A DNA stretch of 56,683 bases, filler included, from Jimgerdemannia flammicorona (taxonomy: Eukaryota), in assembly GCA_003990765.1 (NCBI GenBank). It is 3 parts of 3 records of this genome, joined end to end, with 100 filler letters (N's around TTAATTAATTAA, not from the genome) between each part and the next. Parts side by side here need not be neighbours in the genome. Positions count along the whole stretch, not along the records: positions 18,931 to 37,759 come from RBNJ01002099.1; 2 more parts are not named here. One strand, 5' to 3'. Positions 1-56,683 of the stretch are shown here, one piece after another. The notes beneath the pieces were generated by a model. The model was not told the origin of the DNA. It saw only the letters and a program-made list of their open reading frames with translations, and searched no databases. The position numbers and the translations under genes were made by a program. How positions within the stretch are numbered: position 1 is the stretch's first letter; each line of letters opens with the position of its first letter.

Positions 1-67
1 AAAAAAAAAAAAAAAAAAAAAAAAAAAAGACATAAAGAAAGGAGATGAAGAGGATACAGAAGTCTTC

Positions 68-1545
68 ATGCACTCAGTATATAAGAATAAGAGTAAGACA
101 CCTAAGCTCATAGATGAGCAGTGGTATAATAAGATCATTGATGATTATACTCCTCAAGAAATATACCTCCATGGTACTAGGATGTATTGCTCTGAACATC
201 TAAATGACTGCTGGTCCTGCATCAGTAAAGTCAGAAAAATCTATCAACAAAGATATGAGTAAGAAGCTGCTGAAGCAAAGAAGAAAGCTGAAGAAGATGA
301 CCAACCCCCAGAGCTTTAAGCTAATAGTGATGATGAGGAGGAACAAGAACTAGACATTACCCTCAAGATTAAGAAGTTTCACCCTAAAGTCAAGATCTCA
401 GAATATAAGATTGAAGGAGCTATAGGAATAGACCTTGCTAGCATCTAAGATGCTATCCTTGAATTACAAACTATTACTCTACTTGATACTGGAATTAGAG
501 TTAAGTTGCCAGAAAACTATACTGGAATTATCAAGACCAGGAGCAGTCTGGTTAAGAGCAAAATCTCAGTTGAAGGAAGAGTTATTAACTCTGATTAAAC
601 TGGTGAGATCTTCCTTATAGTCAGGAATCACAACTCCACCACTCTATTCAAAGTCAAAAAGTATGATAGAATTAGCCTAATACTAATCTATGAAGTCAAA
701 GAGTCTAAGATCACTGAAGCCATTGAACTTATCAAGACTAAGAGAGAAGAATAAGATTTTGGATCTACTAGAAAAGAAGTCTATACTGCTATCAAGATTA
801 CTGAACTCAAGCATAAGAAAGATAAGGACCAGAATAAGTATACATATACCATTAGAGAAAACTTTCCCCTAGAAGAACAACTTCTCAAGATCCTGTACCA
901 AAATAAAGGAGTACTCACTATAGACTTCAGAGATATTTATAATCAAGAACCCAAGTACTATCACAAAGTTGACACCAGTGATACCAAGCCCATCTACCAG
1001 AAAGCCAGACCTATACTATCTACCTACAGAGAATGGCTGTGAGCAGAACTCAAGAAAATAGAAGAAGTCAGTATTATCAAGTAAACTATTAGCCCCTGGG
1101 CTTTACCCATTATTCTTACTTCAAAGAAAGAAAGTAAGTCTGGAGAGTTTGTCCCAAGACTCTGTATTGATTATAGAAAGCTCAATACAATTATCAAGAA
1201 GGATAGACAGCTCTTGCTAAATATTCAAGAAATTCTTATCACTCTTAAAAGTGAAGCCAAATACTACACTACCTTGGATCTGTTCTCAGGCTTCTATCAG
1301 ATTGGTCTTACTCAATATATCAGTGAGAAATCAGTCTTTATCACACTATGCTACCTATGTCTACCTGTGAATGTTATTTGAAATGTACAATACTCTAGCA
1401 AGTTTTTAGTAAATGATAAATAGAGTTTTTAGCAATGAGATTGGAAAATAGCTCTTTGTCTATATAGATTCTATGAAGATTGAGATTATTGCAGCCTACC
1501 CAAGATACAGAATAACTACAGAAGTCCATATCTTCTTTAGAAAAC
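68..1545 (+). mobile_element. Degenerate Ty3/gypsy LTR-retrotransposon pol fragment (dUTPase followed by reverse transcriptase)
   Basis: One frame from 68 with in-frame stops. RT motifs SPWALPII...PRLCIDYRKLN...YYTTLDLFSGFYQI; after a frameshift, *MLFEMYNTLASF**MINRVF (eroded RMPFGMCNAPASFQRMM) and LFVYID at about 1452-1469. An apparent internal deletion then leads to KIEIIAAYP...TEVHIF. Confidence 0.9.
347..772 (+). pseudogene. dUTPase domain in the retrotransposon pol, upstream of RT
   Basis: Manual translation LKIKKFHP...GAIGIDL...DTGIRVKLP...IKTRSSL...EGRVINSD*TGEI...YDRISLIL...KREE*DFGSTR shows eroded versions of all five trimeric dUTPase motifs. Confidence 0.88.
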
Positions 1546-3391
1546 TAATTGTACTTTAACATTGAGAGCTCATATGGTGGCAAATTGTTCAAAGTCTTCA
1601 ATAAAGGTCAAGATTGACTCTTTAGTAGTAAATCTATAGAATATAGGTAGATATATTTCTATTTTGTCTTAAATTCTTATAGGGGTAACTCTTGTAGTCA
1701 GAGTAGTTATTATAGTAGTTATTCATTATTTAGCTTAAAAGTGAGAGATCCTAATGTTATTACTAGCTAATGGGCACCAAGTTGTCATATAGTAGATACT
1801 AAGTTCTCTAAGTATATCTGATTCTCTTCAAGATAAATCTCTTAGATCAACTATAAGTTTCTTATAAGCAAGTTCTATTGGAGTACCTTCTCAAGATCTT
1901 ATAGTCCTCAAACTTCTTATCTTTAAACTGTTCTGTTGTCTCTTAGATTTACTTATATGGAATTGAGTAGAGGACTAAAATCTTTTATACTCTTGAGTGA
2001 TTAGATATTTGAATGCTTGAGTGTTTTTAATACTGACTTTATTTTGAAGAAATGAGAGGGATATTTATATAGAATATAATTCAATAATTGCTAAGATATA
2101 AAGTTAAATATAAAATCTAATAATCAAATAAGATATTTAAATACAAGAAACTTCAGATTGTAAGTACAAATTTAAGTATCCATATAATTGGTTATATAAG
2201 ATTAGAATGTTGGAATAACTTCTGATAGTTATATAAAGTCTGAATGTTGGAATATTTAAGTATTCAAATAAATAGTTATATAAATAAATTAGAGTAGAAT
2301 GTTCAAAATTCTTGAGGCTTCATCTTTATTACTATCATTAAGACTGGAGATTAGAAATGAGATATCTTCAAAAAAAATAAGGTCAGTGAGTATTTCTGTA
2401 AGTGTTTCATTTATTTCATATATATCAGTTAGTAGGATAGTATCATTAATGATGATATCATCATGTTTGGTAATAGTGGCAAGGAGATCAGAGGCTCTCT
2501 AATCTATAATGTTTTCTTTCACAAAGTAGGAGACAAAGGTGGAATCTTAAGAAGATCTGACCTAGATACTAGGGCCTTGGAATACTGAGATTAATCCTTA
2601 CAGGAATTGATCTGAATTATCCTCAAAGATGGGATTCCAGAACTCTTCTACCTTATTACTTTTGAGAATAATAGTAGATTAGACTTCTATAGCCACTATG
2701 GCTTCTAGTGCATCTGTATAGCAGGCTGACAATTCCTTGAAGTCTGAGACTCTGGTATACTCCAAGTTGAAGATTGACTAAGATATATATCTAAAGATCT
2801 GATAAATCTTTTTGACTACTCTCAATTTATATATATCTATAGAGATAATATCTTGTATCTCTTAGAGACTGGCCTGAGGAAATTTCCAATAGAGAAGATT
2901 TCCTATTTCATATTCCTATCACATCCAGAGGTATTCAGTAGTGGTAGTAATCCTTATCTCCATTTCATAGTGATAGAGAGTAAAGTGATAAGAGTTATCA
3001 GTATTTAAGTTGAGACTAAAAATCCTTCTAGTATAAGTCCTCATAACTCTCTTAATATCTTGGAACATCCTTTCTTAAACTGAGAGGCCTTGGTGGTTTC
3101 TGAACCTTGAGGTTTGACAAGTGGCAGGCATTTTATTTATAATGAGTCTTTTGAACTATTTCAGAATTTTGTAAGTCTTGTTTGAGTTACTACTACTATA
3201 GTTTCTTGGTTCTTCTTTTATATTCCTTAAGATATCTATCTTATAGTCATTATGACTCATAGTTAGTCATCATTGCTCATCTTGTAGCCTGGGTGAGTTA
3301 TGCTATATGATCTTCTTGTACTCTGATCTGGTGGCTTATAAGGAAAGACTGTCTTCTGTAATGATGTCACTATTCTGAAATCACTGTTACA
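1546..3391 (-). mobile_element. Degenerate LTR-retroelement 5' part: LTR about 3170-3391 plus decayed ORFs
   Basis: The 222-bp segment is bounded by TGTAA...TTACA (3170-3391). On the minus strand an ATG at 3131 opens a stop-riddled ORF, and a gag-like fragment (SILTFIEDFEQFA) lies near 1570-1620. CpG-depleted. Confidence 0.5.
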
Positions 3392-3929
3392 ATATTTAAA
3401 AGAGCCTATACTTTTACTTAGTGAGATTATATTAATGAAAATATCTCAGACTTTGATATCTTTGTTGATGATGCTCTAATTATTGTTAAAGAAACTAATA
3501 AACTTTTTAACAAAACTTATATTATTCTTAATTATACTTCTTATTATTATCTCTAAGTTCTTAATATTTATTATATTAAAACTAATATTACTTATCTCAA
3601 AGACCAAGACTTCACTATTACTACTTTAGAAATAAAAAATAACCAACTAGAACAAAAACTAAAATCTCTGCAAACACAAGAGAGACATCTGAGTTTTTTT
3701 TAGTAGATCATTACTTTGTCTCTTAGTTATTTCAGTAATTAAAATTAAAATAATGCAGGGGAAAGAGAAAAGGTTTTAGAAAGGATTAAAAAGTTATGAG
3801 TAAAATGGCAAAAATAAATTTTCGAGCTGATGCATTGGGTGACATCAAATATTCACTTGTCTGGTTTTGTTGCAGCACGCCCCATATAACAAGCTCGCCA
3901 GAGAAATCACGTGATTCTGGCCCATCGGT

Positions 3930-6113
3930 CTATCTTTGTTCTATCTTGCCGACGACGAATTTGTCAGAAAGTCTGGGCCTTCTCTTGATCTTGGGGAACG
4001 CCGATCCCGAGCAGAACGACGACCCTGCCGCCTCCTGTGGTGGTGCGGCTCGAGGCCTCCCCAACAGAAGTAAACTGGGTCGGCGCTCGCGACCTTCATT
4101 CCTTTGTGCTGGGTATACGGCCGTCTTGAGCATCTCGTAAATCGAGGATTCATGTATCTCCGGAATAGGGAATTGCCAACTTGAAACCCCGAGTCGCGCC
4201 AGATTGTTGCCACCGATACCAGATCGAAGGAGCCAGAGGTATAGGTCGTGGTCATTTCTATTTTCTATATTATGATCGTGACCATGGCTCTTGGGCACGA
4301 TGTCCAAGTAATGTAATCTCGTCAGGAAAAACCGGGCATGGCGTTTCCGTTCCGGGCCAATCCTCGTATGCTTAATATGAAAGCCTCGCAAGCCCCCCGT
4401 TTGAAAACTCTGAGAAGCCAGGCCAAAGCCGAGCTGTCTGTCTCCTGGGTGATGGCTTCGTACATGTGGCTGATCCATTTGACGTTGCGCAGTCGAGCCG
4501 CCGCTCCCGAGCTCTTCCTACAGGTCGCCGTCTTGTACCAACGGAAAGCGAGCTTGTCATCACTTTGAGTCCCATACCCATTGTCGAAGCACCAGGCGAG
4601 ATAGAATTGTCCTTTAATATCGCCACCTTCCGCCGACCGCTTGAAGCATCTGCGTCTTCTCCGAGAGCCCTATTGCAAAGCCCAAGAGCGCGCTGCGACA
4701 ACGGCTGGTGCAGGGACTCGGATTGTTCGAATTGCCTGATGGCATCCGAGAATCTTTCTTTCGAAAAGTAGTAGGCCGCCTTTAAATATTTCCTTCTGGG
4801 AGTTGAGAGTCTGTCAATTTCATAGTCGGTAATGACTATACTTGATTGGAACGGATCGATCTCAGGGAAGGGATCGTTTGGGGATTCCGGCGTTTCGGGA
4901 CGTGTTATAACAGGGATCGTTGTAGCGATAGTGTTCAGCGACAAGGTAGGAAATGCTAAAGGCGGTGGGGCATTATCCATATATACGTTTAAAAAATCCT
5001 GTGCGACTGCGAGCGATGGACGTAAGGTTGGATCTAACGCCAAGAACGAGCTCACGAGACGTTGAAAGACGCGAGGAAGGTTGCCATGAAGGCTTCCAAC
5101 GTACTGGAGTTGATCGCCATCCTTGCGCTTGGCAATACTGATGGACAGGTCGTTCATGTCACCATATGGTTGTTTTCCATCTGTAACGACCTCCCACATG
5201 ACAAGGCCAAACTCGTAGTTATCACTCAGGACGGACTCTGAATGAGTGAAATTTTTTCCAGGATACTCGAGACGCTCCGGGGCAACGTACCGAAGGGTAA
5301 GGCCGAGCTGAGAACCTCTTCCTAGGGAGGAAAAAGTCTTGCTGATGCCAAAATCTGCGAGCTTGATTGACAATTTCAGCGAAAATGTTCATGTATGACG
5401 GGTTCCCAGATGGTATGGTGACAATAAATTTGAAAGAGAGAGAGATTAGAGGAAGGAGAAGAAGGGATGGTGGGGAAGGATGACTAATCCGCGAGTATCT
5501 GAAGCAACGAGATCCGACAGATACCTACCTTCGGGGTAAGAAATTGATCGAGCAAAATGTTCGTTGCCTTCAAATCTCCATGGATGATGCCCTCGGCATG
5601 GGCAGAATCCAATCCTTTCGCAACATCTACGCAAATTCGGGCCTGGGGCACGAGAGAAATTCGCAAGTTAGAGTAATGTCGATCGGGTGATCCAAAGATG
5701 TGAAATTGAAAACCATGTCGCACCTTCATGGACCAATCGTTCTTCAGTTTTCCGGCACAGAGGTACTTCTTGAGGTCGCCGTTCTCCGCATACTTCATTA
5801 CGATCGACAACATAGTGTCATCGTGGTAATAGCCGAGGACTTCAGCCGCCCGAGCTGTCTCAGTTCGTTCCGTATCCCCTTCAAATCATGAGCGCCTAGC
5901 GGGGATACTATAACCTGCTTGACTGCGACGGTAGCACCCTTTGTAGACCTTACCAAACCCTCCTTGCCCGATTTTGTCGCCCAATTCAACGCTGTCCGGG
6001 AAGAGGCGCGGAATACGAGGAAGGGAGGGGTGCCTTATGGGTCTTAATGCGAATCGCTTGTTTTGAATGATCTTTCCGACGATCCAGGCAGTGTTCAGCT
6101 CGCTGTTGCTCAT
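3930..6113 (-). pseudogene. Tyrosine-kinase-like protein kinase with C-terminal Sel1-like repeats, frameshifted
   Basis: Motifs IGQGGFGKVYKG, VAVK, MKYAENGDL, IIHGDLKATNILLD, LADFG, YVAPE and FGLVMWEV, plus SLR-like FYLAWCFDNGYGTQSDDKLAFRWYK. Two GT-AG introns. Frameshifts between YKG and ATVAVK, after RLKSS and within the SLR region. The 3' end is approximate. Confidence 0.85.
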
Positions 6114-6242
6114 TGTGATGAGGGGTAATGGGTTACCATTGAACGTGTCAAATCCAAGCGAACTGTGGCGTAGCAACCGCGGAACATATGTTTAAATTGG
6201 ACGTCGAACTATATATATATAACTTCAATGAAAAGTGCTAAG

Positions 6243-6313
6243 GTCGACAACCGAGAATTACGATTGTCGACAACCGAGAATTACGATTGTCGACAACCGA
6301 GAATTACGATTGT
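6243..6313. repeat. Perfect 23-bp tandem repeat x3 (GTCGACAACCGAGAATTACGATT)
   Basis: Three identical adjacent copies with no spacers, lying between the MFS gene 3' end and the kinase start. Confidence 0.95.
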
Positions 6314-6382
6314 GTGCTAAGACAATTACAATAGAAAATTAACCATATTCCTCGAAACTGAGGAACTTCACAACCAAAAACA

Positions 6383-6789
6383 TCAGTAAACCTCCGTCAG
6401 TTCGGTGTCGTTTGAATCCGCATTGCCTTGCTCGTCCTTCCCTCTCTGGGATTGCTCCACATCCATGCGTAAATTTCGGCTCCTGTAGAACATGATGACG
6501 ACACCTGCAAGAGCACAAAGAACGCCGTCAAAGATGAGTGCGTTCCTCATATTCCTCGGAGGGGAGCCAACGCCATCGGGCTGGCGTAATCCATCGTTGA
6601 TTACAAGGAAGATGACGGTGAAGAGCTCGCCAGCGCCCCAGAGGATGGATGAGCTCGTCGATTCCGATATCGGATACGTGCCTAATAAACGTGAAGGATG
6701 TCGCAGATCAGTACATTGAAAAGGACTATAGAAAACACCAAATCGACGATATTTTATATTAAACAGGATACAGAAGGCAATGCAGATTT

Positions 6790-6844
<55 letters not shown>

Positions 6845-8789
6845 CGTACTTTCGACCCCGAGCTCTAGGGCCACTGGCAGCAAGCTGAAGGACGTCAGGC
6901 CAATCAGGGCCGACATTACAGCGATAGCCGCATAGTTATTTCCACCGACTATAGTGACGAATTAAAATGATTCGTTCGGGTATGGTTATTCGGGTATGGT
7001 TAATACATGGATTGATAAAGCACAGCAGGGATAGAAAATCCACACTAGTACCTAAAGCGTCTCAGACGAGATTTTGTGGGCCAATGAGCCTATAAAACCT
7101 TCTGCTCAGCAACTTCAAACTCCATAAAGTGACCCGATCCCACACCATATATATCAAATAACCGATAAAAAAAAAAAAAAAAAAAAAACATACCAACAAA
7201 AATAAACACGATATACACAATCGCCATAACTGGCATGATGATCTTCGCAAACAACTTATGCTGCTTCGTGCGATCGACGAAAGGCCCAGCGAGACCCGCG
7301 CCGATGAGCCCGGCAACGACCATAATAGCCCCAAATATACCGGCATCGTCGTCCGAGTAGCCGTAGGGGACAACGATCTGGTTCAGGAGGGTGGAAAAGG
7401 CAGAAAAGAGACCGACACCGATAGAAAAGGTCAGCAGGAGGATCAGGAAGTGAACGTTGCATGCCAGCTTCATCAGGCCCGGAAAGAAGGGTTCGTGCTC
7501 TGTGGAAGCCGAGTAGCTGGGTGGCGTGGGAGGGTGGGCGGGGATGAAGAATACCGGGGTGGTGACAACAGTGGTGATGATTGCCACGATCAGGATCTGA
7601 GGTTGATAAATATGTGAAATTCAAATAGACGTGTTGAGATGAGGGGATCAAGGGGGGATATGGATAGGTGGAATGATGGATTCGAAGTTCCGTGTTAATT
7701 AAGGCTACGATAAGAGATGATCGCGCGTAAAACATACCCCAAATGTATATGACGAGACATCAGGGACCAATGCAGGGATGATCAGATCGGCAACCGCAAC
7801 GCCAAGAGGATTTGCTTTGTATGGTAAGAATATGGATTTGATAATCAGAAAGAAACATGGAACGTTAATAAAAATGAACATAGTAATGGCGATGTACTGA
7901 ACTGATTGCAGTCACCCCCCATTGCCACCTAAAGCACAAGTAAAAAAAGATCTCATACATATAGATCCAACCATGTTGGCAGTCGCGCGGCCATTTTCAG
8001 TGAACCATATAGCGGCATACTGGAATTTTAGTATTGGTCGAATTGAACATATTAGCAATTGAGAAGAGCTGAAAATAAATAGATCAAACACAATGCGAAA
8101 AGAATACTCACCATGGTGGGTGCATTCAAGATGAACGGTTGAGCTAGTCCGCACAAGATCTGCCAGCATCGCAACAAAAAAATGTATAGACGAATGGTAT
8201 TTATTCGGCTCCGCCATAAACCATGTCTGATGCCGACCTGGAGAAACGAAAGTTATTTGATTTGTAAAACAAAACGCAACGAGAATGACGCACACCTGTC
8301 CAAACATGACGGCTCTATATTTTGTAGCGGGCGACGTCGAAAACGTGGCGAAATACTTGACCCAGGACCCAAAGGCCTGCCCAATAGCTCCTGTTAAAAG
8401 CTTATGCCGTCATTGTTTTGTAGTAAAGGATGTGTTCATCAGTCGATACATGTTAAGATGGATACACGAATTCAATAAATTCTGCCCACCCCAGTCTTGG
8501 TCCCGAATCGAGCAATCATCCAACCGGAAAGCCAGGAAGTGACAAGGAAAGACAGTGGGAAGGCCGTGGACAGCATGTTTACCGCCGTCAGGTCGGTCGA
8601 GAAGTAGGTGGCTGCGAACTGAGGCGCCGGGCTGAAGCTGAGCCAGTTGATGGACGAGACGATGTTGAGCAACGCGATCATGACGAGGCCGAAGTAACGG
8701 ATCGGATATGTGCGAAAGGGTGTGGGCATGGCGGGATCGGAGCTGGGCTCGACGACCAGCTCAACAGAGGTCCGTGCGATATTGCTCAT
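6383..8789 (-). CDS. MFS transporter, FLVCR/MFSD7/SLC49-like (multi-exon)
   Basis: Exons read FRTYPIRYFGL...WLSFSP, GQILCGLAQPFILNAP, YAAIWFTENGRATAN, NPLGVA, PPTPPSYSA, LLNQIVVPYGYSDDDAG, LPVALELGVE and TYPISESTSS. They are separated by GT-AG introns. Confidence 0.9.
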
Positions 8790-9214
8790 GGTGTGAAATC
8801 GAGTTCACAGGATGAAGGGAAGGAAAGTTCAGAGTCGCCTGAGTGTCACTGTCACACGCGGCACTCGTGATCGGAACAAATTATCCTGAAACCTGCCCAT
8901 ACGGCACTCATTCCATAGACGCGCGAAAGGGTCGGAACTTTCGGATCGGCTTACGCGGATACTCTACAAGAGGTATTACCCTGCAGTTTCGCTAATGATC
9001 AGTATGGTAACTCGAGTAATTTCTTTAGTGGCTTATGCTTACATGTAAACGTCGTCATCAACACGTCATCAATTTGCAACGCGTAACTTGAGTATCAATA
9101 AACAATCCTCGTTCTTCCAATAATTCCACTGCAGTATGTAAAGGTTATCTTTATACAACCCGCCTGGGCTCCATCTCGTGAAAGGCCTATTGAACTCAAC
9201 ATCAATGCCGAGGG

Positions 9215-9445
9215 TAAGGTTTCGAATGGGTCAGATCGGATCGGATTGGGAATCAGATTGGATACAGATATAAACCAGCTCAAAGTTATTTACTACACCC
9301 AACAAAATACTGAATAGCTGATTGGTGACTACATGGATAAATACGTAACTAATCCGAAAATGTATTCGGATCATGTTTTCGGATCAGGATCGGATCAGGA
9401 TCGGATCGAAATGACCCATTTTACTGTGAACCGTTCGGAGCCTTA
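9215..9445. mobile_element. MITE-like element with 15-bp imperfect TIRs and internal GGATC repeats
   Basis: Left TAAGGTTTCGAATGG versus reverse complement of the right end TAAGGCTCCGAACGG, differing only by C/T. Flanks gccgaggg and gcttgaggg resemble an imperfect TSD. Confidence 0.65.
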
Positions 9446-10042
9446 GCTTGAGGGACGTTATTCCAATTTTTCACGCGAGACACAATTTGTTTTTTTTTTT
9501 TTTTTTTTGTCTTTTGTTTTTTTTTTTTGTTTTGGCCCAGCAGAACATTGGCATCCTTCAAAATAACATTTTACCCTCACGTCCCTAGGTTCTTGTAACC
9601 CTACCTCTCCTATGCCCATAACAACCGTATTCTGTACTATAGTGCACTCCAAATCACGATGCCTCTCGTGGAGTAAAAGCTCTCATATCTCATGGTAATG
9701 TATTGTGCATCGAACAACTTCATGTATAGATTATCAAACTGGTCTTACTACAATGTCGACGTGATCGCGCATTCATGCACAAGGTCTATTTCTTTACTTT
9801 TACGGACTGATATTTTGATGGAATATGTATTTCTACAAAGGATCGAGATTCCTCACGCTCACATGGGTTGATCACACAACAAGATCGAAGAATGTACGGA
9901 GATGTCGGCCCACGATGTTCTACAAAAAGCATCGGATCAATCAGTCAAACCGTGATTTTTGGTGTTAGCATCCAGATGCTTGCTGCACGGTCACACATAA
10001 CAACCAATCTCCACTTATTCTACACAATAAAGTCTACTACCT

Positions 10043-10840
10043 TCAAGGCTTTCCCTCTCCCTCCATTCCAATTTTCCCGCCAACTACCTCGTTGGTCTCG
10101 TCCGCCCCATCCCACTTCCACACCCCGCTCTTCCCCCCCGTCTTTTCCAATACCCTGATCCCTTCGATCTGCATTCCCTTCCCCGCGGCTTTGCACATAT
10201 CAAACACGGTCAGCAGCGCGACGCTCACGGCTGTCAGTGCTTCCATCTCAACCCCCGTGCGCGCCACGCACTCAACGCTCGCCTCGCACCTCACGCAGCA
10301 CTCCTGTCCCTCCTTGCCTTCACTTCCGCTGCCCTCGTCAAGCCATAACCGTACGCCGACATGCGTCAACGGGACCGGGTGGCACAGTGGGATGAGTTCA
10401 CCCGTCCGCTTGGCCGCCTGGATCCCGGCCACCTGCGCCACGGTCAGGACGTCACCCTTTTTATTGACGGCGCCGCGTGAGAGCAGGCGGAAGGTCGAGG
10501 GCGGAAGGACGATGCGGCCGGCGGCGAGTGCCGTGCGATGCGTAGCAGGCTTGGGCGTCACATTAACCATGGTGGCGTGACCGGTCTTCGGGTCCGTGTG
10601 CGTCAGGGAAGGAGTCATGTCGACGGCAGGGGCAGGGGGTTTGGTTGAGTACAGACGAAGGGATGTGATGATGGCGGCGGGGGTGTGGAGAAGATGAACA
10701 GGGATCGGACGTCGCGACGTCTTGCGTGGCGTTGTGTCTGACGTCCCTAGAAGCGAGTCGACGTAACGTGTCTGAATGAAGATGCCCATCTCCGTCATGG
10801 GCATGATTGACCATCCTTCTTGGATTGTCGCAGACACCAT
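10043..10840 (-). CDS. moaC: MoaC / MOCS1B (cPMP synthase) ORF, downstream half of the MOCS1 locus
   Basis: LTHTD...[11 protein letters not shown]...[30 protein letters not shown]...[24 protein letters not shown]...KTGGKSG are MoaC signature motifs. Confidence 0.97.
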
Positions 10841-11146
10841 GTGATGTCCTAATATTAAGTTTCAAACGAAACCGCAGACAACGAAAGGTCAGCAAACCGT
10901 ATACTACCACCAAAAAGCCTTCTGGCCAAGCAAACGAAATTGCCACCCACCTCTTGCCTCCCAAAATCTATCATGCGATATTCTTTTGATTCATGGTTAC
11001 ATACAGCCTCTTTCCACATACCATTTCCACTTTTGTTCATAAAATTACAATACACAATGTCCCATTCATCATCCTTCCGTATATACATTCCACCAATTAA
11101 CATACCAACCCTCCCACATCCCCACTATCCGTCCAGTTCACACACC

Positions 11147-13063
11147 CTACCCCCCAATTAAGATCATAGGCCTGTTCTTGCGCGCAGCCAGCTCCGACAT
11201 ACCTGCGTGCTGCTTTTTCTTCTTGCCGACTGCCGCGCCGATCACGTGCATAAGTTCGTCGTCCGCCGGAGAGGGTTCGCGGCGCATGAGGTCGCGGAGG
11301 GAGACCTCCGACTGGCCGAAGAGGCAGACCTGACGACCCGAAAAAAAGGCAAAGGAAGATTAAAGTGTGAGTGGAAAGAACGAATTGATCTATTCCGAAA
11401 AACTGATGCTAGGTACCTTGAGATTTCCGTCGGCCGTGATCCGGAGCCGGTTGCACGTGCCGCAGAAGTGGTCGGACATGGAGGTGATGAAGCCAATTTG
11501 GCCGGCGTAGCCGGGAACGCGGAAGGCCTATGCAAAGCAAGCCAGTAGCACCCAACAAAACATGATTATTGTCTGTTCAACCAAACATATCGGAAAAGAC
11601 ATGCGCCACCCGTCCGCAATGCATGCGATTCAACGTCCATGGTTGTAACATGCGTACCTTGGATGTGTCATTTAGATCGTCTGGCAATTTTTGCAGACCG
11701 CCGAACCGCTCTTCTATCCGAGAGATAAGCTCCTTATAAGGGACGAGCTTGTCCGAATTCCATTTGTTGCCTAATTGTTGAAGGAAATCCCAATACAGAG
11801 ATGGTTGTGAGAGATGGTCTCCAAAAAAACCAGGGCCCACTTTCCAATGACCATCCGTAGTACCCAAGCCACCCTCGCCACAGCAACAAGCTTACCATCA
11901 AACGGCATGTATTCGATGAACCGCACGTCGACGGATCTGCCCCGCGTGAACTCAACAAAGTCCACTACCTCGGCGTCATTCACGCCGCGAATTACGACAC
12001 AGTTGACCTTGACGGGTGCGAGGCCCAGTGCGATGGCCTCGTCGATTAACTCAAGGACACGGTCGTGCCCTGAAGGTTGGATGAGTGGGGTGTTATGAAC
12101 TAGGCGATCAACGAGGTATATCTGATCGTGACAAATCAAGGCAACAAGATACCCATAAATCCGCAAAGCACCAACGGATTCCATAATCCTTTCCAAAAAA
12201 AAAAAAAAAAAGTCACCCACCCTTCCTCCTTGTGATAATCTCGAACTTGAAAGGATCGAGCGTATCAAGGCTGATATTTAAGCCATTGAGACCACCCTCT
12301 ATCAGCCGAGGCAGCTTGCGGCGCAGCGCAATGCCGTTAGTTGTCATGGAAATCGCCTGAAGCCCCTCGCCGCGCAATCGACCCAGCTCGCCCACAAGCT
12401 CCACGATGTCCGGTCGCACCGTCGGTTCGCCGCCCGTAAGCCTGATCTTAGTCACGCCAGCGCGGACAAAGAGTTCCGAGAGGCGCACAATCTCGGGGGT
12501 TGTGAGGATGGAGGCTGAGGGGGTAAGCGGGACGCCCTCGGCAGGCATGCAATAGGTGCCTTAGAAAGGAACGGAGGAGGTGTGATGTGAGGCTCGAGCG
12601 GATCGAGGAGAACGGGGATAATAGAATATAAATGTATGACGTACATCGGAGATTGCACTTCTCAGTAAGAGATATGCGGAGGTAGGTGTGTTGGCGGTTA
12701 AACTTGTCGACGAGGAAGTTGGAGAAGGGGCGTTCAAAGTCGATGCCAGCAATCTTTGCCTTGGTGATCAGAGTAAAAGGACGTGTTGTGGTACAAAAGT
12801 CAGATAAAAAGGTATGCCGATGCCATTGGACGCCCACGAAGCTGTGGCTGAATGGCACGCTTAATTCAAGACAAGACAAAACGCACTTTGATTTGTTCTC
12901 TGGTGGCAGCATTTCCGTTGTATGGCTTGGATTCCGGCTCCAGCTCGGGTTGCACGGCGACAGCAGCAGCAAAGCGGTGCGATGGATAAGAGGGTGAGGT
13001 GAGGAAGCGCCGCAGTACGGATTGAGATGTTAGGCGGAAGGAATGTTGTGTTCGTCGTAGCAT
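11147..13063 (-). CDS. moaA: MoaA / MOCS1A radical-SAM GTP 3',8-cyclase (multi-exon) with N-terminal mitochondrial-type presequence
   Basis: [17 protein letters not shown] (CxxxCxxC split by an intron), [26 protein letters not shown] and [22 protein letters not shown]. Ends RPMILIGG then TAG (11149-11147). Arg/Ser-rich N-terminus [11 protein letters not shown]. Confidence 0.97.
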
Positions 13064-13192
13064 GGTCGTGACAAGGGGACAAGGAGGTTCCTACATAAGC
13101 CACTATCCACGATTATGATTTTTTACTGTGCCACGATAAATTTCGTGACACCAAAATATACATATACACTTCAATATCGAATATATATATAC

Positions 13193-13634
13193 ATGCTTGG
13201 TCATTGAATATATGGAAAGGTCCAAAGCCAAAGTGAGCTAACAGGATCGAAAGGATGATAGTGACCGCCCTTGCCATAATCTTGGGTTCAAGGCCTTAGA
13301 ATTGTACCGCAAGGCGGCTGGGGCGGGGGATGCCTACGCTGAGTACATGCTGGGCATCTGCCACAGGACGGGCATGATGGGCTTCCAAACGGACCTCCAC
13401 AGTGGTACACCAGGGCCGCCATGAGCGGACTGCCACAGGCCCAGGCTGCCGTCGGGCAGTCCTACTGGAGCGGCAAAGGACAAGGCGAAGGCGAACGAGT
13501 GGTTTCTCATGGCCGCCGAGAATGGATCAGTGACCGCGATGTTGAGCCTTGCTGAGAATTATGACAAGGGCGATGGCATTCAGCAGGACCATGCGAAGGC
13601 AAGACAATGGTCCACGGCTGCGAAGGCTTGCTGA
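13193..13634 (+). pseudogene. Relic of a kinase/Sel1-repeat gene
   Basis: CLVIEYMER (kinase hinge-like), then KALELYRKAAGAGDAYAEYMLGICHRTG, QWYTRAAMSGLPQAQAAVG and ANEWFLMAAENGSVTAMLSLAENYDKGDGIQQDHAKARQW in different frames joined by short deletions. Confidence 0.8.
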
Positions 13635-13901
13635 TCGAGTACTGGGACACTTTGGCTAGCCCGCAGTTTGAACGGCAAGTGTCGCATGGGCAGTGAATAT
13701 TGGATGGAGCTGGTATCTGCTTCGTATAGTACTTACGAGAAGCGATGATTAGGATTTATATCGTCGTCATTGGTGTGGGCCACATATTGATGAACGATAT
13801 AGGTGTTGCGTGAATTGATTCGGAAAAGCGCGGCAAAGACACTGTCCCTGTATAAAGTTATTCTATTATTTTTCCGGTGGCCCCGCTTTATATTGTATAT
13901 T

Positions 13902-13936
<35 letters not shown>

Positions 13937-14614
13937 ACAAACTCTGTTCAATTACAATACAGACCCGACATTTATTATTCAAAAATATTTTCGTTTCGCA
14001 ATCCCCCTTCTCGAACCTCACTAATAAATCCACCAAACCGGCCGTTGGTCCCGCCACCGTAATTATTGATTTGCCTCGAGAACCCTTAATAAAAGCTGAC
14101 AAACTGAGATGGATCACCTCTCTTAACATGCCACTCATCACACATACTTCACCTTACCATTCTCCAAGTCAATCCGCGCAAATGCACGAACGTCAATGGC
14201 CTTAGCGAGATGTAGAAAGAGGGAGAGCAATATGTTGGAAGCGTATCTACTACTGTGGTCGAAAACTTAACTTTGTGCCGACACAAAAACGATGTGCATG
14301 TGCATACTCTAAAATGATAAAAAATTGGGCCTGAGTCGAATCATTGCTGTACCTTGCCTCAATGTGTACCGGCCGTAGACTAAGCCATGGTCGACGAAGC
14401 GTCACGTTACTATGCGAGCTGCGAGCGATGAGCAAGCAACTCACAAGGAACGGATCGGACGTAAGTGGCAAATGAGGTGCATTAAAATACACACGAACAT
14501 ACGTGCACACATACATACATAATCACTACGATCACAAAGACAACAGGGATATAGTCCTGATCCGGCAAAACCCACCACCCCCCACTGCAACCCACGGTCG
14601 CGACACCATCCTGA

Positions 14615-16807
14615 TTACGTCCTCTCCGCAGCCAACAGCCTTGACCTCTCCGTCGGTTGCTCATCCTCCTCGCGTTCCTCTTCCTCAGCAGCGGCGGTTC
14701 CCGGCGCGGCGTGGATGTCGTCGACACCGAGCCGCTGAGCGCGGTAGTGCCATACGATGCACATGATCAGCAGCAAGCCCTGGAGCATGCCCGTGACGGC
14801 GTAAGTAATCCAGGTGGTCCAGTTTGTGTCCTTGGCTGTCGCAAGCGTGTAGACGAAGAGGGCAGAGCCTTTGATTTTTTTTTTTTTTTTTTTTTTTTAT
14901 GGAGGGAGGGAGAGTAGTCGTTAATATGTGTTCGAGTGTTCGATGACACACGTATGGCTTTGGATCCAAAATGCTCATTATCCCTGTTAATTACCTGGCG
15001 TCTGGAGCATCATCATCGGAATACTGAGGGCGCCGACGGCCTGTGAGGTTTGGATAAAGATTCGCAGAAGTTGTATGATTTAATGTTATCAGACGGCCAG
15101 ATGGAAGGCGAGATTTCTTCACTATCCGTAACATTCGCATCAAGTAAATACAATCTTGCCATCGCGGCCTCCCCAACACCTAGTCCTCCTCCTTGACCTT
15201 CTGCATTATCACACACTGTCTTTTCCATTGCAAATCTCCCCTTCTCTTAAGGAAATCTGAAAGTCGAGTAGGAAAGTGAACAACTTCCTACAACCCACCT
15301 TCCTTTTCCACGTCTTCCAAATCTGTGGCATATACTGGAAGGCCGCGAGGATCATGCTGGACACTCCCAGGAAACCAGCCCAGTACGCCGTTCGCTGCCG
15401 GCCATCAGAAACGAGCAGGTAGGCAGAGATGGCGACGGACAAGATGAGGTGTAGGGCGCAGGCGATGGCCACGCCGAGGGAGACGCGCCACTCCTCGGAC
15501 CGCGTGGTCGGGCCGGGAAGATCCAGATGCAGAGAGTGCGGGAGGTGGGGAGCGCGCTTGCGGTGCTCCGGGAAATAGAGGAGGAAGAGGATGAAGCTGT
15601 GGATGAATTTACATGTGTGCGTATAGCGTGTGTCAGCATTTGAGGTGAGGTCACGATGGAGCATAATCCAACCGAGATAACCACGCATCCCCAAGTAATA
15701 CGAAACATATTCCCTGACTCTAACCCAGCCTGACAACAGATGACTGTGACATAAAATTGGGACTACGCATAACTTACACAATGGTAAATCCAGTCCACTG
15801 AAACCCGATCTGGAAAACCCCTATCACGCTCTCGAGGCATCGTCCTGTCGACTATGCGACACACGCATCAGATGGGCGGGCATGTATATGGGATTAGAAT
15901 AAAGAGGGTGATTGAAGAAGTATGGTGGGTGGATGAGGAAACTGATGGGAGAAACGTGAGAGTTCGAACACAAGCAAATCATTATACAGATCGCGGTGAC
16001 GAGCTCTTCGTGGCAAGCCGGCCCATATTTCACCTGAAGATAAATCTCTTCCTTGATGCCTCGTCCGCACACTCCAAAAACAAATCGTACGAGTGGACGC
16101 GACCGAAATCACAAAACTACTTACGAGCTCTTGACAGCACACTATGATCTCCCACTGCAGCAAGATGATGTTGAGCAGACTCGAAGTGGAGGAGATGACG
16201 CCAAGGAGGAGAAACCAAGCGCTGATACCCTCGCTGGTTTTGTTGGCGATGATGCGGTAGTGCTGCGATAAAGTATCAAGAAAGTGAGAGGGAGAAAGGG
16301 AGGGGGTTAATAGGAAAAAAAGGACACTATGATTCGCAAGGAAAGTTTTTTTTTGTAGTGCGGTCGGCGGATGGATGATTTGTGGGTTGTCAGTGACGCG
16401 GATAGAAAAAGGCTCTTTCACCCAGCTCGCACCAGGATTTTCTTTCAGATAGCTAGGATCGTTGCTCGAAGTAACGTGGCATTTCATAGGCCAACTTCGT
16501 CATATGTCACCATCTTTCAATATTTGGTCCAAGGCCATCGAGCTTGGGAGAAAACCAAGGGCCAAAACGTGACCTTGTCGGCGGAGTCCCCTTGACTTAG
16601 CTGCGCGACACTCACCTGGGGCAAGTATGACACAACGAGGCCGACACACAGAAAGATGCTAAGGGACAACTGCATTGGGTCGTGGTTGAATTCGCACTTG
16701 ACCCCATTGTCGTCGTCGAGAAGATAGTGTACGGACATGTTCTGGTTCAGCTCTGTGACATGAGAGGGGGTCGTGTTGTCAATATCCAAATTAGGGACAT
16801 ACGTCAT
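14615..16807 (-). CDS. PQ-loop repeat membrane transporter (multi-exon); start at 16807 or 16738
   Basis: Two PQ motifs: VVSYLPQ/HYRIIANKTSEGIS and FQYMPQIWKTWKRK/AVGALSIPMMMLQTPG. C-terminal acidic dileucine-type motif ERSRLL. TAA at 14617-14615. Confidence 0.88.
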
Positions 16808-17084
16808 CAATACCAATTTACGATGCTTACGACAAACGACAAACGCCCCGAGAACAGACTACACCTCCTATTGCGACGTTCATTCCCTTCGGCCGAGATA
16901 CGCAATAGCTCCGTGTTCGCCATCAGCGCAATTGTGGTTGAAATGGTCGACATTTAGTACCTCTTCTTGCATACGTCTGCTGGAAGGAATGACAGTCACG
17001 CTCCCCCTTATAAGCCACGCAGAAACACGCAAACGTCATAAAGATACCTCCCCCCGTTGACTTCGCTCCTCGCATTCTTTGATA

Positions 17085-18539
17085 ATGTTAACAACAAAGT
17101 CAGAGGTCAACCTCCGTCGTCTCTTACGGAGATGCGAGCACTCCCTCACAGACACGAATGGCCTTCTGCAGCCTGCAGAGAGGGCAAAGTTTGCCATTGT
17201 GAGTTTCTACCTGCAGTTGGAGAGACGTACCGACTAGTCTGTTAAACTGGCTTTAATATCATGTTATAGAACGTGCGCTATCTGGAGAAGTTGCGAGACC
17301 AAGTGGCGAAGGAGAATGGAGCGTATGTGCATGTGCTCATTCCTGCATAGTACCATTCTTTGAATGCACCATATTATAATCCAGATTAATGTGAATGTAT
17401 ATCTTACACAGCTTCGACAAGACCTCCATCGCCGAATACACGCACAAAATCCAACGGCTATCTACCCTGACTGAGGAGTTTAAACCGGTAACTCATCTGT
17501 CCATCATTATCTCGGAACCCAAACATGACACGTGCCTCTTTCTAATAGTCAAACCCTCTTCTCCTCTAATGCCAGGTACCACCCGTCGAGCCTGTTTTTC
17601 CTGATACCCATCAGACGCACAAGGATGCCGAGCAGGACCGGGCGCCGCGGCGACGAGAAGAGCTGGTGCAGGTGGGTTTCCGGAGGTTATTCTGTCAAGG
17701 CTCGATGTGGAAGGCGGTAGCTGATGATGGGCTGGGGTGGATGAGTTGAGTGCTTGGTTTTAATGTGTCTTTCACTTATAGGCGCACATTAGGTCGCAAT
17801 CATCGGACGTGAATGAAGACGACGAGAAGACGCTAGTGGAAAAGAGACTCCGTAGGCCCGCGTTCGTTTTGTCTTTTCATGCAACGATTTCTGTCTTTCG
17901 AACATCATTTTTCATTCCCTTTTGATTTACACTAGAACTCTTCGCCACTGCCGGCGACCACCCTCACCTTCGCAATCGGACTTCGTAAGCCACCCACACC
18001 CACCCACTATTCTCCCCCTCTCTATCCAATTCGCACTTATCTCACCCATCCCCGATTCTTTTTATCGCAACTCAGCTCACTCCACTTCGACGACCCTGAC
18101 TCCGTGGCCAATGTTGAGGCCGTCCTGCAGAGCCATCGCCAGCAGCAGGAGGAACTGACCAACCGGATGCTGCTGTCGGCGCAGCGGCTCAAGATGAACA
18201 GTGCTACGACGGGAGATATCATCAAGAAGGACAACGACGTAAGCGATTCACTGTCACCATCATCCTGATCCTTGATGTGGCTCGGCGTGCTCCTTTAAAC
18301 ACCCTACCCCTTCGCCCCCGTACCCATAAACCCCCCAAATCCCTCCGTAGATCATTCTGGCGACGCAAGATGTCATGGGCTCGAACCTGACGCAACTCCG
18401 CAAGGCCAACCAGCGGCTGGATGCACACTCGGCCCGTTCCAGCTCTACCTCCATCATGACCTGGCTGGCTGTCGGGCTCGTGTGTATGCTGTTCGTCGTC
18501 TCGTTCATCGTAATACGTCTGTTCCCAAAGGCCAAATAG
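17085..18539 (+). CDS. USE1: ER SNARE Use1/Slt1-like (multi-exon)
   Basis: N-terminus MLTTKSEVNLRRLLRRCE, SNARE segment HRQQQEELTNRMLLSAQRLKMNS...IIKKDN and C-terminal TM WLAVGLVCMLFVVSFIVIRLFPK. Consistent GT-AG introns. Confidence 0.82.
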
Positions 18540-18830
18540 AAACGATATTAATAAAATAATGAAACATGATGAGGTGTGATCATTGTGGTTGTCGTTCTTG
18601 TTTATTTTTATTTTTATTTTAGGAGACACTGCGTTAACTGATGGTATGAAGGTTTACTTAAAGAGCGTTGTGATGATCAGCATAAGAACAAAACTAATAT
18701 GTCTATGATTATATTACCGAGAAAGAAGGAGGGCGTTTTTAAGAGTAGGTGTGGACACCTTTGTATGCAATGCATGAAGAGAATCCCACACCGACTTCTG
18801 CATTGCGCGCTTTTTTTTTTTTTTTTTTTT

Positions 18831-18930
18831 NNNNNNNNNNNNNNNNNNNNNNNNNNNNNNNNNNNNNNNNNNNNTTAATTAATTAANNNNNNNNNNNNNN
18901 NNNNNNNNNNNNNNNNNNNNNNNNNNNNNN
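18831..18930. other. Assembly gap / artificial contig linker
   Basis: 100 bp of N containing TTAATTAATTAA (stop in all six frames). Confidence 0.97.
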
Positions 18931-19456
18931 AAAAAAAAAAAACTCTATATAATATAATATAACTGTGTAAATATATCAGATTTTTATATTTTGAAAACTT
19001 GATCTTTTTTGACTCTACAGAGTTCTTGAAATATAATAGTAAGTGAGTTCAAAGTATATCTACTATAGACTTACTAGTTCTCTTACTTTCTCTTTACTTT
19101 AAACTATTTTGATTTAAGATTTATTTACTCTAAATACTGAGATATTTAGTACTCCAAATGGATTTAATTTATCCAGATGAGATTCAATTCAGATTTATCA
19201 TATAATAGATTTGAAACAACTTAAATTAGTCTTATAATCTGATCTAGATTAATCTGGATTGATCTGGATTACTTAAAATCTTTAGTAATATTACTCCTTC
19301 TTTATTCTTTTCTTTTTCCTAATACTTCTTTTTATTTTTTTTCTACTATATTATAAATAAATAAATAGTAGCTCTTAATTATATATTAGTTTACTTATTT
19401 TTTTATCTATTTAATAATTATCAAAAGAGAGAATATTTGAGATAGAAAAGTACTCT

Positions 19457-21872
19457 TTTTCTACTATCTTACTGATTACAATAGTTTGGTAGGCAACCTT
19501 CTGAGTTCACTTTCCACAACTAATATCTCTTCTATCTTAGATTGGTTTGCTGTATCTATTGCAAAGTAGTAGAAGGGAGGCAATAGTGATGAGTTGTCTC
19601 TTTATCAGTATTAGATCAGTATCTTCTCTACTTTTTTATAGTTTTTAGTACCTTCAGCTATATCTGAGATATATCTATTTTAGTGTGGTATCTTCTTTCT
19701 TTTGCTATCACCAATAAGGTATCATCTTGGTGTATTATAGATTATATAGAGAATTGGCTGACCTTAGATATCAAGTGCCCAGTATAGGTTACCTGCAGGT
19801 CCTTAGTGTCTATGGTGGGGCCCTCTGGCTTTAGTGAGCTTCCTAGTGAGTATGGTTCTGATATAGATGACTATTTTTCAGGTAATATTGGAATAGGAGA
19901 AGAGAGTAATAATGGTGGACTAGTAGGGTACCAGACTGGGGGGGCTGGAGCAGGTACTACTTCAGTAGAGTCTTTTGATTGATATGGAGTAGTTAGGTAG
20001 TAGGTGTCACTTTTAGCTACTTTTGGTAATTTATAAGATTGGGCCCCAGTCATTGGGGGTAGCTGAGGGGCCCAAGGCTACTTATGTCAGGTATCTTGGC
20101 TATACTCAACTGGAACCAGAAGCTGATATAGCAATATGATTGAGACTTATAAGCTTGAGTAGTGGGATATTAGGGGTCTCCTCCCACCTTATATATAAGT
20201 TCTCTACTTATCTCACTTGGGAGAATCAGACTTTATCTACTGTTCTATACCTTGAGGAGAGTTTTTCTTTACCTATCATTTCTACTTAAAGTGGTACTGG
20301 TTACCAAAGTTGTGGTATCTGGCTTATCATCTGGACTTCCCAGCCTGGGTGGTGAAGAGATTGTTGAAGCTGGCCAAGGGATAGATCTGGGCTGGAAGAA
20401 GGAGTCAGATCAGCTGGGAGGTCTTGTCCTTACTGGTGGCAAGTGGTGGACTTGGGCTGGTTGACTTTCCAAAGTGGCTATACTGTTTGAGAGCTTGGTG
20501 GCTGAAGAGAGCCATGGAGCTAAGAGGGGGTAATTGGGTTCCCCTACTACAGAAGATCTGGGAGATGAGGGCCTTGCTGCGAGGCTCAACTGGAGATCTC
20601 TTACCTTTGGTTGGTCTTAGGAACACTATACAATTGCAATATAAAGAATTCTGGTGGGGAGTAGCAGAGGGGGTGCACCGCATTGGAATTCATTGGCAAG
20701 GGAATGAAGGGGAGGTGGATTGGGACCTGGCAATATGGAGGTGAGACCAGATGCTGTTGGGCGGCATTCCCTTACTCAAGTTCAACATTAGTGATGAGAT
20801 AGAATACCAGAGGGGACCAGGTCAGGATCTGTGGCCCAGTGGTTGGCAAGGTGTTAGAATTAGTAAAGATTGGGCCTAGCATAGCATTTGGGCCTAGAGT
20901 TCAGAGGTGAGAAAATAGATGCTGCCAAAGTACTGAGTGACCTGGTGGCACATGCTGAGGAGGAATGTAATGCTCAACTACTGCTCAGGTCATCTTATCG
21001 AGAGAGATTGCTTTGACTATGAGGAGTGCTATAATGTGGAAATGGAAGGTGGATATGTGTAGATATCTGAACATTGGCTAGGAGAATGTGAGGTACTTAG
21101 TGACTTTTGGCAGACTGTTGGAGAGCATTTGGGGGTAGAAGGCCAAAGAGGTGGCATACAGGGGCAGTGGGAAGATCTGAGAGATAGACTGATGGGGGGG
21201 GGTGGGGAAGGAATAGCTCACATTAGGCTAGGCTCTAGCCATATAAGTGGGGCTGGCCAGCCATTGGCTTTTTGTTTTTGAGGAGGAGAGAAGACTGGGC
21301 TCAGGGGTCTGACTGCTGCAGTGGCATAGCCTTATGGAGGACACTTTGACAGGCTGGTGGCTTGGTTGGGGGTTGCAGGGTGGTTGGAGGCATCGATTAG
21401 TGGAGAAAATCTATAGGCAGAGTAGGAGAAGGGTTGGAGTAGTAGATAAGAAGGTGGTCTTTGTTTGGGAAAGGGTGGGGAGAGGCTCCCCTATGGGGAT
21501 CAGATAGTGGGAGGAGATATTGTAATCATATTAATAGACTGATAATAAATGGCAAAGTCTAAGTAACTATAAAATAAAAAAATAAAAATAAAAATATATA
21601 TATATATATATATATATATTGGAGTTTCAGGTATGCACTTTTAATTGTTGGCATATAGCTGAGTTCCCCCTGGTGGTAGGGAGAGTATAGTGTACAGAAT
21701 GAGGTATAGGCTACTATAGATTCTGCTGTATCTAGTATAGTCAAGCCACTGGATAATAGCTAGTCTAAGTTTAATAAGAAAGTAATACTCAGTGAGTGGT
21801 GAGAGAGAGTTTTGGTCTATATAGTTTAGATTTCCTTCCAATAAAAATCCATAGAACTCTGAGTCTATAAAA

Positions 21873-21942
<70 letters not shown>
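19457..21942 (+). mobile_element. Poly(A)-tailed non-LTR retroelement insertion with 18-bp TSD (contains a nested LINE)
   Basis: TSD GAGATAGAAAAGTACTCT at 19439-19456 and 21943-21960. Long poly(A) at about 21875-21942. Body homologous to 55511-56683. Confidence 0.85.
20289..21594 (+). mobile_element. 5'-truncated L1/Tx1-like LINE (ORF2 C-terminal part and A-rich tail)
   Basis: LPKLWYLA...IWAGRRSQISWEVLSLLVASGGLGLVDF...WWLKR followed by a Cys/His knuckle remnant (EHWLGECE). Ends TAACTAT plus A-rich tail, like the LINE end at 43600. Confidence 0.85.
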
Positions 21943-21945
<3 letters not shown>

Positions 21946-22447
21946 ATAGAAAAGTACTCTCTACTAATAATGTTAAATTCTTTCTCATATAAATAGTATA
22001 CAAGCTACTCATTGAGAGCTAAAGTAATAATAGCAATTAGAGTCTACAGCTCTATAGTGAGATCTGTCAACTTTATTTATAATATCTAGTTAAGATAAAG
22101 AAAGGCTGAAGAATATTGTAAAGCATATTTTTGATAACTAAGCTGTTGAGTCAATATATTATTCAAAAGGATTAGAAGTAAGCCTTTATGAGCAATCTTA
22201 TATAACTTATCTATATACATATAACTCATTTTTGTACTCTTTTTTAAATATTTACTCTTTATTTTATTTAATTTTATTTTTTTGTATTCTCTCCTAAAAA
22301 TTTCCATATGATATTTATATATAATTTATCTATAGAAGAAGAGATAGGTTTATATAAGATTGAGTGAAAGGTATATCCATACCTTTGTATTAATAGAATG
22401 TAGACTGGATGATAATCAGTAATAAAGTAGATGTCCAAGTAACTATA

Positions 22448-22491
<44 letters not shown>

Positions 22492-23843
22492 CTATCTATA
22501 TACTTAACTCAGCCCACTACTCAAATCAAGACTCAGTTCTACTGTAGAGGAGAATTCAAAGTTATCTAAGTTTGATTATATTTGATATTTGATTAAATAG
22601 AGAAGTTTAAGGATAAGTTATTCAGTATGAGTAATATTAGTATTACTATTAAGACTTAGAGGTCTATATTCAAATTGAAGCCAATTATTCTTGATCAAGA
22701 AGCTCATTGGTCTACTAGAGTATTTAATGATAAAGAGAACTATATTATTATTAATGATTATAGAGAAGTAGTTATGATAGTAGTAAGAAATCTCTATAAT
22801 AATAAGCTTTATTACTATATTAATAAGATTTATAAGAATTATATCAAATATTGAATAATAGAAAAGAGAGAGTTATAAAAAGTAAGAAGGAGGAGTTTGG
22901 ACAAAAATTAGATATATCACAATATTGACAAAGAGTAGATTTCTTAGAGTTTTTCTGAAATTTTCTATATTTATCTCTTTTTTTTAGAGATTTTCTTTAT
23001 TAATCTATTCTTATTAAATTTTCTAGAATATATATATAAAATTTTGTATCTTTATTAGAACTTTAAAAGTACTATTAAAGAACAAGCTATATGTATATAT
23101 AATATGGCCTATATAGTGATAGCAGCTATAATCTAGAGTTCTTTGAGCAGATTATTAAAATAAATAGTAGATCAGCTTAATAGTGCTCTCAGTATAACTG
23201 TATATATATTCTCAATATAATTTAGCATACTATATGAGATGAAGAGCTTGACTTTTTTTTGATACAGTCTAAGGGTTTCTGTCTCTTATATATAAAAAGA
23301 AAGAATTAACTGAATACTGTCTATTTTAATAGATTTCTAAGCCAGGGCTCTCAGAGCTTGATGAAAAGCAAGCATTCTTCAGTACTGTTTAGCAATATGA
23401 GGTCCTAGGCCAAGAGTTCACCCAACCATATATTTGCATTATATCAGAGTATATTAGATATAATATTTCTCTACTCATATATATAGATAATAATATTACT
23501 TTAGTAATATTTTATATTCCAAAAAGAATCCAACTTAGAAGAATAGTAGTGGCATCTAGTATAACCTCACCTATAGTTTTAGAGTCTCATTTGCAGTCAA
23601 AATGGCTATTCTATTTCAACTACAAGACCTTCACAGTACTGTCATCTTTGAGAAGAGCTTAGATATTATAGTCATTATACTCACAATAGATAATAGGCTC
23701 ATCAAGGCCTAGGATTAGCAAGTAGAGTAGCTTTGTAAAGGTTAGGTAGTTTTTTATAGTACTCCCAAATAAATGATTTGATCAATTTAAAGTAGATATA
23801 TGGTATTCAAATTGAATTGATTCAATTCAATTCAAATATTATT

Positions 23844-23951
23844 TTGATTTCCAAATTAGACCATAAATATTTTCCTCAATCACTCTATGAGATTTTATCT
23901 GATTTTAGTACTCTTGATGTTATTGGAAAGTCATTATAGAGAGCTTTTCAA

Positions 23952-23986
<35 letters not shown>

Positions 23987-24075
23987 AGCTTTCCAATAAT
24001 ACTAGTTATATCAAAATTAGATAAAATCTCATAGAGTTATTGAGGAAAATATTCGTGATCTAATTTGGAAATCAA
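23844..24075. repeat. Long inverted repeat (hairpin/MITE-like) with central poly(A)
   Basis: TTGATTTCCAAATTAGACCATAAATATTTTCCTCAATCACTCTATGAGATTTTATC matches the reverse complement of about 24020-24075. Confidence 0.85.
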
Positions 24076-24538
24076 TAGAACGAACGAATGAGCGAACAGA
24101 CGATATGCGACATGTGACGACGAGCGATCACGTGACCCAGCGAGAACGTCATCATCGATCGAATGCGACTTATAATATTATGAACGACGCGAATAAACGA
24201 TATCCAGCTTATCCCCAGCAACCGGTGCCACAGCAACCAGCACCGCAGCAGCTGATCATTGTCTAGCAATTGAGGTCCTGATCACAAAGTGTTTTTTGAT
24301 CACAAACCACCTGACAAAGTCATGATCATAAACCTCACTTATACTTAGTCAGAAATCACAGACCAAACTTGTATAAATACTCCTCAGTTTCTATCTAAAA
24401 TAAAGACAGTTTTAGTTCAGTCTTTGATATAAGAATCAAATCTCTCCTTTACACACACACATTCCCCTGAGTCTTAGTAATAATATCTAAGTAACTCTAG
24501 TATTTCTGACTAAACTCCAGAAGCCTAGCTAACTTCTG

Positions 24539-24540
<2 letters not shown>

Positions 24541-24619
<79 letters not shown>

Positions 24620-24700
24620 GTCTCTTGGACTCCTTCCTTTATTAATACAGCCATTTATTCTATATATAATACACTAAGCCCACCTCTATCTGATCTCTCT
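24541..24700 (-). mobile_element. Short LINE 3' end with poly(A) tail and 15-bp TSD
   Basis: TSD TAGCTAACTTCTGTC (24526-24540) and TAGCTAACTTCTATC (24701-24715). Sequence next to the poly(T) matches the LINE 3' end at 43624 onward. Confidence 0.85.
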
Positions 24701-25488
24701 TAGCTAACTTCTATCAGAACTAAGACTGGTATATAAATTACAAAGACTTAAGTAAACTCATTAAATCTGAATTCCAAGGTAAATTCAGTCTGTATATAGC
24801 AAAGAACAAGTCTCTTACAATCAAGGTTGATAAGAAGAGTACTGCTGCTATAACTACTTTTAAGTGAGTATTTTCTTAAACTAAAGACTTTTTAGTATAT
24901 ATTATATATTAAGTCTCTAAGTAATATCTTATTTCTCTAATTATTCAAAAGATAAGAGAGGGATAGAAATAAGAGTTATTATAATAATATTTGAATTAAA
25001 TCAAATCAATTCAATTTGAATACTATATATATATCTACTTTAAATTGATTTAAATCATTTATTTGAGAACACTAGTTTTTTGTAAAGGTTAGATAGTTAG
25101 GTACCTCTTTTTATAGCTTTTTACCAAGCTCTACTAGCCCCTTGGTCTTACTTTGTAATACTGTTGATATAGTATTGTAATGTAGGACCAGAGTGTCTAT
25201 AAGGTTCAAATCTGTACCAAAATCTGACTGCTTAAAGCTGCTTCTTACAATAGATCATTGGGCTATAAATTTTATATACTCTCTTTAACTTGAACTTCTA
25301 TACTAACTAATAGCTTGAGATTATCTCTTGCTGCTGGCAGAGGGCTACAAATTTTGCACACTCTCTTTACCAACTCTGCTGATCTCTATTCTACTTAGAC
25401 TGCTCAAGAGTAGCTCTTTGTAGCTAGTGAGGGACTATAAGCTCTAGTATACTCTCTTTGTCTGCTATCTTATACTTTAAGCTGAACT

Positions 25489-25563
<75 letters not shown>

Positions 25564-27537
25564 TGTAGAACTTGCTCAATTTTAATAGTCTATACTCCAT
25601 TAAGACTTTAGATATATATAAGCTCAGATTGCCTCAGCATTCAGCATATATCTCTTAAGAGAAATGAGATTTACTTTACTAGAGAATATCTACTCAACTA
25701 GAGTATTGATGATAGAAATGATCAAGTAGTTCTGAGCCATATTATATAGACTAGAGAAGTCTGTTTGATGCATCTATGGCTACATACTCCAGAGAGTAGA
25801 ATAGTGATTAGATTGATAGTTAAAATTAGTATAATCCTGCTAATTATCAATAAGAAGACAACTTATCTTCTATCAGTTGAGTATCTTTATACTCTTTAGT
25901 AAGATTATATAGTCACTAATAAAGTAAATAATGAGTTTATCTATTGATGGCAGTTTCTCCACTAATGGCTCTCTCTTTCTCTTTTTGCTAAAGCAAATAT
26001 ATAATAAAAGAGATTCTTCAGCATATTTATCTAAACTTTGGTCAGAACCTTATAGCAGTATATAGTTTTTCTAGTATATTTTAATTATGACTTACTTAAT
26101 GTAGTACTGCTTCCAGCCCTGATCTTTATGGTATTATAGTTTTAAGTATAGATTCAATACTATTTTGAGAAAGAAAGTAAGTTTCTCTTTTTTGGAATAG
26201 ATAACTACTATACCAATATATCTATACTAATAAAGTATATAATGATATCTATTTTAGAGTAGTATTTTCTAAGCTTACTTAGAGTAATCTCTACAGTATC
26301 TCTCTGATCTGGGCTAAACCAGAAATCATCACTACTCTTCAGTTTATCCTCAAGCTTATTCTCTAGTTAATTAATTAAAATATTATATATATTCTAATAT
26401 TATAGAGCTTATTTTCAGAGTAGTTTGTTTGACTATATTCTTCATATAATCATTAAAATACTAATAGTTAAGAATAGTGAATTGTTATATTACTATATAA
26501 AGACAGATAAAATGAATATAGAGCCAAAGTAATTATTACTTACTTCCAAAACTCTGACAATATTCCTTAATATATTCTACTTGTTTTTATTTATAGTCTT
26601 ACTCCACATTTCCTTATAAGTAGTAATTGTAAAATCTATCAGTTTTTTTTTTTTAAAAAAAAAAAATTTTAGTTTAAAATTAATTAACATTTCTTAATTA
26701 TCTGAAACAATTTGCTTTAGCTAATTAAAAAAAGAGTATATACTTTAGCAAACTTCAGTATATGCTAGATCATTACAAATGTCAAGTTCTAATATATAGA
26801 TATCTAATATTAGCTCTTTTAGAACTAAACTAATTACTCTATACTATATAGTAAATTTGTCTCATTATTGTAGAGATGATTAGATTAATACAATCAGTTT
26901 GTATAGCTTGGAAACAATACTCAGAGGTTCTTTACTTTCAGATATTTTGTCTATATATATAAGATAATTCTAAACAACAAGGTTCAGTATGTGGGCCTGA
27001 TAATATATATAGTAGTTTTCTATACCAAAGACTATATTTTCCTATTAAAATTAGTTGCTAAAATTTGAAAAAAAAAAAAAATACTATATTGTTTGTAGTA
27101 TTATCTATTATAATAGTCAAAATCTATACTTGAAATTTTCAGTTAGCAAATTTATACAAAAATAAATAACTATTAATATCTATTTTGTTTTAAGACTTTT
27201 CTCAAAATACTAACTAGATGGTAGTTTTCTCTTTTTATCTTGGTTGTAATCCTAAGCTCCTAGATATATATAACTAATAAAAACATCTGTGATGTTTTTT
27301 TCAAAATAAGAACTAGCAAGTTTGATAAAGTTAAGGATAAGAGATTTAAGTTACTAATTGAGATCAATCTAATAACTAGTAATACTCAGAAATGAAATTA
27401 TATTGAGAGATGTCTATGTATCAATTATAAATAAAATTCTGCCTACCAAATTCTATTTATTGAATGTAAGATTAAATTGGTGAGCTTTATATATATATAT
27501 ATTCTTATAATTGAAAAGTAAAAATTAATCCTATATA

Positions 27538-27850
27538 TAGTACTTGAAATGAATTAAATTAAATCAAATTTGTCTCCAATTTGATTTAATTCAATTTAAA
27601 TTGAGACTCAATTCAATTCAAAGTCTAATTTGAATCTAATTTTTCAAAATTCAATAACTTAACCAAAATATATCCAAATTTAATAAATTTTAGCTTATTC
27701 AATATGCCTTATAATAGAGAAACTAGTATAATAAAGAATATTAAATTTAGACATATTTTCATTAAGTTATTATATTTTGAATTTGGAATAAATATTTCAA
27801 ATCAAATTAGGCCTCAATTTGATTTAATTCAAATAATTTAATTTGTTTGC
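27538..27850. mobile_element. Degenerate hAT-family MITE remnant
   Basis: Begins TAGTACTTGAAATGAA, with AATTCAA/TTGAATT-rich subterminal repeats like 53872-54180 and 54947-55303. The right TIR is not intact. Confidence 0.55.
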
Positions 27851-28099
27851 CAATCCAGATAAGCTATAAGTTACTTTTTAATAAACTTTATCTTATATAT
27901 CAAGTTAAAAATATAAATATAACATCATCTGATCCAGCAAATAATTATATAAAAAACATCAACATTAAATAATTAATGCAAGGGCAATTTTTAATGCAGG
28001 TGGACAAGTCTATTGTAATGTCATTACGGCATCCAGCATCCAGCACATCAAATGTGCTATCGTCCTGACAGGAAAAAAAAAAAAAAAAACCTCAAGATT

Positions 28100-30302
28100 T
28101 CATAAATCCATTCCAGCAACATCTGTCATTTGTAACACCAAACACCTCTCCCATCCCTGGCGATCCTTCCTCACCTCCACCAGCTTCATGCATGGCTCGA
28201 ACATTCGTCCGACACGGGATACCATTCCTTTACCGCATTCAAGCACCAGCCATCCTCCATCCTTCCTCAAAAGTTTCCCATGCCCGCGCCTCAAAATTTG
28301 ACTCAACACGCGGTAGCATTCGTACCCATCCTCCCCTGAGAAAATCGCCTCCCGAGGCTCGAAATCGACCAATGCGCCGTAATGATCCTTGCGCGCGACC
28401 GTGGTCTCGCTCAGGTAAGGGGGGTTGCAGACAATCATGTCAAACGGTAAATGGGGTATCAGCGCTGAATTTTCGTGGCCTTTGTCAAGAAGAGCAAGAT
28501 CAAGGTTTAAGAAGGTTGTATGAAGCGAGAGATCGAAACGATTGGCGTTCTCAACGGCTAAATCGAGAGCACCTTGACTGATGTCTATTCCAACACCATG
28601 CATATTGAGATCGCGAATGTTGTAAAGGACGGATAGAAGGATATTGCCACAGCCTGTACCAATGTCGAGAATGCGTATGGGCCGAGAGAAAAGTGACGGC
28701 ATTTCCTGTGTGGCAAAGCTCTGTTTCAGGATGTCTAGTGTTGATTGAACAATTATCTCGGTGCTTGGTCGTGGAATCAGACAAGCCCGATTGATCTTGA
28801 ATCGAAGGCTATAAAATTCCTAGACCATCAAACTATAGGTTAGCATTGATGTAATGGTAATATCCAGGGAAGTGATCAAAATGCATCTTCAAATTTCCAC
28901 TCACCTTTTCCCCAACAATGTACGCAACTGGGATATTTTCCGCTCCATCATATTCCACTCGATCTATTTCATTGCCCTCATATATCCCGCCTTTCTCCTC
29001 ATCTCCATCAAATTTAATATAACCCACACCCGCCATTTTCAATTCATCTTCTTCCTCCTTCTTTTTTCTCTCCCAGAATCTCTGCTCCCTTGCCCGAATG
29101 ATCTCAAACTTCGCTGGTTCTTCTTTCTCGACTTTCACCCAGTCCTTCTTCATGGGATGCCCAAAATTGACCTCCAATACCGCCAAATATAGCCCCTTAT
29201 CTCGATTTGATTTCAGTGGCTTCGTGTACGTTGACCCTCCGACGATTGGGTGTTTAGTAGAAAAGTAGAAGAACCGGCGGAGGTGCAGGCCTGTTGCAGG
29301 AGCCGCAGGCCACACGTCGATGGTGGAGAGGTAGGAAGAGGAGTTGCTGCGGCTTGTGGACACAAGGGCGAACGAGCGTAGGGGGTTGGTCATAGCCGCG
29401 GTTGATGGGGTGTTGGCGGCTTTGTCGTCGACATCGTCTCCGTCTTCGTTGTTTTCGTCGTCTTCGTTGTTTTTGTCGTCTTCGTTGTTTTCGCCGTCTT
29501 CGCCGTCTTCGCCGTTTGCAGCTTGGATAGTTGCGGTAGTCGTGCCGTCGTGAGAAATGTATCGAGTAGGCAATATCTCAGAAATATTTGAGGTGACGCG
29601 GCCGTGGCATATCAATCGATAACGAATGATAATTTCACCGTTCTGAAAGGCTTCGAAAAGTCTTTCTTTGGCTTGCAAGGTTTTCGCGACAATAATCTGG
29701 ACGGTGGAGGAATAAGGAAAATAAAAGTTAAACGGATTGACAGAAATGCGGTTATCCGATCGCATACAATAACCTACCAGCCCGTACGCCGCCTTTTCCA
29801 ACTGGTACACACACCATACCCTCTGCCTCCCACCAATCCCCCTGTTTTTGTGTTCACTCTCGCCATTTTTCTTTGCCTTCCTCACTATCAGTCCCACGGC
29901 CTTTTCAAACTTGTTAAAATTCATGCCGGCAACCTTCCATGCCACGGCCACGTCGTCGTCCTCCCACACGACGTCGACGTCGAGTCTTTCGAGGGTCTGC
30001 CGCTCGTCTTCATCCTTATCGTATCGCAACTCGACGAGATCGCCCTCCTTAAGTATGCGGGTCTCCTCCGCAACCTCACCGTTTACGCGTACCTCGCCGC
30101 GCCGGAAGGAGCGCTGGCATCTTAGTTTGGATCCTAATCGAGCGACAGTAAATAAGTTTTTGGCGCAGTGTAAGTCCCGTGTGGCAAATTTTCAACACTC
30201 ACCAACTACGGAACGATAGTGTGCTGTCAGGTACTTGAGGGCACGGAGGCCATTGCAGTCCTGGTGGACGGTTACCTGTAGGTGTGAGATCCTGTCCGCC
30301 AT
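28100..30302 (-). CDS. Fusion: S4-like domain + RluA/RluD-family pseudouridine-synthase-like domain (catalytic motif altered) + HemK/PrmC-like SAM methyltransferase; about 655 aa, 4 exons
   Basis: Exons 30302-30203, 30133-29778, 29696-28905 and 28819-28100 splice in frame (GT-AG). S4-like GEVRVNGEVAEETRILKEGDLV. RluA-like LDVDVVWEDDDVAVAWKVAGM, YQLEKAAYGL, HPIVGG and LYLAVLEVNFGHP. HemK PVAYIVGEKEFY...LIPRPSTE, ILDIGTGCGNI, NPPY and FEPREAIFSGEDGYECYR. Confidence 0.88.
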
Positions 30303-30406
30303 TTTGTTGTTAATGTGGCTGAGAAGAAGAACAAGCCAAGCCACACGACCTTTTTTGTCTTGTATCGGATCGGGTATTACAGCAATCCTATCCCTTTCCT
30401 TCAGTC

Positions 30407-32502
30407 ATGATTTTGGGCTTCTGGGGTCTCCACGTTCTTCCTGAAAAAGCTTACACCCAGGTCGTTGATGCTGCCTTTCGCCTTACAATGGTTTGTAGCA
30501 AGCTTGCGCCCCTGGTTGTGTCGTGTTTTTGCGCACCTTACAAACATATTCTCGACGCGTCTTTTTTTTTTTTTTTTTTTTCCTGAATAGGCCGCTCTCG
30601 GCGACGACGCCAAAGGCGGAGAGCGCTCATGCCTGAAGGTTACCGTGAACCAAAGCGATTATATCTTGTGTTCTTTGACATTTGGCAAGGTAAGGCGATA
30701 CTGTCTGTTAAGACGAAATAAAAATAAAAATAAAAATAAAAAAAAAGGTGTCGGAATGAGAGGAAGGAGGGAAGAGGGTAAAATACCCACTGTGCTAATG
30801 AGCAAGACCTTTCGATTCTTATAATCTCCCAGGTCGATCAGCAAATACTGGACGTTGCCTTCGTTGAAGGCGAGGAAATCACGTTCTCCGTTTCTGGCAA
30901 AAAGTATGATTTACCCAAATGAGAATACAATCCTTGTTTTGAACTTTTTCTTTTTTTACTCATAGAATACCTGCTTCTTATTGTCATGGCTTCAAACTGT
31001 CACAGCTCCGTCCACCTGACGGGCAATTACATTCCTGATGAGGGCGAGGAATTGAACCCTTACGATCACAGTTTTTTGGAACTTGATAGCGACGAGGAGC
31101 TGGATAGCGATGAGGAAGAGGAATCCGAGGAGGTGGATGATAGCGATAGCGATATTGATATCAAAACTAAAGGGGCTCAACGTTTGGGTACGTGGAAGAT
31201 TTGTGCCATATGTGATTTTGTGAGCTTCGGCATCCTCAACAAATGAGCACATTACTCATCTTGTCCTTATAGTGTACTTCGATCCGGATTCCGACGACGA
31301 TGAATCAGAAAACGACGAGGATGACATCCTAGTCAACGAGCACAAAAAACGCCCGTCTGCCACCAATGGTTTGACGTCTTCCATCGCACAACAACAGCCC
31401 GCCAAAAAGCAGAAGAAGGCCGCGGAATTCAATGACGTGGGTGAGCCACAGGAGAAAAAGGAGCAGCAACAGTCAAAGAAGGAAGAAAAAAAGGATAAGC
31501 CTTCGAAGAAGGAGGAGAAGAAGGAACCCCTGACAAAGAAAGAAAATAAAAAGGCGGAGACACCTGTGAAGAAGGAAGATAAAAAGGAAGAGCCTAAATC
31601 GGAAGAAAAGGTATATTTTTACAAGGCTGCTTCCAATTTGGTTTGGGTAGAGGCATATTAGTGAGAAGTCGTAAGTAGAAATGGCAAATTGGATGAAACA
31701 GGTGGTGACCGATCAATATGTTGTAACCATTGAACTATCTTAATCTGTATTTTCTTATGGTACGTTTCACCGTCAAATATGCAAGAAGCCCAAGAAGCAG
31801 ACCCTCCCTAATGGCCTCGTGATAGAGGATATCAAAATTGGGACAGGGCCTAAAGCCAAGGCTGGCAAGAAGGTCTGTGACTCAACGTTCATTATTTCTG
31901 GGCTTCGTTAATACATATTTGCATATCTCCTTGTATCCAACAAATTGTAACGCATTGAATCCCGCACATCACAATAGATTGGAATGCGTTACATTGGTCG
32001 CCTTACCAATGGCAAGGTCTTCGACAAGAATGTGAACGGAAAGCCATTCCATTTCAATTTGGGCAAAGGCGAGGTCATTAAGGGTACGTCTATGATTTCT
32101 TTTTTTTAAAAAAAAATTGTCGGTTTCAATTTTCTTTGTGTTGATATTCCTTCATCGACGCAATATTGTTCCATTCACGGCACATGTCCAGGTTGGGATA
32201 TTGGTATTGCAGGCATGCAATTGGGTGGCGAGCGCAAGCTTACAATTCCGGCTACCCTGGCGTATGGGTCTCAGGGTTCGCCACCAGATATCCCAAAGAA
32301 TGCAACTCTGGAGTTCGAGGTTGGTAAAAAGATTATTGTTGTGAAAGGATTCAATGATTTTTTTTTTTTTTTTTTTTGGGGGGGGGGGGGGGGGGTGGAT
32401 TATCATTATTATTATTATTAGTGAAAGATACGCATCATCCTTAAGGAAATCTTTATTCTTATTGTTTGTTGCCCACAGGTCAAGCTTATTCATATGAAAT
32501 AG
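30407..32502 (+). CDS. Nucleolar nucleoplasmin-domain FKBP peptidyl-prolyl isomerase (Fpr3/Fpr4/FKBP39-like), multi-exon
   Basis: N-terminus MILGFWGL...FRLTM/AAL, LCSL, VHLTGNY, then an acidic and Lys-rich linker. FKBP domain [51 protein letters not shown]...[13 protein letters not shown]. Confidence 0.95.
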
Positions 32503-32757
32503 CTGTATAAATCGATATTGGATATAATTTAGTTTGACCTTATTCGAAAATCGATTCTAGAATAGGCTGTTTATTCCCAATTAAATGCAAGAGGGGAAGA
32601 GTTTTTTGTCACGAGTCCGTTTTGCTGACGACTTCTTGCAAAAGAAATATTAAGTGCCAACAAACCAAGGCATTGCAACAAATAGTTGTTTCTCTAGCCA
32701 CAATGTTCTTTACCATTTTACTAGGCAAATCATCTTACACCCGCTGCCATTATACCA

Positions 32758-34088
32758 CTATGCCTCAGGATCTTCCTCCCCCACAAAATTTCTTGTAAAT
32801 TCGTCCAAAATTCCTGTCATTCCTGCTGCCCCTATAATCATTGGCTCCGAGTTTTCATGCCCCTCTGTCGCCACCTCCGTGACTTTGTCGGCCAGTACCC
32901 TCCCGACACGATCTGCCCCCGTGGTACGCACCACCCAGCCGGCCCAACTAACACCCACATCCCACGTCCGCCGCTTAATGACATACAGTACCACACCCAG
33001 AAAAACCAACAAGCCGAGCCCAAGCAGAATGCGATCGAGCCAATCCGACTGCTCGAGTTTTGTGATAGCCTGACGGGAGGATTGAACAACGCCGGAGAGG
33101 TCGGTGTAGGCAGTGCGGGTAGCCGAGAGTGTTCGCGATGAGTCAGCTGGTTAAAAGCAAGACAAATACGGTCGGTTAGAAGAAGCACAGAAGACTCAAT
33201 AACGGTATAATGGCCGAATCCAATACAGTACATACCCAGCACTCTCGTGGTCACTTCGCTCTTCTCAACCTCTTCCTCCATGAGTTTGGTCGTACGCTGT
33301 AGTTGTTCAGTTACATCGCTATGTTTTCGGAGGATTGCCTCCTCGACACTATTGTTTAGCGCAAGCAGACTGTCGTTTAGATAATGTTATATACCGCCGG
33401 AATTCTACATACATCCCTTCCTCGCCAAAAGTTCAAGCCATACCTCATCCCCTTTCTTTGCCTCAAATCAGACTGCTCGTCTTCATCCTTTCCAGGCTGT
33501 CGCGAAGGGGCAAAAAGCAGCTCCCGATCGATTCGTGTTTGGGCATCCGCGTTTTGTTTCGAGCGCAAAATGGCCTCGCGAGAGGAGATCTGGAGCCTGC
33601 ATATAATATCATTTACTTGAGAGAAGCGTTGCTGTGAACAAGAAGACCGCAAAATATCGACATACATTTTGAGTTGCTCTTCGTGTTTCGTTAGGTTGTC
33701 TAACACAGCGCGTCGAACGAGCTGGTAATCTTGGTCGTCAGCGGCATTACGTAGGCTCTAATTGCGGTACAGGGGCAAGGTAAGGTTCCGAGTGGTCGCA
33801 ATAGAGAAAGCGTACGTCTGTATCCGAGCCTCCCTATCTTAAAGTCGAGCCGGTTCTCCCGTCCCTGCGCGGCTTTCGATTCTTCGGAATGTCAATGTAT
33901 ACCTCTATATCTCTTTGGAATGCTTTCACAGCCTCTCTAACGACGGAGGTTAGCTCTTGCTGCACACTGAAGGGTCCTGGCAGCTCGCGCAATCGGGCAA
34001 TGTCACGGTCGATCTGGTCTTTGGTGGTTTGAAGGGTGTTGAAGCGCTGGAGAATTTCGGGAGGAATTTGGCTGTTTGTAGGAGGCAT
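32758..34088 (-). CDS. SEC20: ER SNARE Sec20/BNIP1-like (multi-exon)
   Basis: RELLF, DVTEQLQRTTKLMEEEVEKSEVTTRVL/ADSSRTL...SRQAITKLEQSDWLDRILLGLGLLVFLGVVLYVIKRR is the Sec20 domain plus TM. Confidence 0.87.
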
Positions 34089-34316
34089 GGTAATGTCCAA
34101 AGAACTAACGGTGACTGTCAATATCTATGCTGTCTACAACACTATTCGGAAAAAAAAAAGTCAGCTCTTCCTGAGATAAAGAAAGAAACGAACATGACAT
34201 ACTCCGTTCGCCCGTTCGCCTTGGAATATTGACCAACTTGCTCTGTCTCCAGAGGTTAGTGATTGGTTTCATTCTATTAACAATATAGTGTTTAATTATC
34301 TATCATCCAATCTTAC

Positions 34317-34390
34317 TAGTGCTCCGAACGAGTCAATTCGAATTGTGCTGTTTCTGATTTGAACAATTCAAATCAATTTGAATTGTAAAT
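34317..34390. repeat. hAT-MITE terminus with CpGs retained, upstream of SEC20
   Basis: TAGTGCTCCGAACGAGTCAATTCGAATT resembles an unmutated form of the TIRs at 19147, 27538 and 38005. Confidence 0.55.
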
Positions 34391-34685
34391 GGTTTTTATT
34401 TTCTAAAATAGAAAAAAAAAGATAAAAACTAATTGTTATTTAGTGTTTCCAAAATTTTTACTTCAACTCAAATCAAAACTAACATTCTAGCTCTGATCTG
34501 GATGCGTCGGGTTTACATGCGCTGCCAAATGACACAAATGATATGAAGATCAAGGAAAAACCAACAAAAAACTCGAAAGTGAGGACGGGAATTTGAAGGG
34601 ACAAGACAGGTGTCGTTGAGAGTTTTCTCTGACGGATGTAATTACTATTCTTTGTACATTTCAGAATGTTCCCGATATTATTATT

Positions 34686-37288
34686 CTATTTCTTGCCCCT
34701 TTTCACTAGTGGGAAATAAGACACGAGCAACAGTACCCTATAAGTAACCGCTGACTCCCAAACGTGATTAATCCAATAAATAACATATAGTATCCCTTAC
34801 CTTCCTTCGCCAGTTCGAACAACCCGCTCCTTTTCCTCTTCGCTCCATGTTTCCCCGCAATTCTTAATTGCTTTGGCACCCTCCGCTTCCGTTTGGCTCC
34901 GGGACTCTCCTCCTTCTCGTCACTTTGTTCGTCACTCTCGCTTTCGTACTCGCTTCCGCTGGTCACGTCATTCTGCTCCTCTTCCTCCTCCTCCTCCTCC
35001 TCCTCCTCCCGTTCCTGCTCCTGCTTGGGTTTCACCGCAACTCGCACCCCTAATCCATCTAATGGTCTGAATTTTGTCATAGCTGCGAGCTTGCTTAATG
35101 AAGTAAAAGGACGGGCCCGCATTTGTCCCGAGGGAGGGAAGAGGGAACTGGTGATTGAGTTGAACGGAATGATAGACGATGTAGGGGGTGGAAGGGTGGC
35201 CACGGAATGCTCTTTCGGCGCAGTGTCGTCCTCATCGTCGTCGTCGTCGTCGTCGCGGCTGTCTTGTTCAGAGTCACTCTCTGTGTCGTCCGTTGATTCA
35301 TTGTCGGAGCCGAGGGCAGCTTCGTGCCGGCTGAACGTGGCGGTATCAGAAGGCGATGCATCGCCTTCCACACTTGCGTTGACCCCTTCCTCCAACTTCG
35401 CCTGAATCGCACTTTTCGCAATCACGATGGGCGGCATCGCCTCCTCATTCTCACTCTCAACGATCTTGTAATGGCGCTGCTCTTCCCCATCCCCATCTTC
35501 TCCTTCTCCCTCCTTCTCCTTCTCTTTCTCCTCTTCCTCTTCCTCTTCTTCCTCCTCTTCCTCCTCTTCCTCCTCCTTTTCCTCCTCCTCCTCCTCTTCC
35601 TCTTCCTCTTCCTCTTCCTCTTCCTCCTCCTCTTCCTCCTCTCCTTCTTCCTCCTCCTCCTCCTTCTTCACCTCCTCCTTCTCCACCACCTCCATCTCCT
35701 CCTCCACCTCCGCTTCCTCATCCTCATCGTTACTCGATGCCGATGGCCTGAAGTTCACCATCCGCGGCGGTATCATAAGCGATGTCAGCACTGAGGTTTC
35801 GGTCACAGATAGAGGCTCCGATGCGTCATCCGCCTCCCTCGATTTCACTCCCTGAGACACATGCATAATTACTTCGTCAACTTTTGAGGGGTCGCGATGC
35901 GGAAGCGACGATGTGGGTGATGAGGTCGTTGTTGCTGCTGTTGTTAGCATGTCAGGTTGCACTGCGGCAGCAGCCACTGCCGAAAATGACCTTGCAACCT
36001 TGTGCGGTACCGATGGGGATGGTATGGATTTGGCCTTTTTCTTGTTACTCGTCTCCATTACTTGTGGCGGTTCCGATTTATTGTCCGTTACATTTGATAT
36101 CGCCTCGTTGGAAACGGGATCGGAAGAGGAGGAGGCTTTCGTACCCTAATGCAGTTGTGAACACGCATGCCAATGATTACAATCAATATTTATCGTATTG
36201 TCCCACCTAACTTGAACCCTTTTTCTTCATCCCGAGAGAAGCATCCGAACCATAAACAGAAATATTACCTTATCCTTATTTTTTCCATTTTTCTCCTCTT
36301 TTTTTCTTTCCCAATCTTTCGTCGCCGTCTTATCCTTCACATCCTTCGCGTCCGTCTTGAATTCAGCCATCACTTCCGCTTCTGTATCTTCTTCCGTCTC
36401 GCCCTTCCGGTTTACGGCCGCCTCAGCACTCTCTCGATCCGCTATCCTCTTTTTCATCATCTTTTTATATCTTTTCATTCTCGGTTTCGTCGCTGAGGAC
36501 AGCATGGACGTCGTCGAGGTAGGTGTCGACGCTACGCTGGTATCAGGCGTGGTGGCGTTGTTCGTGCCTGCGAGCGCGAGCAGATTAACGGTGTTGATCG
36601 GATTCGGTTTGGGCTTCTTGGCGGGCGGCATCTAGGGTTGAAAACGAGAGGAAAGTACCGGAGAGTGCTTGAATACTGGGCACGCCTGGGCACGCGAGTT
36701 AACACACTAGAAGCAGGAACAACGCACTAATACCAGGCATTTGGCGGTTTGAAATTCTCAAAACATTTACCGAATCATAGCCCATTTTTCTCCGTCTCCG
36801 CTTCACCGCGCTCTGGGTCTCGTCGCATAATGTCGTTGCCTTCTCCTTGCCCACGTTCCGGTTCTCGTCCTCGTCCTTGCCCCATTTTCTTGCGTTCTGG
36901 CTCTCGTCCATGCCCCATTTTCTCGCGTTCTGGCTCTCGTCTTTAGCCCACTTTCTCGCGTTCTGGCTCTCGTCCATGCCCAATTTTCTCGCGTTCTGGC
37001 TCTCGTCCTTAGCCCATTTTCTCCCGTTCTGGCTCTCGTCCTTGTCCCATTTCCACTTCCTCGCGTTCTGGCTCTCGTCGCAGGATGTCGTTGGCGTGAG
37101 GGTGGGGGTGAGGGTTCTCGCATGAGAGTCAATTGAGTGCTCTTCGCCCTTGGGCAGAAGTACGTTCACAACGCTGTTGTCCTCAAAGACCTCACCGATA
37201 ATGTAGTCATCATCCAGGTCGCAGTGGAACGCGTTGCGAAGACGGGGAACAGTCAGCGGTCTGCGAGTAAGATTTGTAAGGTTAGTGT

Positions 37289-37331
<43 letters not shown>

Positions 37332-37618
37332 CGAGAGGGAGGGAAGGTTTTCAAGCAAAAGATTCGTAATGCGTACGTTTCATTCGGATACAACTTTGCC
37401 CACTGCTGTGCAATCTGCCTCCTGAGGTCTGCCAGCGAGATGGTAATGTCGGTGAGCATTAGGAAGCGACGACGGAGTCGGGCAGTGGGAATGGAAGGGA
37501 CTAGGAAGCCACCATTGGCTATAGAGGAGACAGAGCTGACGGGGGGGGATAGGAATATGTTGGATTCGAGGTCTGAGTGGGTGGAAACGCAGATCTGCAA
37601 CTTGCAGCGGGTAGCCAT
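34686..37618 (-). CDS. Net1/Tof2/Dnt1-like nucleolar protein (Cdc14-binding-type N-terminal domain, long acidic low-complexity region), multi-exon
   Basis: N-terminal KLQICV...RRFLMLT...LADLRRQIAQQWAKLYPNE/PLTVPRLRNAFHCDLDDDYIIGEVFEDNSVVNVLL matches the Net1/Dnt1 N-terminal pattern from recall. Poly-Glu tracts and basic NLS-like clusters. Last mini-exon VKRGKK*. Confidence 0.65.
36870..37079 (-). repeat. Coding minisatellite, 33-bp unit x6 (DESQNARKWxx)
   Basis: Six copies of TTCTGGCTCTCGTC on the + strand, in frame within the Net1/Dnt1-like gene. Confidence 0.9.
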
Positions 37619-37759
37619 TGTTGGGGTTTTGAAAGATTTGGAAGATGATTTTTCTTTTTTTTACAAACAGGACCACATGTCATCCACGCGATCACAAGGC
37701 CCACGTGATGCTACATTTTTCCCTTCCAACTCTTCTTCCCCCACACACACCCCCCCCCA

Positions 37760-37859
37760 NNNNNNNNNNNNNNNNNNNNNNNNNNNNNNNNNNNNNNNNN
37801 NNNTTAATTAATTAANNNNNNNNNNNNNNNNNNNNNNNNNNNNNNNNNNNNNNNNNNNN
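37760..37859. other. Assembly gap / artificial contig linker
   Basis: 100 bp of N containing TTAATTAATTAA. Confidence 0.97.
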
Positions 37860-39009
37860 AAAAAAAAAAAAAAAAAAAAAAAAAGAGCTACTAGATTCTC
37901 TGTACTATTCTCAATAAGTGAATTATACTCTTCATTTATAGCTTACTTCTATTTCTTATTATCAAGAGAAGTTATCACTATATTATATATATTTGATTTA
38001 TCAGTAGTACTCTGAATGGATGGAATTGATCCAGATGAGATTTAATTCAGATTCATCATATAATGGATTTAAATCAACTTGGATTGTTCTTGTGATCTGA
38101 TCCAGATTAATCCATCTAAATTGATCATATAAAATCTTTGGTGATATCACTCTTTTTTTTGTTCATTTTTCACTCCATTTTTTTTTTCTGTCATACTTTG
38201 GTGATATCACTCTTTCTTTTATTCTCTTTCTTCTTTTGGTTCTTTATTTATTCTTTTTCTTTGTTCTTTTTCTTTCCTACTGCATCATGAGCAAAGAAAA
38301 CAGCAGCTCTTAATTTGTATTTTACTCATTTTTTTACCCTATAATAATCATCAAAAGAGAGAGTATTCAAGGTAGAAATATACTCTCTGCTGACAATGTT
38401 AGATTCTTTCTCATATGAGCAGCACACAAGCTGTTCATTGAAAGCCAAAAGGGTAATAGTGGTGGTGATAGTGATAGTGATGGTAATGGCAATAGTGATA
38501 GCAGTAGTGATGGCAGAGATGAGAGAGAATTCTAGTAACAACTCACAGCAGCCCTTCAGACCTCAGAATTCACAGACCTCACAGCTTTGTATGCAGCAGC
38601 CTTTTTGGAGCAACTGATAGTAGATGTAGGTTGCTCATTCTGCTGCCACTTATTTACTTGTATTTACTTTTTTAATTTCCCCCAGCATGATCTAATTCAT
38701 CTCATACTTTTCTTAAGGTCCACAGCTCTATGGTGAGATCTGCCAACTTTATTCACAATATCTGGTCAAGATGAAGAAAGGCTGGCAGATGTTGCAGAAC
38801 ATATCTTTGGTAGCTAAGCTATTGTATCAATGTATCTTGTGGCAGAGATCTCAAAAGAAACAAAAGCAAGTCTTCATGAGCAATCTTGTGCAACTAATGC
38901 AACTTATCAGCATGCAACTTACTCACTCATACTCTTTTTCTGAAATATCCATCTCTGTGTTTTATTTGAATTCATTTTTATATGGTCTCTCCTAAAAACA
39001 CCTATATGA

Positions 39010-39200
39010 TACCTGTATACAACCTGTCTATATGCAACCCATCTACATACAACCTATCTGCATACAACTCATCTATATACAATCTGTCTACATGCAACCC
39101 ATCAGCATGTAACCCATCTGCACACAATCCATCCACATACAATCTGTCTACATGCAACCTGTCTGCATGAAACCCACCCACATACAACCTATCTGTATAC
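39010..39200. repeat. Degenerate 15-bp tandem repeat (TACAACCTGTCTACA-like)
   Basis: Periodic units visible in the DNA and as YNLS/CNPS repeats in the ORF track. Confidence 0.8.
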
Positions 39201-40689
39201 TTATCTCAGTCTCTCAGATCAGAGCTCAGTTCCATTAAAAAGGAGAGTTCAAAGTTACTAGCATTCAACTACATCTGGTATCTTATCAAATAGAGAAATT
39301 TAAGAGCAAGATGTTCAGCATAAGCAGTACCAGTATCATCATCAAGGCTTAGGGGTCTACATTAGAATCAGAGCTAATCATTCTCAACCAAGGGGTCTAT
39401 TGGCCAGTAGGATTAACCAATGATGAAGAGAATCATATCATTATTAATGATTATAGAGAGGTAGTTGTGATGGTTATAAAGAACCTCTATAGTAATGAGC
39501 TTTACTATTACATTAATGAGGTTTGTGAGGATTGCTTCAAATATTAAGTGGTAGGAAAGAGGGAGCAAAAAAAGCAAGGAGGGGGGGTTTGGATGGGAAT
39601 TGGATATATTGCAACACTGGTGAAGAGTGGGTTTTGGAGTTCCAAAATCCCCCACTTATCTCTCTTTTTTTTTCTCCTTTCCAGATAATCACTTTATTTG
39701 CTGATATACTCTTTTTGATACAATTCCAGGGATGTACAAGATTCTGTACTCCTATCAGAACTTTAGAAGTACTATTAAAGAGCAAACTACATGTGAGCAT
39801 ATTATGGCCTATATAGTAATAGCAGCTATAATCTGGAGTTCTTTAAGCAGATTGATAGAGTATATGGTAGACCAGCTTAGTAGTAATCTCAGTATAACTA
39901 TACATATATTTTTGGTACAATTTAGCATATCATATAAGGTGAGAAGCTCTGCTTTTTTAGTACTACAGCCTGGGGGATTTCTGTGGCCCAGGGGGTTCCT
40001 GCCCTCCCATACACAAAAAGGACTAACCAGATGCTATCTGTTTTGGTAGGTTTCCAAGCCAGGGCTCCCAGGGCTGGACCAAGGGCAGGCATCCACCAGT
40101 ACAGCCTGGCAGTATGAGGTCCTGGGCCAAGGGTTCACCCAACTATATGCTTATGTCACATTAGGATACATTGGGTGCAATATTTCTCTGCCGATATATA
40201 CAGACAACAATAGCATCTTAGTAATATTCTATATTTTAAAAAGGAAGGGCCCAACCTGAGAGAATAGTGGCAGAGTCTGATATAATCTCACCTATGGTTT
40301 TAGGGTCTCATTTACAGCCAACATAATTATCCTATTCTAACCACACAATCACTATAGTACTATTGCCTTCAAGAAGAGCTTGGATATAATAGTCATCATA
40401 CTCATAATAGATGACAAACTCATCAAGACCTAGGACTGGTAGGTGGAGCAGTTTTTGTGAGAGTTAGGCAATCTTTTATGAGGGTTCAGCAGTATTTTGT
40501 ATGATTGGACAGTCTTTGGACTGATAGCCAGATACCTCTTCTATAGTACTAGTTTAGCCATTATGCTGAGCCCTACTGGCCCTTTGGTCCTACTCTGTAG
40601 TATCACCAGTACAGTACTGTAGCATAGGGCCAGGTGTCTGTGGGACCTGAACTGGTGATGGGACCCAAATCTGTGGTGGACTTCGACCA

Positions 40690-41420
40690 CTAGAAGTACC
40701 CTCTGACTGCCAGAAATGCCCTCTTACTGCCAGAAGCTCCCTCTGACTACCAGAAGTACCCTCCAACTACCAGAAGCACCCTCTGACTACCAGAAGCACC
40801 CTCTGACCTGGACTCAGACTTCTTAATAGCTTGGAGTTGCCCCTTTACTGCTGGTAGAGGGCTGCAAATTTTGCATACTCTCTCTGCCAACCCTGCCAAC
40901 CCCTAGCTCAAGCACAGACTACTTGGGGGTGCCCCATGCTACTGGTAGAGGGCCACAAATTTTGCATGCTCTCTCTGCCTGCCCTGCTCCCTCTACCAAC
41001 CCCTCCATCTCAGATACTTATAGTTTGGGGCTGCCTCTTGCTATCAGTGGAGGGCTGCAAATTTTGTGCCCTCTCTTTGCCAACCCTGCACCCACTGACC
41101 CCACCTACTGATCCAGGCACTGATAGCTTGAGACTGCCCCTTATTGCTAGTGGAGGGCTGTAAATTTTGTATACTCTCTCTGCCTACTATGCCCCCTCTG
41201 CCAACTCTCTCATTCTAGACACTTGTGGCTTGGGGCTGCCCCTTACTGCCAGTAGAGGGCCATAAATTTTGTATGCTCCCTCTATTGACCCTATGTCCAC
41301 TGACCCACCCCCACTGACCCAAGTACTGATAGCTTGAAGCTGCTCCTTGCTGCTAGTAGAGGGCCACAAATTTTGCATACTCCCTCTACTACTGCCAACC
41401 CTACTGACCACTGCTCCACT
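40690..41420. repeat. 21-bp tandem repeat (about 40690-40810) followed by six 90-102-bp units with core GAGGGCyrCAAATTTTG
   Basis: Directly visible repeated units. Confidence 0.85.
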
Positions 41421-41554
41421 TGGGCCACAAATTCTGAACTGAGTCCTCAGTTTTTTTTTCCTTTTTATTTTTAAAAAGTATTAAATAATTTACAAGACCA
41501 ATTAACATATCTATAAATCTCAGGACCTATCGAATTTTAGCAGGCCAAGCCCCA

Positions 41555-43597
41555 CCAAGATTTTAGATATATATATGCCTAAATTGTCTCAGCATTCAGT
41601 GTATACCTCTTAGGGGCAATGAGATCCACTCTATTTGAGAATACCTACTCAATGAGAGTACTGAAGGCAAGAATTACCAGATAGTCCCAAAGTCTATTTG
41701 ATACAGTTGCATGTCCCAGTAAGTAGAGCAGTGGTTGGAATGATGGATTAAATTTGCTCAATACAACTAACTACCTGCCTGATGATCCACCTTCTACTAG
41801 TTGAGCACCTCTATGTCCTCTAGTAGGATCACATGATTACTAGTGAGGTAAATGGTGAGTTTGTCTATTGATAGCAGCTCTTTTACTAATAGCTCCCTCT
41901 TTCTCTTTCTGCTGAATTAAATATGAGACAAGAGGGATCCCTTGATATATTTATCCAGAATTTGGCTGGAACCTTACAGTAGTACATAGTTTTTCTGGTA
42001 CATTTCAATTATAGCCTGCTTGGTTCTCTCAATAAAGTACTGCTCACAGCTCTGATCTTTATAGTATTATAGCTTTAAGTATGGGTCCAGTGCTGTTTAG
42101 AGAAAGAGAGTGAGTTTTTGCAGGAGTTTCTCTGTTTTGGAAGAGACAATGGCCACATACCCACATATCTATACTGATTGAGTATATGGCAGTATCTGTT
42201 TTGGAGTAGTATTTTCTGAGCTTGCTTAGAGCAATCTCTATAGCATCTCTCTGATCTGGACTTAACTGTAAATCACTACAACTCTCCAGCCTATTCTTGA
42301 GCTTATCCTCTAGCTGATCAATTAGAAGGTTATATACTGGTATTGCAGAGCTTATTGTCAGGGTCGTTTGTTTGACTATATCTTTTGTACAATTATTGAA
42401 ATACTGGCAGTTATATATAGTAAGGTGTTATATTGTGCAAAGGTAGACAAAACAAGTATAGGGCCAGAGCAATCACTACTTACTTCCAAAACTCTGATAA
42501 CATTCCTAAGTATATCTCACTCACTTTCACCTAAAGTCTCACTTCACATTTTCTTATCAGCAGCAACCATTGAATCTATTGGCTTTTTTAAAAAAAAAAA
42601 AATCTTCAATCATCCAAAATAAGTTTCTTCAGCCAACTGAAGAAAAAGAATATATATTATAGCAAACTCCAGTATGTGCTGGATCATTGCAAATATTGAG
42701 TTCTAATGTATACAGATATTCAATATAAGCTCTTTCAGGGCTAAACTGATTGTCCTACACTATATAGTGAATTTGTCTCATCATTGTGGGGATGATCAGA
42801 CCAACACAACCAGTTTGCATAGCTTGGAAACTATACTCAGGGTCTTTTCTCTCTCAGATGTTTTGTCTATGTGCATAAGATAGTCCTGAATAGTGAGATT
42901 CAGTATATGGGCCTGGTATTACATATAGTAGCTTTCTGTATCAAAGACTATATTTTCCTATTTGAGGCTGGCTGCTAAAACTTGGAAAAATATTGAGTTG
43001 TTTGTGGCATTGTCCATCATAATGACCAAAATCTATACTTGAAATATTCAGTTAGAAAATTTATGCAAAAATAAATAATCAATAAAATCTGTTTTGTTTT
43101 AGGACCTCTCTCAAAATGCTGACCTGATAGTAAGCCCACATTTTTTATCTTAGTTGTGATTCCAAGCTCCTGGATACAACTAATAAAAGCATCTGTAATA
43201 TTGTCTCCAGAATGAGAGCCAGCAAGTTTAACAAAATCAAGGGTGAGAGATTTAAGCTAACAATCAAGATCAATCTAATGACAAGTAATGCCCCAGAAAT
43301 GAAATTGTACTGGAGAATATCTATGTGTTGATTGTACATAAATGAAATTTTATCTGCTGAATTCTGCTTATTGAATGTGAGATTAAATAGATGAGCTCTT
43401 TGTAAATATATATATAATTCAGCTTATAAAGATCATGGTATTACCTTTATTTATTTATTTTATCTGAAGTATCTAGCAGAGATTGTCATGCTCCTTTCTA
43501 TAGGCCTCCAGGACATCTTTGTAAATAGTATCGGCACTTGGCAAATATAAATCATGCTTAAGGAGGCCAAAGATACTATGCAATTTATCACTCTCAA
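41555..43597 (-). pseudogene. hAT (Ac-like) transposase with introns, inactivated by stops
   Basis: LPSADTI; FLGITCH*ID...LDFVKLAGSHSGDNI; MDNATNN; AHILNL; SSPQ; LILNICIH*NS (eroded LILDVxTRWNS); C-terminal dimerisation DYLVILAFSTLIE*VFS...LNAETI...LKSW. Confidence 0.92.
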
Positions 43598-43599
43598 TG

Positions 43600-46500
43600 G
43601 TTTTTTTTTTTTTTTTTTTTTTTATAGTTACTTGGACTCCTTCCTTTATTAATACATCATCTATCCTCTATATAATACACTGTGCCCACTCCTACCCAAT
43701 TCCCCTAAGAGGACCCCCCCTCTTCCCACTTTCTCTTAATGAAAGACTACTTTGTTATTCACCATTACCATCTGCCCACTACTCTATTTATAGATTCCTT
43801 CTATCAAATAATGATATCACCCATCCTGGGAACCCCAACCAATTCACCATCTGGTCAACAGATCTCCCATCAACTCTTTCTATCTCAACAACTTCACCTG
43901 TATACCCAACTACCACCCCTCCTCAAAAACAAAGAGCCAATGTCTAGCTAGCTCTTCTATACAACTAAAACCCATCCTACAGTAAGCCATTTATTGTCCA
44001 CACCTCCTACTAATCTAGATTTCAGATCTTCCCAGCACCCTCTCTCTCTATCAGGCCTCCTCTCTACACCCAACTGGGCCCCTACTACTATCCAAAAGTT
44101 CTCCAGAATTTTACACTCTCTTAGCTAATGTTTCAGCATCTGTATAAATCCCCCAACTTGCCTGACATTATAATACTCCTCACAATCAAATTGACTACCA
44201 TCCACCAGATGCCCAGCATAGAAATTCAACATAATATTCCTCTACAGCATCCTCCACCATACTACCCAGAACTTGGGAGAAAGTTACCTCTATACCTCAG
44301 CACTCTATGATCAGACTTCTGCCTAGTCTCACTTCTCACTAATCCCCACTGATATTCTACTCTATCACCAATATCAAACTCAGTAAGTAGAACACTCCCC
44401 ATAAGCAGTTGATCTCATTACTATATAGCTGAACCCTATAGCATCTCTCTCTCATTGCTTTGTCAGTACAGGTCTATTCAGTATGTTTCATCTATTACTC
44501 CCTACCAGAAGCCCTTATACTATAGCTGTCAGCTTCCATCCAGATCTATCAGAGATAGTAAATCTCCCAAAGATCCTCATGGAGAAAATCTCATCTCTCA
44601 CACCTTCTGCATCAGAGATACCTAGCCCTCTCCTTGCAATTCAACAGCCCTTTTTAACCACCACACTCACAGATAATGCAGCTACTTAGAAAAATCCACT
44701 AGGCCTAGCCCTCTCCAAACCACTGGTATTACAAGAGTGTTCCAATTGATCTGGGACTATCTCTCTGCCCAAATCTAATCTCTAGTCAGTTACATCAGTC
44801 TCTTCATCACCCAAGCTGGAAAGTCCAAATGACAAGCAATATACTATAGCTTAGAGAATCAGTAGACATTCAGGATTGATATCTGGCCTGCTAGGAAGAT
44901 GTGGCAATCTCCCCAACCTCTCAGAGTCTCTCTCCAAATGGCCACTCTCCTCTCTCACCACATCTGTAACAAGACAGAACTATATATAGAGAGGAAGATG
45001 TTCAGATATGTATCTCACTACCTCTCCTATAGGGACAATTGTTCCAATGACATCTTCTTCTATTAGTCTGTTTCTCAGCACTATTGTCTCATACTTATGC
45101 CAGTTGAGTTTTGCCTCAGAGTATATCTCATACCATTCCACTGTCTCCTAAAGTGCCTCCACATCTGCTACTGAGCCAAGACCAACTACCATATCATCTG
45201 CAAAGGTCTCTATCTTCCATACCACACCATATATAGAGAGCTCCACCACCTTCTGCCATATCCTATCCATCAAAGGTTCTAACAAAAGAGTATAAAGGAT
45301 AGGAGACAGTGGGTCTCCCTGAGGAACTCCTCTTCCTAAGGAGAATACCAGACCCCAGTAACCATTACACATCAGTACTACTCTACTCCCCTCCAACAGA
45401 TTCAACATAGAAGCTCAAAACCATAGAGGAATACTAATTCTATCCAATACCTTATCTAGCTACACCTACCAAACATAGTCATATACCTTCTCCTGGTCTA
45501 AAAAGATCAATCTTCCATCCAATCCACAAGTCCTTGCTCTTTCAATAATGCCATGCATCCAGGCAGTCCCATCTCTAATAAGCCTGTCTCCAACAAAGCC
45601 CTGCTGCTCTTTACCCAGCATCTGTTGGGCAACCTTCTGTAGTCTGGTAATAATCATCTTGATCACCATCTTTCTGTCTATATCTAGAAGTATTATTGGC
45701 CTCTAGTTCTTCCAATTCTCCCTCCTTCTCTTATCTTTATACAACAAGGCCACCAGCTCTAAGTCCTACTCACCAATCTATCTGCCATTCAGCAGAACAT
45801 AGTCACAGAGGACAGCCATCTCTCTTAACACTCCAGGGACCTTCATCATCTTTTTCCAAAAGTCCTAAGGTAACCCATCCTCTCCTGGTACTATTCCAAG
45901 CTTAGTTGCTATCAGGACTCTCTGGATTTCCTCCTCTTAGACTGGCAGTATTAAGTCTTCAAGGCCCTCCACTGGTAGTGGTTCTCACTTCTCCAGTATG
46001 GCATCAATTTCCTCCTCATCTGTACTCCCTTTCTCCTCACTCCACAGACCCTGCCATCTCTCCTTCAGTACTTCCAAGATTAGTTGTATATCATATACTA
46101 TTTCTCCCTCAGCATTAAGAATCTCATCCCATTAATGTCACACTCTCCTAGCCTGAAGAAGTCTTGACAAGTACCTAGTAGGTCTCTCCTCTTCTTCAAG
46201 CCCCTGCTACCTTAGTCTGGTAGCTATTCCTTTCATATGAATCTCTTCCTCTTCTCTCAATATCTATTATAGCTCTATTATCTCCAATTTTGCTTGCTCT
46301 AACCTCCAATCCCCCACCTCTTCAGAAGAAATCAAATCAGCCCACTCTATCTGTAATCTAAGTAGCTTATTAGAAGCACACCTTACTCTCTTCCTTCACT
46401 GCCTCCCAACCTCTCTATCAGCTTCTCCCCAATAAATCCTCACAGCCTCCTTCAATCTCATCCAATGAATACTCACAGATAAACCTTCATATATCTAGCT

Positions 46501-49465
46501 AGCCATCTTCACCCAGATGTCCTTCATCTATAGATCCCACAACATCTTCTCAGCCAGCAGAGAGGAGTTAAGGCACCAATGTCCAGGTCCATCTCCACTC
46601 CCCCCAAACTGCTCCTGCTCTAAGAGCCTCCAGTGATCAGACCATAGGCACCACTCCATCTCCAGAGATCTTCAAACATCTATACCCCAGTATTTAGCAG
46701 TTAGAATCCAGTCAATCCTCATACCCAGTCCATTCACCCAGTGTATGTAAACTCTCTTTTCACTCTACCATAGTCTGTCCATATCTCCTAAGGAGCTCAG
46801 GTTCTCTATCTCCTCTCAGGTATCCAGACTACTACTCCTCCCACCTATACTTCTCCCACCATCTGTCCTATCTAACTGTGGATTCTGCACCATATTAAAG
46901 TCACTTCTCAGAATATCCACTCCTTCCTCCAAAAGAATACTCTCCTCTAAAAGATTTCTAACCCACTCAATCTACTCACCCCTAGCTGCAGAGCAGTAGT
47001 AGGAGCCAATCCTCACTGGTTCCTTCCCAGGTTGATGTCATTCTTCCCAGACCAATCAGTCACCCTAGCTCCTGACTCTACCCAAATCTCCTCTACCCCT
47101 CCTCACCAGAATTACCACTTTGCCAATCTAAGTAGTAGCTTCTTCCCATTCTCTAGTCTACCTCACCTGATCCTCCTCATCCTCACACCATATATTTTGC
47201 AGTAAAAAGAGATCAGCTTTCAATCTCTTAAGCCAAGTAAAAATATTCTTATACTGCCCAGATCCCCTTAGCTCATTCACATTCAGAGAGAAAATATTAG
47301 TTATACTATTCATAAGGAATAATATTAAATATCAGTCACATCCTTTACAAGTCTGCATTCAACTTCTCCTGTACCAAGTCCAAGTCATGTTCAGTAGCCA
47401 GTACCTTCTCTTCTGCCACCTGTACCTCTAGCCCATCCAGAAGTTCAGCCATTGCCCTATTCTCATTTTCCTCAAAATCCTCACAATACTCCAAGTATGC
47501 CTTCTGTCAGAGTTGCAAACCATGATGCTTTGCCCAACAGTAGGCAGCTCACTCACTAGCAATGACTGCCAACTCAGCCTCTCTTTTCTTATCAACCACA
47601 TAACCTTCCTCCTCCAGGAAGATCACAAGTATCTCTACCTTCAGTACCTCTACTACCCCATCTCCATATAGAATCTATGCCCAATGCTCCTCACTCATCA
47701 CTCATAGGTCTACTTCTCCCAATTCCTCAGCAATAAAGTTATTCATCATCTTGCTTATCTACAGCAGGTTCTCTACCTCCTTCCCTCCAGGTATCCCTGG
47801 CCTTCCTGTATCCAGCATTATGGTATCAGCCTTTATACTAGTAGTCTCATCCCACCTCTTCTCTGAGATATCCACCAGCTCATCCTTACCAACTATCACT
47901 ACTTGTTCTCCTTTTATCATATTAGAAATCCCAAAGTGTACCCACTATGCACCCCTCATTAGCTCATCCTCTGCCACTCCACTTCTTACAACTGGACCCC
48001 ATCTGACTAGTAAGAGAGTGTCATCAATGACTGGTTCCCAGACTTCAAACATACCATCAGTAAAAGAGTTCTTGTGAGGTACCTTCCCAGCCTCTTCCAG
48101 TCCCTCCTCCATATCTTCTCCTCTCTTACTAGTCCAGTCACTTGCCTCTATACCTGCAGACTTCTCAGTACCCCCAGCCTTCATCTTTACCCCTCTTTCC
48201 ATACTTACTAGTAGCTCTCTCTGCCTCTGGCACCTTGAGCCCTCTTCCACTACCTCTTATCAGTATGAATATACTTCCCTTCAACAATCTCCAGATGTGT
48301 CAACTCTATATACAACTTCCAAGCCTTTGCCCTCCACTCAATAGCATCACTCAACTCCTCCAGAGTTTCCAAAAGTCCTCCTCCTTCTCTTCACTCTCTT
48401 TCACTCTTGATATTTTGCAGATAAAAGCTCCCTACATCAATACTGAAGACCAGTCACTTGTCTTCCCCATGGCCTTCCTTTCAGCCAGTCTAATTCTGAC
48501 ATCCACATTATCTGTTCTGAAGATAGTCTCCTCCTACATCTGGAAACTGACATCAACTATATCACCATATTTCACCATCACCTCTTCCACCCTCTTCTTA
48601 GTCTCCTTCTTTGTCACCATAGGCACTCTCTTCACTAGTAACTATACCATCCTGGGTTCCCACCTCAAGCACTATACTATAGGGACTACTACCTCCCCTA
48701 TGGCCACTCTAGTCTTCAAAGCCTCCTCCAATAGACCCACCTTCTTGAAGCCCACCTCTACTCTCTCTAACCCCTTCAGAAACTTCACTGAGGCTGTTCT
48801 AGCCACCTACTCCAAAATAAGCCCCAGAACCATTCTTGCTGTCACTGCCAAGCCCCTGAAGCTCAAGATTGCTATAAACACCAAAATTGACTTCTTGAGT
48901 AATGGTACCACTGCTAGCCCCATTACACCATCAGCCAGATCTCTTTTCTACTTTGGGCCCATCTGCTCTACTTTCTCATCAATAGTCACATCTGGATTTT
49001 TTTTCTAGATTCCCAGTCATGCTATCATCAGTAGTTCTGCCACTACTCCTAGCAGTTATCCCATCAGCCCTGTCTCCCACCAGCTGAGGTCCAGCACCTC
49101 TAGCTTCTCCAATCTTCTACTTTTCCTTCCCTCCTATCTGCCCACTCTGAGTTCTTACCAGCCAACTGCCAGTCTATAGTATGTCCAAAAGCTCCTCCCC
49201 TTCTACCCTCCAGCCTCACCACCAGTGTCACTTCTACTGTCTGAGCTGTCCTGCTCACTTGGGCCACTGAAAGACCCATCTCAAGCCCATACCCTTATCT
49301 GACATATTGCTAGTCAAAGGCCCCAGGTCTACCTGACCTAGTATGTGTGTCTGCTTGCTTGCTGTTTACTATTATCTTAGAACCTTTCTCTAATAAATAA
49401 CTTGAAAGTATGTTATAAAAGTGTGTGTAATGTGAATTGTAGCAGAGAAAGGTAGCTGTGTCTAC
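43600..49465 (-). mobile_element. Near full-length degenerate L1/Tx1-like LINE (ORF1 about 49020-47340; ORF2 APE+RT from 47313; poly(A) tail)
   Basis: APE: IFSLNVNELRG...WLKRLKADLFLLQ, SDH, WCLNSSLL. RT: RPIILL, QQGFV, LDQEKVYD, GVPQGDPLSPILY, FADD. Poly(T) at 43600-43623 on the + strand. Confidence 0.92.
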
Positions 49466-52325
49466 TAATCTTCTCAATAACTTCCACCTCTCAGTCTGTC
49501 CATAAGGAACTATCCTCTAATAAAGAAGAATTCAGTCACCAATATCTGGACCCATCCCCACTTCCCCCAAATCTCTCACCCCCTATCAGATCTCAGTGAT
49601 CTGACTACAGGCATCAAACCACCTCCAGCATGTCTCAGATATCTACTCTCCAGTACTCTGCTATCAATACCCAGTTAATCCTGGAGCCCAGCCCTGTCAC
49701 CCAGTGAGTATAAATTCAATGATCTACCCAAAACTATCACCCTGAATCAACCAAGGAGCTCAATCTCTCAATCTCCATCCAATCATCCAACCCACTACTT
49801 CTGCCTCTTATTTCTCTCCTACTATTAGTTCTATCTATCCCATTATTATATACTATGTTGAAATCCCCCCCCCCCAGGCAATCAATCTCTGTCTCATCCA
49901 TAACATCAGTCTCTCTTAAGTCTCTGATCCAATCTATGCATTCCCTCTTCTCAGCTGGGCAATAACATGATCCAATAGTTAAAGGGTTCTACCCCAGTCT
50001 CTTCCATATTCCCTACACCAACCTACTCTCCTAATGTCCAATGTCCTCAATATTTCTCATTCTCTTTCAAACCAGAATGCCTACATACCCAATCCACATA
50101 GCTACTCTATTCCATTCTCTAGTCCAGTTCTATAAATCCATATCTACCTCATACTATACATCCTGCAGTAAGAAAAGATCCACATCCAGTCACCTCAGCC
50201 AGCCAAAGATATTCCTTCACTATGTCACTCCCCACAACCCATTTATGTTCAATAAAAAGATTCTAGTTATACTATTTATATTGAAAAAATATTTGATAGC
50301 AAGAGCCCAGTCTAGAATTCTATACTCATTCCATCTCCAGCTAGGTCCAAATACTGCTCTGTCTCCAAATCATCCTCTGCTACAGCCTGAGCATCCAGTA
50401 CTTCCAAGATCTCCTGACACTCCACTCTATCCACAACCTCTATTTCTGTCTGATAATCTGTACATACTACTCTCTACTTCTCCAACTCCTTCCTTGAGCC
50501 CTATAAGTATGCTACCCAGTCATTCACAATTTCCTGAAGGGCTTCCTTCCTCTGATCATCAACTTAATATTTCTCTGACTCCAAGAGTACCACCAGAATT
50601 TCATTCTTAATCTTTCTTGGCACTTCCTCCCTATAAAGAATTTCCTCCTAATATCTATCACTTAGTACTCAGAAGTCCTCTTTCCTAAGCTCCTCAGCCA
50701 TCACCCTCTCTAAAGTCTTCCATAGTTACTTCTCTTCTTCTACTGCCTCAGCAATACTCTGGGCAACTCTCTTGACTCCCACTACAGGGTCCATCAAAGC
50801 ACTCCTCCTTTCTGATTCATCTCACTCCTCCTCCAATATGTCCAGTAGTTTCTCCTCCCCTTTTGCCCTGCTCAGGACACCATACTGAGGGTGAGCCTCT
50901 TCTCATATTTCTACATCCTCCACTACTCTGCCCAGTCCCTCCTTGCTCAATCTATCTGAGGCCACATTCAGAGCCATCTCATGCTCTCTAGCTCAGGTAC
51001 TCTCCCTCAGTCCAGCACCACCTTCTCTTACCCTGCTATCTGCCATACCTTCTCCCATCTTCACCAACAACTTCTTCTGGATTTGCCTCCTCTGTATCTT
51101 CTCCCAGGTCCTCTTGTTTATTCTGATTCTCTTTTCATCTACAATCTCTATCACTATTTTAGCCTCATACTTCTTCCAAGTCAGTCTCCTCCTCTCAACC
51201 ACTCCTGCCAGATTCTCAAGAGCCTCCAGTAAGTCCTCCTCTTCCTCAGGTATCTCCTTCATCCTTGAGACCTTGTACTCAACTTGTTCCCACTTAAGAA
51301 TAGCAGGCCAGTCCCTTGTCCTCTCTATATTCTCTCTTCCAGCTAGCTTCATCCTGATATCAATGTCTCTTGTTCTGAGTTCAGTATCTTCCCAAACTCA
51401 GAATCTGATGTCTATGATCTCTCTATACTCCTTGACCACCTTCACAATCAGCTCTCTGGTCCTCTCCCTCAATACCATAATACTGTCAACTATACTACTT
51501 GAGAGTTCCAGCACATATATCTGACCATAGGAACCACTACTTTACCCACTATTACTCTCTTCTCTACAGCCTCCAACAATGATACCTCTTTCTCAAATCT
51601 AACCTCAACTTTTTCTTTCCTCTTCAAGAACTTCACCAAAGCCACTCCCTTCACCTCTTGTACCACCAACTCTAAAATTATCCTCACAGTTACTACTAAG
51701 CCTCAGAAGTACAAAGTGATAGTAAATTCTGACCTCAACTTCTTGAGTAATAGTGCTGACATCATACCAGTTATGCTATCTGCCAGGTCCCCAGGCCTTG
51801 TGCCCTCCCTCTGTCCTGATCCACCAACAGTTATTATATCTGGATTTTTTTCCAGATCCCCAGTCATAGCTTCATCAGTAGTCACATCTCTAGCCCCTAC
51901 ACCTCCCCCCTCTCTACTGCTCAACCCTCTCATGGGGGCCCCTTACTGTCTCCTAACTAAAGCTATCAGCACCTTCCCCAGTTCTAACTAACTATCCAGA
52001 CCAGATGTCATTCTCCTCATCTTAACCTTGTCAGCAAAGATCATTCTCCCCTCTTTTTATTTCTACAATCTATCTCTCTCTCCACCACTAATGCTATGAT
52101 CAACCATAGAAGGCTCTAGTATTCCCAAACTATCTCCTTACCTCTTTCCAACATGCTGCCAGTCAAAGGCACTGCTGCTCCCCTAGCTGACATACTCATC
52201 AGTACATTCATTGCTACATATCTATATTGATAGTCTCCTTTCATCAAAAACATTATAGAAAGTGTTGTCTGAGTCTTATATCATCTGAATATTACCAGTG
52301 AAAGGTGTTAGCTGATCTGTGCCTA
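49466..52325 (-). mobile_element. Second related LINE, 5' portion only (5'UTR, ORF1, APE endonuclease)
   Basis: APE start INSITRIFLLNINGL...IFGWLR*LDVDLFLLQD at about 50279, with SDH...LNSSLL near 49600-49500. ORF1 is similar to that of the adjacent LINE, and the 5' termini are similar (CAGCT..ACCTTTC). Confidence 0.85.
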
Positions 52326-52759
52326 TCAGGGATCTCTCTCTTCTCTAATGATCAATCTTTGTCTCAATGTCCTCCACTTATTCTCTCTATAGCTCTCTCT
52401 CCTTCAGCAAGAAGAAGTTGAGATACTAATGTTTAGATCTATTTTCACTCTTACCAAACTATCTCTGACCTAATAATCCTTAATGATCAGATCAAGAATA
52501 CTACTTTATTTAAGATTTCTCAAATATTTAGCCCCTAGTAATTAGCAGTCAAAATTTAGTTTATTCTTATTTCTAATCTATTTATTCAGTATATATAGAT
52601 CCTCTTATCACTTTATACTATTCTGTTAGTATCTACTAATGAACTTAATTCTTCAGACCTCTATTAGGATTAATAGTACCTCTCTCTTTATTAGTTCTAT
52701 CTACTAGTATATTATATATCATATTAAAGCTCTTCTCAGTATATTTATACTAGTTTTAG

Positions 52760-54830
52760 CTAGGGCTTCTCTCTTTTTTTTTCCTGTTATTGTAATAAAT
52801 ATATAATAAAAAGAGTTCTTTTAAAATATTTGATCAGACTTTAGCTAGAACCTTATAGTAGTATATAGTTTTTCTAATATGTTTTAATTATGGCCTATTT
52901 TACTTTATTAATATACTACTACTCTCAGCTCTGATATTTATAGTATTGAAGCTTCAAGTATAAATTCAATACTGTATAAAGAGAGTGAGTTTAGCAGAGA
53001 GTTTTTTTGAGAGAGAAAGATAGTAATACTGACTTATTAGTATTAATTGAGAAAATAATAGTATTTATTTTAAAGTAGTATTTTCTAAGCTTGCTCAAGA
53101 CAGTCTCTATAGTATATATTTAAATCAGACCTAGTTAGAATTTATTGCTATTCTCTAACTTATCCTTCTATTTGTCTTCTAGTTAGTCAATCAAGAGATT
53201 ATATACTGAAATTGTAGAGCTTACTATCAGAGTAACTTGTTTGACTATTTTCTTTATATATTTATTAAAATACTATTAGGTAAAAATAGTAAATAGTTAT
53301 ATTACTAATAGGAGAGAGAGTAACTAAAATAAATATAGAACCAAAGTAGTCTTTTATATACTTCTAAAATTCTGATAATACTCCTCAATATATCTCACTT
53401 ATCTTCATCAATAGTCTTACTCTACATATCTTTATTAATAGTAATTGTAGAATATATCAACTTTTTAATATATATATATATATTGAATTTAATTAATATA
53501 TTTCAGCTAACTAAAAACTGATTTGCATTAGCTAACAAAAATACTAGCTATAACAAACTCTAGTATATATTTGATTATTGCATATATTGAGTTTTAATAA
53601 ATATAAATATCTAATATTAACTCTTTAGAGACTAAACTAATAGCTCTATATTATATAGCAAATTTATCTTATTATTATAGAGATGATCAGATTATTACAA
53701 TAAGTTTATATAGCTTAGAAATAATATTCAGATTTCTACTACTAATTCTACCTTTACTTAGAATATTTTATCTATATATGAGATAATTCTATATAGTAAG
53801 ATTCAGTATATGGGTCTAATAATATATATAGTAATTTTCTATATCAAAGAGCATATTTTTCTGTTCAAGATTAGTACTTCTAATAAATTAAATTGAATTG
53901 AATTTGATTCAAATTTAATTCAATTTGAGATCTAATTTGAACTCTATTTTTCAAAATATAATAACTCAATAAATATATATCCAAATTCAATGATCTTTAG
54001 CTTGTTAGATTTCTTTTATATAGGAAAATCCAATAAGCTAAATATCTATAAATTTGGATATATATTCATTAAGTTATTATTTCAAAAAATAGGGTTTGAA
54101 TTGAACCCTTAATTTGATTTAAATTGAAAAATACCCAATTCAATTCAATTTAAATTAATTTGATTTGTTTGGGAGCAATATTCAAGGTTAACTGCTAAAA
54201 TATAAAAAAATATCATTATTTATAGTATTATCTATTATAATAGTCAAAATCTATACTTGAAATTTTTAGAAGACAATTTTGTAAAAAATAGTTTTAAAAT
54301 AATAAATTATTAAAAAAAAAAAAGTCTTTATTTAGTTTTCTCCAACTAGAAAATAGTAAGTACTCTCTTCTTTTATCTTAATTATAATCTCAAACTAATA
54401 GAATATATTTAATAAAAGTATCTATAATAATTTCTTCTAAATAAGGACTCTTAAGTTTGATAAAGTTAAGAGTAAGATATTGAAGCCACCAATTGATATC
54501 AATTTAATTACTAGTAATGTTCAGAATAAAATACTATTGAGAGATATCTATATATTGATTATAAATAAAATTCTATTTGTTAAATTCTATTTATTTGATA
54601 TAAGATTAGATTATTGAGCATTTTTTTTTTGGAGGAGGGAAGAGAAGAAGAGAGAATTATAATATTATAATATTATTCTTATTTTATCTGAAGTATCTGA
54701 TAGAGATTATTATACTCTTTCTTATAGATCTTTAAGATATTATTATGAACAGTATCAGTATTTAACAGATGTAAATCATACTTGAGAAAGACAAAAATAC
54801 TATACAATTAATTACTCTCAATAGTTATAA
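52760..54830 (-). pseudogene. hAT transposase copy C, highly eroded and interrupted by a MITE
   Basis: Colinear with about 41900-43597 and 25970-27480, with many C-to-T/G-to-A changes. Confidence 0.8.
53872..54180. mobile_element. hAT-type MITE (309 bp)
   Basis: Ends TAGTACTTCTAA and TTGGGAGCAATA. 8-bp TSD TTCAAGAT / TTCAAGGT. Confidence 0.85.
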
Positions 54831-54946
54831 ATAATTAGTATATATATATATGTATATATAATTTAGCAAATATACTGATTTTGAAACTCTGCTAAAATAT
54901 ATAGTTAAATAATTTTAATTAAATAGAGTTATTGGTATAAGAGAGT

Positions 54947-55303
54947 TAGTGCTCCCAAATAAGTTGAATCAATTCAAATCAAATCAAAAGTCAAATTGAA
55001 TTGAGGGTCTGATTCAAACCCTAATTTTCAAAATGCAATAACTCAGCATAAACTCATTCAAATCTAACATACTTTAGCTTGTTAGAATCACATTAATATG
55101 GTGAATCTAACAAGCTAAAATATGTTAAATTTGGATGAGTTTTAGTCGAGTTATTACATTTTGAAAATTAAGGTTCAAATCGAACTTTGAATCAAATTGG
55201 ACCTTTGATTTGATTTGAATTAAATCGAATTAGACCCTTGATTCAATCGAATTGAATTGAGTTTAGGCCAAATTCAATTCAATTCGATTTGTTGGGAGCA
55301 CTA
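54947..55303. mobile_element. hAT-type MITE (357 bp), young copy
   Basis: Perfect 12-bp TIR TAGTGCTCCCAA/TTGGGAGCACTA, perfect 8-bp TSD AAGAGAGT, and a few CpGs still present. Confidence 0.93.
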
Positions 55304-55510
55304 AAGAGAGTTAGGTAATTATATTTTAAAAGATAACTATACTTATTATAACTTGAAAGTTGATTTTATTTATTTCTATATTTTTTTTAATATTACTAAA
55401 TATCTTTCTCTTATATATTAATATATATTTAAAGTCAAACTACTATATATCTTGAACTTCTAACTATAATATATGAAGTTGACTAAGTTAAGTAAGATCA
55501 ATATTATCTC

Positions 55511-56683
55511 CTTTCTCCACTACCTTACCAGTTACAAGATTTGGTAAACAATCTTCTGAGTTCCCTTTTTCCTATTATTATCCCCTCTACCTCAGGTTGG
55601 TTTACTATGCCTGCATAAGCATAGTGGGAGAAGAGCAATGATGATGAGTTGCCCCTTTATCAGTGTCAGATCAGTGTCTTCTCCACTTTTTTATAGTTTC
55701 TGATATCTTTGGCTGTGTATGGAGTGCATCTGTTTTAGTGTGGTACCTTCTTTCTTTTGCTGTCACCAATAAGGTGCTGTCTCAATATATCTTGAGCTAT
55801 ATAGGGAGTTGGCTGACCTTGGACATTAAGTGCTCAGTATAGGTTACCTACAGATCTTCAGTGCCTATGGTAGGGCCCTCTGGCTTTGGCGAGCTTCCTG
55901 GTGAGTACAGTTCTGACATAGGTGACTGCTTTTTGGATATTGTCGGAATGAGAGGGGAGATAGTCATCACAGATAGGAGAAAGGGCGATAACAGTGAATC
56001 AGTAGGGTGCCAGGCTGGGGGCAGTTGTTGGAGCTGGGACAGTGCTGCTTCAGTGGGGCCTTTTGATTGATGCAGTATGGTTAGGTAGTAGGTATCACTC
56101 TTGACTTCTTTTGGCGATCAGCAGGGTTGGGCTCCAGTCATCAGGAGGGGTCAGAGGGCCCGAGACTACTCATTTCAGATATCTTGGCTGCACTTAACTA
56201 GAACTAGGAGCTGATACATATAGCAACATGATCAAGGCCCACAGACTTGAGTAGTGGGATATTGGGGGTTTCTTCTTGCCTCATGTGTAAGTTCTTTACT
56301 CACCTTGATTGGGAGAACTAGGCCCTACCCACCATATTGTACTTTGATGAGAGTTTTTCTTTACCTATTATTCTCTTTAGGGTGATAAGGGCTATTCTAT
56401 TTAACTTGAGTGTAGCCTTGTATATATGTTGGGTTCTCAGGCATGCGCTTTTGGTCATTGGCATATGATTGGGTTCCCCTGATGGTAGGGAGAACATGGT
56501 ATACAGAATGAGATATGGGTCAACATAGGCCCTGCTATATTTGACATAGTTGAGCTACTAGACAATAGCTAGCCTAGATTAATGGAGGAGCAGTGCTTGG
56601 TGGGTGGTTGGGGAGGGTTTTGGCCTATATAGTCTAGGTTCCCTTCCAATAAAATTCCGTGAGATATGAGTCTATTAAAAAAA
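55511..56683 (+). mobile_element. About 1.2-kb poly(A)-ended non-LTR element, second copy
   Basis: Colinear with 19457-20288 plus 21610-21942. Ends AATAAA...GAGTCTATT plus A-run at the window edge. Confidence 0.8.

Follow-up and report, generated by a model that had tools for sequence, protein, structure and literature searches.

The release-factor methylase PrmC/HemK, of which solved structures are available (E. coli 2B3T and 1T43, T. maritima 1NV8 and 1SG9), has eukaryotic relatives of the same type in Mtq1 of yeast and HEMK1 of man, for which passages of PMC8904536 describe a targeting signal at the N-terminus, followed by PrmC_N and MTS with a small residue in front of the NPPY motif, and no synthase module. 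RluD, the pseudouridine synthase for positions 1911, 1915 and 1917 of 23S rRNA (1V9F, 2IST and 7BL5), consists of an S4 domain and an RluA-family fold; according to parts of PMC11472175 it acts on helix 69, to which it binds and which it modifies at a late stage of large-subunit assembly, and the PDB title of 7BL5 places it on a pre-50S particle. Synthase-like proteins are also bound to the ribosome precursor in mitoribosomal large-subunit assembly intermediates of trypanosomatids (7AOI chain XP, 6YXX chain EC and 7AM2 chain BZ) and offer, by analogy, a precedent for the synthase fold as a ribosome-bound part. We take these trypanosomatid proteins to be catalytically inactive. Two enzymes that modify the translation apparatus share one chain in PrmC/TrmB, for which NCBIfam has a bifunctional model (NF002421), and in bacterial clusters that combine PF00849 with PF10672.

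The gene described here, whose assignment to Jimgerdemannia flammicorona agrees with a 100% protein match, unites the first two of these systems. It is encoded on the minus strand of the window, i.e. of the whole stretch of 56,683 nucleotides (filler included) that was analysed. The entire C-terminal half is like PrmC/HemK (profile E 1.6e-39), with motif I, NPPY and the ..AY..G..F....LIPRP.TE.. stretch all present and, in the model of an orthologue, a helical N-piece as well; in contrast to PrmC/HemK, a RluD-like module of ~360 residues stands in front, the N-piece is shorter and unrecognisable by sequence, and the equivalog score falls short of its cut-off. With RluD the fused family has the S4 plus RluA-family fold in common over the full length, whereas it reads YQLE for HRLD, contains an acidic disordered insert and has a methyltransferase attached. 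It differs from Mtq1/HEMK1 by the apparent lack of a presequence, judged by residue count, and by its persistence where organellar translation is absent. The trypanosomatid proteins belong to another eukaryotic lineage and have no fused methyltransferase, and in the bacterial PF00849 + PF10672 clusters the partner is RlmI-like, not HemK (atlas 0.77-0.80, leads only). Our literature searches found no study of a RluD-like/HemK fusion, in agreement with the first reading, to which no characterised protein of this architecture was known; we regard the fusion family as a variant, hitherto uncharacterised, of families that are known.

The gene consists of four exons and three introns, all on the minus strand:

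30203..30302, minus strand: exon 1, with the ATG at 30302; amino acids 1-33 and the first base of codon 34
30134..30202, minus strand: intron 1, 69 nt, GT..AG; joint 30132/30131 to 30202 seen in X1 and X2
29778..30133, minus strand: exon 2, amino acids 34-152; carries the S4-like domain, degenerate motif II and the first part of the synthase-like fold
29697..29777, minus strand: intron 2, 81 nt, GT..AG, in frame; joint 29696 to 29778 in X1 and X2
28905..29696, minus strand: exon 3, amino acids 153-416; carries the remainder of the synthase-like fold with the acidic insert, then the helical linker and the beginning of the HemK homology
28820..28904, minus strand: intron 3, 85 nt, GT..AG; joint in X1, X2 and X3
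28100..28819, minus strand: exon 4, amino acids 417-655 and the stop codon at 28102-28100; HemK/PrmC catalytic domain

The spliced exons amount to 1968 nt, equivalent to 655 amino acids and a stop codon, and contain no internal stop; the predicted in-frame joining of four exons into about 655 amino acids is thereby borne out. The same frame has a stop 5' of the ATG, at 30405-30407, and the stretch between them contains no further ATG in frame. Record 2 of data set X1 is a single contig of 1998 nt that lacks all three introns and covers 28099-28818, 28904-29696, 29778-30131 and 30202-30304. All three exon joints are present in X2, on separate contigs, the metatranscriptome X3 contains the joint 28818/28904, and the coverage of X4 is limited to 28099-28255. 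An RNA check across the 28904-28820 intron had been proposed, and the joint is spliced in X1, X2 and X3. The RNA origin of X1 and X2 is a guessed label ('RNA?'), and both were taken as cDNA because their contigs are intron-less. HemK of T. maritima (..PVAYIVGEK/EFYSLRF..) aligns through the exon 3/4 joint on ..PLHYILGEKEFMGLSF.., and the Endogone orthologue is uninterrupted over the exon 2/3 joint (..YQLEKAAYGLIIAAKN..). Non-synonymous and synonymous changes (7/4 in X1, 9/6 in X2 and 3/3 in X3) are strain differences, of too small a number and too varied an origin to gauge selection. Many of the changes in X1 and X2 are found at amino acids 115-130 and 198-227, and 9 nt are missing from X1 at 29481, inside the acidic insert. 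An Rfam scan of 27000-31500 gave no matches.

Both public gene models disagree with the RNA-supported model and with each other: P0002 (682 amino acids) retains intron 2 in frame, and P0001 (616 amino acids) leaves out the stretch that holds motif II. This discrepancy could be taken to mean that a decayed synthase gene and a neighbouring HemK gene have been misread as one, but with all four exons on one intron-less contig, 655 codons without a frame break and 113 fused proteins gathered from five fungal phyla such an artefact is exceedingly improbable. The architecture is expressed as one gene, one mRNA and one protein of 655 amino acids, a point on which we are practically certain.

The following features were located in the N-terminal half of the protein:

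30018..30290, minus strand: S4-like domain (~amino acids 5-72), spanning intron 1; from a profile alignment to RluD, with borders transferred from an orthologue by alignment
29064..30005, minus strand: pseudouridine-synthase-like core (~amino acids 77-363), spanning intron 2; RluD E 8.7e-18
29778..29807, minus strand: degenerate motif II, YQLEKAAYGL (amino acids 143-152), from the HMMER alignment to RluD
29421..29519, minus strand: acidic low-complexity insert rich in Asn, Glu, Asp and Gly, inside the synthase-like fold
29268..29297, minus strand: ATGLHLRRFF (amino acids 286-295), which corresponds to ..GRTHQIRVH.., with Arg292 in the place of the conserved base of the active site

The family profile matches E. 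coli RluD with an E value of 8.7e-18 over the S4 and the catalytic domain (HMMER), the alignment beginning at RluD residues 6-7 (1v9f, 7bl5_7). Exon 2 alone is recognised in NCBIfam by the rluA_subfam model (E 1.6e-6) and the RluD model (E 1.3e-4); the bit scores of rluA_subfam (TIGR00005; 27.7 for exon 2 and 16.9 for exon 3) are below the cut-off of 192.7, and those of the RluD equivalog NF008385 (21.4 and 13.9, respectively) below 351. When single Jimgerdemannia exons were scanned with Pfam, S4 was detected with E 0.027, below its cut-off, and PF00849 gave no match. PF00849 is present in 7 of 13 named fused orthologues and exceeds its cut-off of 26.8 bits in one of them. We do not count the Pfam miss against the synthase fold because the profiles and a structure model show this fold.

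The model in question is an AlphaFold2 prediction of the Lichtheimia orthologue, which is 42% identical to the Jimgerdemannia protein (pLDDT 87.1; pTM 0.70, a value that leaves the relative placement of the two halves unfixed). Residues 8..348 of the model align to residues 2..325 of full-length RluD (Z 20.2 and 18.9, with 284 and 290 aligned residues), and the synthase-like core resembles the catalytic domain of RluC (Z 21.0), RluD (Z 20.3) and human RPUSD4 (Z 17.9). The counterpart of the acidic insert (residues 202-220) has a pLDDT below 50. The trypanosomatid chains XP, EC and BZ match the model with Foldseek E values of 7.6e-12 to 1.4e-8 and the profile with E 0.0034, and in the atlas a TM of 0.65 to a bacterial S4 plus synthase cluster was found. 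Residues 338..602 superimpose on residues 8..276 of E. coli PrmC from the RF1 complex (Z 28.4, 246 of 276 aligned; VIA-align). Profiles and orthologue model thus agree on the predicted succession of S4 domain, RluD-like fold and HemK/PrmC domain. Part of the linker and PrmC_N-like stretch has a pLDDT of 58-70. The sequence had hinted that the RluD module stands in place of the N-domain of PrmC; this idea was dropped, the model aligning from PrmC residue 8 onwards. Since a PrmC_N-like piece is present in the model, the RluD module is, as modelled, added to a whole PrmC of which a short PrmC_N-like helical piece remains, and the N-domain would not have been replaced.

The catalytic signature of the synthase is degenerate. 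In the HMMER alignment to E. coli RluD the family reads y-k-l-E-k on H-R-L-D-K and ..avRrll.. on ..QIRVHM.., and Glu146 of the Jimgerdemannia protein (29798..29796) is aligned on the catalytic Asp of RluD. HRLDxxTSG has accordingly become YQLEKAAYG, with Asp changed to Glu and His and Arg lost, and GRTHQIR has become ATGLHLR, both as predicted from the sequence, the Arg of HQIR being kept as Arg292. Across the family, HRLD is found in none of 96 fused proteins, the figure for HR[LIM]D among stand-alone relatives being 85 of 98; His and Arg are absent in 96/96, and the HQIR Arg is retained in 90 of the 104 fused proteins that have a residue in its column. Chytrid and gut-fungal members keep the Asp alone and read ..LDKATSG... 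These findings bear on the possibility that the Jimgerdemannia synthase half is still active, with Glu146 in place of Asp, and that the protein is a true bifunctional enzyme. The three active-site residues named in passages of PMC3973310, a carboxylate, a base and an aromatic residue, have counterparts in Glu146, Arg292 and Tyr178, which leave room for residual synthase activity, and Glu is the commonest residue in the catalytic column (39/96). In sister lineages, however, this column contains Gln (23), Gly (7), Ser, Ala, Lys or Pro and is therefore not restricted to carboxylates; His and Arg have disappeared throughout and the aromatic column is variable (Tyr in 32/105, Met in 23, Ile in 18). 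In TruA, moreover, an Asp-to-Glu change was reportedly inactive. We consider an active synthase half very unlikely.

In the C-terminal half and the linker in front of it, four features were assigned:

28947..29114, minus strand: a long helix, together with short ones, that lies between the two halves (~amino acids 347-402), probably a reduced PrmC_N-like domain
28757..28780, minus strand: LIPRPSTE (amino acids 430-437), the PrmC/PrmB-type motif before the Rossmann fold
28646..28666, minus strand: DIGTGCG (amino acids 468-474), SAM-binding motif I
28415..28426, minus strand: NPPY (amino acids 548-551), motif IV, directly preceded by Cys547

The three motifs reported to be intact are indeed so. 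Exon 4 alone matches the PrmC model TIGR03534 with E 3.5e-42 (NCBIfam) and exceeds the cut-off of the hemK_fam model TIGR00536 (116.3 bits against 115.5), as does the Neocallimastix orthologue (127.7 bits), and the model for the L3 Gln-methylase reaches only 65.1 bits on exon 4. With 144.6 bits for exon 4 alone, where the match starts at profile position 54, and 157.6 (Neocallimastix) and 125.4 bits for whole orthologues, the PrmC equivalog TIGR03534 remains below its cut-off of 199.1. The family profile matches solved PrmC/HemK structures with E values of 1.2e-42 to 5.6e-38. A comparison with bacterial PrmC by hhalign (36% identical, probability 99.9) is limited to PrmC residues 69-287, the N-terminal helical stretch not being recognised by sequence; PrmC_N (PF17827) was matched by Pfam in none of 19 fused proteins (22 proteins scanned). 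In 28 orthologues the Asp, Gly, Thr, Gly and last Gly of DIGTGCG are invariant, as are Ala, Tyr, Gly, Pro, Arg and Ser of ..AY..G...F....LIPRP.TE..; NPPY is invariant in alignments of 28 and 42 orthologues, and the position before it is occupied by Cys in 90% or more of the orthologues in the alignment of 28. According to passages of PMC8904536, a small residue at position -1 of NPPY is typical of PrmC, HEMK1 and Mtq1 and a Phe of HEMK2 and Mtq2; Cys547 is thus a residue of the former and not of the latter type.

An NPPY domain could also have been switched to the amino group of a base (m6A or m2G) in an RNA bound by the synthase-like half, the Asp-keeping members of zoosporic fungi then being bifunctional. 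The next best structural matches of the C-terminal half are in fact RNA methyltransferases (TrmM, Z 21.6; RsmC, Z 19.0; TrmN, Z 18.5; METTL16, Z 18.1), and P0195, of the chytrid and gut-fungal group that retains ..LDKATSG.., scores 109.5 bits as a member of the RluA family, compared with 27.7 for exon 2 of Jimgerdemannia. The bacterial fusions of a synthase to an RNA methyltransferase, which are leads only, and the bifunctional PrmC/TrmB model point in the same direction. This assumption is nevertheless rather unlikely in view of the scores of the HemK half, which are 139-149 bits to solved PrmC/HemK but 39-55 to the best RNA methyltransferases, of the preserved PrmC-specific stretch with its invariant key residues, and of the universal loss of the HRLD His and Arg. 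To our knowledge, all members of the HemK family characterised so far methylate protein glutamine.

Fused proteins were found in Mucoromycota, Zoopagomycota, Chytridiomycota, Blastocladiomycota and Neocallimastigomycota, i.e. in every non-Dikarya phylum sampled, and no named match came from Dikarya or from animals; as far as named matches show, the fusion appears to be confined to fungi. The tree of the fused proteins tracks fungal taxonomy, with a split between zoosporic fungi and zygomycetes (96% SH-aLRT), and the HemK domains of the fused proteins form one clade (98% support). Judged by these trees, the fusion is old and of single origin. The Asp survives in zoosporic members, so that the synthase half has, as far as can be read from the alignments, decayed by degrees, from Asp in zoosporic fungi to Glu, Gln or Gly in zygomycetes. 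With respect to the taxonomic survey that had been proposed, the fusion is widespread and HRLD is absent from the fused proteins counted, but the loss of the Asp is not universal. Columns conserved to at least 90% in an alignment of 42 rows amount to 41 of 212 in the HemK domain, 10 of 219 in the synthase-like domain and 3 of 75 in S4. Despite its lost signature, the synthase half is conserved throughout the family and, by the orthologue model, retains its fold. Automatic names that touch the fusion are 'methylase of polypeptide subunit release factors/23S rRNA-/tRNA-specific pseudouridylate ...', 'Bifunctional methyltransferase' and 'HemK methyltransferase member 1'. DNA 6mA is known from early-diverging fungi and not from Dikarya, similar to the spread of the fusion; a link between the two was considered and discarded, as nothing in the sequence supports it.

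The distribution also bears on the site of action. Three species of Neocallimastix, Anaeromyces and Piromyces have orthologues that are 78-81% identical along 99% of their length; the N-terminal halves of the gut-fungal proteins are 79-83% and the C-terminal halves 80-81% identical, and the methyltransferase motifs are all intact. The hydrogenosomes of these fungi are described as devoid of a genome in passages of PMC10978972. The first reading of the sequence had noticed no obvious mitochondrial presequence, and by a crude residue count, not a trained predictor, 59 of 67 full-length fused proteins start at the S4 domain, with at most 10 residues before it, and 56 of 67 have at least two acidic residues among the first 25. 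For human HEMK1, by comparison, a targeting signal of 40 residues is predicted in passages of PMC8904536. Because of the retention in gut fungi and the N-termini that begin with S4, the protein presumably acts not, or not only, in mitochondrial translation; the same two observations argue against mitochondrial release factors as its only substrate, and it is probably not simply Mtq1/HEMK1, the mitochondrial release-factor methylase. We lean slightly towards an action outside mitochondria.

Set against this is the assumption that the fused protein takes the place of Mtq1/HEMK1 in non-Dikarya fungi, imported without a classical presequence and methylating the GGQ of Mrf1 and its relatives, with the RluD-like half docking on mitochondrial helix 69 or binding the factor. 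Bacterial-type enzymes in eukaryotes, as RluD and PrmC would be, usually work in organelles. The HemK half is nearest to PrmC and has a small residue before NPPY, the orthologue model still shows the PrmC_N-like helices, and HEMK1 acts on all four human mitochondrial GGQ proteins (passages of PMC8904536). Furthermore, no stand-alone fungal PrmC/Mtq1 was present among the best 120 of 201 matches of 131-419 amino acids in a word-index search, which were partial fused models, presumed bacterial PrmC (30-36% identity) and Phytophthora proteins; if aerobic species have no other PrmC-type enzyme, the fused enzyme must serve the mitochondrial factors there. The outcome of this search is weak evidence and does not amount to absence, given the word index, the length range and the cap at 120 rows, and an intact and evenly conserved fusion in three gut-fungal genera without an organellar genome, together with the missing N-terminal extension in most full-length members, makes a purely Mtq1-like role unlikely.

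We therefore return to a glutamine methyltransferase that is docked to RNA or to the ribosome as our proposal for the whole chain, one that is advanced tentatively on the basis of sequence and model, its chances being somewhat short of even. The methyltransferase half would be a working enzyme that by descent N5-methylates a protein glutamine, and this protein-glutamine chemistry is, on its own, probable. The synthase-like half would make little or no pseudouridine and would instead serve as an RNA-docking module, a role that by analogy we likewise regard as the probable one; by descent it may bind a helix-69-like stem-loop on the large ribosomal subunit or its precursor. Docking would put the methyltransferase beside a ribosome-associated glutamine, in a GGQ-type factor or in a ribosomal protein. 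A more far-reaching version, which is doubtful, is that non-Dikarya fungi possess a third eukaryotic system of glutamine methylation, located outside mitochondria, in which a spent RluD-derived module steers a PrmC-type enzyme to the large subunit in the cytoplasm or to the precursor of this subunit in the nucleolus; the substrate, for instance eRF1, a rescue factor or one of the ribosomal proteins, would be new to methyl-glutamine, and the system would have been lost in Dikarya. The other two systems in such a scheme are Mtq1/HEMK1 and Mtq2/HEMK2-Trm112.

The fusion unites a helix-69 pseudouridine synthase with a release-factor methylase, two enzymes that bacterial genetics ties to translation termination. 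Ejby (2007) is said to have drawn this bacterial link, which O'Connor and Gregory (2011) reportedly temper. The family has been hidden from routine annotation, since Pfam sees no more than a generic methyltransferase in the Jimgerdemannia protein and both public models are mis-spliced. It would provide a clear-cut example of how an enzyme becomes a targeting module, with a catalytic signature lost stepwise over five fungal phyla. The persistence of the fusion in gut fungi makes a role of a PrmC-type glutamine methyltransferase outside mitochondria testable, and the fusion is present in Mucorales, for which genetic tools exist.

The fused gene lies on the minus strand of the window, and its four exons, read by script from the window sequence, are joined to 1968 nt, i.e. 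655 codons and a stop, with no internal stop codon:

30302..30203, minus strand, exon 1
30133..29778, minus strand, exon 2
29696..28905, minus strand, exon 3
28819..28100, minus strand, exon 4

All three introns (69, 81 and 85 nt) are of the GT..AG type. The protein start is placed at 30302 because an in-frame stop codon is located upstream (30405-30407) with no intervening ATG. Public sequencing runs were aligned to 27800-30700. A single 1998-nt contig of run X1 covers 28099-28818, 28904-29696, 29778-30131 and 30202-30304; it spans both halves of the fused gene and lacks all three introns. All exon joints are also present in run X2, spread over separate contigs; the 28818/28904 joint recurs in X3, a root metatranscriptome, and coverage by run X4 is limited to 28099-28255. 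The library type of X1 and X2 is marked 'RNA?', which is a guess, and the intron-less contigs argue for cDNA. Homologues align across two of the joints, which independently confirms them: HemK of T. maritima runs unbroken over the exon 3/4 joint and the Endogone orthologue is continuous over the exon 2/3 joint. The four-exon model of 655 residues in the original prediction is thus borne out by the open frame, by the contig and by the homologues, and the splice over the 28904-28820 intron, for which transcripts had been proposed as a check, is found in X1, X2 and X3. That the fusion is an artefact is extremely improbable. The 655-residue model is better than both public protein models, which are mis-spliced in comparison to the transcript contigs: P0002 (682 aa) retains intron 2 (29697-29777) in frame, placing 27 extra residues within a strand of the synthase fold, and P0001 (616 aa) drops a stretch with motif II (29778-29890). 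Neither splice form was seen in the contigs aligned to the gene, which are insensitive to rare isoforms.

A neighbour gene on the plus strand (30407-32421) is arranged head to head with the fused gene, its ATG at 30407 lying 105 bp from that of the latter. Its first coding pieces (30407-30489 and 30590-30692) are followed by an acidic and Lys-rich middle and by an FKBP_C domain at 31978-32421 (E 1.6e-15 and 1.1e-8), and we take the product to resemble a nucleolar FKBP of the Fpr3/Fpr4 type. Its 30489/30590 splice is present in X1 record 3 and in X2 record 8; the latter runs on into exons 1-2 of the fused gene, which indicates either overlapping 5' ends or a fusion by unstranded assembly. A T-run (28062-28098) follows the stop codon of the fused gene, and the tract directly downstream (24500-28000) has 19-33% G+C (<27% in all bins but one) and no long frames, compared to 41-51% in the adjoining genes. 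A frame at 36699-37379 (minus strand) matches Cytokin_check_N, the N-terminus of a Cdc14 phosphatase binding protein (E 3.7e-9).

For structural comparison the Lichtheimia ornata orthologue P0005, 42% identical to the window protein, was folded with a 42-row alignment (mean pLDDT 87.1, pTM 0.70). The pLDDT falls below 50 only at residues 1-7, in an acidic insert (202-220, 224-226) and at 370-373. Foldseek placed HemK/PrmC at the top (E 2e-17, TM by target 0.70-0.74). RluD came second (E 6e-15 and 8e-15), its pre-50S-bound form among the matches, and third were synthase-like chains found in assembly intermediates of trypanosomatid mitoribosomes (E 8e-12). By VIA-align, residues 338..602 superimpose on 8..276 of E. 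coli PrmC as bound to RF1 (Z 28.4, rmsd 3.0, 246 aligned), 91..338 on the catalytic domain of RluC (Z 21.0) and 8..348 on 2..325 of full-length RluD (Z 20.2, 284 aligned), the latter with an rmsd of 12.1 because the S4 domain is oriented differently. On the sequence level the first 60-70 residues of PrmC find no match in the fused protein. The idea that the RluD module substitutes for the PrmC N-domain was nevertheless rejected, as at the place of that domain the model retains a reduced helical segment made up of helices 326-352, 358-369 and 378-382 (pLDDT 58-70 in part). The predicted architecture is therefore that of a whole RluD-like enzyme preceding a nearly whole PrmC-like enzyme.

The synthase-like half is too diverged to be recognised by Pfam in the window's exons. 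However, a profile built from the N-terminal parts of eight orthologues matches E. coli RluD over both the S4 and the catalytic domain (E 8.7e-18). The HMMER alignment places y-k-l-E-k-a-a-s-G-L of the fused family on H-R-L-D-K-D-T-T-G-L of RluD, and ..avRrll..ghPvvGn on ..QIRVHM..THPLVGD. Glu146 (29798..29796) consequently occupies the position of the catalytic Asp, in agreement with the earlier claim that HRLD is lost and this Asp replaced by Glu. In motif II of the window protein His is also changed to Tyr and Arg to Gln, and the active-site arginine of HQIR is retained as Arg292. The conserved active-site residues described for these synthases are an Asp, one basic and one aromatic residue (PMC3973310), and the window protein has Glu, Arg and Tyr178 at these positions. 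Judged from its sequence, the synthase half of the window protein is likely to be catalytically dead. An Asp-to-Glu mutant of TruA is reportedly inactive. That this half, with its arginine and tyrosine in place, is still active in Jimgerdemannia appears very unlikely to us.

The original claim hinged on orthologues having lost HRLD as well, and not one of the 96 fused proteins without a gap in the four motif columns has it, compared to HR[LIM]D in 85 of 98 stand-alone relatives. The Asp column of these 96 proteins holds Glu (39), Gln (23), Asp (21), Gly (7), Ser (2), Ala (2), Lys (1) and Pro (1). Asp is kept by chytrids and gut fungi (..LLDKATSG..). Of the Kickxellales, two have Asp and most have Glu; Glu is shared by Endogonales, Mortierellales, Entomophthorales, Syncephalis and Basidiobolus, whereas Mucorales and Geosiphon have Gln, and Calcarisporiella and Paraphysoderma Gly. 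Zoosporic fused proteins have far higher RluA-family scores (109.5 bits for Neocallimastix versus 27.7 for exon 2 of the window), and the graded column together with these scores indicates that the synthase half decays in steps. The original interpretation of a dead RluD-like scaffold joined to HemK/PrmC is supported in part and sharpened by the family survey: the fusion stands, and the catalytic Asp persists in some lineages.

Within the synthase-like fold the window protein carries an acidic insert rich in Asn, Glu, Asp and Gly (29421-29519). Its length differs from strain to strain, 9 nt at 29481 being missing from X1 and the repeat count being different in P0001; orthologues have inserts of differing length and composition at the same site, and its counterpart is predicted to be disordered in the orthologue model. 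After the aromatic residue, the RluA-family ..A(L/I)V.G.. is replaced by Cys-His-Gly (Cys182-His183-Gly184 of the 655-residue protein; residues 209-211 of P0002 in the orthologue alignment A1), almost invariant in zygomycete fused proteins and not in chytrids; this triplet may represent a new conserved site within the spent active-site region. The fused proteins P0040, P0048, P0049 and P0053 (603-743 aa; ENA, Logan and JGI records) are divergent and group as a separate clade in the zoosporic part of the tree (100% support); they have Gln or Gly in the catalytic column and Cys-x-Gly in place of Cys-His-Gly.

The methyltransferase half is well preserved. Exon 4 alone matches the PrmC model TIGR03534 with an E-value of 3.5e-42 and exceeds the HemK-family cut-off (116.3 vs 115.5 bits), whereas its score with the L3-glutamine methylase model is far lower (65.1 bits). 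LIPRPSTE, DIGTGCG and NPPY are all present in the translation, as first noticed, and Cys precedes NPPY. The residue before NPPY is Phe in the HEMK2/Mtq2 type and Cys in the fused protein, which matches the type described for PrmC, HEMK1 and Mtq1 (PMC8904536). The next-best structural matches of this half are the RNA enzymes TrmM, RsmC, TrmN and METTL16, as would suit an RNA methyltransferase or a bifunctional RNA-modifying enzyme; they reach only 39-55 bits versus 139-149 for solved PrmC/HemK structures, and we consider such a function unlikely.

Exon 4 matches a protein of J. flammicorona at 100%, and this fungus belongs to the Endogonales (Mucoromycota). Fifty-six longer relatives of exon 4 were retrieved: 38 with a fungal species name, all of them Mucoromycota sensu lato or Zoopagomycota, three from Phytophthora and 15 without organism name. 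In the one Phytophthora protein scanned (P0044), the methyltransferase lies close to the N-terminus, with a weak PrmC_N match and no RluD-like half. The N-domain profile found 57 matches at E <=1e-30 among 1.84 billion representatives, and names were obtained for 20 fused proteins among its matches. The fusion occurs in eleven chytrids (Borealophlyctis, Quaeritorhiza, Blyttiomyces, Chytriomyces, two Phlyctochytrium, Dinochytrium, Podochytrium, Chytridiales JEL 0842, Zopfochytrium and Physocladia), in Neocallimastix, in Paraphysoderma (Blastocladiomycota) and in Basidiobolus, Geosiphon and Mycoemilia. Dikarya are absent both from the 38 named fungal matches to exon 4 and from the 32 named among 37 matches to the Neocallimastix protein. 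Overall, 218 proteins with the N-domain were gathered, 113 of which also have the HemK domain. In a quick-search tree of 38 fused proteins (about one per genus) the groups follow taxonomy, and zoosporic fungi separate from zygomycetes at 96% support. A HemK-domain tree that also took 28 PrmC rows, mostly unnamed and only presumed bacterial, and three Phytophthora proteins unites 14 fused proteins in one clade (98%) with its sister group not resolved. We read this as a single old fusion that was inherited vertically and, judging by the named matches, is absent from Dikarya.

The fused protein might be the mitochondrial equivalent of Mtq1, given its PrmC-like half. However, by our own crude count, which is not a predictor, at most 10 residues precede the S4 domain in 59 of 67 full-length fused proteins and the first 25 residues contain at least two acidic ones in 56 of 67, whereas human HEMK1 has a predicted targeting signal of 40 residues (PMC8904536). 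Moreover, the fusion is intact in the gut fungi Neocallimastix (three species), Anaeromyces robustus and Piromyces finnis, whose proteins are 78-81% identical across 99% of their length (79-83% in the N-half, 80-81% in the C-half), with SLLDKAT(S/P)GFVIAAKT nearly invariant and all methyltransferase motifs intact. Gut-fungal mitochondria are described as reduced to hydrogenosomes without a genome (PMC10978972), where a protein that did nothing but methylate mitochondrial release factors would be expected to disappear. An Mtq1 equivalent is hence unlikely, and because of the short N-termini and the retention in gut fungi we rank a role outside mitochondrial translation above an Mtq1 with an appendage.

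The data establish a transcribed and conserved fusion in which the methyltransferase motifs are intact and the synthase signature is lost. By analogy to characterised HemK-family enzymes, which methylate protein glutamine (PMC5372719, PMC8904536), the C-half would transfer a methyl group to a glutamine of a protein. The N-half may bind structured RNA in the manner of RluD, which modifies helix 69 at a late stage of large-subunit assembly and has been seen on a pre-50S particle (PMC11472175). An RNA-binding N-half of this kind would bring the methyltransferase to a ribosome-associated substrate.

No paper describing an RluD-like/HemK fusion was found in our literature search. An automatic JGI name joins 'methylase of polypeptide subunit release factors' to '23S rRNA-/tRNA-specific pseudouridylate ...', others read 'Bifunctional methyltransferase' (Zancudomyces) or 'HemK methyltransferase member 1' (Nowakowskiella), and most records, both of this gene included, are named just 'S-adenosyl-L-methionine-dependent methyltransferase'. 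In the ESM Atlas, bacterial clusters (Myxococcota, Bdellovibrionota, Verrucomicrobiota) combine PF00849 and an RlmI-like PF10672 methyltransferase in one chain (feature scores of 0.77-0.80, leads only); this synthase-methyltransferase fusion is analogous, but its methyltransferase belongs to another family. In the fungal protein, two known enzyme families are thus joined in a fusion that is ancient, lineage-restricted and uncharacterised, and in which one catalytic centre has been lost stepwise.
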